Shown here: positions 1 through 64,000 of the stretch, one piece after another
Numbering within the stretch: position 1 is the first letter of the stretch
Layout: every line of letters begins with the position of its first letter
From: Acidobacteriota bacterium
GTDB taxonomy: Bacteria; Acidobacteriota; Thermoanaerobaculia; Thermoanaerobaculales; Thermoanaerobaculaceae
NCBI GenBank assembly: GCA_003158745.1
Contig: PMLC01000163.1
Coordinates: 24,080 to 88,079, forward strand
Length of the DNA stretch: 64,000 bases
Reading direction: 5' to 3'
Program-made: the position numbers and the translations under genes
The notes under the pieces: model-generated
The model's input: only the letters and a program-made list of their open reading frames with translations
Told to the model about the DNA's origin: nothing
The model's database searches: none

Positions 1-17
1 GGTGCGGCGGCTCCGAC

Positions 18-950
18 TCACTTCCTTTCGCGTCCCGTAGCACGCAGATCGTCGAGCAGGCGGCGGTTCACTGCGGTCAGGTCGGCGAGCACGCCAAGGA
101 CCGAGAGCTGGACGCCGGTGATCGCGAGGACTGCGGCAACGATGAGGGACTGGACATGTCCGGCCGGCGAGATTCCAGTCAGGAAGAAGTACCCGAAGCG
201 TGCGGCAAGCGCCAGCGCAGCAACCCAGCAGAGTGTGGCGAGCGACAGGAGGATTCTCAGCGGCCTATAGATGAAGACCAGCCGCAGAAGCGTCGCCAGC
301 GAGATCAGCACATAGGCCAGATTGCTTCGGAAGAGGCGCGACGGGCGGGACACGGGGTTCGTGGAGACGGAGACTGAGCGGACAGTGAGGCCTGTCTGGC
401 CGGCCTGGATGAGCGTCTCGAGCGTGTAGGTGAAGGTCGTGACGCAATGCACGCGCGCGGCGGCCGCGCGAGAAAACGCCCGAAAACCGGTCGTCGCGTC
501 CGCGAGCGGAACGCCCGACAGCACTCGAACCACCCAGGCGCCCAGGCGTTGCAGCCAGCGCTTGAGGGGGGAGAAGTGAGCGAGCGTCGCGACTCCCCGG
601 TCGCCGAGGACGATGTCCGCGTCACCCCTGAGGATCGGTGCCACGAGGTCTCCGATTGCGGCCGGGTCGTACTGACCGTCGGCGTCGGTGTTGACGATGA
701 CGTCGGCTCCGCGGCGCAGCGCGGCTTCGATGCCGACGGTGAACGCCCTCGCAAGACCGCTGTGCACTGGCAGCCTCACAACCGATGCGCTGCCCGCGCG
801 AGCGGCGTCCGATGTCGCATCGGTCGAACCGTCGTCGACGACGAGGATCTCGATCGAATCGAAACCGTCGAGAGCACGAGGTAGAGCGCCGAGCACTCCG
901 GGGAGGCTGTCGGCCTCGTTCCACGCGGGAATCTGAATGACGAGCTTCAC
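18..950 (-). CDS. Glycosyltransferase family 2 with C-terminal TM helices (GtrB/CsbB-type polyprenol-phosphate sugar synthase-like)
   Basis: ORF 18..1532 trimmed to GTG 948-950 (VKLVIQIPAWNEADS...), with GGAGG 5 nt upstream. VVDDGSTD and DADGQ GT-A motifs. Three hydrophobic C-terminal segments. The start overlaps the stop of the upstream gene (GTGA, 947-950). Confidence 0.8.
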   Translation of the reverse strand: MKLVIQIPAWNEADSLPGVLGALPRALDGFDSIEILVVDDGSTDATSDAARAGSASVVRLPVHSGLARAFTVGIEAALRRGADVIVNTDADGQYDPAAIGDLVAPILRGDADIVLGDRGVATLAHFSPLKRWLQRLGAWVVRVLSGVPLADATTGFRAFSRAAAARVHCVTTFTYTLETLIQAGQTGLTVRSVSVSTNPVSRPSRLFRSNLAYVLISLATLLRLVFIYRPLRILLSLATLCWVAALALAARFGYFFLTGISPAGHVQSLIVAAVLAITGVQLSVLGVLADLTAVNRRLLDDLRATGRERK

Positions 951-3268
951 GCGAGCCTCCGTGGGGCAGCCAGCAGGACGATTGCGATGAGTGCCGCCGA
1001 AGCCACTCCCCAGACCTGGGGAGGCAGCTGCGCCTTCAGTTCGACGCGGGAAGGGCCGGCCGGGAGCGCCACTCCGGTCCAGACCCCATCCACCCGTTCG
1101 CTCCGGGCCGGGCTCCCGTTGACCGCGGCCTTCCAGAGCGCGGGCCGGTACTTGATCCGAAATACTAGGAGTCCAGGCGCGGCCAGGTCGCCGCGCGCCT
1201 CGACCGCGGCAGGTTCTACTCCGACCACCTTGACGTTCCCGACGCCGCCGGCAAGCGGGCCGAGCGCGGCGACTCGGGCGTCGGGCACGGTGACGACATC
1301 GTGGTCGGCCGGAGGTGAAGCGGTTTCGCCCATAAGCCCTCGGGCCAGGAAGGCGAAGGGCTTCACGGTCGCCCACTCCCAGACTCGGACGCCACGCTGC
1401 TCGGGGCCGAGAAGCAGGCCGGAAGTGTCCCAGGCGACCGGCAGGGTGCCTTCTGAAAGAGGGTGGCCTGCGAAGACCGTCAACAAGGTGGGACCGGAGG
1501 GAAAGTCCACCGGGACGCTGAACCAGGTCCACGCCGCGCTCTCGGCCTGCAAAGCGTCGTCCGGGTCGAGCTCGGCATTGCGGCCTGCCGTTTCGAGGCG
1601 CGCCCGAACCGGGCGTCCCGCTTCGGAGGGAACGCCGAGACGCGTGGCGCCGTACGGAACGACCGCGTGCAGGTGAAGGGTAGCCCTGTCCGGCTGTCCG
1701 TCCTGGGCCTTCGCAAGCTCGGCGATCTCGATGCGGGAGAACACCTCACCCGAAACCACGCGCAGGGGCAACGGCTCGAGCAGCCACCTCGCCCCCAGCC
1801 GGACCATCCGTGAATTGACGCCTCTGGATACAGGGATCTCACCGCCCCTGCCGCCGCCGACCAGCAAGGCATAGTGCGGCTCGCGCGGGAACGATGAGGC
1901 CCGCACGTCCGCGAGGCCCAGCAGGGCCGCCGAATCGGGCGGCATCGTCCCGAGCAGGCCGACGAGACGCCAGGTCTGGGTGTCCACGCTCCTGGGGAGC
2001 GGCGCCGCAAGCTCCGTGTCCTCCGAGGGAATGAACGGTAGGTGGTGCGCTGCCTTGCTGACCAGGGAGAGCGAGAGCAAAACCCACACCGCGGCCGAGA
2101 GGGCGTCGGCGATTGTCCGCCGGTGAAGCCGATCGGTCAGCGCCTGCGCACCGTAAGCCGCAAGCGTGGCGACGCTCAGCGCCAGGACTCCATAGGGACG
2201 CTGGTAGAGCCCAACATGGGTGAGGATGCTGCTCGGGACCGAAACGACGGCCGCGCTCACGCCCGCGACACCGAGCCAGAAGCCACGCGTACGCGGCGGA
2301 GCGGCCAGGAGACCGAGCACTGCGAGGGCCATCGTCCCGAGCCCGACGTACGCGAAGCTGTCCGATCTCGCCTGGAGTTCGCCGACGCCAACTGGAATCG
2401 CCGATTCATCAGGCGCAGGTTGGGCCACGATCGCCGAAACCCAGCTTCGGATGGGAGGCATGGTCTGCAGCGTGGGCGCCGGTGCGCCCGGCTCCCCTCC
2501 GGTCCCGGCGAGCCAGATGCGGGGAAGCGCTACAGCGAACACCAGCGCGGCCGCCAGCGCCGCCGGGAGCCAGAGCGATGACCTCTTGCCCCGCGGGCTG
2601 AAGAGGATCGCGATCGCAGCCGCAAGGGCCACAAACGCCATCGCCGGTGCGCCGCATGCGGCGAGAACGAGGACCGCAAGAGCCCACACACCGGCGCTCC
2701 TCCATTTTCCTCGTGGAGGCGAAATCGCCGGCACGAGAGCGAGGGGCCCCAGCGCGAGTGCGGAGCCCTGCCAGTCGAGCCAGTGCCCGGTCACGGCGCC
2801 GGAGAACGCGTACGCGGTCGCGCCGACGGCGGCGGGCCACGCGCCCAGCCCGAGCAGCCGCAACGTCCACCATGTCGTCAGCAGCGCTGCCGTCAGTTCG
2901 AGTGCGATGAGGCCGGTCCATGCCCACCTTGGCCTGGCAACGACTGCGGACAGGAGGACGAGCGGGGCGCCGCCCTGTTCGGGTCCTGCGAGCCAACCCG
3001 GGCGGCCCCCACCGATCCAGGGGTTCCAGAGCGCGACCCCGAGCGGTTTTCTCGCGAGGCTGGCGAGCCGCGGACCGAGTTGCGTTGCGGCATCGAAGGC
3101 CTCTGCCGATGGCTTGGGAAGGGGCCCCGAGAGCTCTCGCCAGGGAGGCGCGCTCTTCAGGCTGGCCTCGGGCGCGATGCGGCAGTCGAGAAACAGCGCA
3201 GGGTAGAGGAGGGTGAGCAGGATAGCGACGATGAACAGCAGACAAACCCGCGAAGCGCCTCCCCGCAT
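947..3268 (-). CDS. Large polytopic membrane protein, YfhO/GT-C-like glycosyltransferase candidate with soluble C-terminal domain
   Basis: ORF 947..3478 trimmed to ATG 3266-3268 (MRGGASRVCLLFIVAILL...). Many hydrophobic segments in roughly the first 470 aa, then a ~300-aa non-hydrophobic C-terminus. TACAAT ends 6 nt upstream of the ATG. Family call rests on topology and pairing with the GT2 gene only. Confidence 0.6.
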   Translation of the reverse strand: MRGGASRVCLLFIVAILLTLLYPALFLDCRIAPEASLKSAPPWRELSGPLPKPSAEAFDAATQLGPRLASLARKPLGVALWNPWIGGGRPGWLAGPEQGGAPLVLLSAVVARPRWAWTGLIALELTAALLTTWWTLRLLGLGAWPAAVGATAYAFSGAVTGHWLDWQGSALALGPLALVPAISPPRGKWRSAGVWALAVLVLAACGAPAMAFVALAAAIAILFSPRGKRSSLWLPAALAAALVFAVALPRIWLAGTGGEPGAPAPTLQTMPPIRSWVSAIVAQPAPDESAIPVGVGELQARSDSFAYVGLGTMALAVLGLLAAPPRTRGFWLGVAGVSAAVVSVPSSILTHVGLYQRPYGVLALSVATLAAYGAQALTDRLHRRTIADALSAAVWVLLSLSLVSKAAHHLPFIPSEDTELAAPLPRSVDTQTWRLVGLLGTMPPDSAALLGLADVRASSFPREPHYALLVGGGRGGEIPVSRGVNSRMVRLGARWLLEPLPLRVVSGEVFSRIEIAELAKAQDGQPDRATLHLHAVVPYGATRLGVPSEAGRPVRARLETAGRNAELDPDDALQAESAAWTWFSVPVDFPSGPTLLTVFAGHPLSEGTLPVAWDTSGLLLGPEQRGVRVWEWATVKPFAFLARGLMGETASPPADHDVVTVPDARVAALGPLAGGVGNVKVVGVEPAAVEARGDLAAPGLLVFRIKYRPALWKAAVNGSPARSERVDGVWTGVALPAGPSRVELKAQLPPQVWGVASAALIAIVLLAAPRRLA

Positions 3269-3354
3269 GGCGCCATTGTAGGGCGTCGCGCGCGCGAGCG
3301 CAGGATGGTCTCCCGTCGGATTCCTTGCTGCTAAGCTAAACGGGGGGGGTGCGA

Positions 3355-3693
3355 ATGTCTCGGGTTCCTCTGGAGCGCCTGGCCCACGGTCGTTCGGGAG
3401 ACAAGGGCGACGCCTCGAACATCGGGCTGATCGCCCGCGATGCCACTGCCTATCGCTGGCTGCGCGAGAACCTGACACCGGAACGCGTGAAACAGCTGCT
3501 CCCTGGTATCGCTCAAGGCAAGGTCGAGCGGTACGAGGTGCCGAACCTCCTGGCCCTCAATTTCATCCTTCACAGCTCCCTCGGGGGGGGAGGCACGGCG
3601 AGCCTCCTCACGGACGCGCAGGGCAAGACGCACGCCCAGGCGCTGCTCCGTTGTCTTGTCGATGTGCCGGACGAACTGCTCGCTCAACTTTGA
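3355..3693 (+). CDS. Small DUF4387/AtuA-C-terminal-like protein (tentative)
   Basis: ORF 3349..3693. ATG 3355 lies 5 nt after a G8 run (SD-like). The N-terminal RSGDKGDASN motif is recalled from DUF4387-type proteins, from memory and unverified. Confidence 0.5.
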   Translation: MSRVPLERLAHGRSGDKGDASNIGLIARDATAYRWLRENLTPERVKQLLPGIAQGKVERYEVPNLLALNFILHSSLGGGGTASLLTDAQGKTHAQALLRCLVDVPDELLAQL

Positions 3694-3719
3694 TGAAGGC
3701 CGCCCGCGCGCCTGTCAAG

Positions 3720-3750
3720 TTGACAGCCTGTGACCTCACCGGCATACTCT
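3720..3750 (+). promoter_or_regulatory. Candidate sigma-70 promoter of tRNA-Phe
   Basis: TTGACA (3720-3725), 17-nt spacer, CATACT (3743-3748), about 17 nt before the tRNA 5' end. The -35 sits inside a 7-1-7 palindrome CTGTCAAgTTGACAG (3712-3726). Confidence 0.5.
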
Positions 3751-3765
3751 CCCGGCCTGTGGAGT

Positions 3766-3841
3766 GCCCAGGTAGCTCAGTTGGTAGAGCACGTGACTGA
3801 AAATCACGGTGTCGCCGGTTCAATTCCGGCCTTGGGCACCA
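3766..3841 (+). tRNA. tRNA-Phe (anticodon GAA), CCA encoded
   Basis: GCCCAGGTAGCTCAGTTGGTAGAGCACGTGACTGAAAATCACGGTGTCGCCGGTTCAATTCCGGCCTTGGGCACCA. Canonical D-loop, anticodon loop CTGAAAA, T-arm GCCGG/TTCAATT/CCGGC, and a 7-bp acceptor stem with one G-U pair. Confidence 0.95.
3793..3841 (+). repeat. attL core (inside the intact tRNA-Phe)
   Basis: 3800-3841 is identical to 10397-10438 (42 bp). The match extends to 49 bp with a single mismatch at 3799 (G, anticodon position 34) versus 10396 (T). Confidence 0.9.
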
Positions 3842-3869
3842 ACTAATCTCAAGATCGCGCCACCCCCGA

Positions 3870-3889
3870 TTCAACACCGGTTCAACATC
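3870..3889 (+). repeat. Arm-type repeat TTCAACACCGGTTCAACATC (attL-proximal)
   Basis: Exact 20-mer also present at 10235-10254 in the same orientation. It contains GGTTCAAC, which also occurs in the tRNA T-arm/core (CCGGTTCAA, 3815-3823). Confidence 0.7.
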
Positions 3890-4146
3890 GGGGAGGCTTA
3901 CATGGTCCCCGTCCCGCTCCCCGCTGCCGCCCCGGCCGCGCAAAGTCGCCTCGCCGGTACGTGTTTGCGCCCGGAGGGAGAGATCGCGGCTCCTGGAGCC
4001 TCGTAGCGAGGGGGTACGAAAGGGGCGACGCGGCTACCGCTCGAGTTCCGCTGGCCCCGTCAGTGGCAGACCAGAACGCCGACGCCCTGCTAAGCCCGGC
4101 GATGCACCGGTCTATCCCATCGCCAGAGCCGCACCGACGGTAGGTC

Positions 4147-4467
4147 CTACCTGACCCTGCGCCAGGCGATCTTGCCCGTCAGTGTCAGGTCGTCGTTCAT
4201 CGTCACCCGGGCTTGCCAGGCTTCAGCTCCGAGTTCAACGGCCCTCGCCTTCATCGCAGCGGTTTCTTCGCCGCTTAGGAATTGGGGATCGTTGGGTGAC
4301 ACGCTGGTCTTCACCTGAACGAGAACATGCCGCCTGCCCCCCAGAGCCTCGATGTCAGCGGCACTGGGTAACGTTGTGTCCCAGGCTTGGATCTTGAAGC
4401 GCCTGCCCTGCAGCTGTTCGACAACATGAGCCTCGCCCGCCCGACCAATTTCCTGAGCAGTTGCCAT
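4147..4467 (-). CDS. Small PD-(D/E)xK-fold nuclease-like protein (Hjc/YraN/Mrr-like core), 106 aa
   Basis: GGAAGGAG RBS before the ATG. Motif order is G-x-x-GE (E12) ... AADIEAL (D38) ... VLVQVKT (Q51-x-K53), followed by an alpha/beta tail ARAVELGAEAWQARV. Confidence 0.6.
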   Translation of the reverse strand: MATAQEIGRAGEAHVVEQLQGRRFKIQAWDTTLPSAADIEALGGRRHVLVQVKTSVSPNDPQFLSGEETAAMKARAVELGAEAWQARVTMNDDLTLTGKIAWRRVR

Positions 4468-4506
4468 TGCGATCTCCTTCCATTCTCACGACTTCCTCCG
4501 AGTTCC

Positions 4507-4869
4507 TCACTCACCCGTTCTACTCCGCTCGAGCGGCCACCATTCCAATCGCACCAGCTCCATGTCCGGCCCCACGAACACTCTCGCCTCCCACGCCTCA
4601 CCGCCAGCGCGGACCGCTCGCTGCCGAAGCTCCTGCTTTTCGTCTGGTGATAGCTTAGCGGGCTCGGCAGGAGCGATGGCCGCGTTGACCCGCACGGAGA
4701 TGTTCTGTGAGCCCGTCCAAGCCTCGAGGATTGCCGATCCGGCCGCCCCAGGCCAACGCCGCATGATCGAGAAGTGCAGCTTTCCGAGGGCGCCGATGGC
4801 GTGCCCTTCCGCCACTTCGTCTACCTTGAGCGTCGCAGTCAACCGGCCTCCCGAGAAGACGTGCAGCAT
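4507..4869 (-). CDS. Paralog of the 4147..4467 product with substituted catalytic positions (predicted inactive), 120 aa
   Basis: Aligns without gaps to the neighbour at an offset of 9 residues. D38 becomes I47 and Q-V-K becomes R-V-N. C-terminal QRAVRAGGEAWEARV matches ARAVELGAEAWQARV. No obvious RBS, so the start is uncertain. Confidence 0.55.
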   Translation of the reverse strand: MLHVFSGGRLTATLKVDEVAEGHAIGALGKLHFSIMRRWPGAAGSAILEAWTGSQNISVRVNAAIAPAEPAKLSPDEKQELRQRAVRAGGEAWEARVFVGPDMELVRLEWWPLERSRTGE

Positions 4870-4995
4870 CGTACGCCGATCGCGGGTCCCCCGCGTCGAC
4901 CGGAAACAGCAGGGGGCGCCCGAAGGCGTCCCGCTATCCTATCTTCTGACCGCACTCCGACGAACTTGCCACTCCAGTTGTTCCGCGTCAGCTCC

Positions 4996-6033
4996 TCACG
5001 GGCAGCTCACCGGATTCAGGTTGCCGTCGTAGTTCCCAATGCAGTGATAGACCCCGCCAGCGCCGTTGGACAGCGGGTCGGGGATTTGCGTGTACGCCAT
5101 ATAGATCGTCTGCCCGGCATCGTTGGAGATGTCAGTGTTGCAAGAAAACTGCGTGCGCCACACCTGGGCCGCGTGGCCCTGGCTGCCGGCGGTGAAAATC
5201 CCGTAGGCGGTGGTGTCCGCGCCGGCGTCAATGAAGCTGTCGTAGATGAACAGTTCTGAATTGTAGCTGAAGACCCCGATCGTGTACAAGCTGCCGTTCT
5301 CCCCAAAGATGTGGACGTGATCGAGCGTGAGAGTTGTGCCTAGGGCATAGAGCACGTAAGTATTGGCCCCAGTGTTGGAATTCGTGAGATAGACGTTGCT
5401 CACCTCATTCGTGCCTCCACTGGTACCCACCACGTAGATCAGGTTGTTATTGCTCGCGATGGTCGTGGAGTTCTGACCGGCGCCGTCGAGGTTCACATAC
5501 GGCGCCAGGTACAGGCCCGCCCCATTTAGGTCGAATATTCCTGGGCCGACCTTCACCAACCAAGGGTTGGTGCTTGATGGCGCCTCGGCGCCCGTGATCG
5601 GGATCGCCGCCACCATCGAAAGCAGCTCGGTGCCCGAGTTGACATTCGAGTTGGCCTCGGCCGCCGGGTGGTGGAAGACGAGCACCGTGTGCGGCGGCCA
5701 GTTCGATGTCCCTCGCATCGCGTGCTCGATGAACACAGCCATCTGGTCGCGGGTGACGGGCGTGCCGGGGCAGTACTTGCCGCCGCCGCAGCCGGCAGTG
5801 ATGCCGTCAAGACCGAACTGCTCGATCCAGGGGTCGAAGCCAGTCGTGCACGTGATATCGGAGAACGGTACCCCCGGCACGCACGTCGGCGGGGTGTAAA
5901 GCCCGAGTGCCCCCGCCTCGAACGTCTTCAATGTCGGTAGCACCGGCGGCGCCGCCACTTGCGCAACGGCCGGCGTCAGCGTTGCCCATAGAACGATGAA
6001 AGCCAGAATCCCGAGCCTTGACAGTGTTCTCAT
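4996..6033 (-). CDS. Secreted protein: signal peptide, single SLH-like motif, C-terminal beta-helix-like repeats
   Basis: ORF 4996..6426 trimmed to ATG 6031-6033 (MRTLSRLGILAFIVLWATLTPAVAQ), with GGGAAGGGGAAAG upstream. FSD...WIEQFGLDGITAGC...YCPGTPVTRDQMAVFIEHA resembles an SLH motif. The Asn/Gly/Thr-rich tail has alternating hydrophobic residues. Confidence 0.65.
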   Translation of the reverse strand: MRTLSRLGILAFIVLWATLTPAVAQVAAPPVLPTLKTFEAGALGLYTPPTCVPGVPFSDITCTTGFDPWIEQFGLDGITAGCGGGKYCPGTPVTRDQMAVFIEHAMRGTSNWPPHTVLVFHHPAAEANSNVNSGTELLSMVAAIPITGAEAPSSTNPWLVKVGPGIFDLNGAGLYLAPYVNLDGAGQNSTTIASNNNLIYVVGTSGGTNEVSNVYLTNSNTGANTYVLYALGTTLTLDHVHIFGENGSLYTIGVFSYNSELFIYDSFIDAGADTTAYGIFTAGSQGHAAQVWRTQFSCNTDISNDAGQTIYMAYTQIPDPLSNGAGGVYHCIGNYDGNLNPVSCP

Positions 6034-6645
6034 AAACTTTCCCCTTCCCGCCTCGCCTTCGGCAAGGCAGACGCAGAGAAACGTCGGTATCACCGTCTGG
6101 CACGCTGTGCGTGGCGTGCTCGCCCCACTGCGCTTCGATCTTCTAAGAAAACCCTGAGCGACCCCAGCGCATTCCCGCGACCTGCGAGCGCGCCCCGCGA
6201 CGTTGGGGGGGTGCTGCTCGACCGAGCCTACGACAGGTCCCTTCAGGCAATCGGGCCTGAAGAGAGCGCCCAAGGGGTGAAGCTGTTCATTGACCTGGTC
6301 CCAGGACCCGCCTACACGCCCGCCATGCAGGCAACCCACGAGCCACCGAGGACCTTCGAACCGAACCACATTCCGCGCCAGATAACGACCGGGCCGAACC
6401 GCGCCCTCCGAGACCCTTAAGAGCAAGATGAGCAGAGAAACGGTAGGCTCTGCTCATGACACCGCCGCCAGAGCAAGACCCCGCGCCCGCCGATCCGCCT
6501 CAGCTGTCTCTGGTGCGGCGGCCCGATGCGCGAGCGGGACCCCATGGAGCTGGCCCGGCTCCATGTGCCCTCGCGCGATTGGTCGGTGATGGTGGGCGAT
6601 CGGCGCGAGCGGACGACCCGGAAGGAAAACTAACCCTTCCAGACA

Positions 6646-7215
6646 CTACGAACACGACAAGCACTTACTCACAGAGATGGACGCCGTGACTGATCTGACG
6701 CTCGCAGCGATGTACTCAGGTATGTCAGCACCCACAAGCGATTGAAATTTGCTGAGTCGGCCAGAGATCAGTTCCTCAGGCGGGCCTGTCACAGCCGTTA
6801 GAACGAAGCCATCCTTGTCCAGAAGCTGAAACTCGAAGTTCACCTCGTAATACACCTGGTCGGAAGGGTGCAGAGTGACGGTTCGTCCAACCGCATCGAC
6901 CCGAGTGAAGTCCTTTCGATACTTCTCCGGGACCGTCTTGAGGTCGAGTGGTGCCATCTCTACCTGGATTCCGTAGCCAAGATGGAAGATCGAGGGCTTC
7001 CGCATGTCGGGGACCAGCTTCGCACGGCCAGTCGCCGACTTTATGTCGGGCGGAGCTATCCCAGAGAACATCACTTCGTCTGAGTAAAGTTGCCCAATGC
7101 TGCCAAGAGTCCGCCATTGCCCTGAAACAGATGCTGCTAGATAGGGGTAGGCGACCCACACGGTCAGCACTGCCGCATAGATCAAGACCAGCCAAGAGAT
7201 GAACTTGCCCCTCAC
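6646..7215 (-). CDS. N-terminally membrane-anchored hypothetical protein, 189 aa
   Basis: GTG start 7213-7215 preceded by AGGGGGTGAGGA. One TM segment (FISWLVLIYAAVLTVWVAY), then a beta-rich soluble domain. Lowest-G+C gene in the window: hand counts of two 60-nt lines give 57% and 50%. Confidence 0.6.
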   Translation of the reverse strand: MRGKFISWLVLIYAAVLTVWVAYPYLAASVSGQWRTLGSIGQLYSDEVMFSGIAPPDIKSATGRAKLVPDMRKPSIFHLGYGIQVEMAPLDLKTVPEKYRKDFTRVDAVGRTVTLHPSDQVYYEVNFEFQLLDKDGFVLTAVTGPPEELISGRLSKFQSLVGADIPEYIAASVRSVTASISVSKCLSCS

Positions 7216-7258
7216 TCCTCACCCCCTGGTTTCTGGCACAACCCTACGACATCGAGCT

Positions 7259-7726
7259 TCACCTTCTCGGAAATGCGCTGCACTCCTGCCGCTCGAACTT
7301 GTCCTTCGCCTTCGATGCCGCGATCGTTTGCCACTGCATATTGCTCGGCGCGTCTGCTCCGCCGGCACACAGCGGCTCGATGTGGTCGATGATGTAGCCG
7401 GGGCAGGAGCCGGTGCTCCTCGCGGTCGATGGGCAGGGGTGCAGATGCTTGAAATCGTGTTTTGCCTTGAGGCTGCGCTTGACCTTGGGCTTCCTCGTGG
7501 TCTTGTGCGGCGTGTGCATCTTGGAGTTGCTTTTGTGTAATCCGCTGCTCGAGGTCTTGCCGGCGAGCGTGAGACCGGACGCCAAGGACGCCACAAGGAC
7601 CACGGCCACGATGGCGGCCCGCAGCGACGCAAGCAGGCCCAACGGCAGAGGAGCGTGACCGTTCCGCTCGCTACTCACTCCCCGAGAATGAACCGGTACG
7701 AACGGGCTTGCAAGCAGAAAGCTCAC
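7259..7726 (-). CDS. Secreted/periplasmic HNH endonuclease family protein
   Basis: C-terminal CPGYIIDHIEPLCAGGADAPSNMQWQTIAASKAKDKFE matches the small HNH family pattern (DHIxPL..GG.D..SNMQWQT...AKAKD), recalled from memory. Hydrophobic signal-like segment LLASLRAAIVAVVLVASLASG. Start codon uncertain (GTG 7726 or GTG 7678). Confidence 0.65.
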   Translation of the reverse strand: MSFLLASPFVPVHSRGVSSERNGHAPLPLGLLASLRAAIVAVVLVASLASGLTLAGKTSSSGLHKSNSKMHTPHKTTRKPKVKRSLKAKHDFKHLHPCPSTARSTGSCPGYIIDHIEPLCAGGADAPSNMQWQTIAASKAKDKFERQECSAFPRR

Positions 7727-7775
7727 AGGGAGCCCGAAGGCGCCCCGTGACCGGGACTGACACCAGGTCGATCAG

Positions 7776-7824
7776 ACGAAAAGAACCCCGGAAACCGTAG
7801 GGCCATGTTCTACGGTCCCCGGGG
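7776..7824 (-). terminator. Strong intrinsic terminator inside the island
   Basis: Minus strand reads CCCCGGGGACCGTAG-aacatggcc-CTACGGTTTCCGGGG. This gives a 15-bp stem (two G-U pairs) followed by TTCTTTTCG. It lies about 50 nt upstream of the HNH gene and downstream of the int-side genes. Confidence 0.7.
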
Positions 7825-7901
7825 CCACAGCCCGCTGGAAAGGAGGTCAGCGGGCCGCTAAGATCGTCAGGGGCGAGGCCGGAGCCCCGCCCCCCGATCT
7901 C

Positions 7902-8054
7902 CTACTTCCTCGACGGCGGCAGGGGCGCCGGGATTACCACATTCGCTCCCGCTGGCGCCTGGGGCTTCGACGGCTTCTGCGCGACGACCTTGGAGCCGGG
8001 GACGGAGATATCGACTGTGTGGGTCGCACTGCCGCTTCGAGAGCTGTTGCCCAT
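7902..8054 (-). CDS. Possible 50-aa ORF (MGNSSRSGSATHTVDISVPGSKVVAQKPSKPQAPAGANVVIPAPLPPSRK)
   Basis: Found by hand; it is below the ORF-track length cutoff. GGGAGA sits 8 nt before ATG 8052-8054. It is followed by GC hairpins and the 7776-7824 terminator. No recognisable family. Confidence 0.3.
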   Translation of the reverse strand: MGNSSRSGSATHTVDISVPGSKVVAQKPSKPQAPAGANVVIPAPLPPSRK

Positions 8055-8268
8055 TTCTTGGTTCTCCCTTTGGGCTCAAAGGCCCGGGTCCGTGGTGCGT
8101 TCAAATCGTCTGAGACTTCCCGGTACTCGCCGGGTCGCTCTTGTTGACGCTCGCAGCCAGCGGGGCGAGAACGCTTTTCGCCATTCGGGCATGGGAGAGC
8201 GCCTGTCCAGCGTACGATATTGGTTTACAGTCACTTATAAGTAGACGTTTGACGGTGCGAGCAAGGCG

Positions 8269-8961
8269 TCAACGTATAAGAGGACGTTTGCCAGGGTGGC
8301 CGGGGCGGTGGGGGAGTGGCAGCCGTTTGCACAGCGACTCGACGGCGCGGCGGATCGGCGCTAGAGCATCTTGGTCGGGGTGGCCCTCGATCTCACGGCG
8401 CTGGCGTCCGAGGTCGTCTGCAATCTCTGCCGCATCCCACCCTCCGCACTGCCACAAAGCCGCCGCCTCAAAGTGCCAGGAAGGGAGCGCGCGTTGCCGC
8501 GGACCAAGCCCCTGAGCGGCGGCCTCGATCTCCCGAAACCGCGCGCGCACATTTTTGAGAATGCGCTTCTCCACGTCCGCCCGTCTCTCCAGATGGGGAA
8601 GGTAGTCCTCCTCGATGGAAATGAGCCGCTGCTTGCGCGATCCGAACGAACAGCCGCCCCCATCAAGCGAGGGCCATACGGGTGGGGAAGAGAGATCAGG
8701 GAAGCGATCGTAGTACCGGAGAGCTGTCTCCGCGGCCTCCTGGACCCAATCGGCTTTGAGGAAGAACCACCCTGCCCACCCGTCCAGGGCTTGCGCTCCG
8801 CCATCCACTTTCCAGGCGGGGAGCACGTCGCGGACGAGCGCATCGAGGACCTCTGGAACCCTTCGTTCGACCGCACGAAGAAACTCGATTCGGGTTGCCC
8901 CTTGCACTACCGCCCTAGCCGCGAGTTCGCCGCCCCCGAGTCTAACTGTCGGGCCGGCCAT
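8269..8961 (-). CDS. Hypothetical protein, 230 aa, closely following int
   Basis: ORF 8269..9039 trimmed to ATG 8959-8961, 1 nt after the int stop (TAG 8963-8965). C-terminal GGWDAAEIADDLGRQ is HTH-like. No family recognised. Confidence 0.55.
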   Translation of the reverse strand: MAGPTVRLGGGELAARAVVQGATRIEFLRAVERRVPEVLDALVRDVLPAWKVDGGAQALDGWAGWFFLKADWVQEAAETALRYYDRFPDLSSPPVWPSLDGGGCSFGSRKQRLISIEEDYLPHLERRADVEKRILKNVRARFREIEAAAQGLGPRQRALPSWHFEAAALWQCGGWDAAEIADDLGRQRREIEGHPDQDALAPIRRAVESLCKRLPLPHRPGHPGKRPLIR

Positions 8962-8962
8962 G

Positions 8963-10198
8963 CTACTGAGCCCCCACGGCCGCGAGGCGTGGCACGGGGA
9001 AGGCCAGCACGTCTGCCTTGTCCTCAGGAGCGTCGGCAATTGCGAGCATCGCCTTCACAGTTGCCTCGACGGCCTGGCGCACGAGGTCGGTGTGGACGCG
9101 AGCGTAGATCGCCGTGATTCCTCCCGGCTGTGTGTGCCCTAGAAGGCGCGATATCACCTCGATCGGCGTCCCGGCCCCGACCGCATAGGTCACGAAGGTT
9201 CGGCGCAGCGTGTGAGGCGACACCTTTGCAACGCCACAGGCTTTCACGATTCGGCGCCAGCCTTTTTGTGGCACCTGATTCAAGTACCCCTTGGCCGCGC
9301 GAGGGGAGGGGAACACGGCCTCTGTGCTCTCCGGCTGCAACTCGCGGCGCCCCCTCAGGAGTTCCACAACGGGGGAGGCGAGCGGTAGCACCAGCGGGCG
9401 CCCTGCCTTCATCGCCGAGGCCGGGATTTTCCAAACCCCGTCGCGGAGGTTGAGGTCGGACCAGGCGGCCGCCTTGAGTGTACCGGCGCGCACACCGGTC
9501 AAGAGCAAGAGCAGGACGAAATCTCGCACGTCCGCGTCGGGCTCCTTGCGAGCGGCGCGAATGAAGGCCCGGAGTTCCTTCGGCGCGAGGTAGCGCTCCT
9601 TCGCCGCCTCGCGGTTGCGGGGTGTTCCGCTCACGGGGTTGTTGAGGTCAAGGCCCCACTCGCGGGCCTTTTCGAACATCGTGTGCTGGAGCGCACGCAC
9701 GCGGTTCGCCTGCACGGGGCCTGCCTTGCTCTTGACCTTCTCGAGCAGGCGCACAACCTCGGCGCGCTTGATAGAGGAGAGAGGTCGCGAACCGACGGCG
9801 GCGCGGAGGCGGAGCTTCCACCGCTGTTCGTCCTGCTTCCAGTCGCGCTTGTTCGCTTTCGCGTGGCGGTCAAGGTACATCGTCCACAACTCGGCGCCCT
9901 TCATCTCCCACTTCACGGCGCGGAGTTTCTCCGCGGGATCCTCGCCCTTGCCGCGGTCGACGTTGTACTGTCGCGCCACCTGGCGCACGTCCTCAACGGC
10001 CTGCACGTCCTCGAGAGGAGCGATGCGAACGCGCTCCACCTTCGAGCGAACCCGGCGCACCCAATAGAACACCTTCGAGCCGGCCGGGGTCACGGTCAGC
10101 ACGAGCCCCGGCGTGGTGGGGTCGCGGTAGTCAAACCGCTTGGGGCGAGACTTGAGGGCTGCCAGAGCCTTGAGGTCGAACGGTGTTGTGCGTGACAT
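8963..10198 (-). CDS. int: Tyrosine recombinase/integrase, P4-like with N-terminal arm-binding domain
   Basis: 411 aa. AGGAG sits 5 nt before the ATG. N-terminus ...GLVLTVTPAGSKVFYWVRR (DUF4102-like). C-terminal HTLRRTF...LLGH...YAR catalytic-region motifs. Confidence 0.9.
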   Translation of the reverse strand: MSRTTPFDLKALAALKSRPKRFDYRDPTTPGLVLTVTPAGSKVFYWVRRVRSKVERVRIAPLEDVQAVEDVRQVARQYNVDRGKGEDPAEKLRAVKWEMKGAELWTMYLDRHAKANKRDWKQDEQRWKLRLRAAVGSRPLSSIKRAEVVRLLEKVKSKAGPVQANRVRALQHTMFEKAREWGLDLNNPVSGTPRNREAAKERYLAPKELRAFIRAARKEPDADVRDFVLLLLLTGVRAGTLKAAAWSDLNLRDGVWKIPASAMKAGRPLVLPLASPVVELLRGRRELQPESTEAVFPSPRAAKGYLNQVPQKGWRRIVKACGVAKVSPHTLRRTFVTYAVGAGTPIEVISRLLGHTQPGGITAIYARVHTDLVRQAVEATVKAMLAIADAPEDKADVLAFPVPRLAAVGAQ

Positions 10199-10230
10199 CG
10201 TGACTCCTAATCACGCGGCCGGGGCCGCAT

Positions 10231-10254
10231 TCGGTTCAACACCGGTTCAACATC
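10231..10254 (+). repeat. Arm-type repeats (tandem CGGTTCAACA CCGGTTCAACA) between P_int and int
   Basis: tCGGTTCAACACCGGTTCAACATC. Shares the 20-mer with 3870-3889. Lies in the int 5' leader, 33-56 nt upstream of the int ATG. Confidence 0.7.
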
Positions 10255-10297
10255 TTTCTGAGACGGCTCGGTCACGTTTGCACCTCACCTCAAAGGA

Positions 10298-10327
10298 ATA
10301 GTAAGCGTAGCTCATTTTTTTTGTAAA
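10298..10327 (-). promoter_or_regulatory. Candidate int promoter
   Basis: Minus strand reads TTTACA (10327-10322), 18-nt spacer, TACTAT (10303-10298). The arm repeats lie in the resulting ~100-nt leader. Confidence 0.5.
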
Positions 10328-10389
10328 GGTTGCGGAGGATTGTGCGGAGTTGCGAAATGTCTCTCAAGACCCCTCAATTGCGACAGCTT

Positions 10390-10438
10390 GTGACTTAAAA
10401 TCACGGTGTCGCCGGTTCAATTCCGGCCTTGGGCACCA
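10390..10438 (+). repeat. attR core (partial tRNA-Phe 3' half, not a functional tRNA)
   Basis: GTGACTtAAAATCACGGTGTCGCCGGTTCAATTCCGGCCTTGGGCACCA. There is no matching 5' half (no acceptor or D-arm) upstream. Confidence 0.9.
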
Positions 10439-10449
10439 CTCCGATCAAT

Positions 10450-10475
10450 GCCCCCGCCTGCGGCGGGGCTTTTTT
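10450..10475 (+). terminator. Intrinsic terminator, probably the original tRNA-Phe terminator displaced by the island
   Basis: CCCCGCC-tgc-GGCGGGG followed by CTTTTTT, starting 12 nt after the attR core. Confidence 0.7.
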
Positions 10476-10531
10476 CGGTCACTTGCTCGGATGAAAAGTC
10501 CGTCCACGGAACCTCGCGGGACGGTTTCGCC

Positions 10532-11974
10532 TCAGCCCTTGATGACGCCCAGCGGGCGCAGGCGGGCCACGGGAAGTGCGATGCCGGAGAGCTGGAGCGC
10601 CTCGACCACGTCGGCGGCGTCCTTGTAGGCCTGGGGCATCTCCTCGGCGAGCGTCTTGGCCGAGCGGGCTGCCACGACTATGCCCCGCTGCTCGAGTTCG
10701 TGTGAGATGTCCCGCCCCGCCCCGGCCCGCCTGGCGGCGTGGCGCGACATGCTGCGCCCCGCCCCGTGCGCGGCCGAGCCGAACGTCTCCCGCATCGCGA
10801 ACTGGGTCCCCACACAAACGAACGACGGGCGTCCCATGTCGGCGGGGATCAGCACCGGCTGGCCTACGGCGCGGTACGCAGCCGGCACATCTGGGTGTCC
10901 CGCAGGGAACGCGCGCGTCGCGCCCTTGCGGTGGACGAGCAGCATCCGGCGCTGGCCTCCGACGTCGTGCTCTTCGAGCTTCGCGATGTTGTGGGCGACG
11001 TCGTAGACGAGGCGGAATCCGAGTGATGACCGGCTCCCTCCCAAAACGCGGACCATCGCACGCTCGATGAGAACCATCATGACTTGCCGGTTTGCCCAAG
11101 CGAAGTTGGCGGCCGCGCGCATCGCGGCGAGGTAGCGTGCGCCCTCCGGCGAGGAGAGTGGCACCGCCACCAATTGCGGGTCGGGGAGCGGGATACGGTC
11201 GCGTCCCTTGTTCTTGTGCATTGCCGCGAGGGCGTCGTCGCACACCTGGTACCCGAGGCCTCGCGAGCCCGAGTGGAGCAGCACCGTGAGCTGGCCCTCG
11301 GCGAGTCCGAAGGCCTCCGCCGTCCTCTGATCGAGGACTTCGTCGACGACCTGGATCTCGGCGAAATGGTTGCCGGATCCGAGTGTCCCGAGCTGCGGGG
11401 CCCCCCGTTCCCTGGCGCGGTGCGACAGCGCCGCCGGGTCCGCGCCGGGGAGGCAGCCCTCGGCCTCGGTGAACGCCAGATCTTCCGGCTCCCCGTAGCC
11501 GGCGCGGATGGCCCACCCGGCCCCCGTCCGAAGCACCGCGTCGAGATTGTGGTCCGTCAGCCTCGCGATCGCGCCCTCGCTGCCGACCCCCGCGGGGACG
11601 TCGCGCTCGATCTGCAGCACCAGTCGGCGCAGGCGGTCACCCAAGTCGCTTGCTCGCAGGTCCGTGCGCATGAGCCGGACACCGCAGTTGATGTCGTATC
11701 CGACGCCCCCAGGAGAGACGATGCCTTCGGCCGCGTCGAAAGCAGCCACGCCGCCGATCGGGAAACCGTACCCTTCGTGCATGTCCGGCATCGCCAGCGA
11801 TGCTCCGACGATGCCCGGCAGATGCGCGACGTTGCACACCTGCTCCAGGGAACGGTCGCCGCGGATGGCCGCGAGCAGTCTCTCGCTGGCGAAGACGCGC
11901 GCGGGCACCCGCATCCCGCCCGTGGGTGCAACCTCCCAAACGCCCGGCCCTACCCGCTCGAGGTCCTTGCTCAC
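10532..11974 (-). CDS. rtcB: RNA-splicing ligase RtcB
   Basis: HLPGIVGASLAMPDMHEGYGFPIGG, GGVGYDINCGVR, GSGNHFAEIQ and HSGSRGLG motifs. Start set to GTG 11972-11974 because TATATT ends 6 nt upstream. The longer ORF-track N-terminus is Arg/Gly-rich. Confidence 0.9.
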   Translation of the reverse strand: MSKDLERVGPGVWEVAPTGGMRVPARVFASERLLAAIRGDRSLEQVCNVAHLPGIVGASLAMPDMHEGYGFPIGGVAAFDAAEGIVSPGGVGYDINCGVRLMRTDLRASDLGDRLRRLVLQIERDVPAGVGSEGAIARLTDHNLDAVLRTGAGWAIRAGYGEPEDLAFTEAEGCLPGADPAALSHRARERGAPQLGTLGSGNHFAEIQVVDEVLDQRTAEAFGLAEGQLTVLLHSGSRGLGYQVCDDALAAMHKNKGRDRIPLPDPQLVAVPLSSPEGARYLAAMRAAANFAWANRQVMMVLIERAMVRVLGGSRSSLGFRLVYDVAHNIAKLEEHDVGGQRRMLLVHRKGATRAFPAGHPDVPAAYRAVGQPVLIPADMGRPSFVCVGTQFAMRETFGSAAHGAGRSMSRHAARRAGAGRDISHELEQRGIVVAARSAKTLAEEMPQAYKDAADVVEALQLSGIALPVARLRPLGVIKG

Positions 11975-12042
11975 ACGTCCAATATAGGCTCGCGACCGAG
12001 AAGGAGAGTGGCGCCCGCTCGTGGCGCCTGGTGTCCGGCGGG

Positions 12043-12651
12043 TCACGCGCCCCGGCGGCGCCCGCGGTCCGCTCCGTCCTTCTTGCCGAAGAACGCCCGA
12101 GCAGCGGTTCCGCCGACCCAACCTTCGACCACCTCGGCCCAGCGCCCTCTGGCATCGAGGAGGAACTTCACGAGCTCGCGAACGGCACCGTGACCACCGG
12201 GAGAGCCGGCGACGAAGTGGCAGCGTTCCCGCACCTCGCTCGCCGCGTCGGCTGGGCAGGCCGCCAATCCGACCACCGTGAGCGCCGGGAGGTCCGGGAG
12301 GTCGTCCCCCATGAACGCGACCTCGGCCACGGGGACGCCGATGCGGTCCGCGAGAATTATGACGTCGGCCCTCTTGTCGCGGCTGCCCTGAACGGAAAAC
12401 TCGCGAGGGATGCCAAGGTCACTCAGGCGCGGCCTCACGGGCCCGGCGAGGCGTCCCGACAGGATGGCGACCGTGATCCCCTCGGTCACCGCGAGCCTGA
12501 TGGCAAAGCCGTCCCGTGCCGAGAATGCCTTGAGCGACTCGCCGCGAGCGCTGTAGAACAGGCTCGCGTCGGTGAGCACGCCGTCGACGTCCAGCACGAG
12601 CGCCTTGACCCGCATGGCGCGCGTCAGCAGGTCCTGCTTCGATAAGGACAC
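12043..12651 (-). CDS. kdsC: KDO 8-phosphate phosphatase (HAD-IIIA)
   Basis: LVLDVDGVLTD...SARDG...ILSGR...GDDLPDL pattern, typical of KdsC. GTG start with GGAGG 6 nt upstream. Confidence 0.8.
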   Translation of the reverse strand: MSLSKQDLLTRAMRVKALVLDVDGVLTDASLFYSARGESLKAFSARDGFAIRLAVTEGITVAILSGRLAGPVRPRLSDLGIPREFSVQGSRDKRADVIILADRIGVPVAEVAFMGDDLPDLPALTVVGLAACPADAASEVRERCHFVAGSPGGHGAVRELVKFLLDARGRWAEVVEGWVGGTAARAFFGKKDGADRGRRRGA

Positions 12652-12819
12652 CCCGCACCTCCGGAGGCTATGCTAGTTGTTTGCGCGTCGCGAAAGAAGG
12701 GCCGGGAGACGGACCCGCGGGCCCGGTTCGGGGCGCTAGGGTGGATCGGCTATGGTTGTCTTCGGTCCGATCATAGCGGCTCCCGACCATTCCCCGATCG
12801 GACCGCGTAAAATCACAAG

Positions 12820-13809
12820 ATGCGGCCGATCGTCGAGGTGGTGAACTTGGCAGTGGCCTTTCCGGACTCGACCCGCGGCTGGCGCCGTGTCGTTGACGGC
12901 GTGACGGTCGCCTTGGAGGAAGGGGAGGCCATGGGAGTCGTAGGCGAATCCGGGTGCGGCAAGACGCTCACCGTTCTTGCCCTTCTCCGCCTGATTCCCG
13001 AGCCGGGGCGGATCGTCGGCGGCAGCGTCCGCATCGGCGGCGAGGACGTGCTTGCGGCGGAGGAGCGGCGCCTGTGCTGGGTCCGGGGCGCCATGGTCGG
13101 ACTCATCTTTCAGGAACCAGCGCAGGCGCTGAATCCCGTCCGCTCCGTCGCGTCACAGGTCGTCGAGGCGGCCCGCCTCCACGGGGAAGTGTCAGTCTCC
13201 CAGGCGCATGCCCTGGCAAGACGGCTCCTCGCGGAGGTGGGGCTCGAGGACCCGGATCGGATCGCCCGCTCGTACCCCCACCAGCTCTCGGGAGGGCAGA
13301 GACAGCGGGTGCTGCTCGCATCGGCGCTCGCGGCCGATCCCCGTGTGCTGGTCGCGGACGAGCCCACGTCCGCCCTCGACACCGTGTCGCAGCAGCGGAT
13401 GGTGGAACTCCTCCAGAGGCTCCGTGAGAGCCGGCGCCTGAGCCTCCTGTTCGTGAGTCACGATCTTTCCCTGGTCGGGCGCATCGTCGATCGGATCACC
13501 GTGCTCTACGCCGGGGAGACTGTGGAGGTCGCTGGCCGCGAAACGTTGCTCGCCGATCCCAAACACCCCTACACCAGAGCGCTGCTTGAAACGCGAGTGG
13601 CGATCGGGGACGGGCCGGACGCCCGCTTCCCGACGGTGCCCGGCCGGGTACCCCGGTCCCGCGACTGGGGGCGCGGATGTCGCTTCGCCCCCCGTTGCCC
13701 GTACGCTCTTAGACAATGCCGCGAGGCGCGCCCTGCGCTGACGGTGCTCGAGCGGGGACGCACGGTGCGTTGCTTCCTTCTGGGAGATGCGGAGGAACCC
13801 GTTGCCTGA
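12820..13809 (+). CDS. Opp/Dpp-type ABC transporter ATP-binding protein (OppD/DppD-like)
   Basis: GESGCGKT Walker [20 protein letters not shown], and the C-terminal HPYTRALL Opp/Dpp extension. TAAAAT ends 6 nt upstream of the ATG and there is no SD. Confidence 0.85.
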   Translation: MRPIVEVVNLAVAFPDSTRGWRRVVDGVTVALEEGEAMGVVGESGCGKTLTVLALLRLIPEPGRIVGGSVRIGGEDVLAAEERRLCWVRGAMVGLIFQEPAQALNPVRSVASQVVEAARLHGEVSVSQAHALARRLLAEVGLEDPDRIARSYPHQLSGGQRQRVLLASALAADPRVLVADEPTSALDTVSQQRMVELLQRLRESRRLSLLFVSHDLSLVGRIVDRITVLYAGETVEVAGRETLLADPKHPYTRALLETRVAIGDGPDARFPTVPGRVPRSRDWGRGCRFAPRCPYALRQCREARPALTVLERGRTVRCFLLGDAEEPVA

Positions 13810-14665
13810 GGTAGGACCCGTCCCCATCCTAGCCGCCGAGGGGATCTCGCGTCGGTACCAGGTCCGAGGCGGGTCAGCGTCGCGGCACCTGGGCGTGGTT
13901 CAAGCCCTTGAGCGGGTTTCGTTCGAGCTTCGGCAAGGCGAGATCGTGGGGGTTGTCGGGAGGTCCGGGGCAGGAAAGAGCACGCTGGCGAGGGTCCTGC
14001 TCGGTCTCGAACCGGCGGATGAAGGTACCGTCCTGTACGCGGGCAGCCCGCTGCAGAACTTGAGCAGGAACGACCTCCAGAGATTGAGACGTTCCGTTCA
14101 GATCGTCTTTCAGGACCCGCACTCCTCGCTCGACCCGCGTCAATCGATCGGAGGCATCCTCTCGGAGCCGCTCGCAGTCCACAACCTCGTGCCGCGGAGC
14201 AGACGCCGAGAGCGCTGCCTCGAGCTCCTGTCCGGTGTGGGGTTGCCCCCGGACGAGGATCTTCTCGGGCGTCCGCCGCGCGAGCTGTCCGGGGGTGAGC
14301 GCCAACGTGTCGCGATTGCGAGGGCAATTGCCTGCAACCCGGAGCTCTTGATCCTCGATGAACCGGTCTCGGCGCTCGACGTGTCGGTTCGCGGCCAGGT
14401 GCTCAACCTCTTGCTGGATCTGCACCGCCGGACGGGCCTGGCGATGATGGTGATAGCTCATGACGTGCGTCTTATCTCGCACCTTTGCGTCCGGGTCGCG
14501 GTCGTGGCGGAGGGTCGGATCGTCGAGGAGGGCCCCGCGGGGCAGGTGCTCGGCCGGCCCGCGAATCCAGTCACGGCGGAACTTCTTGCCTCAGCCACGT
14601 GGCTCGAAACCGGGCGGCAAGCGGGACCGGCAATCGCTAGCAGAGAACCTCGAACCGGAAGTTGA
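13787..14665 (+). CDS. Opp/Dpp-type ABC transporter ATP-binding protein (OppF/DppF-like)
   Basis: GRSGAGKST, LSGGERQRVAIARA, ILDEPVSALD. An alternative start is TTG 13802, with GGAGG 6 nt upstream. Confidence 0.85.
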   Translation: MRRNPLPEVGPVPILAAEGISRRYQVRGGSASRHLGVVQALERVSFELRQGEIVGVVGRSGAGKSTLARVLLGLEPADEGTVLYAGSPLQNLSRNDLQRLRRSVQIVFQDPHSSLDPRQSIGGILSEPLAVHNLVPRSRRRERCLELLSGVGLPPDEDLLGRPPRELSGGERQRVAIARAIACNPELLILDEPVSALDVSVRGQVLNLLLDLHRRTGLAMMVIAHDVRLISHLCVRVAVVAEGRIVEEGPAGQVLGRPANPVTAELLASATWLETGRQAGPAIASREPRTGS

Positions 14666-14809
14666 CGTTGAAGAAGAGACGCCGGGTTGGCGATCGGCTT
14701 CGGAGGGGTTTGCCCGTCTCCGGGTTCGGGTAAAGTGGTGCCCGGCCCGGGCAAGCCTGAAACCAGTGCACGGCCCGGAACGTAATAGATCATCGATGCG
14801 GGAGCGGAG

Positions 14810-16516
14810 GTGCTTGTGAGAGCGAGGAGCCTCAAGAGCGGTGTGGCCGCGGTGATCGGGGCCATGGCACTGAACGCATGGGCGGCCGAGCCGCGTTTCG
14901 AGGTGGGAACTGCGCCCGGACAGCAGATTCGCGGCGCACAGTTGGGCGCCCCGGAGATGCGGCTCTCGCTCCAAGATGCGGTCGCGCTCGCGCTCGCTCA
15001 CAACATCAACCTCGAGGTTTCCCGGCTGGGACTTGCGTCGGCCCGGCAGGGGCTCCTGGGGAGCACCGGAATCTTCGACCCGGTCATATCGTCGAGCCTG
15101 GGCGCCTCGTATTCTGAGAGCCCCTCCACCAACTCCCTCATGGGCGCGGAGGTCGGGATTCAGCGCGGACGGGAGTTCGATCTCTCCCTGGGGGCGCTGG
15201 TGCCCACCGGCGGCACGTACTCAGTCGGATGGACCAACTCGCGTAGCAGAACCAACTCCAGCTTCTATTTCCTGAACCCCGCGTACAGTTCCGGCCTGGT
15301 GGCCTCCCTCAAGCAGCCGCTCCTGAAGGGCTTCGGCACCGACGTCAATCGCACCGCGATCGAGGTTGCCCGCAGGAACAGAGACATCTCGCGGGTCGGG
15401 TTCGAGGAGATCGTGATCAGTACGGCTCAGTCGGTCGAGAGTGCGTACTGGAACCTCGTGTACGCGATCGATAACCTCAGGGCCAGACAGCACTCGCTCA
15501 TGCTCGCGCAGGACCTATTGGAACAGACCCGGACTCGGGTGCGAATCGGCACCCTGGCGCCGATCGACATCGTGCAGCCCGAGGCAGCCGTGGCAGCGCG
15601 CGAGGTGGACATTATTCAGGCGGAGAACGCCATCGGGAACGCCGGCGATGTTCTCAAGGGCCTCATCGGGTTCGAAAACCCCGAGGACTGGAAGAGCAGG
15701 ATCGTTCCGACTGATGCACTCGAGGTTACGACGGAGCATGCGGACCTCGACAAGGCAATCGCGGGTGCCCTCGAGAAAAGGCCCGAACTCCGCCAGCGGC
15801 AGCTCGAGCTGGAGATCGGCGAGGTCGATCTCCTGGCTGCCAGGAACGCGGTCAAGCCCCAGTTCGATCTCTCGTTGAACTACGGCTACTCGGGAGTTGG
15901 GGGAGACACGACCGGAGTCGATCCGCTGACCGGTCAGGTGATCCCGTTCATCTCGGGCGGGTGGAGCGACCCCCTGAGCCAGATCTATCACCGAGACTAC
16001 AGTCAGTGGTCGGCGATGGCTAGTTTCTCCTATCCGTTAGGCAACCACCAAGCCAAGGCGCAGCTGGCTCAGAGACGGTTCGACGTGACGACGGCGCGCC
16101 AGAACATCGCTCTGCAGCGCCAGGCGGTGATTCAAGACGTCCGCACCGCCGTTCGGGGACTGGAGGCGAGCGTCAAGGGGATCGCAGCTGCAGTCAAGTC
16201 CCGCGAGCTGGCGGAGCGGAACCTCGATGCGGAGCAGAAGAAGTTGGCAAACGGAATGTCGACCAACTTCGAGGTGGTCAAGGTCCAGGACGACCTCGCG
16301 GCCGCCCAGACGGCGGAGCTCCAGGCCCGGGTCTTCTACCGTCAGGCAGTCGCCGCGTACCGGGTGGCATCGGGGGCGCTGCTCGACGAGATGGGCATCG
16401 CCGTCAAGGGGGAGCCGGAGGAGCCCGAGCCTCACACGGGACTCAAGGATGTCGGGCCCTTCCAGTTCGGGCACTACCTCAAAGACCGGTCCGCGGCGCC
16501 GGCGCAGAAACCGTGA
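14810..16516 (+). CDS. TolC-family outer membrane efflux protein
   Basis: Signal peptide ...[12 protein letters not shown]. Internally duplicated coiled/beta architecture, about 560 aa. GGAGCGGAGG lies at the start (GTG 14810 or 14816). Confidence 0.8.
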
Positions 16517-17265
16517 ACACCCGAGGATCGGCGCGCCTGATCGAGATTCGGGACCTCGTCAAGGTCTACGAGATGGGGGACGTCCAGGTGCGGGCGCTGG
16601 ACGGAGTGTCGTTCAACGTCGAGAAGGGCGAGTTCGTGGCAATCATGGGGCCGTCTGGCTCCGGAAAATCGACACTTATGAACCTGATCGGCTGCCTCGA
16701 CACGCCGACGTCCGGAACCTACTGCCTGAACGACAATGAGGTGTCGCGCCTCGACGACGATGAACTTGCCCGCATCCGCAACCGTGAGATCGGATTCGTG
16801 TTCCAGACGTTCAATCTCCTCTCGCGCACTTCCGCCCTCGAGAACGTCGAGGTCCCTCTCGTCTACGCCGGCGTCGCGCGCGTTGAGCGACGGAGGCGCG
16901 CGGAGGAGGTGCTGGCGATGGTCGGCCTGGGCGACCGCATGCACCACCAACCGAACGAACTCTCTGGTGGGCAGCGCCAGAGAGTTGCCGTCGCCCGGGC
17001 TTTGGTCAACGGGCCCTCCCTGCTGCTCGCAGACGAACCGACGGGAAACCTGGACTCGCGCACCGGCGAGGAGATCATGACGCTCTTCGACGACCTGAAC
17101 TCCCGGGGCAACACGATCGTTCTGGTGACGCACGAGGAGGACATCGCGCGTCACGCGCGGCGCGTCGTCAAGCTGCGCGACGGGAAGGTCGTCGAGGAGC
17201 ATCGGCGCGAGGCCGCCGCACCGGCCCCAGATCCGTCGGCAGCCCCCTCAGGACAAGCTCTGTAA
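16513..17265 (+). CDS. MacB/LolD/FtsE-type ABC ATP-binding protein (ATPase only)
   Basis: [36 protein letters not shown]. 250 aa with no TM region. The start overlaps the tolC stop (GTGA). Confidence 0.85.
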
Positions 17266-17301
17266 TTCGGAGCGTCGCACCGGCTATGGCAGACTACGAA
17301 G

Positions 17302-18765
17302 GTGATGGCCGAGAGAAGATCTTCCGTCCTGGTCGTGGGGAGCGGTCTGGCCGGGCTTACCTGTGCTGCAGATCTCGCCGCCTCCGGCAGGGAGACTCTG
17401 GTAGTGTCCGCGGGTCGCGCAGGTCGGGATGGCGCCACGCACCGCGTGCACGCTCTCGCACCCTGGATTCTGCTTACCGCGCCCTGGGTGCGGAGCGATA
17501 GCCCGGCGCGGTTTCTGCGCGATCTCAAGCGACTTGGGCTCGGGCTCGAGCGGAGCGGTCTGGCGGAAGTCCTGGCGGACTCTGCTCATGCGGCGGCGCT
17601 ACGGCTCATCGAGGAGCTCGATCTCGTGCCGATGGATGCGAAGCCGGTGACGTTGGCCGGCGACGAGCTGCCGCGGGGTTTGCGGTGTCTCCCACGGAAC
17701 CGCCACATCATGCTTGCACCGGCGCTCGCTCGCTGCGCCGCAGCGGGCGTTCGGGTGCGCGATCGTACGCTCGTGTTTGGCCTCCTCATCTGTGAAGGCC
17801 GGGCAGCCGGCGCCGTCGTCGTGGATCGCGACACGGGCGGCGTGTCGAGCGTCGAGGCGGACGCCGTCGTCCTGGCCTGCGGCGGGGGCGGCGCCGTCTT
17901 CCCGGTGACTACGTCCCCGCGTTGGTGCCGTGGGACCGGCCTCGCACTCGCGAGTGCGGCCGGGGTTCTGCTCCACCGGCCGGAGCTGGCGCAAGTCCTT
18001 CCGGTCACCGCGATTCCACCGCTGTTCTTTCCAAGCTCTGCCACGCTCGTTCGCGATCGCATCGAGATCGGCAGCCGTGTCCTTCCGCCGGACCGCGACG
18101 TCGAGGCGACAACCATCGCGATAGCAGAGGCTGCTTCCCTCGGTCAGCCAACGCTTCTCGAGCTTACCGCCGAGGCAGCAGCCATTCTCCCTGAACGCGT
18201 CAGGGCCAGCCCTGCCTTCAGTCAGGGTGGGCGGCGCGTCCCGCTAACCGTCGCTCTGCATCACGGCATCGGTGGTGTGGCCATCGATGCCTGGGGGAGA
18301 ACGTCATTGCCGGGCTTGTATGCGTGCGGCGAGGCCGCTGGAGGTGTCCAGGGCCGGCGGCGCACGATGGGCACGGGTCTTCTTGAAGCGTCGATCTTCG
18401 GCAAACGTGCGGCACAGGCGATCATCCACGACCAGAAGGAGCGCGGCTCTCATGCAGAGGGCGCCCGAATGGCGGCCGTTCCCGGCCTCCCGGTCGAGCC
18501 GACAGCAATCGAGCGCCGCCTCGACGAGCTTCTTGGACCGTTGGTGGTGTTGCGACCCCGCGAGGCCGTGGATGGCGCGGTGCAGGAGCTCATGGCCTGG
18601 CCTCTGGACGGCTTCGAGCCGTCGCGGGCGAACGAGGCCACCGCGTTGGCCGCGATACGGCGCCAGGCAGCACTTGAAATGTTGGGAGGGTTTCGGGAAG
18701 ATCGTTTTGCCGCAGAGCCCGGCGCACCCCCGGCTGGGAGCGGGGAGGGTCGATGGAGCACGTGA
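17302..18765 (+). CDS. FAD-binding oxidoreductase, divergent L-aspartate oxidase/succinate dehydrogenase flavoprotein family
   Basis: N-terminal VLVVGSGLAGL dinucleotide fold. AVVLACGGGG. C-terminal LPGLYACGEAAGG...GTGLLEASIFG. Several NadB-typical stretches are not conserved. Confidence 0.6.
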   Translation: MMAERRSSVLVVGSGLAGLTCAADLAASGRETLVVSAGRAGRDGATHRVHALAPWILLTAPWVRSDSPARFLRDLKRLGLGLERSGLAEVLADSAHAAALRLIEELDLVPMDAKPVTLAGDELPRGLRCLPRNRHIMLAPALARCAAAGVRVRDRTLVFGLLICEGRAAGAVVVDRDTGGVSSVEADAVVLACGGGGAVFPVTTSPRWCRGTGLALASAAGVLLHRPELAQVLPVTAIPPLFFPSSATLVRDRIEIGSRVLPPDRDVEATTIAIAEAASLGQPTLLELTAEAAAILPERVRASPAFSQGGRRVPLTVALHHGIGGVAIDAWGRTSLPGLYACGEAAGGVQGRRRTMGTGLLEASIFGKRAAQAIIHDQKERGSHAEGARMAAVPGLPVEPTAIERRLDELLGPLVVLRPREAVDGAVQELMAWPLDGFEPSRANEATALAAIRRQAALEMLGGFREDRFAAEPGAPPAGSGEGRWST

Positions 18766-18998
18766 GCGTGGAGCTGACCCCTGAGGAATGGGAACTGATC
18801 TCTGGCCTGAGGGACATTCCGCCTAGCCCCTTGCGCGACGTTATGAACGAGATGATGACCGCGCTTGTGGACTACGTCCGCGAGCCGAAGTGCGCGGAGA
18901 TGCAGGCCGACGGTGTGCCGTGCTCGAGTCCGACGGCCGACTGTGAACAGTGCCTGAAGGTCCAAACTCTCCTGACGACGCTGCGGCACGGGCTCTAA
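18753..18998 (+). CDS. Small acidic Cys4 protein, 81 aa
   Basis: GGAGG sits 4 nt before ATG 18753, inside the 3' end of the flavoprotein gene (13-nt overlap). Cys pattern C-x10-C-x6-C-x2-C. No family recognised. Confidence 0.5.
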   Translation: MEHVSVELTPEEWELISGLRDIPPSPLRDVMNEMMTALVDYVREPKCAEMQADGVPCSSPTADCEQCLKVQTLLTTLRHGL

Positions 18999-19095
18999 CG
19001 GCCCCAACGAGTCAGATCCAGTACACCCGACGTAAAGAAGAACCTCGACCGCGGCCCTTGCGGGACCGCCGCCAAGCAGGGTATGACATCGCTCA

Positions 19096-20619
19096 TCACG
19101 ACAGATCGAACTTGACTCCCTGGGCAAGCGGGAGGTCCGGGGACCAGTTGATCGTGCAAGTCTGGCGGCGCATGTAGGCCTTCCATGCGTCCGAGCCGGC
19201 TTCACGCCCGCCGCCGGTTTCCTTTTCCCCGCCGAACGCGCCGCCGATCTCCGCGCCGGACGTGCCGATATTCACGTTGGCGATTCCGCAGTCGGAACCC
19301 TCGTGTGAGAGGAACCGCTCGGCCGAGAGAAGGTTGGTGGTGAAGATTGCGGACGAAAGGCCTTGCGGCACGGCGTTGTGGATCGCCAGGGCTTCGTCGA
19401 GCGTCTCGATTTCGTAAACGTACAGGATTGGGGCGAACGTCTCGTCCTCGGCGATGGCAAGCCCCTGGTGGGCCTTGACGACCGTTGGTTCGACGAAGTT
19501 GCCCGGGCCGGAGATCCTCTTGCCACCCGTGAGGATCTCGCCGCCCTGCTCCCGGACTTTCTCGAGCGCGGCCATCATATCCTGCACCGCACCTTCGTTG
19601 ACCAGAGGGCCCATTAACGTGCTCGGCTGGAGCGGGTCGCCGATCGGCACCGACTTGTACCCCTTGACGAGGCGCCCGACCAGCTTCTCGTACGCGCCTT
19701 TCTGAACGATCAGGCGGCGCAACGTCGTGCACCGCTGGCCAGCTGTTCCCACCGCGGCGAAGAGGATCCCTCGCAGCGCGAGGTCGAGGTTGGCGTCGTC
19801 CATAACGACAATGCCGTTGTTGCCACCAAGCTCGAGGATCGAATGCCCGAACCGGCCGGCGACGGCTTCCGAGACCTTCCGCCCCTGCACACACGACCCG
19901 GTGAAGGAGATCAGCGGTACCCGCTTGTCATCCACGAGGCGCTGCCCGACCTCACGGCCGCTGCCGATCACTAGGTTGAACACGCCGTCGCACCCGAACT
20001 TCGCCATGACACGATTGCAGATGTGCTGGACGGCAAGCGCGGTAAGAGGCGTCTCGGAGGACGGCTTCCAGATCACGGTGTCGCCGCAGACGGCCGCGAG
20101 CGCCGCGTTCCACGCCCAAACGGCCACGGGGAAGTTGAAGGCAGTGATGACCCCGACCGGTCCGATTGGGTGCCATTGCTCATACATCCGATGGCGAGGC
20201 CGTTCGGAAGCGATCGTCAACCCGTAGAGCTGCCGGGACAGCCCGACCGCGAAGTCGCACATGTCGATCATCTCCTGGACCTCCCCGAGGCCCTCCGAGA
20301 GGATCTTGCCCATCTCGAGCGACACCAGCCGGCCGAGAGCTTCCTTGTTGGCGCGCAGCTCGTTTCCGAACTCGCGGACCATCTCGCCACGCTTCGGCGC
20401 CGGCACCATGCGCCACGTCATGAAGGCCTGTTGGGCGGTGGCGGCGACTCGCTCATAGGCGGCGGCATCGGCCTGACGGACCCTCGCAATGACCTCGCCG
20501 TTCGCCGGGTTGAGCGAGGAGAGCTCGGGACCGTGTGTCCCGGTGAGCCAGCCTCGGGCATAGCCGCCCGGGTTGACTGCGTCGAGGTTCAGGGCGCTCA
20601 AGATCTCTTTCTTCTCCAT
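19096..20619 (-). CDS. Aldehyde dehydrogenase, ALDH7/alpha-aminoadipic semialdehyde dehydrogenase-like
   Basis: EMGKILSEGLGEVQEMIDMCDFAVGLSRQLYG and ITAFNFPVAVWAWN closely resemble ALDH7-type sequences. GGAGG RBS. Confidence 0.85.
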   Translation of the reverse strand: MEKKEILSALNLDAVNPGGYARGWLTGTHGPELSSLNPANGEVIARVRQADAAAYERVAATAQQAFMTWRMVPAPKRGEMVREFGNELRANKEALGRLVSLEMGKILSEGLGEVQEMIDMCDFAVGLSRQLYGLTIASERPRHRMYEQWHPIGPVGVITAFNFPVAVWAWNAALAAVCGDTVIWKPSSETPLTALAVQHICNRVMAKFGCDGVFNLVIGSGREVGQRLVDDKRVPLISFTGSCVQGRKVSEAVAGRFGHSILELGGNNGIVVMDDANLDLALRGILFAAVGTAGQRCTTLRRLIVQKGAYEKLVGRLVKGYKSVPIGDPLQPSTLMGPLVNEGAVQDMMAALEKVREQGGEILTGGKRISGPGNFVEPTVVKAHQGLAIAEDETFAPILYVYEIETLDEALAIHNAVPQGLSSAIFTTNLLSAERFLSHEGSDCGIANVNIGTSGAEIGGAFGGEKETGGGREAGSDAWKAYMRRQTCTINWSPDLPLAQGVKFDLS

Positions 20620-20661
20620 GCAAGTCCTCCGTGGTTGTTCGGTCTTTCACAAGAACGCAGT

Positions 20662-21198
20662 CTAGTGCTTCCCAGTGCCTGGGGGAAGGGGATTGGCATG
20701 CGAATGGGTCGCCACGTCGTCGGCGAGGACGTCGATGTCGCCGGGCCGAAGACAAAGCGCGGCCTGCATGGCGGCGGACTCCTCGCGCGAGAGGGACGCG
20801 AAGGTGCCGGTGGCCGACGCGACGAGGTTGCCTTCGGGCGTGAGCACCTCGCCTTCGGCGCGCACATACGGTCCCCACGAGTTTACGGCCCAGGCTGCGA
20901 TCTGGAGCGTCTCGCCGAGGCGGGCAGGGGACTTGAACCGCACCTGGATCTCCCCGGTCACGCAGAAGGCCTTCTTCTCGACGGCGCATGCCCAGGCGAG
21001 ACACTCGTCGAGGATGGCCGATAGAAGACCGCCGTGGACCATTCCGGCGTAGCCGGTATGCTCCGGCCCCGGCCGGAACCGGCCACTGGCCCTTCGTCGC
21101 TCCGAATCCCACGCCCATCGGACCTGGAGCGAGCCAGGGTTGACCGTCCGTTCTCCGCACACCGGACACGCCGGATAAAAGGGAAAAGAACGCAGCAT
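20662..21198 (-). CDS. PaaI-family hotdog thioesterase with N-terminal CxxC element
   Basis: ACPVCG near the N-terminus. GMVHGGLLSAILDE hotdog motif. TAGCAT ends 6 nt upstream of the ATG. Confidence 0.75.
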   Translation of the reverse strand: MLRSFPFYPACPVCGERTVNPGSLQVRWAWDSERRRASGRFRPGPEHTGYAGMVHGGLLSAILDECLAWACAVEKKAFCVTGEIQVRFKSPARLGETLQIAAWAVNSWGPYVRAEGEVLTPEGNLVASATGTFASLSREESAAMQAALCLRPGDIDVLADDVATHSHANPLPPGTGKH

Positions 21199-21400
21199 CC
21201 GCGAATGCTACCAAAGGCGGTGGGTCCGTCGCTTCGGTGGCGCCGGTGGCGAGGGCGAGTTGGATTTTCTACGGCGCGCCTCCCGGACTCGCGGATCGGA
21301 CAAGGATCTTGCAGAATCAGAGCTTATTAGTTGCATCTGAAGTAGTTGGTAACGTTCCTCTGACACATGGGGGACATTAGAGCGGGTAGAATGCCGAACT

Positions 21401-24400
21401 ATGCCGGAGCCGTTCGTCCACCTCCATCTCCACTCGCACTACTCGCTCCTCGATTCCGCGATCAAGCTCGACGAGTTAATGCACCAGGTCGCGCAGATCG
21501 GCATGCACGCGGTCGCCCTGACGGACCATGGCAACCTCTTTGGTGCCTACGAATTTTACAGCGCAGCCAGGAAAGCGGGAATCACGCCGGTGCTGGGGTG
21601 CGAGGTGTACGTGGCCCCCGGCTGCAGGAAGGAGCGTTCCGGGAGCCCGTTCGGCTCGAAGAGACCTTACCATCACCTCGTTCTCCTGGCCGAGAACCAG
21701 CACGGTTGGAATAACCTGATGCAGCTCGTCACGACGGCCTACATGGACGGTTTCTACCATCGGCCGCGCATCGACAAAGAACTCCTGGCAACGCATTCAA
21801 AGGGTCTGATCGGGCTCTCCGCCTGCCTTTCGGGCGAAGTCTCGGCGAAAATCCTCGCTGGAGATGAGAAGGGTGCGGCCCACGCCGCGCACGAGTACAG
21901 AGAGATCCTCGGCAAGGATGGGTTCTTCCTCGAGATCCAGGAGCACGGCGTGGCGGACGAGAGGGTGGTCCGCGAGGGAATGCTGAGGATCTCGGAGACC
22001 ACGGACATCCCTGTCGTCGCTACCAACGACTGCCACTTTCATCGGCGCGAGGACGTCGAAGCACACCGTGTCCTGATCGGGATCGGCCAGAACAAGACGC
22101 TGGCCGAGCTGAGCCGCGACTACGCATACAACGATGAATTCTACGTGAAATCACCGGACGAGATGTCGCGCCTGTTCGGCGATCGCCCCGAATCGCTCGG
22201 TCTCACGCAGGAGATCGCCGCCCGGTGCCACGTGACCTTCCCGGAGGGCGAGTTCTATCTCCCCAGGTATCCGGTTCCCGGAGGGAAGCTCCCGGAGGAC
22301 TTCCTGGAGGCGCTCGCTCGGCAGGGCCTTGAGCGTCGGCTGGCCGACGAGCGGGCCCGACGCACCACGGCCGCGGAGTACCACGCCCGCCTGGACGCAG
22401 AGCTCGGGATCATCCACTCTATGGGGTTCGAGGGCTACTTTCTGGTGGTCTGGGATTTCATCCGCCACGCGCGGGAGCACGGCATCCCGGTCGGGCCGGG
22501 GAGGGGCAGCGCTGCGGGCTCGCTGGTGGCGTACGCGCTCCGAATCACCGACATCGATCCTCTCGAGTATGACCTGCTGTTCGAGCGTTTCCTCAACCCC
22601 GATCGGGTCTCCATGCCCGACATCGACATCGACTTCTGCCAGCGGCGCCGCAACGAGGTGATAGAGCACGTCCGAGCCGTGTACGGGAACGAAAACGTAT
22701 CGCAGATCGCCACGTTCAACATCCTCCAAGCACGGTCGTGCATCCGGGACGTGGGCCGTGTAATGGGGATGTCGTTCGCCGAGACCGACCGTATCGCAAA
22801 GCTGGTGCCCGAGGGGATCGGCGTGACGCTCGAGGGTGCCCTGCGCGACTCACCACGCCTTGCCGAAGCGGCGGCGGGGGAGTCGGACGTCGCCCGCCTC
22901 ATCGAGATCGGACGCCGCCTCGAGGGACTGGCGCGCCACTGCGGCGTGCATGCCGCGGGGGTGGTGATCGCCCCTCGTCCGGTTCGCGAGATTGTGCCGC
23001 TCTATCGAACTTCTAAGGACGAAGTCGTCACGCAGTTCGACAAGGACGTCATCGAGAAGCTCGGCCTCCTCAAGATGGACTTCCTCGGCCTCAAAACGCT
23101 TACTGTGATCGACGATTGCCTCAAGAGCATGGCGGCAGCGGGGGAACCTCTACCGGACTTCGAGCGCATGAGCTTCGACGACCCCGATGTGTACGACCTG
23201 TTTTGCGCCGGAGACACGGACGGCATCTTCCAGTTCGAGTCCTCGGGGATGCGCGACCTGCTCCGCACCGTGCAGCCGCGCAGGTTCGATGAGATCGCTG
23301 CGCTTAACGCCCTCTTCCGGCCCGGACCGATGCAGTGGACCGCCGAGTACGCGGATCGCAAGCACGGCCGCCAGCCCATCACCTACATCTTTCCCGAGCT
23401 CGAGGAGATCCTGGCCGAAACCTACGGGGTCATCGTCTACCAGGAACAGGTGATGCGGATCGCGGTGAAGATCGCAGGGTTCTCGATGGCCCGCGGCGAC
23501 ACGCTGCGCAAGGCGATGGGGAAGAAGATCAAAGAGCTCATCGACGAACAGGGGGAGCACTTCATCGCCGGCGGCGTCGCGAAAGGACACCCGAAGGACA
23601 AGGTCGCCGCGCTCTGGCGCCAGATCGTCCCCTTCGCGCAGTACGGCTTCAACAAGTCGCACTCGGTGGCGTACGCGTACGTCGCATACCAGACGGCTTT
23701 CCTCAAGGCTCATCATCCCCTCCACTTCTGGGCGGCGATGCTGTCGAGCGAGGTGGCCAACACAGAAAAGCTGGCGACCTACGTAGCGCTGCTCACCTCC
23801 ACTGGGTTCAAGATCCTGGGCCCCGACATCAACGCTTCGGGACTCGCGTTCACGGTCGAGGGAGACGCCATCCGCGTCGGCCTCGGCGCGGTGAAGGGAG
23901 TCGGCGAGACGGCCAGCCAGGCGATCGTCGACGCACGGTCCAGGGCGGGAAGCTTCAAGAGCGCCGCTCAACTCATGAGAACGGCGGGGGACCGTACAAT
24001 CAACCGGAAGGTCGTCGAGTGCCTGGTGCGAGCCGGAGCGTTCGACTCGGTACATACCGATCGTGCAGCCCTGCTCGCCGGACTTGACAGGCTGCTGGAC
24101 CAGGCGTCCCGCCAGCGTCAAGCTCTCGAGGTGGGACAAGGGTTTCTCTTTGCCCTGGATGGAGATGAGGCTGAGTTACCACCGGCGGAAGGCGCGCGGG
24201 CCAGCACGGAGGATACCCTGAGGGGCGAGAGGGAGACCCTCGGCTTCTACCTCTCCGGGCATCCCCTTGATAGGTGGGCTCGCGTGCTCAAGGACCTACG
24301 TGCGACGGCGGTGGGGGAGTTGTCGGCGCTGGCAGCCGGAGGGGCGGAACGCGCCGTGGTGGGCGGGCTAATCTCCGGCCTCAAGGTTCGTCCGATCAAA

Positions 24401-24862
24401 GAGGGACGCAACCAGGGTCGACGGATGGCCTCGTTCTCTTTCGAGGATCAGACCGGAGCCGTTCGCGTCGTAGCGTTCACCGATGCTTTCGATCGCTGCG
24501 AGCGAACACTGGCAGAAGGGGCGTGCGTGCTCGTGACGGCCTCGCTCAGGGCAAGCGACGCTGAACACGTCGAGCTGGGGCTCGAAGAGGCGACCCCGTT
24601 GGAAGGCATCGAGGCGCGCAAGGCCGCTGCGCTGCGCGTCGAGCTGGATCTTGAGCACTTCGGCGACAGCGGCGCTGTCGAGCGGCTGCACGAGCTGGTC
24701 CTTCGCCACGAGGGGCGAATGCAGCTTCGCATGCGTCTTGTGGGTTCGCACTGGAGCGCGGAGTTCGTGCCGAGCAGAGTTCTTGGGGTCAACCCCAACA
24801 CGTTGATTCCCGCTCTCGCGACGATCCTGGGCCCAGGCAAGGCCGAGTACGTATTCGACTGA
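21401..24862 (+). CDS. dnaE: DNA polymerase III alpha subunit
   Basis: 1153 aa. PHP-domain start FVHLHLHSHYSLLDS. Conserved polymerase core. TAGAAT ends 8 nt upstream of the ATG and there is no SD. Confidence 0.95.
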   Translation: MPEPFVHLHLHSHYSLLDSAIKLDELMHQVAQIGMHAVALTDHGNLFGAYEFYSAARKAGITPVLGCEVYVAPGCRKERSGSPFGSKRPYHHLVLLAENQHGWNNLMQLVTTAYMDGFYHRPRIDKELLATHSKGLIGLSACLSGEVSAKILAGDEKGAAHAAHEYREILGKDGFFLEIQEHGVADERVVREGMLRISETTDIPVVATNDCHFHRREDVEAHRVLIGIGQNKTLAELSRDYAYNDEFYVKSPDEMSRLFGDRPESLGLTQEIAARCHVTFPEGEFYLPRYPVPGGKLPEDFLEALARQGLERRLADERARRTTAAEYHARLDAELGIIHSMGFEGYFLVVWDFIRHAREHGIPVGPGRGSAAGSLVAYALRITDIDPLEYDLLFERFLNPDRVSMPDIDIDFCQRRRNEVIEHVRAVYGNENVSQIATFNILQARSCIRDVGRVMGMSFAETDRIAKLVPEGIGVTLEGALRDSPRLAEAAAGESDVARLIEIGRRLEGLARHCGVHAAGVVIAPRPVREIVPLYRTSKDEVVTQFDKDVIEKLGLLKMDFLGLKTLTVIDDCLKSMAAAGEPLPDFERMSFDDPDVYDLFCAGDTDGIFQFESSGMRDLLRTVQPRRFDEIAALNALFRPGPMQWTAEYADRKHGRQPITYIFPELEEILAETYGVIVYQEQVMRIAVKIAGFSMARGDTLRKAMGKKIKELIDEQGEHFIAGGVAKGHPKDKVAALWRQIVPFAQYGFNKSHSVAYAYVAYQTAFLKAHHPLHFWAAMLSSEVANTEKLATYVALLTSTGFKILGPDINASGLAFTVEGDAIRVGLGAVKGVGETASQAIVDARSRAGSFKSAAQLMRTAGDRTINRKVVECLVRAGAFDSVHTDRAALLAGLDRLLDQASRQRQALEVGQGFLFALDGDEAELPPAEGARASTEDTLRGERETLGFYLSGHPLDRWARVLKDLRATAVGELSALAAGGAERAVVGGLISGLKVRPIKEGRNQGRRMASFSFEDQTGAVRVVAFTDAFDRCERTLAEGACVLVTASLRASDAEHVELGLEEATPLEGIEARKAAALRVELDLEHFGDSGAVERLHELVLRHEGRMQLRMRLVGSHWSAEFVPSRVLGVNPNTLIPALATILGPGKAEYVFD

Positions 24863-24990
24863 AACCGTGGGAAGGTAGGCCGCCATCTGGCCGTACGGCC
24901 AGGCCGGGCCGGAAGGTCTTGCGCGGTGCGCAGGTATCGCGTAGGCTGAATACTTCTCGCGGCAATCCCGCGAGGTCTCGGAGGCAAATC

Positions 24991-26202
24991 ATGGCTACAA
25001 CCACAGCAGCGAGCGCCGATCTCATTCGGCTCGAGGAGACGTACGGCGCCCACAACTACCACCCGCTGGACGTGGTGATAGAGAGAGCGCGGGGCGTGTG
25101 GGTGTGGGACGTCGAAGGGAACAAGTACCTCGACTTCTTGGCGGCTTACTCCGCGGTGAACCAAGGGCACTGCCATCCGAAGATCATCGCCGCCCTCAAG
25201 GCACAGGCTGACCGCGTTACGCTGACCTCTCGGGCTTTCCGCAACGACCAACTCGGTCCGCTCTGTGCCGAGCTCTGCAACCTCACCGGATACAAGCGCT
25301 TCCTCCCCATGAACAGTGGCGCCGAGGCCGTCGAAACCGCCATCAAGGCAGCTCGCAAGTGGGCCCACACTGTGAAAGGTATGCCCGAGGATCGTGGCGA
25401 GATCCTAGTCTTCGAGGGCAACTTCCACGGGCGAACGACCACGATTGTCGGGTTCTCGTCCGACGAACAATATCGCAAGGGTTTCGGGCCCTTCACCCCG
25501 GGTTTCAGACTCCTGCCGTACGGTGACTTCCAGGCCGTTGAGAAAACTGTCACCCCGGAGACGATCGCCATCCTCATCGAGCCGATCCAGGGCGAGGGCG
25601 GTATCGTGAGTCCTCCGGTGGGGTTCCTACGCAGGTTGCGCGAGCTCGCTACCGCGAACCGAGTCCTCCTAGCCGTGGATGAGATCCAGTCTGGACTCGG
25701 TCGAACAGGGAAACTGTTCTGCTTCGAGCACGAAGGTGTTCGCCCGGATATCGTGATCATCGGGAAGGCCCTGGGTGGGGGTTGCATGCCGATCTCCGGG
25801 ATACTGGCCGACGATGAGGTGATGGGCGTTTTCCATCCCGGCGACCACGGGTCCACCTTCGGCGGCAACCCGCTCGCGTGTGCGGTGGCGCGTGCGGCGA
25901 TCAAGGTGCTTCTCGAGGAGGGCCTCGTGGAGAACTCGGCGCGGCTCGGCGAGTATTTCATCGGTAAACTCAAGGCACTTAAGTCCAAGTACATCAAAGA
26001 AGTACGAGGTAAGGGTCTATGGATCGGTGTCGAACTCACGGCCGACGCAGGAGGCGCACGGCGTTTCTGCGAGGCATTCCAGCAGCAGGGCCTCCTCTGC
26101 AAGGAGACCCACGTCAACATTATCCGTTTCGCCCCCCCGCTGGTGATCACACGTGAAGAAATCGACTGGGCGATGGAGCGGATAGCGCGGGTTCTGGCCT
26201 GA
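24991..26202 (+). CDS. rocD: Ornithine aminotransferase (class III)
   Basis: ORF 24919 trimmed to ATG 24991 (GGAGG 6 nt upstream). YGAHNYHPLDVV, NQGHCHPKI, DEIQSGLGRTGK. Confidence 0.85.
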   Translation: MATTTAASADLIRLEETYGAHNYHPLDVVIERARGVWVWDVEGNKYLDFLAAYSAVNQGHCHPKIIAALKAQADRVTLTSRAFRNDQLGPLCAELCNLTGYKRFLPMNSGAEAVETAIKAARKWAHTVKGMPEDRGEILVFEGNFHGRTTTIVGFSSDEQYRKGFGPFTPGFRLLPYGDFQAVEKTVTPETIAILIEPIQGEGGIVSPPVGFLRRLRELATANRVLLAVDEIQSGLGRTGKLFCFEHEGVRPDIVIIGKALGGGCMPISGILADDEVMGVFHPGDHGSTFGGNPLACAVARAAIKVLLEEGLVENSARLGEYFIGKLKALKSKYIKEVRGKGLWIGVELTADAGGARRFCEAFQQQGLLCKETHVNIIRFAPPLVITREEIDWAMERIARVLA

Positions 26203-26446
26203 GAGACCGGGCCGCGGGGACAGGGTTCTGGCTCCGCGGGAGAGAAGCAGCAGGCTGTGGACGCTGGGAATGGGTTTGCGTCGGCGTGCCGACACTTCGG
26301 CTCTCGCCATCATCAAAGGGACAGCGATCACCGGCTTCTTAGCTCGAGCCGCGACTGCATCACGCCCCGTCCGCAGGACCGAGCAGAGCCTTGCGTGGCT
26401 GTTTCCTTGCGCGGCGCCCTGAGACCGGTTGCCCGGGCCCCGTCTC

Positions 26447-28825
26447 TCAGGTGCGCAAAGTGGTATGGCGGTTTAGGGCCAGGAGAGCGAACACGACGGT
26501 CGGAGTCCACGATGCGAGCGCCGGTGGCAGCAGCGCCGCCTCGCCCAGCCTGGTCACGAACGCCATCAGGCCGAAGTAGGCCATGCCCAGAACAAGCGCC
26601 AACGCAACCCCTCCGATCGTGCTTCGGCTGTGTCCCGGCCGGAACGCGAATGGCAACGATAACCACACCAGCAGGACCATGCTAAGGGGGTAGGCGATCT
26701 TCTGGTGTAACTGGACCACCAGCCGGTCGACGCGATACCCGGCAGCCCGGAGCGTCGCAATGTATGTTTTGAGCTCTCCGAGCCTCATTTGCTGCGGCCT
26801 ACGGAATTCTCGCCCGAAGTAGTCGGGCAGGACCGGGAGAGGCAGGTCCACCCGGCCTTTGTACGCTACGAACTCAGGGTTTGCATCCGACATGAACGTC
26901 CGCGACCAGGCACCATCTGCCTGCCAGTGGCCATCGCGGAAAGTGGCACGCGTGGCCATGTACCGCGTCCGAAGGTTGAACCCGGCGTCGAAGAGGAACA
27001 CGGACGGCCGGATGAGGGAGTCGGTGTCCGGATCAAACTCGAGGAAGTTCACGAGGGTGCGACCGTCCGGAAGAAACACGAAAGGCCGATCCGTGGCGCG
27101 ATACGATCTGGCCACCTGTTTGCCCCTGATGACGTCCTCGAGCACCTGCTTCGACTTCTCGGCCCTCTGTGTGATGTTGTCGTCGAGAAGGAACAGAGCC
27201 ACTCCGCTCGCGAGGGCAAGAAGGAGAAGGGGAAGCGCCACACGGTTCAGGGAGATGCCGGCGGCTTTGAACGCGGTTGTCTCGTTACGCCGCTCCAGCA
27301 CCGCGGCAGTGGCCAGGAATGCGATCAGGAAGGCGAGGGGGAGGGTGTCATGGAGAATCTGAGGTAGGGAGAGGACGTAGAACGAGACGACGGTCATAAG
27401 GGGCACCGCGTTCCGGCGAATGTCATCGACGTTTTCCGAGATGTTAACGGCCACCCAGAGGGCGCAGATCGCCACCACGACCAGCACGAAGAAGCTAATG
27501 CACTGACGAAGCAAATACCGATCCAGCACACCGAGTGGGGCGCGGAGACGCGACCCGTTGGTGCCCCGCGCTTCGCTACCGGAGCCATCGGACGGCGCGA
27601 CGAAACGGCGCACTGCCCTAACCAGCGAGCGGAACGGCCTTACGACTGTGTTTGCGAATCCGCTCACGATCCGGGGGAGCAAGTGGGAGGCAAGACCAGT
27701 CTTTTCACCCTTCGACGCTCGCCTGAACAGGGCGGCGGCAAGAGTCAACAAGACGAGGTTGGGCAGCCACATCGCCAGTATTACCGGGACCTTGCCGCCG
27801 CTAGCGAGGAGCTCACCGTTGTTGAGCATGACGTAGTACGCCACGACGATCGCCACCGATGCCGTCAATCCAAACCCTTTGCCGCCACGCCGGTTGCGGA
27901 TCCCGAGTGGGAAAGCTACAAAGGCGAAGACGATCGCTGCGGCCGGGATAGCGACGCGCTTGTTCAGTTCGACGCTGGCCTCGCGCGCGTCCTCAACTGT
28001 GGTCTCGCCGCCATCCGAGCGCAACCTGGCGATGAGATCCGTCGTGAGCGTCTCGCGGACGCTGAGGTGCACACGCTGGGTGACGTCAACCGAAGGTTGT
28101 CGAAGACGGATCTTCAGCTCGTTGTTATCGTTCTTCCGATACGAGTCCGGCTCGTTAGGTCGGAGTTGATGCGTCGTGGTGTCCTGTAGGTCAAGCCACG
28201 CGCTGCCGTCCCGGGGATCCACAACCATGTCGCCGGAGTCGGCGGTGACAAGGCTCTCCTGCAGAGGATCGGTCAGGTCGAAGAGGAGAATACCGTGCCA
28301 ACGGCCGGTCCCGCGGTCGATCTTGTCGACGTACAAGAGCTGATTTGGGAAACCCTCTGCGAACACGCGCTGCTCGACCGCCGCCGTGGCCGCCGAAAAA
28401 GCGACCTTACGAGTCACCTCGGACAGTTGGGCATTCGCGCGCGGCATCACGGCCAGGACCAGCACCAGGTCGACACCGCAGACAAAGCCGGAGAGCGCAA
28501 TGAGAGGCCTCGACACGCGCCGCAAGGGGATCCCGCACGCCTGCATCGCAATGAGCTCGGAGTCAGCGGCCCATCGGGCCGAGGTGATCAGGACGGCAAA
28601 CAGGGTTCCTATGGGAAGCGTCAACGCCAAGATGTTCGGCACCCCGAGCAGGAGGAGCCGCAAACCGGTAGGGACGTCCACGTTTCGCGAGATGAATAGA
28701 TCAGCCAGGACGAACATCGCCCGGATGAGAAGCAGAAACGTCGTCACGCCTGAGGCCAGGAGCAGGGTCGGGAGCATCTCCCGAACAAGGGCGCGTGTCA
28801 CGACGAATCTGTGGGCGGTGCGCAT
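26447..28825 (-). CDS. Fused LptF-LptG LPS export permease (two YjgP/YjgQ modules)
   Basis: ORF trimmed to ATG 28823-28825. The N-terminal module starts RFVVTRALVREMLPTLLL. The second module starts about residue 440 of the trimmed protein (LDRYLLRQCISFFVLVVV). Each has the TM3-periplasmic domain-TM3 layout. Confidence 0.75.
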   Translation of the reverse strand: MRTAHRFVVTRALVREMLPTLLLASGVTTFLLLIRAMFVLADLFISRNVDVPTGLRLLLLGVPNILALTLPIGTLFAVLITSARWAADSELIAMQACGIPLRRVSRPLIALSGFVCGVDLVLVLAVMPRANAQLSEVTRKVAFSAATAAVEQRVFAEGFPNQLLYVDKIDRGTGRWHGILLFDLTDPLQESLVTADSGDMVVDPRDGSAWLDLQDTTTHQLRPNEPDSYRKNDNNELKIRLRQPSVDVTQRVHLSVRETLTTDLIARLRSDGGETTVEDAREASVELNKRVAIPAAAIVFAFVAFPLGIRNRRGGKGFGLTASVAIVVAYYVMLNNGELLASGGKVPVILAMWLPNLVLLTLAAALFRRASKGEKTGLASHLLPRIVSGFANTVVRPFRSLVRAVRRFVAPSDGSGSEARGTNGSRLRAPLGVLDRYLLRQCISFFVLVVVAICALWVAVNISENVDDIRRNAVPLMTVVSFYVLSLPQILHDTLPLAFLIAFLATAAVLERRNETTAFKAAGISLNRVALPLLLLALASGVALFLLDDNITQRAEKSKQVLEDVIRGKQVARSYRATDRPFVFLPDGRTLVNFLEFDPDTDSLIRPSVFLFDAGFNLRTRYMATRATFRDGHWQADGAWSRTFMSDANPEFVAYKGRVDLPLPVLPDYFGREFRRPQQMRLGELKTYIATLRAAGYRVDRLVVQLHQKIAYPLSMVLLVWLSLPFAFRPGHSRSTIGGVALALVLGMAYFGLMAFVTRLGEAALLPPALASWTPTVVFALLALNRHTTLRT

Positions 28826-28833
28826 CCGGCGCG

Positions 28834-28862
28834 ATGTTACGGGAGACGCCGCATTTTGCCAA
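28834..28862 (-). promoter_or_regulatory. Candidate lptFG promoter (near-leaderless)
   Basis: Minus strand reads TTGGCA (28862-28857), 17-nt spacer, TAACAT (28839-28834), then 8 nt to the ATG. Confidence 0.55.
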
Positions 28863-29069
28863 CCTGGAGACTGGCAGGCGGAGGTCGCCGTCCATTCCAC
28901 AGGGATATCCGCAGGTCGGCCGAATTCCACAGGCTGCTCGTGGCATACAATGTCCGATAAGATATATTATGTTAAATTCCAGTTCCAAATCACAGCCGGA
29001 TCAAACAACTCGCCACCTTACCTCCCATCCAGTCCCCGTCTCCTTGCCTCGAAAAGGCGCTGTCGCTCC

Positions 29070-30005
29070 CTAGTCCGAGGTTTCGTTTTCCTGCGATACC
29101 AGACGGCCATCGAGGTCACCCGAGCGCAACTGGTCGAGGAGGGTCTCAAGAGTCGCGATGACCTCGTCTCGAGTCACGCCGGGTTCCCGAATGGAAAGAG
29201 AGAGACGGATGGGCGCACTTGGGGTTGTTTGCAGGCGGATCCGCACAGTTCGGAATCTCCCCTGCTCGGGAGTCGGTGCTCGTGGGTCGTCAGCTGGGGA
29301 GAGCGGAGCTCCGTCCTCTGATTCCGGCTGACTGGCCTGAGCGGCCAAGCGCGCGGCCTCGCGGTCGAGGTGTCCCTCCGCAATCTCCTGAACGAGTCTC
29401 TCCATATCGGGGATCGTCCGCGCCCGGGCGATGAGGAGCAGAACCGACTTGGCGGTGATGTCGGCATGCCGACAAAGGTCCTGTATCGCTGGGGGTATCG
29501 CGAGTAGCTTGAGGGTCTCGGTGACCGTCGTTCTTGACTTCCCAATGCTGGATGCCACCTCGTCGTGCGTGTACGAGTACTTGTGGACGAGAGTGCGGTA
29601 CCCCTCGGCCTCTTCGAACGGTGAGAGGTCCTTGCGCTGGAGGTTTTCGACGAGGGCGAGTTCGAGTGCCTCCTGATCGGTTGCGGAGATCTCGATACAA
29701 GGAACTTCTTCGAGGCCGGCCTCGATGGCAGCCTGGAATCGCCTCTCTCCTGCAATCAGCTGGTAGCTCTTTGTTCCGGCCATGGGACGGACCAGCAAGG
29801 GCTCGAGGATTCCCCGTGAGCGAATCGACTCGGCGAGCTCCGAGAGGTCTCCGAGGTTTGACCGTGGTTGCTCCCGATTTGTTTCGATCTTTTGGACCGG
29901 GATCATCATTCCAATCGCGGCTATGGACTGGTTCGCCAGCTCCTCGACAAAGTGACGGTCGTGGCGCATCTTGCGGAAATCGGGTAATCCCTTGCGGCTA
30001 GACAC
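29070..30005 (-). CDS. parB: Chromosome partitioning protein ParB/Spo0J
   Basis: ILEPLLVRP, LIAGERRFQAA, ENLQRKDLSPFEEAEGY, HTH region SIGKSRTTVTETLKLL. Confidence 0.9.
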   Translation of the reverse strand: MSSRKGLPDFRKMRHDRHFVEELANQSIAAIGMMIPVQKIETNREQPRSNLGDLSELAESIRSRGILEPLLVRPMAGTKSYQLIAGERRFQAAIEAGLEEVPCIEISATDQEALELALVENLQRKDLSPFEEAEGYRTLVHKYSYTHDEVASSIGKSRTTVTETLKLLAIPPAIQDLCRHADITAKSVLLLIARARTIPDMERLVQEIAEGHLDREAARLAAQASQPESEDGAPLSPADDPRAPTPEQGRFRTVRIRLQTTPSAPIRLSLSIREPGVTRDEVIATLETLLDQLRSGDLDGRLVSQENETSD

Positions 30006-30750
30006 GGGCCATCACCTCCTCGCAGAGAGCGTAGTACTCCAACGCCCCTGAGGACTGGGGCGCGTGCTCGAAGATGGAGGTACGATACGCAGGGCTCTCT
30101 TCGAGTCGAATGGATCTCGTCACCGCGGTGTGAAACACCTTGTCACCGAAAACCGAGCTGATCTGTTGGTGGATGTCTCGTGCAAGGACGGTTCTCCGGT
30201 CGTGGAGCGTAATCAGTACGCCCAGGAGCTGGAGGTCAGGGTTAGCCCGAACCTTGATCTTCTCGACCGTTTCGAGAAGGTCGTCGGTACCCTCCAGAGC
30301 AAAATAGGAAGACTGGATCGGTATGAGCAGGTGCGTCGCCGCGACCATTGCATTTACGGTGATCAGGCCCAGCGTCGGCGGGGTGTCGATGACGATGTAC
30401 TCGTAGCTGGGAACGACAACCTTGATCCGGTCCTTTAGACGAAAATGCGCGTCCAACTCTCCGACGAGGGCATTCTCGAGCTTGGCAAGAGCGATGCGCG
30501 AGGGCGCCACATCGAGCTTCTCAAGGTGCGTGGGTCGGATGATGTCTGGCATGGGCACACCTTCGACCAGTACGTCGTACATCGACCGTCCCAACGTATG
30601 CTGATCCACGAACGACATGGTGCTGTTGCCCTGCGGATCGAGGTCGATCAGAAGAGTGTGGACCCCTTTGTGCGCGAGCGCTGCGGCCAGGTTGATCGCA
30701 GTCGTGGTCTTGCCGACTCCGCCTTTTTGATTGGCAATCGTGATGATCAT
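29998..30750 (-). CDS. parA: Chromosome partitioning ATPase ParA/Soj
   Basis: MIITIANQKGGVGKTTTAINLAAALA deviant Walker A. 8-nt overlap with parB. Confidence 0.9.
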   Translation of the reverse strand: MIITIANQKGGVGKTTTAINLAAALAHKGVHTLLIDLDPQGNSTMSFVDQHTLGRSMYDVLVEGVPMPDIIRPTHLEKLDVAPSRIALAKLENALVGELDAHFRLKDRIKVVVPSYEYIVIDTPPTLGLITVNAMVAATHLLIPIQSSYFALEGTDDLLETVEKIKVRANPDLQLLGVLITLHDRRTVLARDIHQQISSVFGDKVFHTAVTRSIRLEESPAYRTSIFEHAPQSSGALEYYALCEEVMARV

Positions 30751-30845
30751 GGCTCCTCGTCAGTCCTGGGTCGGCTCGGACGGTGTCATGCGAATTTGAT
30801 TGACCAACCGGCCAAAGCGCGCCCCTGCGATCTGGCAACATCGGC

Positions 30846-30875
30846 ACTCTATCGAGTCCTTCGAAAGCCTGTCAA
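30846..30875 (-). promoter_or_regulatory. Candidate parAB promoter
   Basis: Minus strand reads TTGACA (30875-30870), 18-nt spacer, TAGAGT (30851-30846), about 95 nt upstream of the parA ATG. Confidence 0.5.
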
Positions 30876-31106
30876 CTGCAACCCTGGTGATTGGCGCGTC
30901 GCGAGCCCGTCGGCCGCACCTGTCCACTCCCCTCCTCGACCTGGACTCCGGTCCAAGCATCACCGCAGGGCCTGCCGTGAGCCGATGGTACGGGCCGGAT
31001 GCCCGACGACGCAGAACATCCTATTTGCCTAAGAACTCAGACGCGTATCTGCTGCGGGTGGTGAAACGCGGCCGAGCGCCGTCAGCGAAGTTCCGCGCGA
31101 TTCGAA

Positions 31107-31619
31107 TTACATCTTGTACTTACCCAGTTGCTCCGGCGTCAGAGACTCGAGCCATTCGCGGATCCGCGCTTCCTGGTCTTCGCCCTCTTGGAAGTCGAGG
31201 GCATGGGCCTCGCGGAAGACCGATTCCGCCACGCGGATCGGTGCTCCGCAGCGCAGCGCAAGAGCGATGGCATCCGACGGCCGAGCATCGACTTCGGTGA
31301 TCTGGCCGTTGCTGTTTCGCACCAAGACATTGGCATGAAAGGTGTTTTCAATCAACGAGTGGACTGCGACGCACTCTACGCGCGCTCCAAGTGCCGTGAC
31401 CACCGACCGGAGGAGGTCGTGGGTCATTGGGCGCGGAGTCGCGACGCCCTCGAGCTGGAGAGCGATCGCGTTGGCCTCGAAGACGCCGATCCAAATTGGA
31501 AGGAAGAGATTCTCGTCGGGCTTCTTGAGGATGACGATAGGTGTATTCGACACGGGATCCAGGATCAGACCCCGAATCTCCACGTCGAGCTGCGCGGACA
31601 GGTTCAAGTCGCTACCCAC
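31107..31619 (-). CDS. Bifunctional nuclease (BFN/DUF151) family protein
   Basis: PIVILKKPDENLFLPIWIGVFEANAIA...RPMTHDL...ARPSDAIALALR pattern of the BFN domain, with a short acidic C-terminal tail. Confidence 0.75.
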   Translation of the reverse strand: MGSDLNLSAQLDVEIRGLILDPVSNTPIVILKKPDENLFLPIWIGVFEANAIALQLEGVATPRPMTHDLLRSVVTALGARVECVAVHSLIENTFHANVLVRNSNGQITEVDARPSDAIALALRCGAPIRVAESVFREAHALDFQEGEDQEARIREWLESLTPEQLGKYKM

Positions 31620-31650
31620 ATCGTCAATGTCAGGCGGGAGACGACAAGTG

Positions 31651-32982
31651 TCAAGCGGCAGAGCCTTGGTCTCCGACCCGTTCGCCGAGGAGTGCGTGCG
31701 GCGTGGCTCCGGTGATGGTGACGGGGGCCAACTGGCCTTGGTTGATTCCCTTCCATGCAGGGACGTTTACCACCCGGTTGTCTGGTCCCCTCCCCTGCCA
31801 CCACCCGGATCCGCGTTTCGCCGGCCCGTCGATCAGAACCTCCACGCGATGGGCCATGAGGGCCTGATTGAGCGCGAGTTGAATAACGGACTGCGCGGCG
31901 AACAGGCGGGCCAGGCGGTTGCTTGCTACCTCCCTGGCGACGTGCTCGCCGTAACGCGCGGCAGGTGTGCGCGGTCGGGGAGAGTAGATGAAACCGTAGA
32001 GCTGACCGAATTTCACTTGAGAGACAAGGTCAAGCGTGGCCGAGAAGTCCTCCTCGGTCTCGCCCGGGAAACCGACGATCACGTCCGTCGAGAGAGTGAC
32101 ACCCGGCAACGCATCGCGCAACTTCGCGACCAACTCGAGGTACTGCTCGCGCGTGTAGCCGCGATGCATCCACTTCAGCACGGCACTTGACCCGGATTGG
32201 AACGGGACGTGGAGGTACGTCCCGAGCCTACGGGCCCGGGCGAGTTTCGCGATCAACGCATCCGTGAAGAACGCAGGGTGCGACGTGATGAACTGTGTGC
32301 ACCAGAGGCCCTCCACCGCGCTAACTGCGCCGAGAAGATCGCCGAGGTCCGCGCGCGTGGTAGGGCAGCGGTATGCGTTGATCGTCTGGCCCAGCAGCGT
32401 AACTTCCTTAGTCCCCTGGGCGGCGAGGTCCCGGACCTCTCCCACGATCTCCTCCATTCTTCGGCTCTTCTCGTGGCCTCGCGTGTATGGGACAACACAG
32501 AACGTGCAGTGCTGGTTGCAGCCGTGGATGGCCGTGACGTACTGGCGGGCCCCCGTGCCCCGGGCGATCAGGTGCGAATCGTAATCCTCCGTCTCCGGGA
32601 ACCCGGTAATGCTCACGCGGCGGCCGTCTGCAACCTCATCGAGGGCCGCGGAAAGCTGACCGATGCGGCCGGGACCCAGCACGAAGTTCAGCACAGGGCT
32701 CCTAGCCAGGAGCGTCGCCCCGTCCTGCTGGGCGACACAGCCACACAGCCCGACTACCTCAGGTTTGCCGCCTTCCTCCCGAGCACGTTTGAGCTCGCCC
32801 AGGCGGGAGAGCACCTTCTGCGCGGCCTTCTCTCGCACGGAACAGGTGTTGAGCAAGGCCACGTCGGCATCTTCGGCCCGGCCAGCTGCGCGGAGGCCGC
32901 GCGATTGCAGAGACCCTTCAAGCCGCAGGGTATCCAGCACGTTCATCTGGCATCCCCAGGTTTCGACAAAGTAAGTCTCCAA
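31651..32982 (-). CDS. miaB: tRNA-i6A37 methylthiotransferase MiaB
   Basis: ETWGCQMN N-terminal motif. Radical-SAM CNQHCTFC. TRAM C-terminus. No in-frame ATG or GTG is close to the conserved N-terminus. TTG 32980-32982 was chosen and is uncertain; the ORF is open to 33138. Confidence 0.8.
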   Translation of the reverse strand: METYFVETWGCQMNVLDTLRLEGSLQSRGLRAAGRAEDADVALLNTCSVREKAAQKVLSRLGELKRAREEGGKPEVVGLCGCVAQQDGATLLARSPVLNFVLGPGRIGQLSAALDEVADGRRVSITGFPETEDYDSHLIARGTGARQYVTAIHGCNQHCTFCVVPYTRGHEKSRRMEEIVGEVRDLAAQGTKEVTLLGQTINAYRCPTTRADLGDLLGAVSAVEGLWCTQFITSHPAFFTDALIAKLARARRLGTYLHVPFQSGSSAVLKWMHRGYTREQYLELVAKLRDALPGVTLSTDVIVGFPGETEEDFSATLDLVSQVKFGQLYGFIYSPRPRTPAARYGEHVAREVASNRLARLFAAQSVIQLALNQALMAHRVEVLIDGPAKRGSGWWQGRGPDNRVVNVPAWKGINQGQLAPVTITGATPHALLGERVGDQGSAA

Positions 32983-33157
32983 GCGCCAACGCCCCCCGAC
33001 TAAAGAGCACCTTTCTGAAGCATCACGCCGACTGCTGAGCGCAGTACTTTCTAGCGTCTTTTGGCCCCCGACGCAAGTCCGGACGGGATCCCTAGCGGCG
33101 TCACCCGCAGCCGCTGTTCCGAGGAAACCGGGCAACAACCCGCCAGACAGAACATCC

Positions 33158-33190
33158 GAAGGCCGCCCGGAGTCTGGCCGGCGGCCCTTC
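33158..33190 (-). terminator. GC-rich hairpin after the 33222 gene (weak terminator candidate)
   Basis: GAAGGGCCGCC-ggccagactccg-GGCGGCCTTC on the minus strand (one bulge). Only a weak T tract follows. Confidence 0.35.
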
Positions 33191-33221
33191 GACTAGTCGT
33201 TATGGTGTCCCGCGAGGACCC

Positions 33222-33947
33222 CTAGGTGGGGCCCACCGGCCGAGATGCCGTCGATGGGGTGCGCGTGGGCTTCGGGGTGGGACTCTTCGGCGGCCCTTGC
33301 GCACTCGAGGCCGATGTCGAGTCCGACGGGACCGGTGTGGCCTCATCCTCCAGCCCCCGGAACCAGCCGGGCAGCGCCCCGTCACGACGCGCGGCGTTGA
33401 GAACCTCGTCCGGCTGTTTTTGAGCCTGTTCCAGATCGGCGCGGGCTTTCTCAAGCGCCACTAAGGTCTTGTCCCAGTTTGGCTTGATGGTGGAGTCGCG
33501 ATAGACGGGATCGTCGTGGGCATAGAAATCGCGCTCGAGGCCGCTGGCCTGGGCCTCGAGGGTCTTCACTTCGGACCCGAGTCTGCGCGCACGCTGGAGA
33601 GCCGTGCGGTACCTCTGCTGCCACTTGGCCTTCTTCGCATCCTCAGCGCCGCTGGTGTTGACTGAAATGCCCCGCCCGGCCCCGCCCGGGGCTGCCGCGG
33701 ACATGGTCAGCTCGACGCCCGCCGCGAGCTGTTTGACGCTGTCGTTGGTCAACACTCGCGGGCCATTGGCCGGCAACCTCAACTTGATCCGTTTCGCGAC
33801 CTCGGCCAGCGAACTGCCCTGTGGCGGCGGTCCGGCCTCAGGTCTCGTCAGCAGGATAGTGACCGCAGGAGTGGGAGTCGGCTCTGGAGGCTCCATCGAG
33901 GCCGATGTCGCCTGAGCGGCCGCGAGGAGTAGCACCGGTATCATCAT
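33222..33947 (-). CDS. Secreted hypothetical protein with coiled-coil and Pro/Thr/Ser-rich tail
   Basis: Signal peptide MMIPVLLLAAAQATSA. GGGAGG RBS. No family recognised. Confidence 0.6.
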   Translation of the reverse strand: MMIPVLLLAAAQATSASMEPPEPTPTPAVTILLTRPEAGPPPQGSSLAEVAKRIKLRLPANGPRVLTNDSVKQLAAGVELTMSAAAPGGAGRGISVNTSGAEDAKKAKWQQRYRTALQRARRLGSEVKTLEAQASGLERDFYAHDDPVYRDSTIKPNWDKTLVALEKARADLEQAQKQPDEVLNAARRDGALPGWFRGLEDEATPVPSDSTSASSAQGPPKSPTPKPTRTPSTASRPVGPT

Positions 33948-33968
33948 TGTCTGCGCCTCCCGGACGCG

Positions 33969-34334
33969 CTACGGTTCAGTAGTGCCTTCCCGTCCGTATC
34001 GGTCCTCGAGGCGAACGACGTCGTCGATCTCGGGCGTCGACACCTCGATAATCCGGACATCCGTCAGGGCCACCAACCGGTGGACAAGGCCGGCCGGGAT
34101 CCGGACCGTGCTTCCGGGGGCCAGGATGACGGCTATAAGCTCTCGGTCCCCGGGGGTCTGTCCCCAGTGCAGCTCGCAGCTTCCCGACAGCACCCGCATC
34201 GTTTCGTCCTTCGCCACATGATACTGCAGCGACAGAGCGTGCCCGGCCCTGATCGTCAGGATCTTGCCGACATACCGGTCGGTTTCGGCGAAGATCTCCT
34301 CGCCTCCCCACGGCTTCTCGACTGAGCGCGTCAC
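33969..34334 (-). CDS. Cupin-domain protein (mannose-6-phosphate isomerase type II C-terminal-like)
   Basis: KPWGGEEIFAETDRYVGKILTI..G..LSLQYH..KDET cupin motif. 4-nt overlap with ptsI. Confidence 0.7.
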   Translation of the reverse strand: MTRSVEKPWGGEEIFAETDRYVGKILTIRAGHALSLQYHVAKDETMRVLSGSCELHWGQTPGDRELIAVILAPGSTVRIPAGLVHRLVALTDVRIIEVSTPEIDDVVRLEDRYGREGTTEP

Positions 34335-36103
34335 AGGCGGATCCTCACCTTCAGGTGCGAGAGTAGCCCCGACAACTGCTCAAGGAGATACTCCTCCACC
34401 TCCTTGGCTGTGGCCATTGCGAGCGCCTTCTGCGCGATCCGGCGGGCCTCGCGCAACGAGAGATTGCGCACCAGGCTCCGTACAACGGGCAGCGCCGGCG
34501 GGTGCATGGAGAACTCTCTGAGGCCGAGCCCGACGAGAACAGGCACGGCCAGGGGATCGGCTGCCATCTCGCCGCAAAGCGAAACCGGGATCCCGAAGCG
34601 GTCTCCGACTGAAATCACGCGCGACACGAGTCGAAGCACGGCCGGGTGAAACGGCCGGAAGAGGTTGGCGACCTGCTCGTTGCCGCGGTCCACCGCCAGC
34701 GTGTACTGCGTTAGGTCGTTTGTCCCAATCGCGAAAAAATCGACCTCGGCGGCAAGGTGCTCGGCGTTCATGGCGGCGGCCGGAACCTCGACCATCGCGC
34801 CCAACACAACGGTCTCTGGGACAGGTCGTTTCTCCGCCCGCAGTTCCTCGCTGTAGCGCCTCAACAGCACCCGGACCGTCTTGACCTCCTCCACGTGCCC
34901 GATCAGCGGGACCATGATCCGGAGGGCGCCAGGGTGGGAGCCGGCAGCACGGAGCAGGGCGCGGAGCTGGGTGCGGAAGAACTCGGGCTTCTGGAGGCAC
35001 AGGCGCACGCCCCGCAGACCGAGAACCGGATTGGCCTCAGGGTTGCCCAGGACTTCGCGTGCCAGTTTCCTTCCCCCGAGGTCGAAGGTCCGCACGGTGA
35101 CGGGGCCCTGAGGGAACGCCTCGAGCAGCTCCTCGTACGCTGCGGTTTGCTGGTCCTCGCCGGGAAGGTCAGGGCTTGCTTGAAGGAAGAGGAACTCGCT
35201 TCGGAACAACCCGATCCCCTCGGCACCGCCCGACCTTGCAGCCGCGATCTCGTGCACGAGATCGATGTTGGCCAGCAGGCGGATGTCGTGGCCGTCCAGC
35301 GTACGGGCCGGAAGGTGAGCGAGTCCGAGCAGCTCCTCTTGTCGCCGCCGATGCTCCTCCGCCCGCAAGCTGTAGACCTGGATCAGCGCCGGATCCGGGT
35401 CAATCAGGACATGTCCTTCGAAACCGTCCACAATCACGAGGTGCGCCGTTTCGGCTTCCCGGACCAACCCAGTCACGCCGACTACGGCGGGAATCCCCAG
35501 AGACTTGGCGATGATCGTCGTGTGCGAGGTCTGACCGCCCGTCTCCGACGCGAACCCGCTCACCCCGTGGCTCGCAAGTCTGATCGCCTGGGAGGGCGGA
35601 ATGTCGTCGGCAAGCAGGATCCCAGCGTCTGCGTCCTTGTCGATCGCGGGGGTGACGCGGCCCTGCAGAGCCCGTTGTAGCTCGAGTGCAACGTCTAGGA
35701 CGTCGGTGCGGCGTTCGCGCAGGTAGAGGTCGCCGAGCTGCTCGAACTGCGCGACCAACCGATGCGTGACCTGTTCGAGGGCCCACTCTGCGTTTACCGC
35801 TTCCTGGCGGATCAGCTTCTCAACCTCGTCCAGGAACAGTGGATCATCGAGAATCAGCCGGTGAGCCTCCAGGATGGAGACGAACTCCGCCCCGACCTTC
35901 TTGGAGGCGTGTTTCGCCAGTTGAGCGAGGTGCTGCCCGGCGCGGGCCGTTGCCTCTCGGAGTTTTCGGACCTCTGGCTCGATCTGGGCATCGGAGAGAG
36001 GCATGCGCACGACTGGCAGCGGCCGGTTCTCGACCACCAGTGGCCTGCCGATGGCGATCCCCGGGGAGACACCAACACCAATCAGAGTCTTGGAGTCGCT
36101 CAC
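34331..36103 (-). CDS. ptsI: PEP-protein phosphotransferase (PTS Enzyme I)
   Basis: 590 aa. GGQTSHTTIIAKSLGIPAV phosphohistidine region. C-terminal PEP-binding FFAIGTNDLTQY. Confidence 0.9.
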   Translation of the reverse strand: MSDSKTLIGVGVSPGIAIGRPLVVENRPLPVVRMPLSDAQIEPEVRKLREATARAGQHLAQLAKHASKKVGAEFVSILEAHRLILDDPLFLDEVEKLIRQEAVNAEWALEQVTHRLVAQFEQLGDLYLRERRTDVLDVALELQRALQGRVTPAIDKDADAGILLADDIPPSQAIRLASHGVSGFASETGGQTSHTTIIAKSLGIPAVVGVTGLVREAETAHLVIVDGFEGHVLIDPDPALIQVYSLRAEEHRRRQEELLGLAHLPARTLDGHDIRLLANIDLVHEIAAARSGGAEGIGLFRSEFLFLQASPDLPGEDQQTAAYEELLEAFPQGPVTVRTFDLGGRKLAREVLGNPEANPVLGLRGVRLCLQKPEFFRTQLRALLRAAGSHPGALRIMVPLIGHVEEVKTVRVLLRRYSEELRAEKRPVPETVVLGAMVEVPAAAMNAEHLAAEVDFFAIGTNDLTQYTLAVDRGNEQVANLFRPFHPAVLRLVSRVISVGDRFGIPVSLCGEMAADPLAVPVLVGLGLREFSMHPPALPVVRSLVRNLSLREARRIAQKALAMATAKEVEEYLLEQLSGLLSHLKVRIRL

Positions 36104-36369
36104 TCCGACTCCCCGAAGCGTTCTCGAATCAAGAGGTCAAGGGACTCCAGCGCAGCCCTTTCGTCTGTTCCGGACGCCGTTATCGTCAGCGTCGAACCGC
36201 AAGGCGCCGCGAGAAGGAGGAGTCCCAAAATCGACTTGCCGTTCACCTCCTCGTCGCTGAAGCGGACCAGCACCTGTGCGCTGAATCGCGAGGCTGTGTG
36301 AACGAACTTGGCGGCTGCACGCGCGTGAAGCCCCAAGCGGTTGATGAGCTCAACCTTGAGCTGGGCCAT
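36100..36369 (-). CDS. ptsH: Phosphocarrier protein HPr
   Basis: NRLGLHARAAAKF (His15 region) and NGKSILGLL (Ser46 region). Confidence 0.9.
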   Translation of the reverse strand: MAQLKVELINRLGLHARAAAKFVHTASRFSAQVLVRFSDEEVNGKSILGLLLLAAPCGSTLTITASGTDERAALESLDLLIRERFGESE

Positions 36370-36796
36370 CGCCTCTCCCGCCTCCCGGCCGCCGCTCGAG
36401 AATCTCGCTCACCACGTAAATGCTCTTCTGACCCTTCTCCGCCACCAGCTTGGCCAGGGCACGGAGGTCGCGCCCGGTTTGACGCCGCGCACCTGCGAGC
36501 TTGATGAGCATCGGCAGGTTGACGCCCGTCACCACCTCGGAGCGGGCAGGGTCCAAGAAGCCGAGCGAGAGATTGGTGGGAGTCCCACCGAACATGTCCG
36601 TCAAAACGATGACACCATCGCCAGTGTCGAGCTCCTTGAGCGCCCTGGCGATCTCGGCCCGTGCTGCCTCCGGGTCGAGGTTCCACTCGAGAGTGATCGC
36701 TCTTGCCTGCTCGACCAGGGCGGACTCGATCGTCTTGGCCGCCGCGAGAAGTTCCGTGGCAAGGCGCCCATGCGAGATCACAAGTATCCCCACCAT
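36350..36796 (-). CDS. PTS EIIA component, mannose/fructose family
   Basis: ORF trimmed to ATG 36794-36796. MVGILVISHG (active-site His) ...VLTDMFGGTPTN. Confidence 0.8.
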   Translation of the reverse strand: MVGILVISHGRLATELLAAAKTIESALVEQARAITLEWNLDPEAARAEIARALKELDTGDGVIVLTDMFGGTPTNLSLGFLDPARSEVVTGVNLPMLIKLAGARRQTGRDLRALAKLVAEKGQKSIYVVSEILERRPGGGRGDGPAQG

Positions 36797-36913
36797 GCGG
36801 GGGATTATTCCAGGGGAAACCTCTAACAGCAAGAAGAGGGGCACCGGGTTGGCACACCATCACCAAGCCTCGACCGGCGGGCCCGAAGCGATTCAACCCC
36901 TCGAACCCTCCTC

Positions 36914-37780
36914 TCAGCCCTCGCGATCACGGTCACGGTGGTGCACTGCGACAACCCACTGGTCGGAGGAAAGGTCTCGTGCGAGGCGGTCCGCGAAGTA
37001 CACGGAGCGGTGCTTGCCTCCCGTGCAACCGAACGCCACGACCAAATAACTCTTCTGCTCGCGTCGGTACGACGGCAGCAGCGCAGCGACGAGGTCGCGG
37101 ACCCGCTTGAACGTCTCTTCGACCTCAGGCTGCCGCTCCAGCCATGCCATTACCTCCGGATGGTCGCCCGGCAGGGCCCGGAGATCGGTAACGAAATGAG
37201 GATTGGGCAGGAACCGCAGATCGAAGACCAGATTCGCATCGGGCGGAAGGCCGTAACGGAAACCGAAACTCTCGCATCGGACCACCATCGGAAGAGCGAG
37301 GTCGGTGGAACCGAACCGGGCAGCGACCTCGGCTCGAAGCTCGTGGGGCGTCAAGCCGCTGGTGTCCAGGGTCTCGTCAGCGAGCGCGCGAACCGGTTCG
37401 AGCTCGGCTCTTTCCTGTGCCACCGCCGCGGGCAGCGCCATGTTCCGATAAGGGTGCGGCCTGCGCGTTTCCGAGAACCGCCGCACAATCGCTTCGGTGG
37501 TTGCTTCGGCAAAGACGATGCGCACTTCCGGGTAGGTCACCTTGAGGTGGGCGATAAGACCGGGGAACGCCCCAGCAAAGCCCTGGGCGCGTACGTCGAC
37601 AACGACTACCCAGGGCGGACCGGTCCCCTGCCAAATGTGCGCGAACAGTGGTTCGATGAGTTCGAGGGGCAGGTTGTCCACGCAGCGATACCCGAGGTCT
37701 TCGAAACAGCGGGTCACTACGCTCTTTCCTGCCCCGGAAAGTCCGGTGACGACCACGGCGCGCGGCAACGACCCCATCAC
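36914..37780 (-). CDS. rapZ: RNase adapter protein RapZ (YhbJ)
   Basis: VVVTGLSGAGKS Walker A, FEDLGYRCVDNLP, C-terminal FGCTGGKHRSV. Confidence 0.9.
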   Translation of the reverse strand: MMGSLPRAVVVTGLSGAGKSVVTRCFEDLGYRCVDNLPLELIEPLFAHIWQGTGPPWVVVVDVRAQGFAGAFPGLIAHLKVTYPEVRIVFAEATTEAIVRRFSETRRPHPYRNMALPAAVAQERAELEPVRALADETLDTSGLTPHELRAEVAARFGSTDLALPMVVRCESFGFRYGLPPDANLVFDLRFLPNPHFVTDLRALPGDHPEVMAWLERQPEVEETFKRVRDLVAALLPSYRREQKSYLVVAFGCTGGKHRSVYFADRLARDLSSDQWVVAVHHRDRDREG

Positions 37781-38727
37781 CTGCCCTGCAATTTCTCGTC
37801 GTGTCTGGTGAGAAACTCGCTTGCTGCGTCCGGCATGCCGCGCTGGCTGACGAGGTACTTACGAGCCGCTGCTTCAATGAGCAGGGCGAGGCTCTTCCCT
37901 GGAGCCACTGGCACCGTTAGGCGAGGACGCCGGAGCCCGAGGATCTCGATTGTGGTCTCGGACAAGCCAAGGCGGTCCACCGGCCCTGATCCCTCGGCCA
38001 CTAGGTTGACGACCAAGTCGATCGGCTTGGTGTCGCGGACGGCGACGACCCCGAACAACTGCTCGATGGAGATGAGTCCCAGCCCTCGGACCTCCATGAG
38101 ACCGCGGATTTCCTCGGGCGCCTGGCCCACCAGATCCTCGTTGCGCACGCGGTAGATCTCGACCACGTCGTCAGCCACAAGCCGATGACCCCGGTGGACA
38201 AGCTCGAGGGCGCACTCACTCTTGCCCGAGCCCGAGTCTCCCAAGATCAGCACCCCAATCGCGAAAATATCGAGAAGATCGCCGTGCATGACCTCGCGCG
38301 GGGCCAGAAGGAACTCGAGGGTAGCCGCGAGCCGCTCGATTACCACAGACGTGTTTACCGCCGTCAGCACCAGCGGCACGCCGTGCTCGTTGCACGGCTT
38401 GACGAACAGTGCAGCGGTCTGCTCCATTGCCTTGCTGACGACGATCAGGGGCGGTTCGAGGGCCACCAGCCCGGCGACCCTCGCCGCCACCGTGTCGGCG
38501 GGAAGTGTCGCGAGGTACTGCGCCTCGGAGAACCCAATGACCTGCGCGCGGCCGGGTTTGACGTACTCCAGGAACCCGGCGAGGGCTAAACCGGGCTTCT
38601 GAAGTCTCGGGTTCGTGATCGGCCTTGTCAGCCCATTTTCGCCGGCCAGGACACGCAGGGCGAGGGTCGCGAGTCGCCCCTCGTGCAGCAAACGATCGCA
38701 CGTGACGTTGGCCGGGCGCACCGTCAT
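37777..38727 (-). CDS. hprK: HPr kinase/phosphorylase
   Basis: GVLILGDSGSGKSECALELVHRGHRLVADD signature, LMEVRGLGLI. Confidence 0.9.
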   Translation of the reverse strand: MTVRPANVTCDRLLHEGRLATLALRVLAGENGLTRPITNPRLQKPGLALAGFLEYVKPGRAQVIGFSEAQYLATLPADTVAARVAGLVALEPPLIVVSKAMEQTAALFVKPCNEHGVPLVLTAVNTSVVIERLAATLEFLLAPREVMHGDLLDIFAIGVLILGDSGSGKSECALELVHRGHRLVADDVVEIYRVRNEDLVGQAPEEIRGLMEVRGLGLISIEQLFGVVAVRDTKPIDLVVNLVAEGSGPVDRLGLSETTIEILGLRRPRLTVPVAPGKSLALLIEAAARKYLVSQRGMPDAASEFLTRHDEKLQGR

Positions 38728-39182
38728 CCTTGATGCTCCGGCTTTGCTAGCTCGGCTGTAAGGGCCATTGCGTCCGGAGACGATTCGAACGATCGGCGGA
38801 CCTCGGGGTTGCGGAGGAGGTGCGCGATGTTGGCGAGCACCTGCAGATGAGCTGCGGGCTGTTCCTGCGGCGAAAGCACAAAGAAAAAGAGCCGCGCTGG
38901 CTCTTGCCTCTCACCGAAGGGGATTGGCTCCGTGACCCGCGCGAACGCCACCACGATCTCATGCAGCCCCGGCACCCTGCAGTGAGGGATAGCGGTCTCG
39001 TCTCCGACGACGGTTGCGCCGAGTCTCTCACGGTCGAGCAGCAGATCGACCAGATCGAGGGAGCGCTTCACGGCGCCGGACCGCTCCAGCTGCTCGGCCA
39101 CGTAGACCAGAACCTCTTCACGTGTGTGGACCGGAATATCGAGAAAGACGCGCTCGGGGGTCAGCAGGAGGTCTAGTCGCAC
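38724..39182 (-). CDS. ptsN: PTS EIIA-Ntr (nitrogen regulatory IIA)
   Basis: ...LLLDRERLGATVVGDETAIPHCRV... with the phosphorylatable His. Located between hpf and hprK. Confidence 0.8.
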   Translation of the reverse strand: MRLDLLLTPERVFLDIPVHTREEVLVYVAEQLERSGAVKRSLDLVDLLLDRERLGATVVGDETAIPHCRVPGLHEIVVAFARVTEPIPFGERQEPARLFFFVLSPQEQPAAHLQVLANIAHLLRNPEVRRSFESSPDAMALTAELAKPEHQG

Positions 39183-39204
39183 GGAGGGGTCGTCCGGTAG
39201 AGCC

Positions 39205-39741
39205 TCAGAACTCGGGAGTTACGAGACCGTAGGTTCGGTCGCGTCGCCGGTACAGTACGCTCACTCGGTCCGACTCTGCCTCGCGGAAGACGATGAAGTC
39301 CTCGTCCGAGCTGCTGAGCTGTAGGGCAGCCTCCTCGACTGTCATCGGGAGGACAGGCACATGGCGGGTCTCCACGACCTCCGGAGAGCCCCGATGGACC
39401 GACTCGGCCTCGACCACCTCCACTTGCCAGCTACCTTCCTTTGCCCGCGGGCGCTTTCTCCCGGTGAGCTTCTGCTTCATACGACGGGCCTGCTGTTCCA
39501 GCTTGCCGACGAGGTCCTGAAGCGATGTGGTCCACTCCGGCGTCTCCGATGAGGCCTCGACTTCGAAGTCCTTCCCGCGGATGTACGCTTCGACACAGAC
39601 GCGGTGCTTCTCCTGAGCCACCGTCAGGCGCGCCTCGTGCACAGCGTTGAAATACTTCTCGAGGCGGTTGAACTTCTTCTGCGCAAGGGCACGCTGTTGG
39701 TCGGTCACCTCTGTGTTGCGGGCGATAAACTCCAGCTCCAT
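39205..39741 (-). CDS. hpf: Ribosome hibernation promoting factor (long form)
   Basis: ORF trimmed to ATG 39739-39741 (GGGGAGGG RBS). MELEFIARNTEVTDQQRALAQKKF... Confidence 0.85.
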   Translation of the reverse strand: MELEFIARNTEVTDQQRALAQKKFNRLEKYFNAVHEARLTVAQEKHRVCVEAYIRGKDFEVEASSETPEWTTSLQDLVGKLEQQARRMKQKLTGRKRPRAKEGSWQVEVVEAESVHRGSPEVVETRHVPVLPMTVEEAALQLSSSDEDFIVFREAESDRVSVLYRRRDRTYGLVTPEF

Positions 39742-39807
39742 GGCCCTCCCCTTTCGTACCTTCTCGGCCTTGTGCGGCCATAATCTCATTCTAGCCGCGA
39801 ATCTCCC

Positions 39808-41325
39808 CTAGCGGAGTGCCCTTCGCCGTTGCTCCGACGATGGGACACCCAGGTCTTCCCGATATTTGGCAACGGTCCGGCGTGCGATGCGTATGCCGAG
39901 GCGGTTGAGTTGTCTGGCGACTCTCGCATCCGACAGCGGGCGGGACGGATCTTCCTGTTCGATCAGCTCCCGAATACGCTCCTTGACCACCACCGACGAG
40001 ATGTCGCCATCCACTGCATGCGAGATCGCGGAGTGGAAAAAGAACTTCAGCGGGAACACCCCCCGCGGGGTTGCCAAGTACTTATTGGCCACGACTCTGC
40101 TAACCGTCGATTCGTGCATGCCGATGTCGTCGGCGATGTCCCTCAGCACGAGGGGGCGGAGGTGAGGCAGCCCTTTCTCAAGGAACTCCTCCTGGCGGCG
40201 GACGATCGCCGTCGCGACGCGGGCGATCGTGCTCTGCCTCTGCTCGACCGAGCGCAGGAACCACAGCGCCGATCGCATCCGCTCCCGGAGGTAACCCCGT
40301 GCGTCCCCTTCGAGTCCACGGTTCTGCAGCATCCGCAGATATCGTCCGGAGATGCGAAGCCGCGGCAGGCCGTCGTCGTTCAGAGCGATTCGCCAGCCGT
40401 CATCGAATCGAGTCACAACCACGTCAGGCTCGACGGCCACGTTCTCGTTGGGGCCGAGCTGAGCGCCTGGCCTCGGATCCAGGCGATGGAGGACCTCGAG
40501 AATGTTCCGGATCCTCTCCCTGCCCACTCCGAAACGCTGCACGAGACGGTCCCAGCGTTGATGGAGCAGGTCGTCGAATGCTTCTGCCACGACCCGCCTC
40601 GTCAAGTCGACCAATTCGGCCTGGCTCTCGAGCGGGAGCCGCTCAAGCTGCAGCAGGAAGCACTCCTGGAGCGAGCGCGCGCCGATCCCGGCGGGCTCCA
40701 ACCGCTGGACGGTGGCGACAGCTTCGCAGAACTTCTCGGCGCTCACACCCAGCTGCTGGGCCATTTCCTCGTCCGCTGTGCGGAGGTAACCGTCCGGGTC
40801 TAGGTTTCCTATGATGAACTCGCACAACGCGTTAATCTCGGGCGTGACTTGCAGGAGGTGCAGCTGTGCACTGAGGTCCTCGAACATGCTTCGCGTTGGA
40901 GCCGGCGAGTTATCGAGCGAGTATTCCTCGGTCTCCTCCCAGGCCGGAGCGACGCTCGGCCCGTCGTGGAGGTAATTGGAAAATAGGGCCTCGAGCTCGA
41001 CCTCGCGGAATGCCTCGTCAGGCGGCTGCGCCTCGTCCTGCGGGGGTTCTGCGGTCGCCGGCGCCTCTCCAGCCGCCTGCTCGTCGTCTGCCATTCCCTC
41101 TCCGCCCGAAGTGCCCTCATCCGCCTCCTCCTCAGCTGCTGCGGCCTCCTCCTCGGCCGGTGGCTCGTCGTTCATTTCGAGGAGTGGATTGGCCTGCACT
41201 TCCTGCGCAAGAACCTGTTCGAGCTCCAGGCGCGACAGCTGCAGCAGCTTGATCGCCTGCTGGAGCGTGGGCGTCATTACAAGCCTCTGCGCGAGTTTCA
41301 AGTGCAGCTTCTGTTCAAGTGCCAT
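39808..41325 (-). CDS. rpoN: RNA polymerase sigma-54 factor
   Basis: N-terminal LKLAQRLVMTPTLQQAIKLLQLS, acidic linker, C-terminal RpoN box ARRTVAKYRE. Confidence 0.95.
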   Translation of the reverse strand: MALEQKLHLKLAQRLVMTPTLQQAIKLLQLSRLELEQVLAQEVQANPLLEMNDEPPAEEEAAAAEEEADEGTSGGEGMADDEQAAGEAPATAEPPQDEAQPPDEAFREVELEALFSNYLHDGPSVAPAWEETEEYSLDNSPAPTRSMFEDLSAQLHLLQVTPEINALCEFIIGNLDPDGYLRTADEEMAQQLGVSAEKFCEAVATVQRLEPAGIGARSLQECFLLQLERLPLESQAELVDLTRRVVAEAFDDLLHQRWDRLVQRFGVGRERIRNILEVLHRLDPRPGAQLGPNENVAVEPDVVVTRFDDGWRIALNDDGLPRLRISGRYLRMLQNRGLEGDARGYLRERMRSALWFLRSVEQRQSTIARVATAIVRRQEEFLEKGLPHLRPLVLRDIADDIGMHESTVSRVVANKYLATPRGVFPLKFFFHSAISHAVDGDISSVVVKERIRELIEQEDPSRPLSDARVARQLNRLGIRIARRTVAKYREDLGVPSSEQRRRALR

Positions 41326-41329
41326 GGCG

Positions 41330-42058
41330 TCAGAGCTGGAACTCTTCTCCCAGGTAAACTTGTCTCACCAACGGGTCCTTGGCCAGTGTTTCGGGGTCAC
41401 CACTTGCAAAAACCTTGCCGTCTTTGATGATAGACGCGCGGTCGGTTATTTTCAAGGTGTCGCGAACGTTGTGGTCGGTGATCAGGATCCCGTAACCGCT
41501 GTTGCGCAAGTGCCGGATGAGGCGCTGGACATCTAGGACGGTTATCGGGTCGATCCCCGCGAACGGCTCGTCAAGCAGGAGAAACTTCGGCTGCGTCACC
41601 AGTGCCCGCGCGATCTCGAGCCGCCGCCTCTCGCCGCCCGAGAGCGTTTCGGCCCGCTGAGTGCGGAGCTTCTCAATGCCAAATTCCTCCAGGAGATCCG
41701 TGACTCTGGTCGAGGCGTCCTGCCACCGCACACCCAACAACTCAAGCACTCCAAGGAGGTTCTCCTCCACGGTGAGGCGCCGGAACGCGGAGGCCTCCTG
41801 GGGCAGGTAGGAGATGCCGAGGCGAGCTCGCCGGTACATCGGAAGCTCGGTGACATTCTCGGTGCCGATCCAGACGCTGCCGGAGTCCGGCTGAACGAGG
41901 CCGACCAGCATGTAGAAAGTGGTCGTCTTGCCGGCTCCGTTTGGTCCGAGAAGGCCTACCACCTCGCCGGTGCCCAGGTTCAACGTCACCCCATTGACGA
42001 CGGGCCGCCTGCGGTAGCGCTTTACAAGATCCCTCGCCTCCAGTTGCAGCGCTTCTAT
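41330..42058 (-). CDS. lptB: LPS export ABC transporter ATP-binding protein LptB
   Basis: VGLLGPNGAGKTTTFYM, LSGGERRRLEIARAL, LLLDEPFAGIDP. No ATG, GTG or TTG lies near the conserved N-terminus. ATA 42056-42058 sits 5 nt after GGAGG and overlaps the upstream stop. CTG 42049 is the alternative. Confidence 0.8.
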   Translation of the reverse strand: MEALQLEARDLVKRYRRRPVVNGVTLNLGTGEVVGLLGPNGAGKTTTFYMLVGLVQPDSGSVWIGTENVTELPMYRRARLGISYLPQEASAFRRLTVEENLLGVLELLGVRWQDASTRVTDLLEEFGIEKLRTQRAETLSGGERRRLEIARALVTQPKFLLLDEPFAGIDPITVLDVQRLIRHLRNSGYGILITDHNVRDTLKITDRASIIKDGKVFASGDPETLAKDPLVRQVYLGEEFQL

Positions 42059-44034
42059 GGTTTCCTCCTCGGTGCCCCGGGTGTCGGGCGACCCTGGGTG
42101 GCATGGTAGAGCGTCTCGCTCGGGTTGTCTTCCGCGCCCAGAACCACGACGGTGTTCGATGCCCTTTGCCACTGAAGATGATTGGCCTTGATCTGGTTGC
42201 CGCCGGCCTCTTTCACCAGCACCGGATCGCCCCAGACCTCGAAGAAGCCGTCCTCGACCATGAACCGCGCCTTCTGACCGGACAACATCCGGCCCGTCGC
42301 TCGGTCGTTGATGGTGACTCCTCCGTCGAGGTCGGCGGTGACGAGGTTCCCGTTGGAGTCCATGTTGCCCAAGAGCCGCTGGCACGAGGCCCGCGCTTGC
42401 CGGTCGTCGAGTTGCACATCGCCCTCGTAGGTCACCATGCCACCGGCGCGGTCGTACCGCACTCGGCGGGACCTCACGTCGACAACACCGGCGGTTCCGC
42501 CCTGCCTAGCAGCGTGGGCGGTCGTGAAGACGTTTCCCTCACCGATCACGATATCGGTGGACCGATCGTAGTCGAGGCGGTCGGCGCGGATCAGGCGGTC
42601 CCCCTGCCAGAGCCGAGCCTCGCCCTGCAAGTTCAAGCGGTCTCCTCCGTCGGCGGCAGTCGCGGTTCCCGCCGCGAAACGGATCGGGACCGCTTCCGTC
42701 GCCGGGTGCGCGCCGGCGTTGAGTGAACCGGTCACTTGCCCCCGCGCAACAACATCGCCGCCCTGCAAGCCTTCGAGCTTGTCGCACCAGGTTCGGCCGT
42801 CAGGGCTTCCCAGGGCCACGCGTTTGCCGGGCGCGGGCTGGAGGCTGAAGGTCCTGCCGACAAGAGATAGGTCGAGCTCCGCGCCCTCTGCCCACTGCTG
42901 CCCGCTGTCGACTCGGACCTCGTCCGTGGCAACAGCCCTCACAGCCTGCCCACTCTCGAATAGAAGGCGCATGCGATCCGCTCTGACTGTTCGAGGATCG
43001 TTATCATGAGCGAGATCGGTGGCGCATGCTAGGCCCTGCCCCTCGAGCCACTCCCAGGCAGTGCGCGACCCCTCGCCGACGAGCCACCAGGATTTGAACT
43101 CGCGCCAGTCGCCAGCGTGATCGGTCCAGTTTGCCGTGGCCCAGCCCACACCCGGAGCCGGATCTGCCGTGAGACGGTACCGCGCCTCCGGGAGCCCCTC
43201 GAGCACGGTCATCCCGGCGGCCGCCTCGACGTTGCTCCCATCGTCGAGTACTCCGTCGAGCAGCACGGGAGCGGCCAGAGTCGCCCTTCTCAGGTCTCCT
43301 TCCGGCCCGGCAAGCTGAAGTTCTGCGCGCCCGGTCCTGACACGCATCCTGCCTTTCAGGACCGTGAGTCCATCGTTGAAGCGGATGAGCGCTTGCTGGC
43401 GGTCATAAAAGACGCGCGGAGCCAACAGAATGAGCGCTGGTCCTCCAGACGGCGTCGCTCCTCTCCAAATCAGAGAAACTCCCCCGAACAGCTCGAGCGT
43501 GTTCCGTCCGAGCGAGCCGACCGCTCCCCCGGCCACACCGCCCCACTCGGGCCCTGCAAAAGTGGCGGGACCGCGGCTCTGGATCAACCGTTCAGGTCCG
43601 CCGAGCGTGAATCCCCCCGCGTGGAGAGCCACGCCGCCTTCAAGGGAAACCTCAGCTTCACCGCCAGTTTCGGCCTCGTGCCTCACAGGATCGAGCCGGA
43701 GTGTCTCCGACACGAGTCCGTACGCCACGCGCCCTTCGTGGTAGAGAGAGACCTGGACGCTCCTGAACTCGTACCACCCGTTCGAGAACTCGACGGCTTC
43801 CCGGGCCGAGATCCGAAAATTGGGTTCGATCCCCAGAGTGTCAGAGTAGGTGAACCCCTTGTGAACCCGGACGGGCTGCTCCCTGGCATCCCGCGGCGTC
43901 GCCTCGACCTCGACCGGCTCGGTCGGTGGCCGGTGGCGGAACCTTCGGTTCAGAAAGCTGCCGGCCAGCACCGCCGTCCATAGAACAAGCACGAAAAAGG
44001 AGAGGCGGCGCAGGAGGACGAGTCGGGACTTCAC
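42055..44034 (-). CDS. Large LptC/LptA (OstA-like) periplasmic LPS-transport protein, membrane anchored
   Basis: N-terminal TM segment (LSFFVLVLWTAVLAGSF). Repeated OstA-like beta-jellyroll-type segments. C-terminal region ...ADRLDYDRSTDIVIGEGNV...TYEGDVQL... is LptA-like. GTGA overlap with accA. Confidence 0.65.
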   Translation of the reverse strand: MKSRLVLLRRLSFFVLVLWTAVLAGSFLNRRFRHRPPTEPVEVEATPRDAREQPVRVHKGFTYSDTLGIEPNFRISAREAVEFSNGWYEFRSVQVSLYHEGRVAYGLVSETLRLDPVRHEAETGGEAEVSLEGGVALHAGGFTLGGPERLIQSRGPATFAGPEWGGVAGGAVGSLGRNTLELFGGVSLIWRGATPSGGPALILLAPRVFYDRQQALIRFNDGLTVLKGRMRVRTGRAELQLAGPEGDLRRATLAAPVLLDGVLDDGSNVEAAAGMTVLEGLPEARYRLTADPAPGVGWATANWTDHAGDWREFKSWWLVGEGSRTAWEWLEGQGLACATDLAHDNDPRTVRADRMRLLFESGQAVRAVATDEVRVDSGQQWAEGAELDLSLVGRTFSLQPAPGKRVALGSPDGRTWCDKLEGLQGGDVVARGQVTGSLNAGAHPATEAVPIRFAAGTATAADGGDRLNLQGEARLWQGDRLIRADRLDYDRSTDIVIGEGNVFTTAHAARQGGTAGVVDVRSRRVRYDRAGGMVTYEGDVQLDDRQARASCQRLLGNMDSNGNLVTADLDGGVTINDRATGRMLSGQKARFMVEDGFFEVWGDPVLVKEAGGNQIKANHLQWQRASNTVVVLGAEDNPSETLYHATQGRPTPGAPRRKP

Positions 44035-44984
44035 CGTTCCAGGAACCGCCCCATAGCACGGAACTTCGCGAAACGCCGCCGGGGCAGCTCGTCCCGCTTG
44101 ATTCGCCGGAGCTCGACCAGTGCCTTGCGAATCGCGCCGCCTACGGTTCTGATCGCCAGGTTTGGGTCCATGTGGGCACCCCCAAGAGGCTCAGGAACGA
44201 TACCGTCTATCACATCGAACTGGAGAAGGTCGCTCGCCGTGAGGCGCAAGGCGCTGGCTGCCCTCTGTACCTCGGCCTGGTCCTTCCATAGGATCGCGGC
44301 ACACCCCTCCGGCGAGATCACCGAGTAGATGGCATGTTCGAGCATGAGGATGCGGTCCCCAACCCCGAGCGCAAGAGCTCCTCCCGACCCACCTTCACCG
44401 GTCACAAAGACGACGATAGGCACCTTCAAGCCGGCGATTTCCCGGAGGTTGTGGGCGATCGCCTCCGCCTGCCCGCGCTCCTCTGCGTCGATACCGGGGG
44501 ACGCACCCTGGGTGTCGACGAGACTGATGATAGGCCGTCCGAACTTCTCAGCCAATCGCATCACGCGCAGAGCCTTGCGGTACCCCTCGGGGCGCGGCTG
44601 GCCAAAGTTCCGATAGAGGCGCTCGCGCGTATCTCTGCCCTTTTGATGGCCCACGACCACCACGCTCTCACCGTCGAACTTGGCGAAACCCGCCACCACG
44701 GCAGGGTCGTCGGAAAAGGCCCGGTCGCCGTGGATCTCGACCCAGTCCGTGAACAAGCCCCTAATGTACTCAAGGCAGTACGGCCGGTCCGGATGTCGGG
44801 CCAGTTGGCACTGTTGCCACGGCGTGAGGTTTGAGGTCACGCGGCGGGCTTCCTCTTCGAGTTGAGCCCGGAGCCGGCCGACTTCGGCGCGACCGGAGGA
44901 GCCGCCGAGCCGCTCCGCATCCAGGATCCGCTGGCGCAGATCCTCAAGCGGGGCGAGAAACGGGGGTGTCGGTGAACCGGCCAT
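44031..44984 (-). CDS. accA: Acetyl-CoA carboxylase carboxyltransferase alpha subunit
   Basis: LARHPDRPY, GFAKFDG..V.V.GHQKGRDT..., PII.LVDT.GA.PG...EERGQAEAIA. Confidence 0.9.
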   Translation of the reverse strand: MAGSPTPPFLAPLEDLRQRILDAERLGGSSGRAEVGRLRAQLEEEARRVTSNLTPWQQCQLARHPDRPYCLEYIRGLFTDWVEIHGDRAFSDDPAVVAGFAKFDGESVVVVGHQKGRDTRERLYRNFGQPRPEGYRKALRVMRLAEKFGRPIISLVDTQGASPGIDAEERGQAEAIAHNLREIAGLKVPIVVFVTGEGGSGGALALGVGDRILMLEHAIYSVISPEGCAAILWKDQAEVQRAASALRLTASDLLQFDVIDGIVPEPLGGAHMDPNLAIRTVGGAIRKALVELRRIKRDELPRRRFAKFRAMGRFLER

Positions 44985-45038
44985 GCTCCTCGACTCTAGT
45001 GAGGTTGGCCAGGAATGGCAAGCGCGCGGGGCTCTTTC

Positions 45039-45788
45039 TTAGCTCCTCCCTGCGCGCAGCGACTCCAGGCGTCCGCGCAGCCAACCGGCGTGCGCCATCC
45101 TACGCAGAATCGTGGCCCGTCGGACCTCCCAGCGCTTCGATGCGGTCGACGGGTTGTCACGCCCGGGTGAGGGGATGGCTGCGACGAGGCCGGATGCCTT
45201 CTCAGGACCGACACCGTCGCTCGAGACACCGTAGTAGTGCTGGGTCGCAGCCTCGGCCCCGAATAGGCCGGGGCCGAACTCTACGACGTTGAGGTAAAGC
45301 TCCAGGATGCGGCGCTTCCCGAGTTTCCGCTCGAGCCACCAGGCCAAGTGTATTTCCTTGACTTTGCGCCACAGCGTACGCTCGCCCGAGAGAAAGAGCG
45401 TCTTCGCCAGCTGTTGGGAGATCGTCGATGCCCCGCGCAGTCGTGCCCCGGGCTTGCGCCCCTCTTGCAGTGCCTCCCAGACGGCGTCAAGGTCGATTGG
45501 GCCGTGCCCGAAGAAGTCGATGTCCTCGCTCACGAGCACCGCGAGTTGGAGATCGATCGAGATCGCCGACAGTGGCACGTAGACATTCTCGATTCGGCGG
45601 CGCGTGCCTTCCTCCCGCCAGCGGCCCTCCTGTCGCAGCGCCGCTGCCCAGAGATGCTCGGGCGACCCCTCGCGCCAGGCCTCCAGGTCTTCGGTGGGTG
45701 TGAACCACCACCCGACGGAGGCCGCCCCTGCAAGTGCCACCACACACGCACTCCACCCTAGAAGCCACAACGCGCGCCGTGCAGCCAT
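45039..45788 (-). CDS. mtgA: Monofunctional peptidoglycan glycosyltransferase
   Basis: SEDIDFFGHGPIDL, GASTISQQLAK, RKVKEIHLAWWLE. Start set to ATG 45786-45788 because TAGAAT (45801-45796) ends 7 nt upstream. ATG 45797 is the alternative. Confidence 0.85.
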   Translation of the reverse strand: MAARRALWLLGWSACVVALAGAASVGWWFTPTEDLEAWREGSPEHLWAAALRQEGRWREEGTRRRIENVYVPLSAISIDLQLAVLVSEDIDFFGHGPIDLDAVWEALQEGRKPGARLRGASTISQQLAKTLFLSGERTLWRKVKEIHLAWWLERKLGKRRILELYLNVVEFGPGLFGAEAATQHYYGVSSDGVGPEKASGLVAAIPSPGRDNPSTASKRWEVRRATILRRMAHAGWLRGRLESLRAGRS

Positions 45789-45858
45789 GCCTTTCATTCT
45801 ACCGGTCGAGCAGAACCGCGGGCGTTGGAATGCGTATGTCGAGGTGAGGAGGTTCGCT

Positions 45859-46107
45859 ATGTTCACGGCCATGTTGATTCTCGGCGGTCTCTTCGCTTTT
45901 GTGCTGGGCGTGGTGCTACTGGGCCTCCTGGTCAAACTCGTCCTTCTCCCGGTTCGCCTCGGCTTCGTCTTCCTCAAGCTCGCCGTCGCCGGCCCGGTCG
46001 GAGTCACGTTTCTGATCGTGGGATTGCCGCTGGTCGCCGTCCTCTTGCTCCCGCTGGCGTTAGCAGTGTTGGTGGTGTGGGGCACCGCCCGGTTTCTTTT
46101 CGCATAG
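45859..46107 (+). CDS. Small hydrophobic membrane protein, 82 aa
   Basis: AGGAGG sits 6 nt before ATG 45859. About three TM segments. Followed by a terminator. It replaces the implausible N-terminal extension of the antisense ORF 45039..46085. Confidence 0.6.
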   Translation: MFTAMLILGGLFAFVLGVVLLGLLVKLVLLPVRLGFVFLKLAVAGPVGVTFLIVGLPLVAVLLLPLALAVLVVWGTARFLFA

Positions 46108-46145
46108 AAACCGAGTCGGGCGCGGGCTGGAGCGGGATGTCGGCT

Positions 46146-46194
46146 GCGGCGCGTGGATCAGCCAGCGCAAAGAAACCACGCGGCGCGGATTTTT
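46146..46194 (+). terminator. Intrinsic terminator after the 82-aa gene
   Basis: GCGGCGCGTGG-(19 nt)-CCACGCGGCGC (11-bp stem, one mismatch) followed by GGATTTTT. Confidence 0.45.
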
Positions 46195-46281
46195 CGATCT
46201 CCGGATCGCAGACGGCCGAGTGTCTGCGCGAGGCTGCCTTTCTTTGTCCGGTGCTCTGCCGACGACCGTATTGCTGGGGTC

Positions 46282-47049
46282 TCAGGGCGCCATGGAGACC
46301 AGCACGACGGTGATGTTGTCCACTCCACCACGACGGTTGGCCTCTGCCACCATCTGGTACGCGAGGGGCGTCAGATCGCCTCCGCGTTCCAGCACCTGCT
46401 TGATCTCGTCGTCCGAGAGCATGGTGTTCAAACCATCTGAGCAGAGCAAGATGATATCGCCGGGCTCGAGCGTTCGCTCTTTGACGTCAACCACCGGATC
46501 AGCGGCACCACCGAGAGCCCGAGTCACCACGTTCTTGAGGGGGTGATTCCGCGCAGCTTCCGCGGACAGGAGACCGGCCATCACCTGTTCGTGGACCCAC
46601 GAGTGGTCGGACGTGATCAGGTCCATCAAGCCCTTGCGATAGATATACGCCCGGCTGTCCCCGACATGCGCCACTGTGAGCTGCTGTCGCTCTCGGTCCA
46701 CCAGCGCGGCCACGATCGTGGCGCCCATGCCCCGCAGGCCGTTGTCCCCTTCGACAGCTCCGGTCACGCGCCTGTGGGCCGCCAGTATCGCCTGCACCAG
46801 CCGGTTGCCGTTGACCGAGATGTGAGCGTCCCACTCTTCGGGCCACGTGTCGTCGTGGAACCCGCGCGTGGATTCCATGACGCGTTCCACTTCCTTCACG
46901 GCAAGGTCTGCAGCCACCTCGCCGGCTGCGTGCCCACCCATGCCGTCGCAGACGACGTACAGGGTCAGGTCGTCCCTCACGAGGAACTGATCCTCGTTGT
47001 GGTGTCGGCGCAAACCCCTGTCCGTCAGCCCACGTGATTTGAGATTCAC
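46282..47049 (-). CDS. PP2C-family Ser/Thr protein phosphatase
   Basis: TDRGLRRHHNEDQ, VCDGMGGHAAGE, LLCSDGL, DNITVVLV. Confidence 0.85.
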   Translation of the reverse strand: MNLKSRGLTDRGLRRHHNEDQFLVRDDLTLYVVCDGMGGHAAGEVAADLAVKEVERVMESTRGFHDDTWPEEWDAHISVNGNRLVQAILAAHRRVTGAVEGDNGLRGMGATIVAALVDRERQQLTVAHVGDSRAYIYRKGLMDLITSDHSWVHEQVMAGLLSAEAARNHPLKNVVTRALGGAADPVVDVKERTLEPGDIILLCSDGLNTMLSDDEIKQVLERGGDLTPLAYQMVAEANRRGGVDNITVVLVSMAP

Positions 47050-47079
47050 GGCGTTGTCTTCTCCTCGCCAGCTACCATC

Positions 47080-47715
47080 CTACACGCTACCCCCACCATC
47101 TACCGCCTTCCGCATCTGGTCTAGCCAGAGTTCGATATCGGGATCGCCCGGTGATAACTGTGCCGCCTGCTGGGCGAACCTCGTTGCGCGAGCAACCATC
47201 TTCGCGCGGGCAAAGAGCCTCGATGCGTCCATCAGGATCTTCACGTCGTTCGGCTCCAGCTTGACCGCCTGGTCGATGTGGCGCAGGGCCTCCTCGAGCC
47301 CTCCGGCCTGCCTTGCGAGGAACATCCCAAACAGGTGGTGCGCTCTCGGGCTATCCGGATCGTGAGAGACAGCCTGCGCGAAGTACTCCCGAGCTTCGAG
47401 GGCCTGACCGGCGTTCGCCAGCCCGACCGCTTTCGCGAGGAAAGCCTTGGCCACCTCGCGCGGTTTGGCTCGCTGCTGAGTCGGCTTGTTGGATGCGACG
47501 GTCTGGTCGTAGCGGGCCCGCTGGCTTGAGTCAGAGAGCACGTTGTAGGCCTCGGTAATTGCCTGGAACTCCTTCTCGGCGGCAGCGCGGGCCAGCCCCT
47601 GGAAACGGTCCGGATGGCGATCACGGGCCAGACGCCGGAAAGCGGCCCGGATCTGGTCCTCCGATGCCAACGGTTCCACTTCAAGTATCTCGTAAAACGT
47701 CCGCCCGTCCCCCAT
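47080..47715 (-). CDS. J-domain protein with C-terminal TPR repeats
   Basis: FYEILEV...IRAAFRRLARDRHPDR (HPD motif), followed by TPR-like helices. GGAGG RBS. Confidence 0.8.
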   Translation of the reverse strand: MGDGRTFYEILEVEPLASEDQIRAAFRRLARDRHPDRFQGLARAAAEKEFQAITEAYNVLSDSSQRARYDQTVASNKPTQQRAKPREVAKAFLAKAVGLANAGQALEAREYFAQAVSHDPDSPRAHHLFGMFLARQAGGLEEALRHIDQAVKLEPNDVKILMDASRLFARAKMVARATRFAQQAAQLSPGDPDIELWLDQMRKAVDGGGSV

Positions 47716-47757
47716 CTCAGTGCCTCCGAGTTTCGGCCGCCGCCTCGCCCGGCCGTT

Positions 47758-48837
47758 TCATCTGCGGTGCTCCAGCGTATCCCGCGCAATCCTCCGCACC
47801 GCCTCAGAGATATTGCGGTCGCGGCCCATGATAACGAGGTCACGCTGCGATAGTCGTCGAATCAATTGTAACGCAATGCCGGGAGGCGTCTTTGGGTTGA
47901 ACGCAAGGCTCCGCAGAACAGGGTAACGCCGCAACCACCGGGGCCGCGAGCCGATCATCCTCAGCGCCTCCTCGTTGGTGCTGCGCATCCCCGCGATGTG
48001 CTCGACTTCGGTTTCGTTGAGCTTGGGGCTCAGCATCACAGCTCTCACGACCAGAGGGCTGCTGTCACGAACCAGAATGAGACGCTCCTCCCGTGAGCCG
48101 CGAAGCGCCTGCATGACGCGTTGGCCAGTTGTCATGAAGGCGAGACGCGAGTACGCGTCATGAATCTCCTCAGGGGCTCCTGGCTCGGGCTCGGTGGCTC
48201 GCTGCGGCTCGACCTCGCCCCCCGGGAGGCGCATCCCAAGCGCCCTGAGCTCGGCGAGGGCCTCCTCGATCGAGGGACTCGCCGGAAGTTCGAAGGCGGG
48301 ACCTTCAGCCGCCGCCCAGACGATCGCCTTCTCGAGAAACTCCTGCTCGAACTCGCGGACGCGACGCAACAAGTCCTGACTGACCTGGGGGTTTGCCCGA
48401 AGATCCTCCAGTAGCTCTAAGCACGCAAGGACTCGAACCTGGTTCGTGATGATGACGTCCTGGACCCTGGGCGGCGCGACCCTCGCTAGCCACCTCAACG
48501 TCTCGTTGGCGGTGCGTGAGTGCTGGACGACGGCGGTCCAAAGGCCCTCGTCTTGGCGACAGCGGGACAGCAGGTCGATCTCGAGAGGGTCGATGTCCGG
48601 GAGCTTCATCACCTCGAGCAGATGCTCGGGTGTGAAGGTGGCGAGAGTGGCCTGTGCCGTGTCGGCGATCTCGGCCTCTCCATCCGCCGCCAGGATGAGG
48701 ACCACGCGGATCAGTTCCTCACGGCTGACCGGGAGCAGGCCCTGGGCTGCGAACAACCTCAGGGCCCGCGGCGCCATGCCCTGACGGATTCGGGCCAGCA
48801 GCTCTGCGACGTTCGAGATACCCCCTGAGGCTTCCAT
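47758..48837 (-). CDS. Helical-repeat hypothetical protein (paralogous C-terminal module shared with 49640..50380)
   Basis: ORF trimmed to ATG 48835-48837, overlapping the rodZ stop (TAATG). HEAT-like repeats. C-terminus ...LAFNPKTPPGIALQLIRRL... Confidence 0.6.
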   Translation of the reverse strand: MEASGGISNVAELLARIRQGMAPRALRLFAAQGLLPVSREELIRVVLILAADGEAEIADTAQATLATFTPEHLLEVMKLPDIDPLEIDLLSRCRQDEGLWTAVVQHSRTANETLRWLARVAPPRVQDVIITNQVRVLACLELLEDLRANPQVSQDLLRRVREFEQEFLEKAIVWAAAEGPAFELPASPSIEEALAELRALGMRLPGGEVEPQRATEPEPGAPEEIHDAYSRLAFMTTGQRVMQALRGSREERLILVRDSSPLVVRAVMLSPKLNETEVEHIAGMRSTNEEALRMIGSRPRWLRRYPVLRSLAFNPKTPPGIALQLIRRLSQRDLVIMGRDRNISEAVRRIARDTLEHRR

Positions 48838-49643
48838 TACCGTTGAACCGGCGCCGAAGAGGCGCCCATGAGGTGGATGTGCGCGACCTCGCCCGGCCGT
48901 CCCGCCGGGCTCTGCGTTTGTCCAAGGTACTCGAGGGAGACTGCCCCGGCATCGCCTAGAACCAGGTCGACGTCCTTCCCGCCGGCGCTCACTTCCCAGA
49001 CAGAGCCAGCGGTCAGCAGTCTCGATGTCGGGCCCTCGCCGGCAACGCGGATCTCGACCCAACACGATGCCTTGCCGGTCCGGATCAGCAAGACCTCGGG
49101 CCGACTCGCCGCCTGATGTGCGGCGGCCACTGCCGGCACCGTCGGAGGCGCCGGGACCGGAGCCTGTGGGGACAGGGTCAATACGGATGCCAGCGGCGCG
49201 GGCCGCTGGTCCCTCTGCCTATTCTCGACGACGAGCACGCCGACGACCGCAGCCGCCACCAGAAAGACGCCGACGATCCACGGTCCAGTGCGACGCTTCC
49301 TGATAGGGGCGGCCGGTCGCACGACAAACGACTGGCTCGATTCTGCGGATTTCCGCCATGCCACATCGAAAGCCTGAAACCACCTATCGGGTGCAGCGCC
49401 GATGAAGTCGAGGTACTGGCGAAGGAACATCTTCGCGAAGACCAGGTTGGGGAGCTTGCCGAAGTCGCCTCTCTCCAACGCCGCGAGCATTCGAGTCGAG
49501 ATCTTCGTCCGGTCCGAAATGGCTTCGACCGTTGCGCCCGCTTCTTCCCTGGCCGCCTTCAGCGCCTCACCGAAGTCTCGCGCCGTTATCTTGGTGAGAG
49601 AGACCATTCGCAGGCAGTTTAAGCCTTGTGCTGTGGACTTCAA
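48837..49643 (-). CDS. rodZ: RodZ-like cytoskeleton protein (HTH, TM, C-terminal DUF4115-like)
   Basis: FGEALKAAREEAGATVEAISDRTKISTRMLAALERGDF, central TM segment WIVGVFLVAAAVVGVLVV, C-terminal beta domain. Start is either TTG 49643 (TTGA overlap with the upstream stop) or ATG 49607. Confidence 0.75.
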   Translation of the reverse strand: MKSTAQGLNCLRMVSLTKITARDFGEALKAAREEAGATVEAISDRTKISTRMLAALERGDFGKLPNLVFAKMFLRQYLDFIGAAPDRWFQAFDVAWRKSAESSQSFVVRPAAPIRKRRTGPWIVGVFLVAAAVVGVLVVENRQRDQRPAPLASVLTLSPQAPVPAPPTVPAVAAAHQAASRPEVLLIRTGKASCWVEIRVAGEGPTSRLLTAGSVWEVSAGGKDVDLVLGDAGAVSLEYLGQTQSPAGRPGEVAHIHLMGASSAPVQR

Positions 49644-50380
49644 GAGGGGGCATGGCCGGCAGGCATGCCCTCGCGAACGCCACGGCGACGCGCGAGGCGC
49701 ATGGCTGCCGTCCGCAGGGGCAGCGGCACCTCGGTGGAAGACGCGAGCCCGGAGAGCTCGGCCAGCGGCAACGCCGGCAACAGGCCCAGAGCGACGCCCA
49801 GGGGCAAAGTGCGCGTTCGAACCGCTGCTCGTACGATCTCAAGGTGTCTGGCCCAGCCAGGATGCCGTAGGAGGACCATGAGGCAGTTGGGGTTCCGGTT
49901 CGAGATCAGGAGGCAAAGCGCCTCCGACTCCGTGAAGAGCGGGTTGTTGAGGAGAGCCTCGACGCACCTCGGTTCCTCGTTCGCGACCATAACGCGGATA
50001 ACACCTCGCGGAGCGACGCGGGCCAGCGCGGTCCGCTCACCCAGCGTCAACGTTGCGATCCGTTCGATCAGTTTGCGCTCGCAGTGGGCGCGAACCGCAG
50101 GCGCTGTTCTGGGGTCGCGGGCAACCTCGACGAGGTCATGCCAACCTAGGCGAGTCAGCGCCTCCCAGGCAAAGTGCCTCGGGCAACGGGAGTGCTTGAC
50201 GAGCAGTTTGAGGAGCCTCGGAGAGCCCAGAATCCAGCTGCATCGGGCCAGTCTCTCGACGAGATCGCCCGGGCAGCTTGAACGACGGAGGACGCCCGCC
50301 AGCGCTCCCTCCGCGGGCTTGCCCCCGGCATCGAGGAGCTCGAGCAGCTGCACAACCTCGGTACCGTGCATGGAGTCCAC
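49640..50380 (-). CDS. Helical-repeat hypothetical protein (paralog of the C-terminal module of 47758..48837)
   Basis: Start set to GTG 50378-50380 because TACCAT (50392-50387) ends 6 nt upstream. The ORF is open to 50398. Confidence 0.55.
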   Translation of the reverse strand: MDSMHGTEVVQLLELLDAGGKPAEGALAGVLRRSSCPGDLVERLARCSWILGSPRLLKLLVKHSRCPRHFAWEALTRLGWHDLVEVARDPRTAPAVRAHCERKLIERIATLTLGERTALARVAPRGVIRVMVANEEPRCVEALLNNPLFTESEALCLLISNRNPNCLMVLLRHPGWARHLEIVRAAVRTRTLPLGVALGLLPALPLAELSGLASSTEVPLPLRTAAMRLARRRGVREGMPAGHAPS

Positions 50381-50420
50381 GTCCGAATGGTAACGCACGG
50401 AGCTTTGCTAGACTTACTTC

Positions 50421-51719
50421 ATGTTTCAGCCATGGCCGCAGGCCGAGAACACCAACTCCGAGCGAGTCGATCTCCCCTGCGGTCACGGTAGGTCGATGCG
50501 ATCAGACCTGGCCTCGCGATGGCGGAACTCGCCTGCGAAAGCGGCGTTGGCTGCGGTCGCCTTGCTGGCTTGGGCGTGCCAGGACGCAGGCGAGTCGAGG
50601 GCACACCTTGTGGTAGGCACCTTCTGGGGCGGGCAGGCCTCCCAGGCTCTGCAGCGCGAGCTGATCCGGATTTCGCGGGACCTCGGGCCGGTGAGCATCG
50701 AGGTGAGAACGTTCGGCATGGCGGCGCTCAACGACTACCTCTCTCGACCTCAGCCACTCGCGGGTCGGGAATCGCTGGACCTGGCGATCGTTCCTCACCA
50801 CTGGCTGGGTCAGCTCGCCCAACGCGAGGTCATCGGAGAGCTGCCGTCCGAGCGAGCGCAGTTCCTGAGACAGAAGCTCGTCGGGCAGGCCCTGCTCGCC
50901 GTCAGCGACGGCGAGCGCGTGTTCGGATATCCGATCAGCGCCGAGGTGCTCGCCCTCGTGTACGACCCGACGATCTTTCCCTACCCGCCGCGAACGATCG
51001 ATGAGATCCTCTCAACCCGTTTCCAGGAAGGCGTTTTGCCATTAGCCCTTGACATCTCCAGCCCTCAGGCCCTTGCCCCTCTCGTCGGCTCTTTACAGGG
51101 AGGATTGATCGACGCGGACGGCAGCCTCGTCTGGCGCCCGAAGGCTGTCGTGGAGACCCTCGAGCGGCTTCGGGCCGCCTGGGGCAGCTCGGACGGCTGG
51201 CGCGCTTTCCGGGGGAGCGACCTCGAGTCGCTGCAGGTTCAGCTCTACTCGTCCGGAAAGCTCGCGAGCTTTGTAGCCGGACCATGGCTTCTCCAAGCGC
51301 TCGAGGAGGCGGGCCGGCCCTTCGCGGTGATGCCGATTCCCGGCTTCTCGGGCGCTCCAGGCCGGGCCAGGGCTCTCGTCGGGTACCAGTGCGTCGTCAT
51401 CTCCCGCGAATCGCGATGGGGCGACCTGGCGCTCGAGGTTGGCGCCCAGCTCCTGCAGGAGGATTCCAGCGACAGAATCAACCGGGCCACGCGGCGCTTG
51501 CCCGTGCTGTTGAGTGCCTACGAGTCCAAACAGGGGCTGACCTCCGCGGGCAGCTTCGGGTTCCTGCGCGCCCTTGAGCAGGGGCAGTTCGTCCCCGGAA
51601 CTCCCCACTGGACCGAAGAGTTGCAGAAAGCCGAGCAGCAACTCGAGGGTTTCGCGAGCCACGCCCAGCCACCCAAGCTCACGCGCGACGCGTTCCTGTC
51701 CAACGGTGACCGCCCATGA
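50421..51719 (+). CDS. Extracellular solute-binding protein (family 1, MalE-like), probable lipoprotein
   Basis: AALAAVALLAWAC lipobox-like segment. SBP-like fold length. TAGACT (50409-50414) ends 6 nt before ATG 50421. ATG 50496 is the alternative. Confidence 0.7.
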   Translation: MFQPWPQAENTNSERVDLPCGHGRSMRSDLASRWRNSPAKAALAAVALLAWACQDAGESRAHLVVGTFWGGQASQALQRELIRISRDLGPVSIEVRTFGMAALNDYLSRPQPLAGRESLDLAIVPHHWLGQLAQREVIGELPSERAQFLRQKLVGQALLAVSDGERVFGYPISAEVLALVYDPTIFPYPPRTIDEILSTRFQEGVLPLALDISSPQALAPLVGSLQGGLIDADGSLVWRPKAVVETLERLRAAWGSSDGWRAFRGSDLESLQVQLYSSGKLASFVAGPWLLQALEEAGRPFAVMPIPGFSGAPGRARALVGYQCVVISRESRWGDLALEVGAQLLQEDSSDRINRATRRLPVLLSAYESKQGLTSAGSFGFLRALEQGQFVPGTPHWTEELQKAEQQLEGFASHAQPPKLTRDAFLSNGDRP

Positions 51720-53422
51720 AGTTGCGATGGCAGTTCGTCTGGTCACACCTGATCTCGATCCTCGCGGCCGTCCTCGTGATTGGCGCAGTTCACCTGTTCC
51801 TGCTCCTTCGAAGCACCAGGGTCCTGGAGAAACAGAGCTTGGAGTCGAGCCTGTCTACGGTGAGTCATCTGCTGCTGCAGAAGATCGCTCAGCTGGAGAG
51901 TGATCGCGACGCCTTGGCCGATTTCGCATCCGGTACCCGCCTCGATGGAGGCATGGAGACGATGGGACGCCTCCACGACCTCCTTGCTCTCTACCGTGTC
52001 GAGAGGGTGGAGGTCTTCAACGGGCTGCGACGCGAGGTGGAGGCGTTTCGATGGGAACGCGGGATAGGCCGCGGCCTCGAGACACCCTGGTTTCCGCCCA
52101 ACCCCAGCATCGCCGCCAGGATCGCAGGGGGAGGCACGGCTTCCTGGGTCCAACGCGGCGCCTCAGGGCAGTTCTCCTTGAAGCTGTGCACACTGTTGGC
52201 GAGGGCATCTCCCGATGAGCGGCGTTGGCTGGTAGTCACCGAGCCATTGGACGGAACGCTCCTGGCGGCGATCCTGCCTACCGGAACGGTCGGCGCGATC
52301 GAAGCGGGAAAACAGACTCTGGCGACGTGGCCGGTGGCTTCCAGTTCTTCCAAAGGAAGCCTTGCTGAACTCGCGGCCTACCTGCCGCGAGGCACGTTCT
52401 CGTCGCTTTTCGAGCCCCTTGTCGCGCGACGACCGACAGTGCGGTTCGATGATGGCACCGTCCTGAGCGTGGCTCTGATGACCTCAGCAATCCGGAGCGG
52501 CCAGAGCCTGGTCGTGGGCCTACAAGCATGGTTCCTGGTGCTCGCCGGAGGAACCCTGCTTGCTTTCACGCTCGGTAGCAGCCTTGCATCCCGGCTCATG
52601 GCGCCACTCTCGGCTCTCCTCGACGGCACCGCCGCCATGGCCCGCGGCCACCTCATGGTCCGGCTGCCGGAGAACCGTCACGACGAACTCGGGTCGTTGA
52701 CCCGCGAGTTCAATCGGATGGCGGATGAGATCCGCAACACGTACTTGGCGGCGATCTCAACGCTGGCCGAGGTTGTGGAAGCCAAGTCGCGCTACACGCG
52801 AGAGCACGTCGAGCGCGTGGAACGCCTCGTGATCGCAACCGCCGACGTGCTGGAACGCCGGGGTTGGGTCCGATTCTCGAGTCACCAGCGTTTCCTCCTA
52901 TCCGTGGCCGCGATCCTCCATGATGTCGGGAAGATCGCAATCGGGAAGGAGATCCTCAACAAGTCCGGGCCGTTGGATTCAACCGAACGTGAGGAGATCC
53001 TCACCCACCCCGAGGTGGGCGCCCTCATCGTCGAGCGGATGGGAAAGCTCGAACGGGCTGCCGAGATCATCAGGTGCGCTCACGAGCACTTCGACGGCTC
53101 GGGCTACCCTCGCGGCCTTCGGGGCGAGGAGATTCCCCTGGAGTCGCGGATCATCCTTGCAGTCGATGCGTTCGATGCGATGACGATGAACCGACCCTAC
53201 TCCAGCGGCCGTCCTCAGGAGGAGGCGATGGCCGAGCTTCGGGCCGAGGCCGGCCGGCAGTTCGACCCGGTTGCCGTGGAGGCTCTCATCGAGGTGTTGT
53301 CGACGGTGGAAAGAACCAAGTCAGCCATCTCCCACGACAGCGGGCTGTACCGTGCCGTCCACCCGGGCCAGGACGCACGCTCGAGCCGCAGGGTCATGCC
53401 CCCTCGGGACATCCGAGAATAG
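51716..53422 (+). CDS. Membrane sensor with HAMP and HD-GYP domains (c-di-GMP phosphodiesterase-like)
   Basis: N-terminal TM, ~260-aa extracytoplasmic region, second TM, HAMP (...LTREFNRMADEI). HD-GYP: AAILHDVGKIAI ... HEHFDGSGYPRGL. ATGA overlap with the SBP gene. Confidence 0.8.
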   Translation: MKLRWQFVWSHLISILAAVLVIGAVHLFLLLRSTRVLEKQSLESSLSTVSHLLLQKIAQLESDRDALADFASGTRLDGGMETMGRLHDLLALYRVERVEVFNGLRREVEAFRWERGIGRGLETPWFPPNPSIAARIAGGGTASWVQRGASGQFSLKLCTLLARASPDERRWLVVTEPLDGTLLAAILPTGTVGAIEAGKQTLATWPVASSSSKGSLAELAAYLPRGTFSSLFEPLVARRPTVRFDDGTVLSVALMTSAIRSGQSLVVGLQAWFLVLAGGTLLAFTLGSSLASRLMAPLSALLDGTAAMARGHLMVRLPENRHDELGSLTREFNRMADEIRNTYLAAISTLAEVVEAKSRYTREHVERVERLVIATADVLERRGWVRFSSHQRFLLSVAAILHDVGKIAIGKEILNKSGPLDSTEREEILTHPEVGALIVERMGKLERAAEIIRCAHEHFDGSGYPRGLRGEEIPLESRIILAVDAFDAMTMNRPYSSGRPQEEAMAELRAEAGRQFDPVAVEALIEVLSTVERTKSAISHDSGLYRAVHPGQDARSSRRVMPPRDIRE

Positions 53423-54749
53423 AAAGCAGTCGCCGCTTTCCCTCTCCCAGAAGCTCGGACGTCCGGGCTTCCATGACCAGGCGCAGGAGCGGTTCGGTGT
53501 TCGACGGGCGCACATTGAACCACCAGTCGCGATACTCCACCGTGATCCCGTCGGTGTAATCGATCTTCCCATCGCTGAAGAGGTCGGCCAGCCGTCGGAT
53601 CATCCCTTCCTTATCGTCGACGTGGAAGTTGATCTCCCCGGTTCCCGAGTAACGGCGGAACGGCGCGAGCAATGAACTGAGCGAGCGGTCGGATTGCCGG
53701 ACCTCGTTCAGGACTTCGATGGCGGTTATCAGCGAGGAGTCCGCGAAGAAGTTCTCTCGGTAGTAGAAGTGACCGGCCAGTTCGCCTCCGAACGGGCTGC
53801 CGATGCGGCGCATGGTCGCCTTCATGAACGAGTGCCCAACTCTCTCCCTCACCGGACTTCCCCCTGCAGCCAGGATCGCCTCGCGAGTGGCCCACGATGA
53901 CCTGATGTCGTAGACGATCGGCGCCCCCGGGAAGCGCGCCAGAATCGGAGCGGCGAGCAGCGCGGTGATCATGTCGGCCCCAACGGCCTGTGCCTTCTCG
54001 TCGACGAAGATCGCGCGGTCTGCATCCCCATCGAAGGCGATCCCGAGCGCGCAGCCCTCGTCGCGCACGGCGCGCTGGAGGTCGCGGAGGTTCTCCTGCT
54101 TGAGCGGGTTTGCTTCGTGGTTGGGGAAGTTCCCATCGAGGCCAAAGAAGAGCGGAACGAGTTCGATGTTGAGCTCTTCGAGCAAGCCCCGATAGAGGGT
54201 GGCCATCCCGTTTGCGACGTCGACGGCGACTTTCAACCGCGGCTCCAGTAGCCGGACAAAGCGGAGAACGTGGTCCCTATAGGCAGACCCGATGTCGCAC
54301 TGTTCGAGGTGACCCGGTTGCGGCAAGGGTGTGACAGGCGAGTCGTGCACGAATGCCTCGATCCGGTCGATCCCCGTCTCGCTGCTCACCGGCACCGCGT
54401 CTCGACGAGAGAACTTGAACCCGTTGTACCTGGCGGGGTTGTGGCTGGCCGTAACCTGGATCCCGCCGGAGGTCCCAAGATAACCGATCGCAAAGTAGTT
54501 CATGGGAGTTGTGGCGAGGCCGATGTCCACGACTCCGAGCCCCGCAGCCAGCAGCCCGTCACTGAGGGCCTGCATCAAAGGCGTCGACGAGGCCCTCATA
54601 TCACGGCTCACCACCACGCGCCCGCCGCCCGCAAGGTCGTGTTCTTCAAGGATGGATCGGAAATGAAAACCAATGGCCTTGGCGATCGTCTCATTGACCT
54701 CACCCGGGTAGACCCCTCGAACGTCGTACGCCTTGAAAATGCCGCTCAT
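53394..54749 (-). CDS. Phosphomannomutase/phosphoglucomutase
   Basis: ORF trimmed to ATG 54747-54749 (GGAGGGAAGCG upstream). FKAYDVRG, TASHNPARYNGFKF, GIAFDGDADR. Confidence 0.9.
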   Translation of the reverse strand: MSGIFKAYDVRGVYPGEVNETIAKAIGFHFRSILEEHDLAGGGRVVVSRDMRASSTPLMQALSDGLLAAGLGVVDIGLATTPMNYFAIGYLGTSGGIQVTASHNPARYNGFKFSRRDAVPVSSETGIDRIEAFVHDSPVTPLPQPGHLEQCDIGSAYRDHVLRFVRLLEPRLKVAVDVANGMATLYRGLLEELNIELVPLFFGLDGNFPNHEANPLKQENLRDLQRAVRDEGCALGIAFDGDADRAIFVDEKAQAVGADMITALLAAPILARFPGAPIVYDIRSSWATREAILAAGGSPVRERVGHSFMKATMRRIGSPFGGELAGHFYYRENFFADSSLITAIEVLNEVRQSDRSLSSLLAPFRRYSGTGEINFHVDDKEGMIRRLADLFSDGKIDYTDGITVEYRDWWFNVRPSNTEPLLRLVMEARTSELLGEGKRRLLSILGCPEGA

Positions 54750-54840
54750 CGCTTCCCTCCAACGACGCACAATAGACTAGGTCGGCGCCCGCGGCCACCT
54801 CAATGCCAAGGCGACCCCTCCGCGGCGCTAAACTACGTCG

Positions 54841-55719
54841 ATGCTGGGGAAGTCTTCGAGTCCCGAGTGGGCCTGGTGCGAAGGTCGCCTGGTGGCGTTC
54901 TCCGATGCTCGTGTGCCTATCGAGGACCGTGGGTTCCAGTTCGGCGAGAGCCTGTACGAGGTGATCGCGGTCGTGGGCGGGGAGCCGTTCCGCCTTCCCG
55001 ACCATGTCGATCGGATGGTCGCCGGTGCCCGCGAGTTGGGGCTTGAGGCCGGCGTCCCCGACCTCTCGAAGTGGAAGACGATCATTGCCCAGCTCTACCG
55101 CCGCGAGCCCCACCGGACTGCGATCCTATACGCGCAGTTGACCGGGGGTCCCGCTCCGCGCCGTCACCTGCCGCCCGAGCGCCCCAGGCCGTTCTTCGCA
55201 GCCTATCTGCGCCAGTACACGTTCCCGATGCCGACCGAGATCGCACGCGGGATCGCTGCCATCACGTTCCCCGACACCCGCTGGCAGCGCCGGGACCTCA
55301 AGACCACGATGCTCCTTCCGACGGTGCTGGCGAAGAAGGCGGCGGCGGCGCAAGCGGCCGAGGAGGCGATCCTCGTGGGCCAGGACGGCTTTCTCAACGA
55401 GGGCGCATCCAGTACCGTCTTTGCCGTCGAAAACCGCGTGGTCACCACACCGCCGACGACGCAGCGCGTCTTGCACGGTGTCAGCACAAAGGCGGTCCAG
55501 GCGATCTGCAGCCAGATCGGGGTCCCGTTCGCCTTCCGCCCTCTGACGTTGAGCGACCTCCACCGTTCGGGCGAGATCTTCATTGCCTCGACAACGGTTC
55601 TCCTGATGCCGGTCGTCCGCCTCGACGGCAGCACCGTCGGGAGCGGGACGCCAGGCAGTACCAGTTTGCAACTCGCCTACCACTTCCAGTGTCAGTTCTG
55701 GGGGCAGCCCGGGCCGTGA
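54841..55719 (+). CDS. dat: Class IV aminotransferase, D-amino-acid aminotransferase-like
   Basis: IEDRGFQFGESLYEVIAVVGGEPFRLPDHVDRM closely parallels Bacillus Dat (EDRGYQFGDGVYEV...HIDR). TAAACT ends 6 nt upstream of the ATG. Confidence 0.75.
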   Translation: MLGKSSSPEWAWCEGRLVAFSDARVPIEDRGFQFGESLYEVIAVVGGEPFRLPDHVDRMVAGARELGLEAGVPDLSKWKTIIAQLYRREPHRTAILYAQLTGGPAPRRHLPPERPRPFFAAYLRQYTFPMPTEIARGIAAITFPDTRWQRRDLKTTMLLPTVLAKKAAAAQAAEEAILVGQDGFLNEGASSTVFAVENRVVTTPPTTQRVLHGVSTKAVQAICSQIGVPFAFRPLTLSDLHRSGEIFIASTTVLLMPVVRLDGSTVGSGTPGSTSLQLAYHFQCQFWGQPGP

Positions 55720-55837
55720 TGAGAGGAGCCTGTCCGAGTAAAGGGGCGAGCATCGCCTTCGTCGCGGCGCCTTGCATCTAGCCCTGCAGCGCTCGTAAGG
55801 CGACCCCACCCGATTGGCTTGGACGGGCTCTTATGCG

Positions 55838-56563
55838 CTACGCGCCCAGTCCCCCATCCACCCGCAGCGTGATGCCGGTCAGGTACGACGCTCCTTCGGA
55901 GAGAAGGAACGAGACGGCCGACGCGACCTCGGACGGCTCGCCGAAACGCTGCAGCGGCACATTTGCCACTGCGCGGGCCCGCCGAGCCTCGCTGAGCGCC
56001 GCCACGAGATCGGTGGCGATCCAGCCGGGAACTACGGTGTTGACCGTGATGCCGTAGCGGCCCACCTCGCGCGCGAGCGCCTTCCCGAACGAGTGGAGCC
56101 CACCCTTGGCAGCGGCGTAGTTTGCCTGGCCTGCTTGACCCAGCACGCCAGCCAGGGAACCGACGTTCACGATCCGCCCGCTGGACGCATGAACCATCGG
56201 GCGGAGCAAGGATCGCGTGAGGCGGTAGGCGGCGGTCAGGACCGTCTCGAGCACCAACTCCCATCGGCCCTCGTCCATCAGGAGGAAGTGTCCGTCGCGG
56301 AGAACGGCCGCGTTGTTGACGAGGGCGTATACACCGCCCTCGGCCAGGTTGCTCACGACCGCATCAATCGCTGCCCCGTCAGTGATGTCGCACCGGTGCG
56401 CCACCGCCACTCCTCGTTCGGCGGCCACCGTCCTCACGACATCGTCCGCAGCGTCGTCGCGGCACCGGTAGAGAAAATGCACCTCGTAGCCGTCTCGAGC
56501 CAGCCTCTCGACTATTGCGCGGCCGATTCCCCGCGAGCCCCCACTTACCACGACCTTCAGCAT
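55838..56563 (-). CDS. Short-chain dehydrogenase, 3-oxoacyl-ACP reductase (FabG)-like
   Basis: ORF trimmed to ATG 56561-56563. VSGGSRGIGRAI, NNAA, S...YAAAK, PGWIATD. Confidence 0.8.
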   Translation of the reverse strand: MLKVVVSGGSRGIGRAIVERLARDGYEVHFLYRCRDDAADDVVRTVAAERGVAVAHRCDITDGAAIDAVVSNLAEGGVYALVNNAAVLRDGHFLLMDEGRWELVLETVLTAAYRLTRSLLRPMVHASSGRIVNVGSLAGVLGQAGQANYAAAKGGLHSFGKALAREVGRYGITVNTVVPGWIATDLVAALSEARRARAVANVPLQRFGEPSEVASAVSFLLSEGASYLTGITLRVDGGLGA

Positions 56564-57070
56564 CGACTCGCCGCTCCCCTGCGCCGTCCGGCCTGACAGA
56601 CCGGGGAAGGCTCGACGGCGGTCACACCTGGTCTGACTCGACCGACAGCCCGCGCCTGGTTGCTTCCCGGACTGAGCTCGACGAGTCGCTCGAACCCATC
56701 GGCAAGGGGTGCCGAAAGGGCGCGGTGGAACCGTTGTAGGTGCTGCACGAGAACCTCCCAACCCTTCGTCGAGGGCGTCAAACGGCTTCCGTAGATCTCA
56801 GAGTAAACCCGATTTTGAAGCGGCCGCAAACCTCCGATCAACGCACGGCCCCCTTCAGCATCGCGGCGACGGGTCCCCTCAGAGCGGTTTTGAGCGACCA
56901 GCGGATTGCGATATCCCCTCGCCGATTCCAGGAGGGCACGCCAGGACCGCCGAACCGCTAGGTGCAATGGCCGAGCCGGTATCGCTCCTTTTGAGCAGCC
57001 TCTCGGGGCCATGGCAGTCGAATCGTGCCTCCGTCGCTGCGCGTAGCAGAACCCTCGCGAATGGTGCAGC

Positions 57071-57826
57071 CTACAGGGCGACGATAGGCAAGGGCTCTCG
57101 CACCTGCGGGAGGCTCACGAGCTTCCTCCAGGCATTCGGGCCGGGATCGGTTCGGAGGTCCCCCTCATCGACCTTGAAACGCGCCGCCGAAAGCACGATA
57201 TGCGCAGTGTCCCTGACCGGCCGGTAATGCGAAGCCGCGCCCTCGTAGATGACCCGGACCGGAACGTGCGCGAAGCGCGCACGCAGCTTTCCGGCGCGTA
57301 TGATGATCTCCGTGTCGATCGAGTAGCGGGTGCCGACTAGGCCCATGCGCCGGAGGATTGCGCACGAAATCAACCGGTACCCGCACTGGGAATCCTCGAG
57401 CGGGAAGCCGGTCATCAGTTGCAGCGCCCTGGTACCGATGAAGTTCGTCCAGAACCTCTTGGCAGGAATCGCGGACGGATTCCAGAGCCGGTTGCCGAGC
57501 ACAAAGTCGGCCTCCTCCGCTGCCCGGAGGAAATGCGGCGCGTCTTCGGGATCGTGCTGTCCGTCGGCGTCGAGCATCAGTATGTGCGAGTAGGTCTGCC
57601 CCAGCAGAACCGCAAGCCCGGCTCGGATCGCCGGCCCTTTGCCTTGATTCTCCGGGAGCGAGATCAGACGCGCCCCCGCAGAGAGCGCCGCGTCGCCGCT
57701 TCGGTCAGCCGAGCCATCGTCGACGACCAGAACATCCGGCACGTAGTGCCTGATGCCTCGGACGACGGCCGGAACACGGTCGGCACAGTTGTAGGCGGGG
57801 ATCAGGGCGGCGATCGTGAGCATCAC
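57071..57826 (-). CDS. Glycosyltransferase family 2
   Basis: IPAYNCADRV, VVDDGSADRS, LDADGQH, QCGYR. Start is GTG 57826 or ATG 57823. Confidence 0.8.
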   Translation of the reverse strand: MMLTIAALIPAYNCADRVPAVVRGIRHYVPDVLVVDDGSADRSGDAALSAGARLISLPENQGKGPAIRAGLAVLLGQTYSHILMLDADGQHDPEDAPHFLRAAEEADFVLGNRLWNPSAIPAKRFWTNFIGTRALQLMTGFPLEDSQCGYRLISCAILRRMGLVGTRYSIDTEIIIRAGKLRARFAHVPVRVIYEGAASHYRPVRDTAHIVLSAARFKVDEGDLRTDPGPNAWRKLVSLPQVREPLPIVAL

Positions 57827-57860
57827 GGGCGCGAAATCTTACCACCAGATCGCGCGAGCC

Positions 57861-59048
57861 TCACCGGGGAACGGTGCGCTCGTCTGGCGACTTGCTACGC
57901 TCGCCCTGGTAGAGGTCGTAGCGCAGGAGCCGGCACTCGATAGGGCCGTTGAACAGTACGATGCGACGCGAAGCGCGCAGCCCCACCGCCTTCACAAGAG
58001 CCGGGTTCCCGACCAGGAGCCATGCGGTGGCACCCGCTCCTCGCCTTTTGAGGACATCGCCCAACTCCCGGTACAGAGTGGAAAGCTCGCGCGGATTTCC
58101 GAGCCGCTCCCCGTACGGAGGGTTGCTGACGATCATGGCACCCTCGCCCGGCAACTCGAGGTCTCGCACCTCCCTCACGACCGCAACAAGAGCGGTCGAA
58201 ATGCCTGCGGCTTGCGCATTGCGCGTGGTCGCTGCGATTGCCTTCGGGTCGCGATCGCCGGCCACAACCGCCGACGGCGCACTCCTGTGAGCGCTCGACC
58301 ACCTCTCTCTCACGGCCTGGAGGACCGCGAAGTCGTGCTGAGGCCAGCGTTCGCAGGCGAAACGACGGCGGCCGCCCGGCGGTGTCCGCGTTGCGATCAA
58401 CGCCGCTTCGATCGCGATCGTTCCCGTGCCCGCCATCGGGTCTACGAGAGGTCGCGAGCCGTCGTATCCCGCTAGGAGCAGGATCCCCGCGGCAAGCGTC
58501 TCGGACAGAGGTGCCGGCCCTCCCATCGGCCGGTAGCCCCGGTGGGAAAGAGGCTCGCCGGAGCTGTCGAGGGCCAACCCGGCGCGGTCGCGGGCGAGGT
58601 GGACATGGACGACGAGGCCGGGGCTCCCGCGATCGACGTCCGGTCGGACACCCCAGCGAGCCCGAAGACGGTCGGCGATCGCGTCCTTCACGACGAGGGA
58701 TGCGAACGAGCTGTTCGGAAACGCCGTGCCGCGTCCGGCCGACTCGACGGCGAACGTGAGCCCCTTCGAGAAGACCTCCTCCCATGCCACGCTGGACGCC
58801 AACTCGTACAGCTCGTCGCGCGAGGCGGCCGGACCCTCTTCGATCTCACGCAGAACCCGCATCCCTGTTCGAAGCTGCAAGTTCGCCGAGTACACAGCCT
58901 CCATCCCTCCGCGGAATCTCACCATTCCCCGTCCGCTCGTGGCATCGGGGTGGCCGAGCGCCTGGAGCTCGCCCCGCAAGACCTCCTCGAGGCCTCGAGT
59001 GCAGGTGGCGATCAGGGACCAGTCCTGGGTACGAACGCCTCTCTCCAT
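57861..59048 (-). CDS. THUMP-domain SAM-dependent RNA methyltransferase (RlmL N-terminal-type)
   Basis: THUMP-like N-terminus. DPMAGTGTIAIEA SAM motif. NPPYGERLG catalytic motif. TAAGGT ends 6 nt upstream of the ATG. Confidence 0.8.
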   Translation of the reverse strand: MERGVRTQDWSLIATCTRGLEEVLRGELQALGHPDATSGRGMVRFRGGMEAVYSANLQLRTGMRVLREIEEGPAASRDELYELASSVAWEEVFSKGLTFAVESAGRGTAFPNSSFASLVVKDAIADRLRARWGVRPDVDRGSPGLVVHVHLARDRAGLALDSSGEPLSHRGYRPMGGPAPLSETLAAGILLLAGYDGSRPLVDPMAGTGTIAIEAALIATRTPPGGRRRFACERWPQHDFAVLQAVRERWSSAHRSAPSAVVAGDRDPKAIAATTRNAQAAGISTALVAVVREVRDLELPGEGAMIVSNPPYGERLGNPRELSTLYRELGDVLKRRGAGATAWLLVGNPALVKAVGLRASRRIVLFNGPIECRLLRYDLYQGERSKSPDERTVPR

Positions 59049-59163
59049 CGAGACACCTTACCGCATGCACCAGCCGTTCGTCGGGTTCCACCGTCTTGGC
59101 CGGGACCGCATCGACTGTGGCCGCTGTGAAGTCGAGCGAGCATGACGGCAAGACATCTGATCC

Positions 59164-59616
59164 CTATCGCACGGGCAGTTTATGCGTCCTGCACGAGAGC
59201 GGGTGCCACTCGTAGACCATGCACGCCCCTTTCTCCGGGTCGAGCGAAGAACACGCCACGTCGGCGAACCGGGCGAAGAACTCTACCCGAGCGATCTCGT
59301 CGGCCGAGAGTACGCCGATGGCCGATCCTCGGGAAACACGGCAGCCATTTGCCACCACTGCTTCCCATCGGCCTCGCAGATTGTGGACCTCGCGCCGGGG
59401 TCCTTCGGATCAGCTCGGTCAGCCCACGGCGGAGCCCGGCGGCGTCCAGCCCCGGGATGTCGAACAGGCCGATGCAGCACGACGTGCAACCCAGGCGGCA
59501 TGTCTTTCACCCTCGCGCAGCGCGGCGTCGACGGCATTGACCATTTCCCCGTCGGCAGCCACGATCACCGGGGCAAAGCCCACAGTACATGCCTCGTGAC
59601 GGCTCTCCCGTATCAA
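59164..59616 (-). pseudogene. Probable frameshifted YkgJ/UPF0153-type (CxxCxxCC) zinc/iron-chelating domain gene
   Basis: TTG 59616 overlaps the rarA stop (TTGA). Frame A is open 59616-59422. CRLGCTSCC lies in a second frame (59506 downward). The C-terminal motif GACMVYEWHPLSCRTH is back in frame A (to 59164). Two compensating shifts are needed. Confidence 0.45.
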
Positions 59617-60953
59617 CTGTCCGAACCGGAGCCGGAACGCTTGCGGCGCGCCATCAGCTCAACCATCCGCTCGCGGATGCGCTTCTCCCATCCTTCTTCG
59701 CTTGGAGCGAAGAACTTCTCGCCGGCCAGCTCCGGCGGGAGGCACGTCATGTCCACTACCTTCTCCTCCGTGTCGTGCGCATAGACGTACCCCTCGCCGT
59801 ATCTCAGCTCCCGCATGAGGCGGGTCGGAGCGTTCCGAAGGTGGAGCGGAACGGGGTACGCCGGCCGGTCCGCGACGGCGCGCTGCACCCGGCAGTAGGC
59901 CGCATATAGGGCGTTCGACTTGGGCGCCAGCGCCAGGTAGACCGTCGCCTGCGCGAGCGCAAGGGCGCATTCGGGCATCCCCACGTGTTCGACCGCATGC
60001 GCCGCCGCCCCGGCCTGTTCGAGGGCTCGCGGGTCCGCCATCCCGACATCCTCGGAGGCAACCCGGAGGAGCCTGCGCGCCATGAAACGCGGGTCCGCGC
60101 CGCCCTCGAGCATGCGCCCGAGCCAGTAGAGCGAGGCATCGACGTCCGAGTTGCGGATCGACTTGTGGAGCGCGGAAATCAGGTTGTAGTGCTCCTCCCC
60201 TTCCTTGTCGTACTTCGCGAGGCGGCGCTGGGCGACCCGGCGCACTTCGTCGATGGTGATCGCCCCTTCCCGGCCCACCGTCTCCGCCGCGACCTCGAGG
60301 AGGTTCAAGGCGACACGCGCGTCCCCGCCGGCGAGGCGGATGATCTCGTCCAGCGCCCCGTCGCCGACCTCGAGCTTCCAGCTGGCGAGGCCGCCTTCCT
60401 CGAATCCGAGCGCGCGTTTCAGCAGGCTTCCGATTTCGGCGTCAGCGAGGGGCTCGAGGACGTAGACCTTCACGCGGGACAACAACGCGGTGTTGATCTC
60501 GAACGAGGGATTCTCCGTGGTCGCACCGACCAACACGACGTCGCCGCTCTCGACGTAAGGCAGGAAGGCATCCTGCTGGGCCTTGTTGAACCTGTGCACC
60601 TCGTCGACGAACAACACTGTGCGCCGGCCGGTACTGGCGCGAAGGCGCCTGGCCGACTCCATCACTGCGCGCGCCTCCTTGACCCCCGAGAGGACAGCAG
60701 AGAAGGTGACGAACTCGGCGTCGCAGGCCCCTGCCAGTACCCGCGCGAGTGTCGTCTTGCCGCTCCCCGGAGGGCCCCAGAAGATCAGGGATGGGAGTTC
60801 TCCGCGCTCAACCAACCGCCGCAGCACACCGTCAGGGCCGACCAGCGCACCCTGCCCCACGACCTCGGCAAGCGAACGCGGCCGCATCCGCTCGGCCAGC
60901 GGGGTCCCCGGCGGGAACTCCCCGCCGTCACCGAAAGGCAGGCGTACGTTCAT
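59613..60953 (-). CDS. rarA: Replication-associated recombination protein A (AAA+ ATPase)
   Basis: GPPGSGKTTLARV, LFVDEVHRFNKAQQD, C-terminal MgsA-type helical domain. Confidence 0.9.
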   Translation of the reverse strand: MNVRLPFGDGGEFPPGTPLAERMRPRSLAEVVGQGALVGPDGVLRRLVERGELPSLIFWGPPGSGKTTLARVLAGACDAEFVTFSAVLSGVKEARAVMESARRLRASTGRRTVLFVDEVHRFNKAQQDAFLPYVESGDVVLVGATTENPSFEINTALLSRVKVYVLEPLADAEIGSLLKRALGFEEGGLASWKLEVGDGALDEIIRLAGGDARVALNLLEVAAETVGREGAITIDEVRRVAQRRLAKYDKEGEEHYNLISALHKSIRNSDVDASLYWLGRMLEGGADPRFMARRLLRVASEDVGMADPRALEQAGAAAHAVEHVGMPECALALAQATVYLALAPKSNALYAAYCRVQRAVADRPAYPVPLHLRNAPTRLMRELRYGEGYVYAHDTEEKVVDMTCLPPELAGEKFFAPSEEGWEKRIRERMVELMARRKRSGSGSDS

Positions 60954-61531
60954 ATCGGCACAATGGAGCCGGAGCGGGCGAGCTCGACGCTCGCGAGTAG
61001 CTCGAGGACCTCAACCCGGCCGAGCGCCTCCCAGAGGTCGTCGCCGGCGCATACAACGCCGTGTTCCAGGAGGATCAAGGCCGGAGCGCGCTGTAGCGCC
61101 CTCCCGCACTCCTCCGCGAGCTCGCGGCTTCCCGGTTGGAGCGATGGGACGACTTCAATCCGCGGAAGGAGCGCGGCGCCTTCGCGGAGCATCCGCGGAT
61201 CGGGAAACCTGCCGAGCGCCGCGAGCCACAGCACCGCCACGGGGTGGGCGTGCACTACCGAGAGCACCTGAGGACAGTTGCGATAGACGGCGAAGTGCAT
61301 CCTCGCTTCGCTCGAGACCCCCGCCTCAGGCGGATTGTGCAGGGAGCACCTTCGGAGATTCTCGGCGAACATGCGCCCCTTGTCCGCGCCGGCGGGGGTG
61401 AGCAATACGTCGCCATCGGCCAGCCTGCACGAGAGGTTACCTTCTCGCCCCCGGACCAAGCCGCGCCTCGCGAGGGTGCCCCCAACCGCCACCATCTCGG
61501 CGCGCCGCAATGCTTCTGTGCAGATCGCCAC
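60950..61531 (-). CDS. Class II aldolase/adducin family protein
   Basis: GNLSCRL...LLTPAG..K, HAHPV metal-ligand region. GTG start. 4-nt overlap with rarA. Confidence 0.7.
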   Translation of the reverse strand: MAICTEALRRAEMVAVGGTLARRGLVRGREGNLSCRLADGDVLLTPAGADKGRMFAENLRRCSLHNPPEAGVSSEARMHFAVYRNCPQVLSVVHAHPVAVLWLAALGRFPDPRMLREGAALLPRIEVVPSLQPGSRELAEECGRALQRAPALILLEHGVVCAGDDLWEALGRVEVLELLASVELARSGSIVPI

Positions 61532-61621
61532 CCTGGTTTCCCCACTTCACCCCGGCTAGAGTCTAGCCTGGACCACTCACAAGGGTCTTGCTGTGACCGT
61601 GCAAACCCTGCCACACAGGGT

Positions 61622-62251
61622 TCACTTCATACGGCGGCCAATCTCACCCTCGAGGCCCGAGAGATCGGGCAGGTTGGGGACCTTTCCCTGCAGTTTCTTC
61701 AGCCTCTCGACCTCTGTATTGGCGCCGGATGCGTCGTTCAGCTCGAAGAGCCTCACGACGGCGGCGTTGTACCTGGACTGCCAGTGATCCGGGTGGAGGT
61801 CTGCGGCCTTGTCGAACAGCTCGACCGCCTTTTGTGGCTTGCCGGTTTCTTTGTAACACACGCCGAGGTCGGTCATGACATCCGACGATTCGTCCTTGAT
61901 GGCCCTCGCGCGCTCGTAGTAGTCAGCCGCCTTGACGAAGTCGTTGAGGTCGTAGTGAGTGTTGCCCATCTGCACGAGGTGGTCGTAGTTGTTGGGGTCC
62001 TTCGCTAGGAGCGCCTCGAGCTCGTGAACCTGCTCGATCAGTCTCGGATTCGCGGTGGCTGCCGTGCGGCCGCCTTCCGGCGGCTTGGCCGGCTGGCTGC
62101 TCAGAGCGGGCGCCTCCGGTATACCTGCGTGCGGGTTCGACTCGGTGGACAAAGGAACCGCCGGCAACTGCTGCCGCTGACCCAGAATGTAGCCCACCAT
62201 GAGGCCGATGAGGATCCCGACCACGGCCGTAGCGATAGGGTTCTTCCACAT
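61622..62251 (-). CDS. Membrane-anchored TPR-repeat protein
   Basis: N-terminal TM segment (IATAVVGILIGLMVGYILG) and three or four TPR-like repeats (GNTHYDLNDFVKAADYYERA...). Confidence 0.7.
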   Translation of the reverse strand: MWKNPIATAVVGILIGLMVGYILGQRQQLPAVPLSTESNPHAGIPEAPALSSQPAKPPEGGRTAATANPRLIEQVHELEALLAKDPNNYDHLVQMGNTHYDLNDFVKAADYYERARAIKDESSDVMTDLGVCYKETGKPQKAVELFDKAADLHPDHWQSRYNAAVVRLFELNDASGANTEVERLKKLQGKVPNLPDLSGLEGEIGRRMK

Positions 62252-62270
62252 CTTGCTTCTCCACCTTCCC

Positions 62271-63005
62271 TCAGGGGCGCACCTCGCGCCTGGCCACCCA
62301 CGTGCCAGATGTCGGCAGGCCCGCCGCCAGGTTTGTCGCGTCCCACGTTCCTTCCAACCGCTTTTCGGTGTCCCGGGTCACGAGCCGTCCCGTATACACC
62401 GCGACAAACCCCTGCTGGCTGTCGATCCGTTCCAGGCGCACGTCGCCGTCGATGAACGTGCCGCGCAGCGAACCCTTCCATCCGCCAGAGAGCTGATACA
62501 CACCGGTGACGATCGTCCCGTCGAGGCGCAGGTCGAAGGCCCCGCTGAAGCTGCCGGGTTCGACCGCCACGATCCAGCGACCCGAGAGGTCGTCGGGTGT
62601 GGCCTGGGTTGCCTCCTCCATCCTGCGGATCTCGGCCAGTACCTGGTCGAGGTAGGCGCGGCGGGCCCCGATGGTGGTCCTGAGCTGCTGGGCCGAGGCG
62701 ACCAGGTCGTTCACCTCGGCCTCGGCGTGCCGCAGATCGGCCGAGCGCGCCGTGAAGCTCCCGAGGTCCTCGCCGTCCTTCTGGGCACGCAGCAGGTCGT
62801 CGCCGAGGCGGACGAGGCGGTCGCACGCGCCCCGAAGCTGGTCCTGGACCCGCTCCATCGTGGCGAGGTCGGCGCCAAGCAGGCGCTTTTCAATGTCGCG
62901 CTGCGCTTTGAACATCTCCAGAACCGGATCGCGTCCCTGGGCGGCGGCCGAACATGCCAGCAGCAGCACCCCGGTCGCGAGTGCAGTGATGTGCTTGTGG
63001 CTCAT
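62271..63005 (-). CDS. Secreted/lipoprotein hypothetical with coiled-coil and C-terminal beta domain
   Basis: ORF trimmed to ATG 63003-63005 (GGGAGAG upstream). LATGVLLLACS lipobox-like segment. Confidence 0.6.
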   Translation of the reverse strand: MSHKHITALATGVLLLACSAAAQGRDPVLEMFKAQRDIEKRLLGADLATMERVQDQLRGACDRLVRLGDDLLRAQKDGEDLGSFTARSADLRHAEAEVNDLVASAQQLRTTIGARRAYLDQVLAEIRRMEEATQATPDDLSGRWIVAVEPGSFSGAFDLRLDGTIVTGVYQLSGGWKGSLRGTFIDGDVRLERIDSQQGFVAVYTGRLVTRDTEKRLEGTWDATNLAAGLPTSGTWVARREVRP

Positions 63006-63194
63006 CGCATGCTCTCCCAAACCGTGCCCATTCCGCTCAAAGCTCTTCGCGCCTGGTTTCCTTTCCGCCGATCCACATCCTGACAAGCATACGAAGGCCG
63101 CCCGGTGAGTATCCAGATCCCCCTCGCCCGAGTTCGCGCGCGAACACTAACACAGATGCCGCCTCTTTCCACGTCCCTTGTATAGAATCACGAG

Positions 63195-63584
63195 ATGATG
63201 ATTCCATCAACGCGCCAGCCCGCAATCCGCGTAAGCCTCCTTCCGCGGGACACCAACCCAAACGGCACTATCTTTGGGGGCGTGATCCTCTCCTACATCG
63301 ACCAGGCAGGAGCGATCGAGGCGCGACTGCACGGGGCGGGACGGGTCGTGACGGTCGCTATGGAGAAGGTCGTCTTCCACGAACCGGTCCACGTCGGCGA
63401 CCTGGCGTCCTTCTACGGCGAACTCGTGCGCCTCGGTCGGACATCGGTCACTGTCAAGGTGGTCGTGGAAGTTACGGGACCCGGCGCGCAACCTCTGGCC
63501 CGCCGCGTGACCGAGGCCGAGATTACCTACGTCAACGTGGACGAGGCCGGACGCCCGGTACCGATCCCGCGCCGGGAGGCCTGA
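63195..63584 (+). CDS. Acyl-CoA thioesterase (YciA-like hotdog)
   Basis: LPRDTNPNGTIFGGVILSYIDQAG...V.F..PV.VGD. TAGAAT ends 6 nt upstream of the ATG and there is no SD. Confidence 0.8.
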   Translation: MMIPSTRQPAIRVSLLPRDTNPNGTIFGGVILSYIDQAGAIEARLHGAGRVVTVAMEKVVFHEPVHVGDLASFYGELVRLGRTSVTVKVVVEVTGPGAQPLARRVTEAEITYVNVDEAGRPVPIPRREA

Positions 63585-63665
63585 CCCCCTCGCAGGTTGT
63601 CTCTCGCTCACTGCGATTTCCAAGTCGCACCGTGACCTGCAAGCTCGGTGGGGATACAATGAGCT

Positions 63666-64000
63666 GTGACCTGGGCCTTCGCGTACTTTGCATGTTTCAT
63701 CGTCGGACTGGTTCTTGCTGCCGTGAGCGGGTTGATCCGGGACCTCCAGTTGCTCGCACGTCCCAACGTCCTCGTCCCGCACTCCCCCAACCGCCTTCTG
63801 TTTATTAACCTCCTCCGACGCCGGTTGGCGGCCGGGTTGATCCTCTCCGGCCTCGTGGGTCTTGTGCTCGCGGTCCAGCGCGGCGTCGGCTCGAGGGACG
63901 GGCTCCTTTGGGCGGTCGCCGCCGGCGTGGTCGGTGTGTTGGCCGCATCCGTGCCGCTTCGTCGCCCCTGCGCTCCAGCACTGAGCAGTCGGTACGCCAC
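63666..64000 (+). CDS. Integral membrane protein, partial (runs off the window)
   Basis: Hand-translated; not in the ORF track. GTG 63666 follows an in-frame TGA. VTWAFAYFACFIVGLVLAAVSGL... has at least three hydrophobic segments. GTGACC-17 nt-TACAAT promoter, with the -10 ending 5 nt before the GTG. Confidence 0.45.
   Translation, partial: MTWAFAYFACFIVGLVLAAVSGLIRDLQLLARPNVLVPHSPNRLLFINLLRRRLAAGLILSGLVGLVLAVQRGVGSRDGLLWAVAAGVVGVLAASVPLRRPCAPALSSRYA

Follow-up and report, generated by a model that had tools for sequence, protein, structure and literature searches.

A predicted nuclease-fold protein and its degenerate paralog on a mobile cassette of Acidobacteriota

Introduction

Do two small neighbouring genes at the end of an acidobacterial genomic island encode a nuclease and a catalytically degenerate partner, and do the two proteins belong together? 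The genes, here named P1 and P2, were found in a stretch of 64,000 nucleotides (the window) from a metagenome-assembled genome (MAG) of the Thermoanaerobaculaceae. An earlier reading, made from the letters of the DNA alone (the sequence-only reading), had described them as a PD-(D/E)xK-like pair, P1 being the catalytic member and P2 the degenerate one.

Partnerships of this kind are experimentally established in conserved housekeeping enzymes: crenarchaeal EndA is composed of catalytic and structural subunits, and in XPF-ERCC1 and Mus81-Eme1 an active protein is joined to an inactive paralog. To our knowledge, active/inactive nuclease pairs are established mainly in eukaryotes and archaea, and we know of no minimal two-gene mobile cassette of bacteria that combines active and degenerate nuclease paralogs. 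We analyzed the relationship, predicted fold, conservation, selection and genomic distribution of P1 and P2.

Results

The pair lies at the end of a mobile island and behaves as a cassette

Both reading frames, of 106 and 120 aa, were recovered on one strand, the minus strand, at the 39-nt distance given by the sequence-only reading (Table 1), and the ORF calls place P2 before P1 in the order of transcription. Translation of P2 probably begins at residue 10, where a TTG codon (4842) is preceded by a GGGAGG Shine-Dalgarno motif; this would give the product of 111 aa reported by some gene callers, and with this start, P1 and P2 are collinear from the N-terminus. A promoter and terminator scan found neither a sigma-70-like promoter nor a terminator for the pair, and the shared strand and the short spacer with its Shine-Dalgarno sequence suggest that P2 and P1 may be co-transcribed.

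Table 1. Features of the P2-P1 locus and of the surrounding island (positions in the window).
Feature	Position	Strand	Evidence and remarks
tRNA-Phe (GAA)	3766..3841	+	ARAGORN; Rfam tRNA, 73 bits; integration target of the island
Proximal 42-bp direct repeat (3' part of tRNA-Phe), att border	3800..3841	+	Exact repeat search
Transferable cassette (extent)	4095..4930	-	blastn against L006, 83% nucleotide identity; sliding-window identity
P1	4147..4467	-	106-aa ORF; downstream gene of the pair
P2/P1 spacer	4468..4506	-	39 nt; strong Shine-Dalgarno GGAAGGAG ahead of the P1 ATG
P2	4507..4869	-	120-aa ORF; upstream gene of the pair
Tyrosine integrase	8963..10198	-	Pfam Phage_integrase (7e-22), Arm-DNA-bind_3
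Distal 42-bp direct repeat, other att border	10397..10438	+	Exact repeat search

The island spans about 6.6 kb, with the pair 305 bp from the intact tRNA gene and the integrase at the opposite end. The 42-bp tRNA-Phe repeats together with the tyrosine integrase confirm the earlier placement of the pair on a mobile island. The four remaining island ORFs had no Pfam match, and an Rfam scan of the island returned the tRNA alone.

Identical islands were present on many metagenome contigs. On contig L003 this tRNA-Phe gene has received another, larger insertion, and the part common to both is the tRNA-proximal 2 kb that includes the pair. In a second group of loci (L006-L011) the sole DNA homologous to the window is a stretch of 845 bp with 83% identity, consisting of the pair with flanks of about 60 bp on the upstream and about 50 bp on the downstream side; there it is surrounded by unrelated genes, with no tRNA. 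Since the pair is the only DNA common to these unrelated contexts, it behaves as a discrete cassette, and the alignments indicate that P2-P1, about 0.85 kb long, moves as a unit among distinct islands of Acidobacteriota. Beside the pair in other loci, no att remnants were found outside the tRNA-Phe loci. One allele of the pair is annotated in a Thermoanaerobaculaceae MAG and others are annotated in MAGs of the Acidobacteriia (class Terriglobia in GTDB).

P1 and P2 are diverged paralogs

Aligned without gaps at an offset of +9, P1 and P2 share 30 identities, compared with 12.7 on average (sd 1.6) and at most 19 in a control of 2000 shuffles in which the best of 15 offsets was taken each time. 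BLASTP aligned them over 86 aa without gaps (33% identity, E=7e-14), and the profile-profile comparison of the P1 and P2 families by hhalign gave a probability of 99% (E=2.7e-18). P1 and P2 are true, diverged paralogs, and their similarity is far beyond chance. Every residue pair that had been listed at this offset proved correct, as did the replacements of D38 by I47, Q51 by R60 and K53 by N62. The BLAST-score distance of P2 to the local P1 clade is about the same as its distance to family members from other phyla.

An unnamed family with a D...QxK motif

Word-indexed searches returned about 30 close relatives, and each of them came from a MAG of the Acidobacteriota or from a metagenome. The exhaustive profile search extended the family to at least 278 clusters at 50% identity (E<=1e-3), 131 of them with E<=1e-10, from bacterial phyla and Bathyarchaeota. 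Most members are stand-alone proteins of about 105 aa, and the family is without a Pfam model. Its consensus reads G-E...P-G-S-T-D-I-E-A...L-V-Q-V-K-T-A...P..P..L-S..E...R-A...A-W.A.V, and its signature comprises a helix-1 E, a strand-2 D-x-E, a strand-3 Q-x-K and a helix-2 E.

P1 carries this consensus in full (E12, D38-I-E40, Q51-V-K53, E68), with Gln51 at the position where the PD-(D/E)xK signature expects D or E. Among 147 representatives, E12 was conserved in 116, D38 in 102, E40 in 96, K53 in 111 and E68 in 137; position 51 is Q in 102/147 and E in 5/147. The best-kept columns are the structural L19, A41, V52, P58, P61, A76 and A86, together with E68. Sharp PGSTDIEA and LVQVKTA motifs mark a canonical branch, and the complete E/D/Q/K set was found in 68 of 139 distant representatives, which implies that degeneration is frequent in the family. 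Close relatives of P1 vary at position 38 (D/N/H/A/S/E), and six of them have Arg for K53. Because both D38 and K53 are variable so near to P1, we treat P1 as a putative enzyme. The catalytic role assigned to it by the sequence-only reading is kept in this conditional form, and the degenerate state assigned to P2 holds, as D, Q and K are all missing from P2.

This conservation pattern bears on whether either protein is an enzyme at all. Both could instead be nuclease-derived nucleic-acid-binding or scaffold domains, for example accessory factors for recombination or regulation of the island. Such a role would be in line with the Gln at the second catalytic acid in the family consensus, with catalytic positions that are 70-80% conserved when the best-kept columns are structural ones plus E68, and with the K53R and D38X changes tolerated in syntenic chromosomal orthologs. 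The canonical branch, however, keeps PGSTDIEA and LVQVKTA with a sharpness typical of an active site, and among Mrr-type nucleases a D...QxK site is recognized as active. We consider a purely non-enzymatic pair unlikely.

P2 represents a conserved degenerate subfamily

P2 retains E21, E49 and E77 and has I47, R60 and N62 where the consensus has D, Q and K; of the catalytic signature, E21 is kept, and the D and the (D/E)-x-K are absent. The same holds for its subfamily (n=22), in which an acid at position 38 occurs in 0/22 and a Lys at position 53 in 0/22 sequences. R or H predominates at position 51 and N, T or A at position 53, and E12, E40 and E68 are largely kept. This is the pattern of a stable, separate degenerate subfamily and not of random decay.

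The coding conservation of 4507..4869, which had been named as a check, was borne out by comparison with the L006 allele (dN 0.263, dS 0.786, omega 0.33), and by this ratio purifying selection acts on P2, which is a genuine gene. With this dN/dS and with intact ORFs in at least eight lineages, we rejected the reading of P2 as a decaying pseudogene. The end-anchored dN/dS of 0.74 for the L027 P2 was left out because an indel makes this value unreliable.

For P1, the same comparison between the window and L006 gave dN 0.043 and dS 0.096. The eight-fold difference in dS between these neighbouring genes implies a recombination breakpoint near the spacer, with which the sliding-window identity profile agrees. 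A dS of 0.10 for P1 against 0.79 for P2 also indicates that the two genes recombine independently, without tight co-evolution. P2 was always the more diverged member in the pairs compared (P2 vs P1 identity of 80% vs 88%, 59% vs 90% and about 52% vs 74%).

Both proteins are predicted to share the PD-(D/E)xK core fold

AlphaFold2, run with a 31-sequence alignment, produced models of good confidence. The P1 model (pLDDT 88.7, pTM 0.80) has the topology a-b-b-b-a-b-b, and the P2 model (pLDDT 78.9) has the same order of elements (H-E-E-E-H-E-E), so that the alpha-beta-beta-beta-alpha-beta core is present in both. Foldseek against the PDB matched both models to archaeal Hjc resolvases with probability 1.0 and E-values of about 1e-4 to 1e-2 (TMq 0.65-0.73 for P1 with PDB 2wcw, 1gef and 2eo0), and also, at probability 1.0, to archaeal and human subunits of the tRNA-splicing endonuclease (EndA/TSEN). 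The short chains of Pyrobaculum aerophilum EndA (2zyz A/C; E=1.5e-4) were among the best matches, and type II restriction enzymes, HincII and SwaI with probability 1.0 among them, stood lower in the list. In a library of viral structures the matches were Holliday-junction resolvases and PD-(D/E)xK endonucleases. These models support a PD-(D/E)xK (restriction-endonuclease-like) core fold for both proteins, as the earlier reading had proposed; a non-nuclease fold, which structure or profile searches might have returned, was not the outcome for either of them. By predicted fold, the proteins belong to the PD-(D/E)xK superfamily as a new, unnamed family.

The prominence of EndA and TSEN subunits among the best matches of both models raises the possibility of a splicing-endonuclease-like RNase, with catalytic and structural subunits arranged as in the crenarchaeal alpha2-beta2 EndA. 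The metal-independent Tyr-His-Lys triad of those enzymes, however, has no conserved counterpart here, the candidate His positions 14 and 47 being variable across the family; the conserved set consists of the acids and Lys of DNA nucleases, and the sequence-profile matches are Hjc and YraN. Given the lack of a conserved triad we rejected this reading, which we regard as very improbable.

Sequence searches weakly link the family to YraN and Hjc

At the level of sequence, the P1 scores against the YraN-like NCBIfam models NF009154 and PRK14675 were far below the cut-offs (E=0.0011 and 0.041; 18.9 vs 180 bits and 13.9 vs 109 bits). A 107-sequence family profile gave weak PDB matches to Hjc ST1444 (E=0.024), UPF0102 RPA0323 (E=0.23) and further Hjc proteins (E=0.35-0.49). 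In the profile alignments to Hjc and YraN, the GE motif falls on the helix-1 Glu, D38 on the strand-2 Asp and Q51-x-K53 on E-x-K, and a fused family member matches PF02021 with E=0.004.

Pfam scans of both proteins returned nothing significant: no YraN/UPF0102 (PF02021) and no Mrr_cat (PF04471) match at E<=10, no Hjc match for either protein, and for P2 a NikA-like domain as the sole match (E=0.25, not significant). Neither did PHROGs yield a significant match for the two proteins, and phmmer of P1 against PDB sequences returned chance matches alone (LptD, a tail fibre). No match was obtained with P1 by tblastn in annotated phages and plasmids, and no family loci with the PGSTDIEA alignment in viral contigs; the P2 alignment retrieved three loci from metagenomes, all of types already seen. 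Of the enzymes that the earlier reading named for the order and spacing of the P1 motif, Hjc and YraN align with it in the profiles, a Gln in P1 standing opposite their acid, and the Mrr_cat model is not matched.

Pairing is recurrent but facultative

The pair in the order P2-P1 was found in five lineages (the window with L001-5, L006-11, L027-29, L038 and L041). A spacer of the same length, 39 nt, was verified in the first three; the L038 contig ends within P1. The check on co-occurrence thus came out in favour of the pair, which recurs in at least five lineages, in the same gene order and on mobile DNA. Genes of the P1 clade also occur alone in five lineages (loci L019-22, L026 and L030-35) with 69-76% identity to P1. 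In several of these cases the chromosomal surroundings are conserved and include a GAF-SpoIIE phosphatase and an RRM_1 protein. All five of these solo lineages lack D38 or K53 (K53R or D38S), and K53 is always present in paired P1 proteins. Solo P2-like genes were found in three lineages (L023-25, L036 and L037). The MAG with the L023-25 genes also carries a pair.

For the distant members, a genome search with a narrower PGSTDIEA alignment retrieved seven genome loci, in Rhizobium, Verrucomicrobiota, Bathyarchaeota, Armatimonadetes, Terriglobia, Pirellulaceae and an unclassified bacterium. The canonical-branch gene was single-copy in 7/7. Its neighbours were heterogeneous (TnpB, an Eco57I-type methylase, an IS transposase, an M78 peptidase, DnaE), and no helicase was consistently adjacent in the loci seen. 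Pairing is recurrent but lineage-restricted and facultative. Since each subfamily is also found without the other and the seven distant loci are all single-copy, the obligate heterodimer suggested by the sequence-only reading is weakened as an explanation and cannot be general.

Solo occurrence of both subfamilies and the very unequal dS values, a sign of independent recombination histories, would fit uncoupled duplicates, P2 being a diverged copy that travels beside P1 by the mere chance of duplication. Against this speak the recurrence of the gene order in five lineages (with the spacer checked in three of them) even where P2 identity falls to about 50%, the movement of the cassette as a unit and the purifying selection on P2, and we hold such an accidental association to be quite improbable.

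The same data bear on a role in addiction. In a module resembling toxin-antitoxin systems, P1 would be a toxic nuclease that P2 neutralizes through a dead heterodimer or as a substrate decoy, and the island would be stabilized in this way. An antitoxin-like order with the small upstream gene first, products of about 110 aa encoded 39 nt apart, and the compact mobile cassette at an island end are compatible with it. So is the divergence of P2, two to four times faster than that of P1 (for instance 59% identity where P1 has 90%), and so is the loss of D38 or K53 in the five solo lineages when paired P1 always keeps K53, although the lineages behind this correlation are few and, in phylogenetic terms, not independent of one another. 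On the other hand, a distant member with the full motif is the only copy in 7/7 genome loci, so the intact protein is tolerated without P2, and P2-like genes are themselves found alone. In type II systems a toxin gene never stands without its antitoxin; here both P1-clade genes and canonical members (7/7) occur solo. Instead of an HTH, RHH or AbrB antitoxin domain, the P2 model has the nuclease fold of P1, and PADLOC and Pfam recognized no DNA-binding antitoxin domain in it. An addiction module is accordingly a doubtful explanation.

Discussion

The reading that we tentatively put first, while giving it somewhat less than an even chance, is that P1 is a DNA endonuclease with P2 as a facultative pseudo-nuclease partner. 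P1 would be a metal-dependent enzyme with the kind of activity known from its single-domain relatives YraN and Hjc: nicking, or cleavage of branched or single-stranded DNA. P2 would act as a pseudo-nuclease, unable to cut but still able to bind either nucleic acid or P1, and would modulate P1; in the simplest form, the two would make an asymmetric dimer that has one active site. Such a partnership would be specific to some lineages and facultative, and no trait that defines the family.

Three minimal nucleases offer themselves for comparison with P1. The family resembles Hjc in its single domain of about 110-140 aa with the common a-b-b-b-a-b core and in the alignment of its GE, D38 and QxK with the E, D and ExK of Hjc. 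It differs in marginal sequence similarity (E 0.02-0.5), in the Gln for the second acid, in the additional conserved E40 and E68, and in being borne on an island of a bacterial host. Mrr-type nucleases, described as active with D...QxK, have, like P1, a Gln where the second acid usually stands, but the N-terminal DNA-recognition domain of Mrr is absent here.

The closest family by sequence is YraN/UPF0102, likewise a minimal single-domain PD-(D/E)xK protein; it has ExK where P1 has QxK, so the canonical D...E-x-K site is not present in P1. YraN has been reported to be a nicking and single-strand DNA endonuclease that acts on transformation D-loops and works with ComM in natural transformation, is encoded by a conserved chromosomal competence gene and has been reported to be monomeric (bioRxiv 10.1101/2024.02.06.579203), whereas P1 lies on a mobile cassette with a degenerate paralog. 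Because YraN is reported as a monomer, dimerization of P1 and P2 is not to be assumed from this relative.

For the combination of a catalytic subunit with a paralog that keeps the fold and lacks the catalytic residues, the parallels are crenarchaeal EndA, XPF-ERCC1 and Mus81-Eme1, EndA also through the high rank of its subunits among the structural matches of P1 and P2. Those are conserved housekeeping complexes, whereas the pairing described here is putative, facultative and lineage-restricted, and the catalytic chemistry of EndA is unlike that expected from the signature of P1. The earlier remark that no named system has this layout agrees with the lack of any match of P1 or P2 to the PADLOC-DB v2 defence-system models at E<=10; as a concept, however, the layout has precedents in these three complexes.

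A more far-reaching proposal would make P2-P1 a mobile module of a new type, either an asymmetric nickase or a nuclease with a paralog-derived antitoxin, that serves maintenance or defence of the island, and would make the 278-cluster family a new class of minimal DNA endonucleases. We judge this decidedly unlikely, and we regard the finding as a well-supported annotation rather than as a demonstrated new system.

The analysis flags a family of at least 278 clusters of nuclease-fold proteins of 105 aa that has so far no Pfam model. The role recently assigned to YraN at D-loops illustrates that minimal nucleases can have specific and important jobs. If P1 is active and P2 is its partner, the two would be among the smallest bacterial pairs of an active nuclease and a pseudo-enzyme that we know of, carried on a mobile cassette of Acidobacteriota.

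Recombination within the pair

When the cassette formed by the P2 and P1 genes was compared between the window and the pair locus L006, synonymous divergence was 0.10 for P1 vs 0.79 for the adjacent P2, and a recombination breakpoint is therefore placed at or near the 39-nt spacer between the two genes. P1 alleles that are nearly identical are joined to very different P2 alleles. A small gene set is common to L006 and L027, a further pair locus; L006 has it on the upstream side of the pair and L027 on the downstream side, a placement that suggests related elements in tandem or rearranged.

The island and its insertion site

In the window, an integrative island lies at tRNA-Phe, and its integrase adjoins the distal repeat, not the tRNA. 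None of the four remaining island ORFs (345, 189, 139, and 230 aa) was matched by Pfam. In the metagenome contig L003 the tRNA-Phe site is occupied by a different, larger insertion, which has only the tRNA-proximal 2 kb in common with the window island. The homology ends within the 345-aa gene, and since a second L003 gene holds a copy of that segment (87% identical), the 345-aa gene is mosaic or duplicated.

Coordinates of the features compared
Feature	Locus	Position	Description
Integrative island	window	3842-10438	6.6 kb, at tRNA-Phe
Island borders	window	3800-3841 and 10397-10438	perfect 42-bp direct repeat
Pair	window	4147-4869	compared with L006
Pair	L006	10001-10723	compared with window
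Common gene set	L006	7694-9637	197-aa sigma-70 region-4 protein, 79-aa ORF, 124-aa ORF
Common gene set	L027	8682-10166	same members
Insertion comparison	window	4996-6033	compared with L003
Insertion comparison	L003	7338-9874	compared with window
Nuclease and helicase genes	L019	936-4784	two HNH_2, one UvrD-type

Relatives of P1 and P2

A few family members (P0070, P0071, P0078, and P0153) are fused to other regions: P0070 has a C-terminal zinc ribbon and a predicted membrane segment, while P0078 and P0153 carry long N-terminal extensions containing hydrophobic segments. No significant Pfam domain was found in any added region.

The surroundings of the solo P1-clade orthologs (L019-L022, L026, L030-L032) are conserved: a GAF-SpoIIE phosphatase is encoded upstream, and the gene for an RRM_1 RNA-binding protein is close by. 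The non-coding stretch upstream of these orthologs is unusually long, at 300-580 nt. All of them carry K53R or lack D38. In L019, the P1 ortholog has the HNH_2 nuclease and helicase genes on its upstream side, at a distance of 3-7 kb, and this neighbourhood may be of a defence type.
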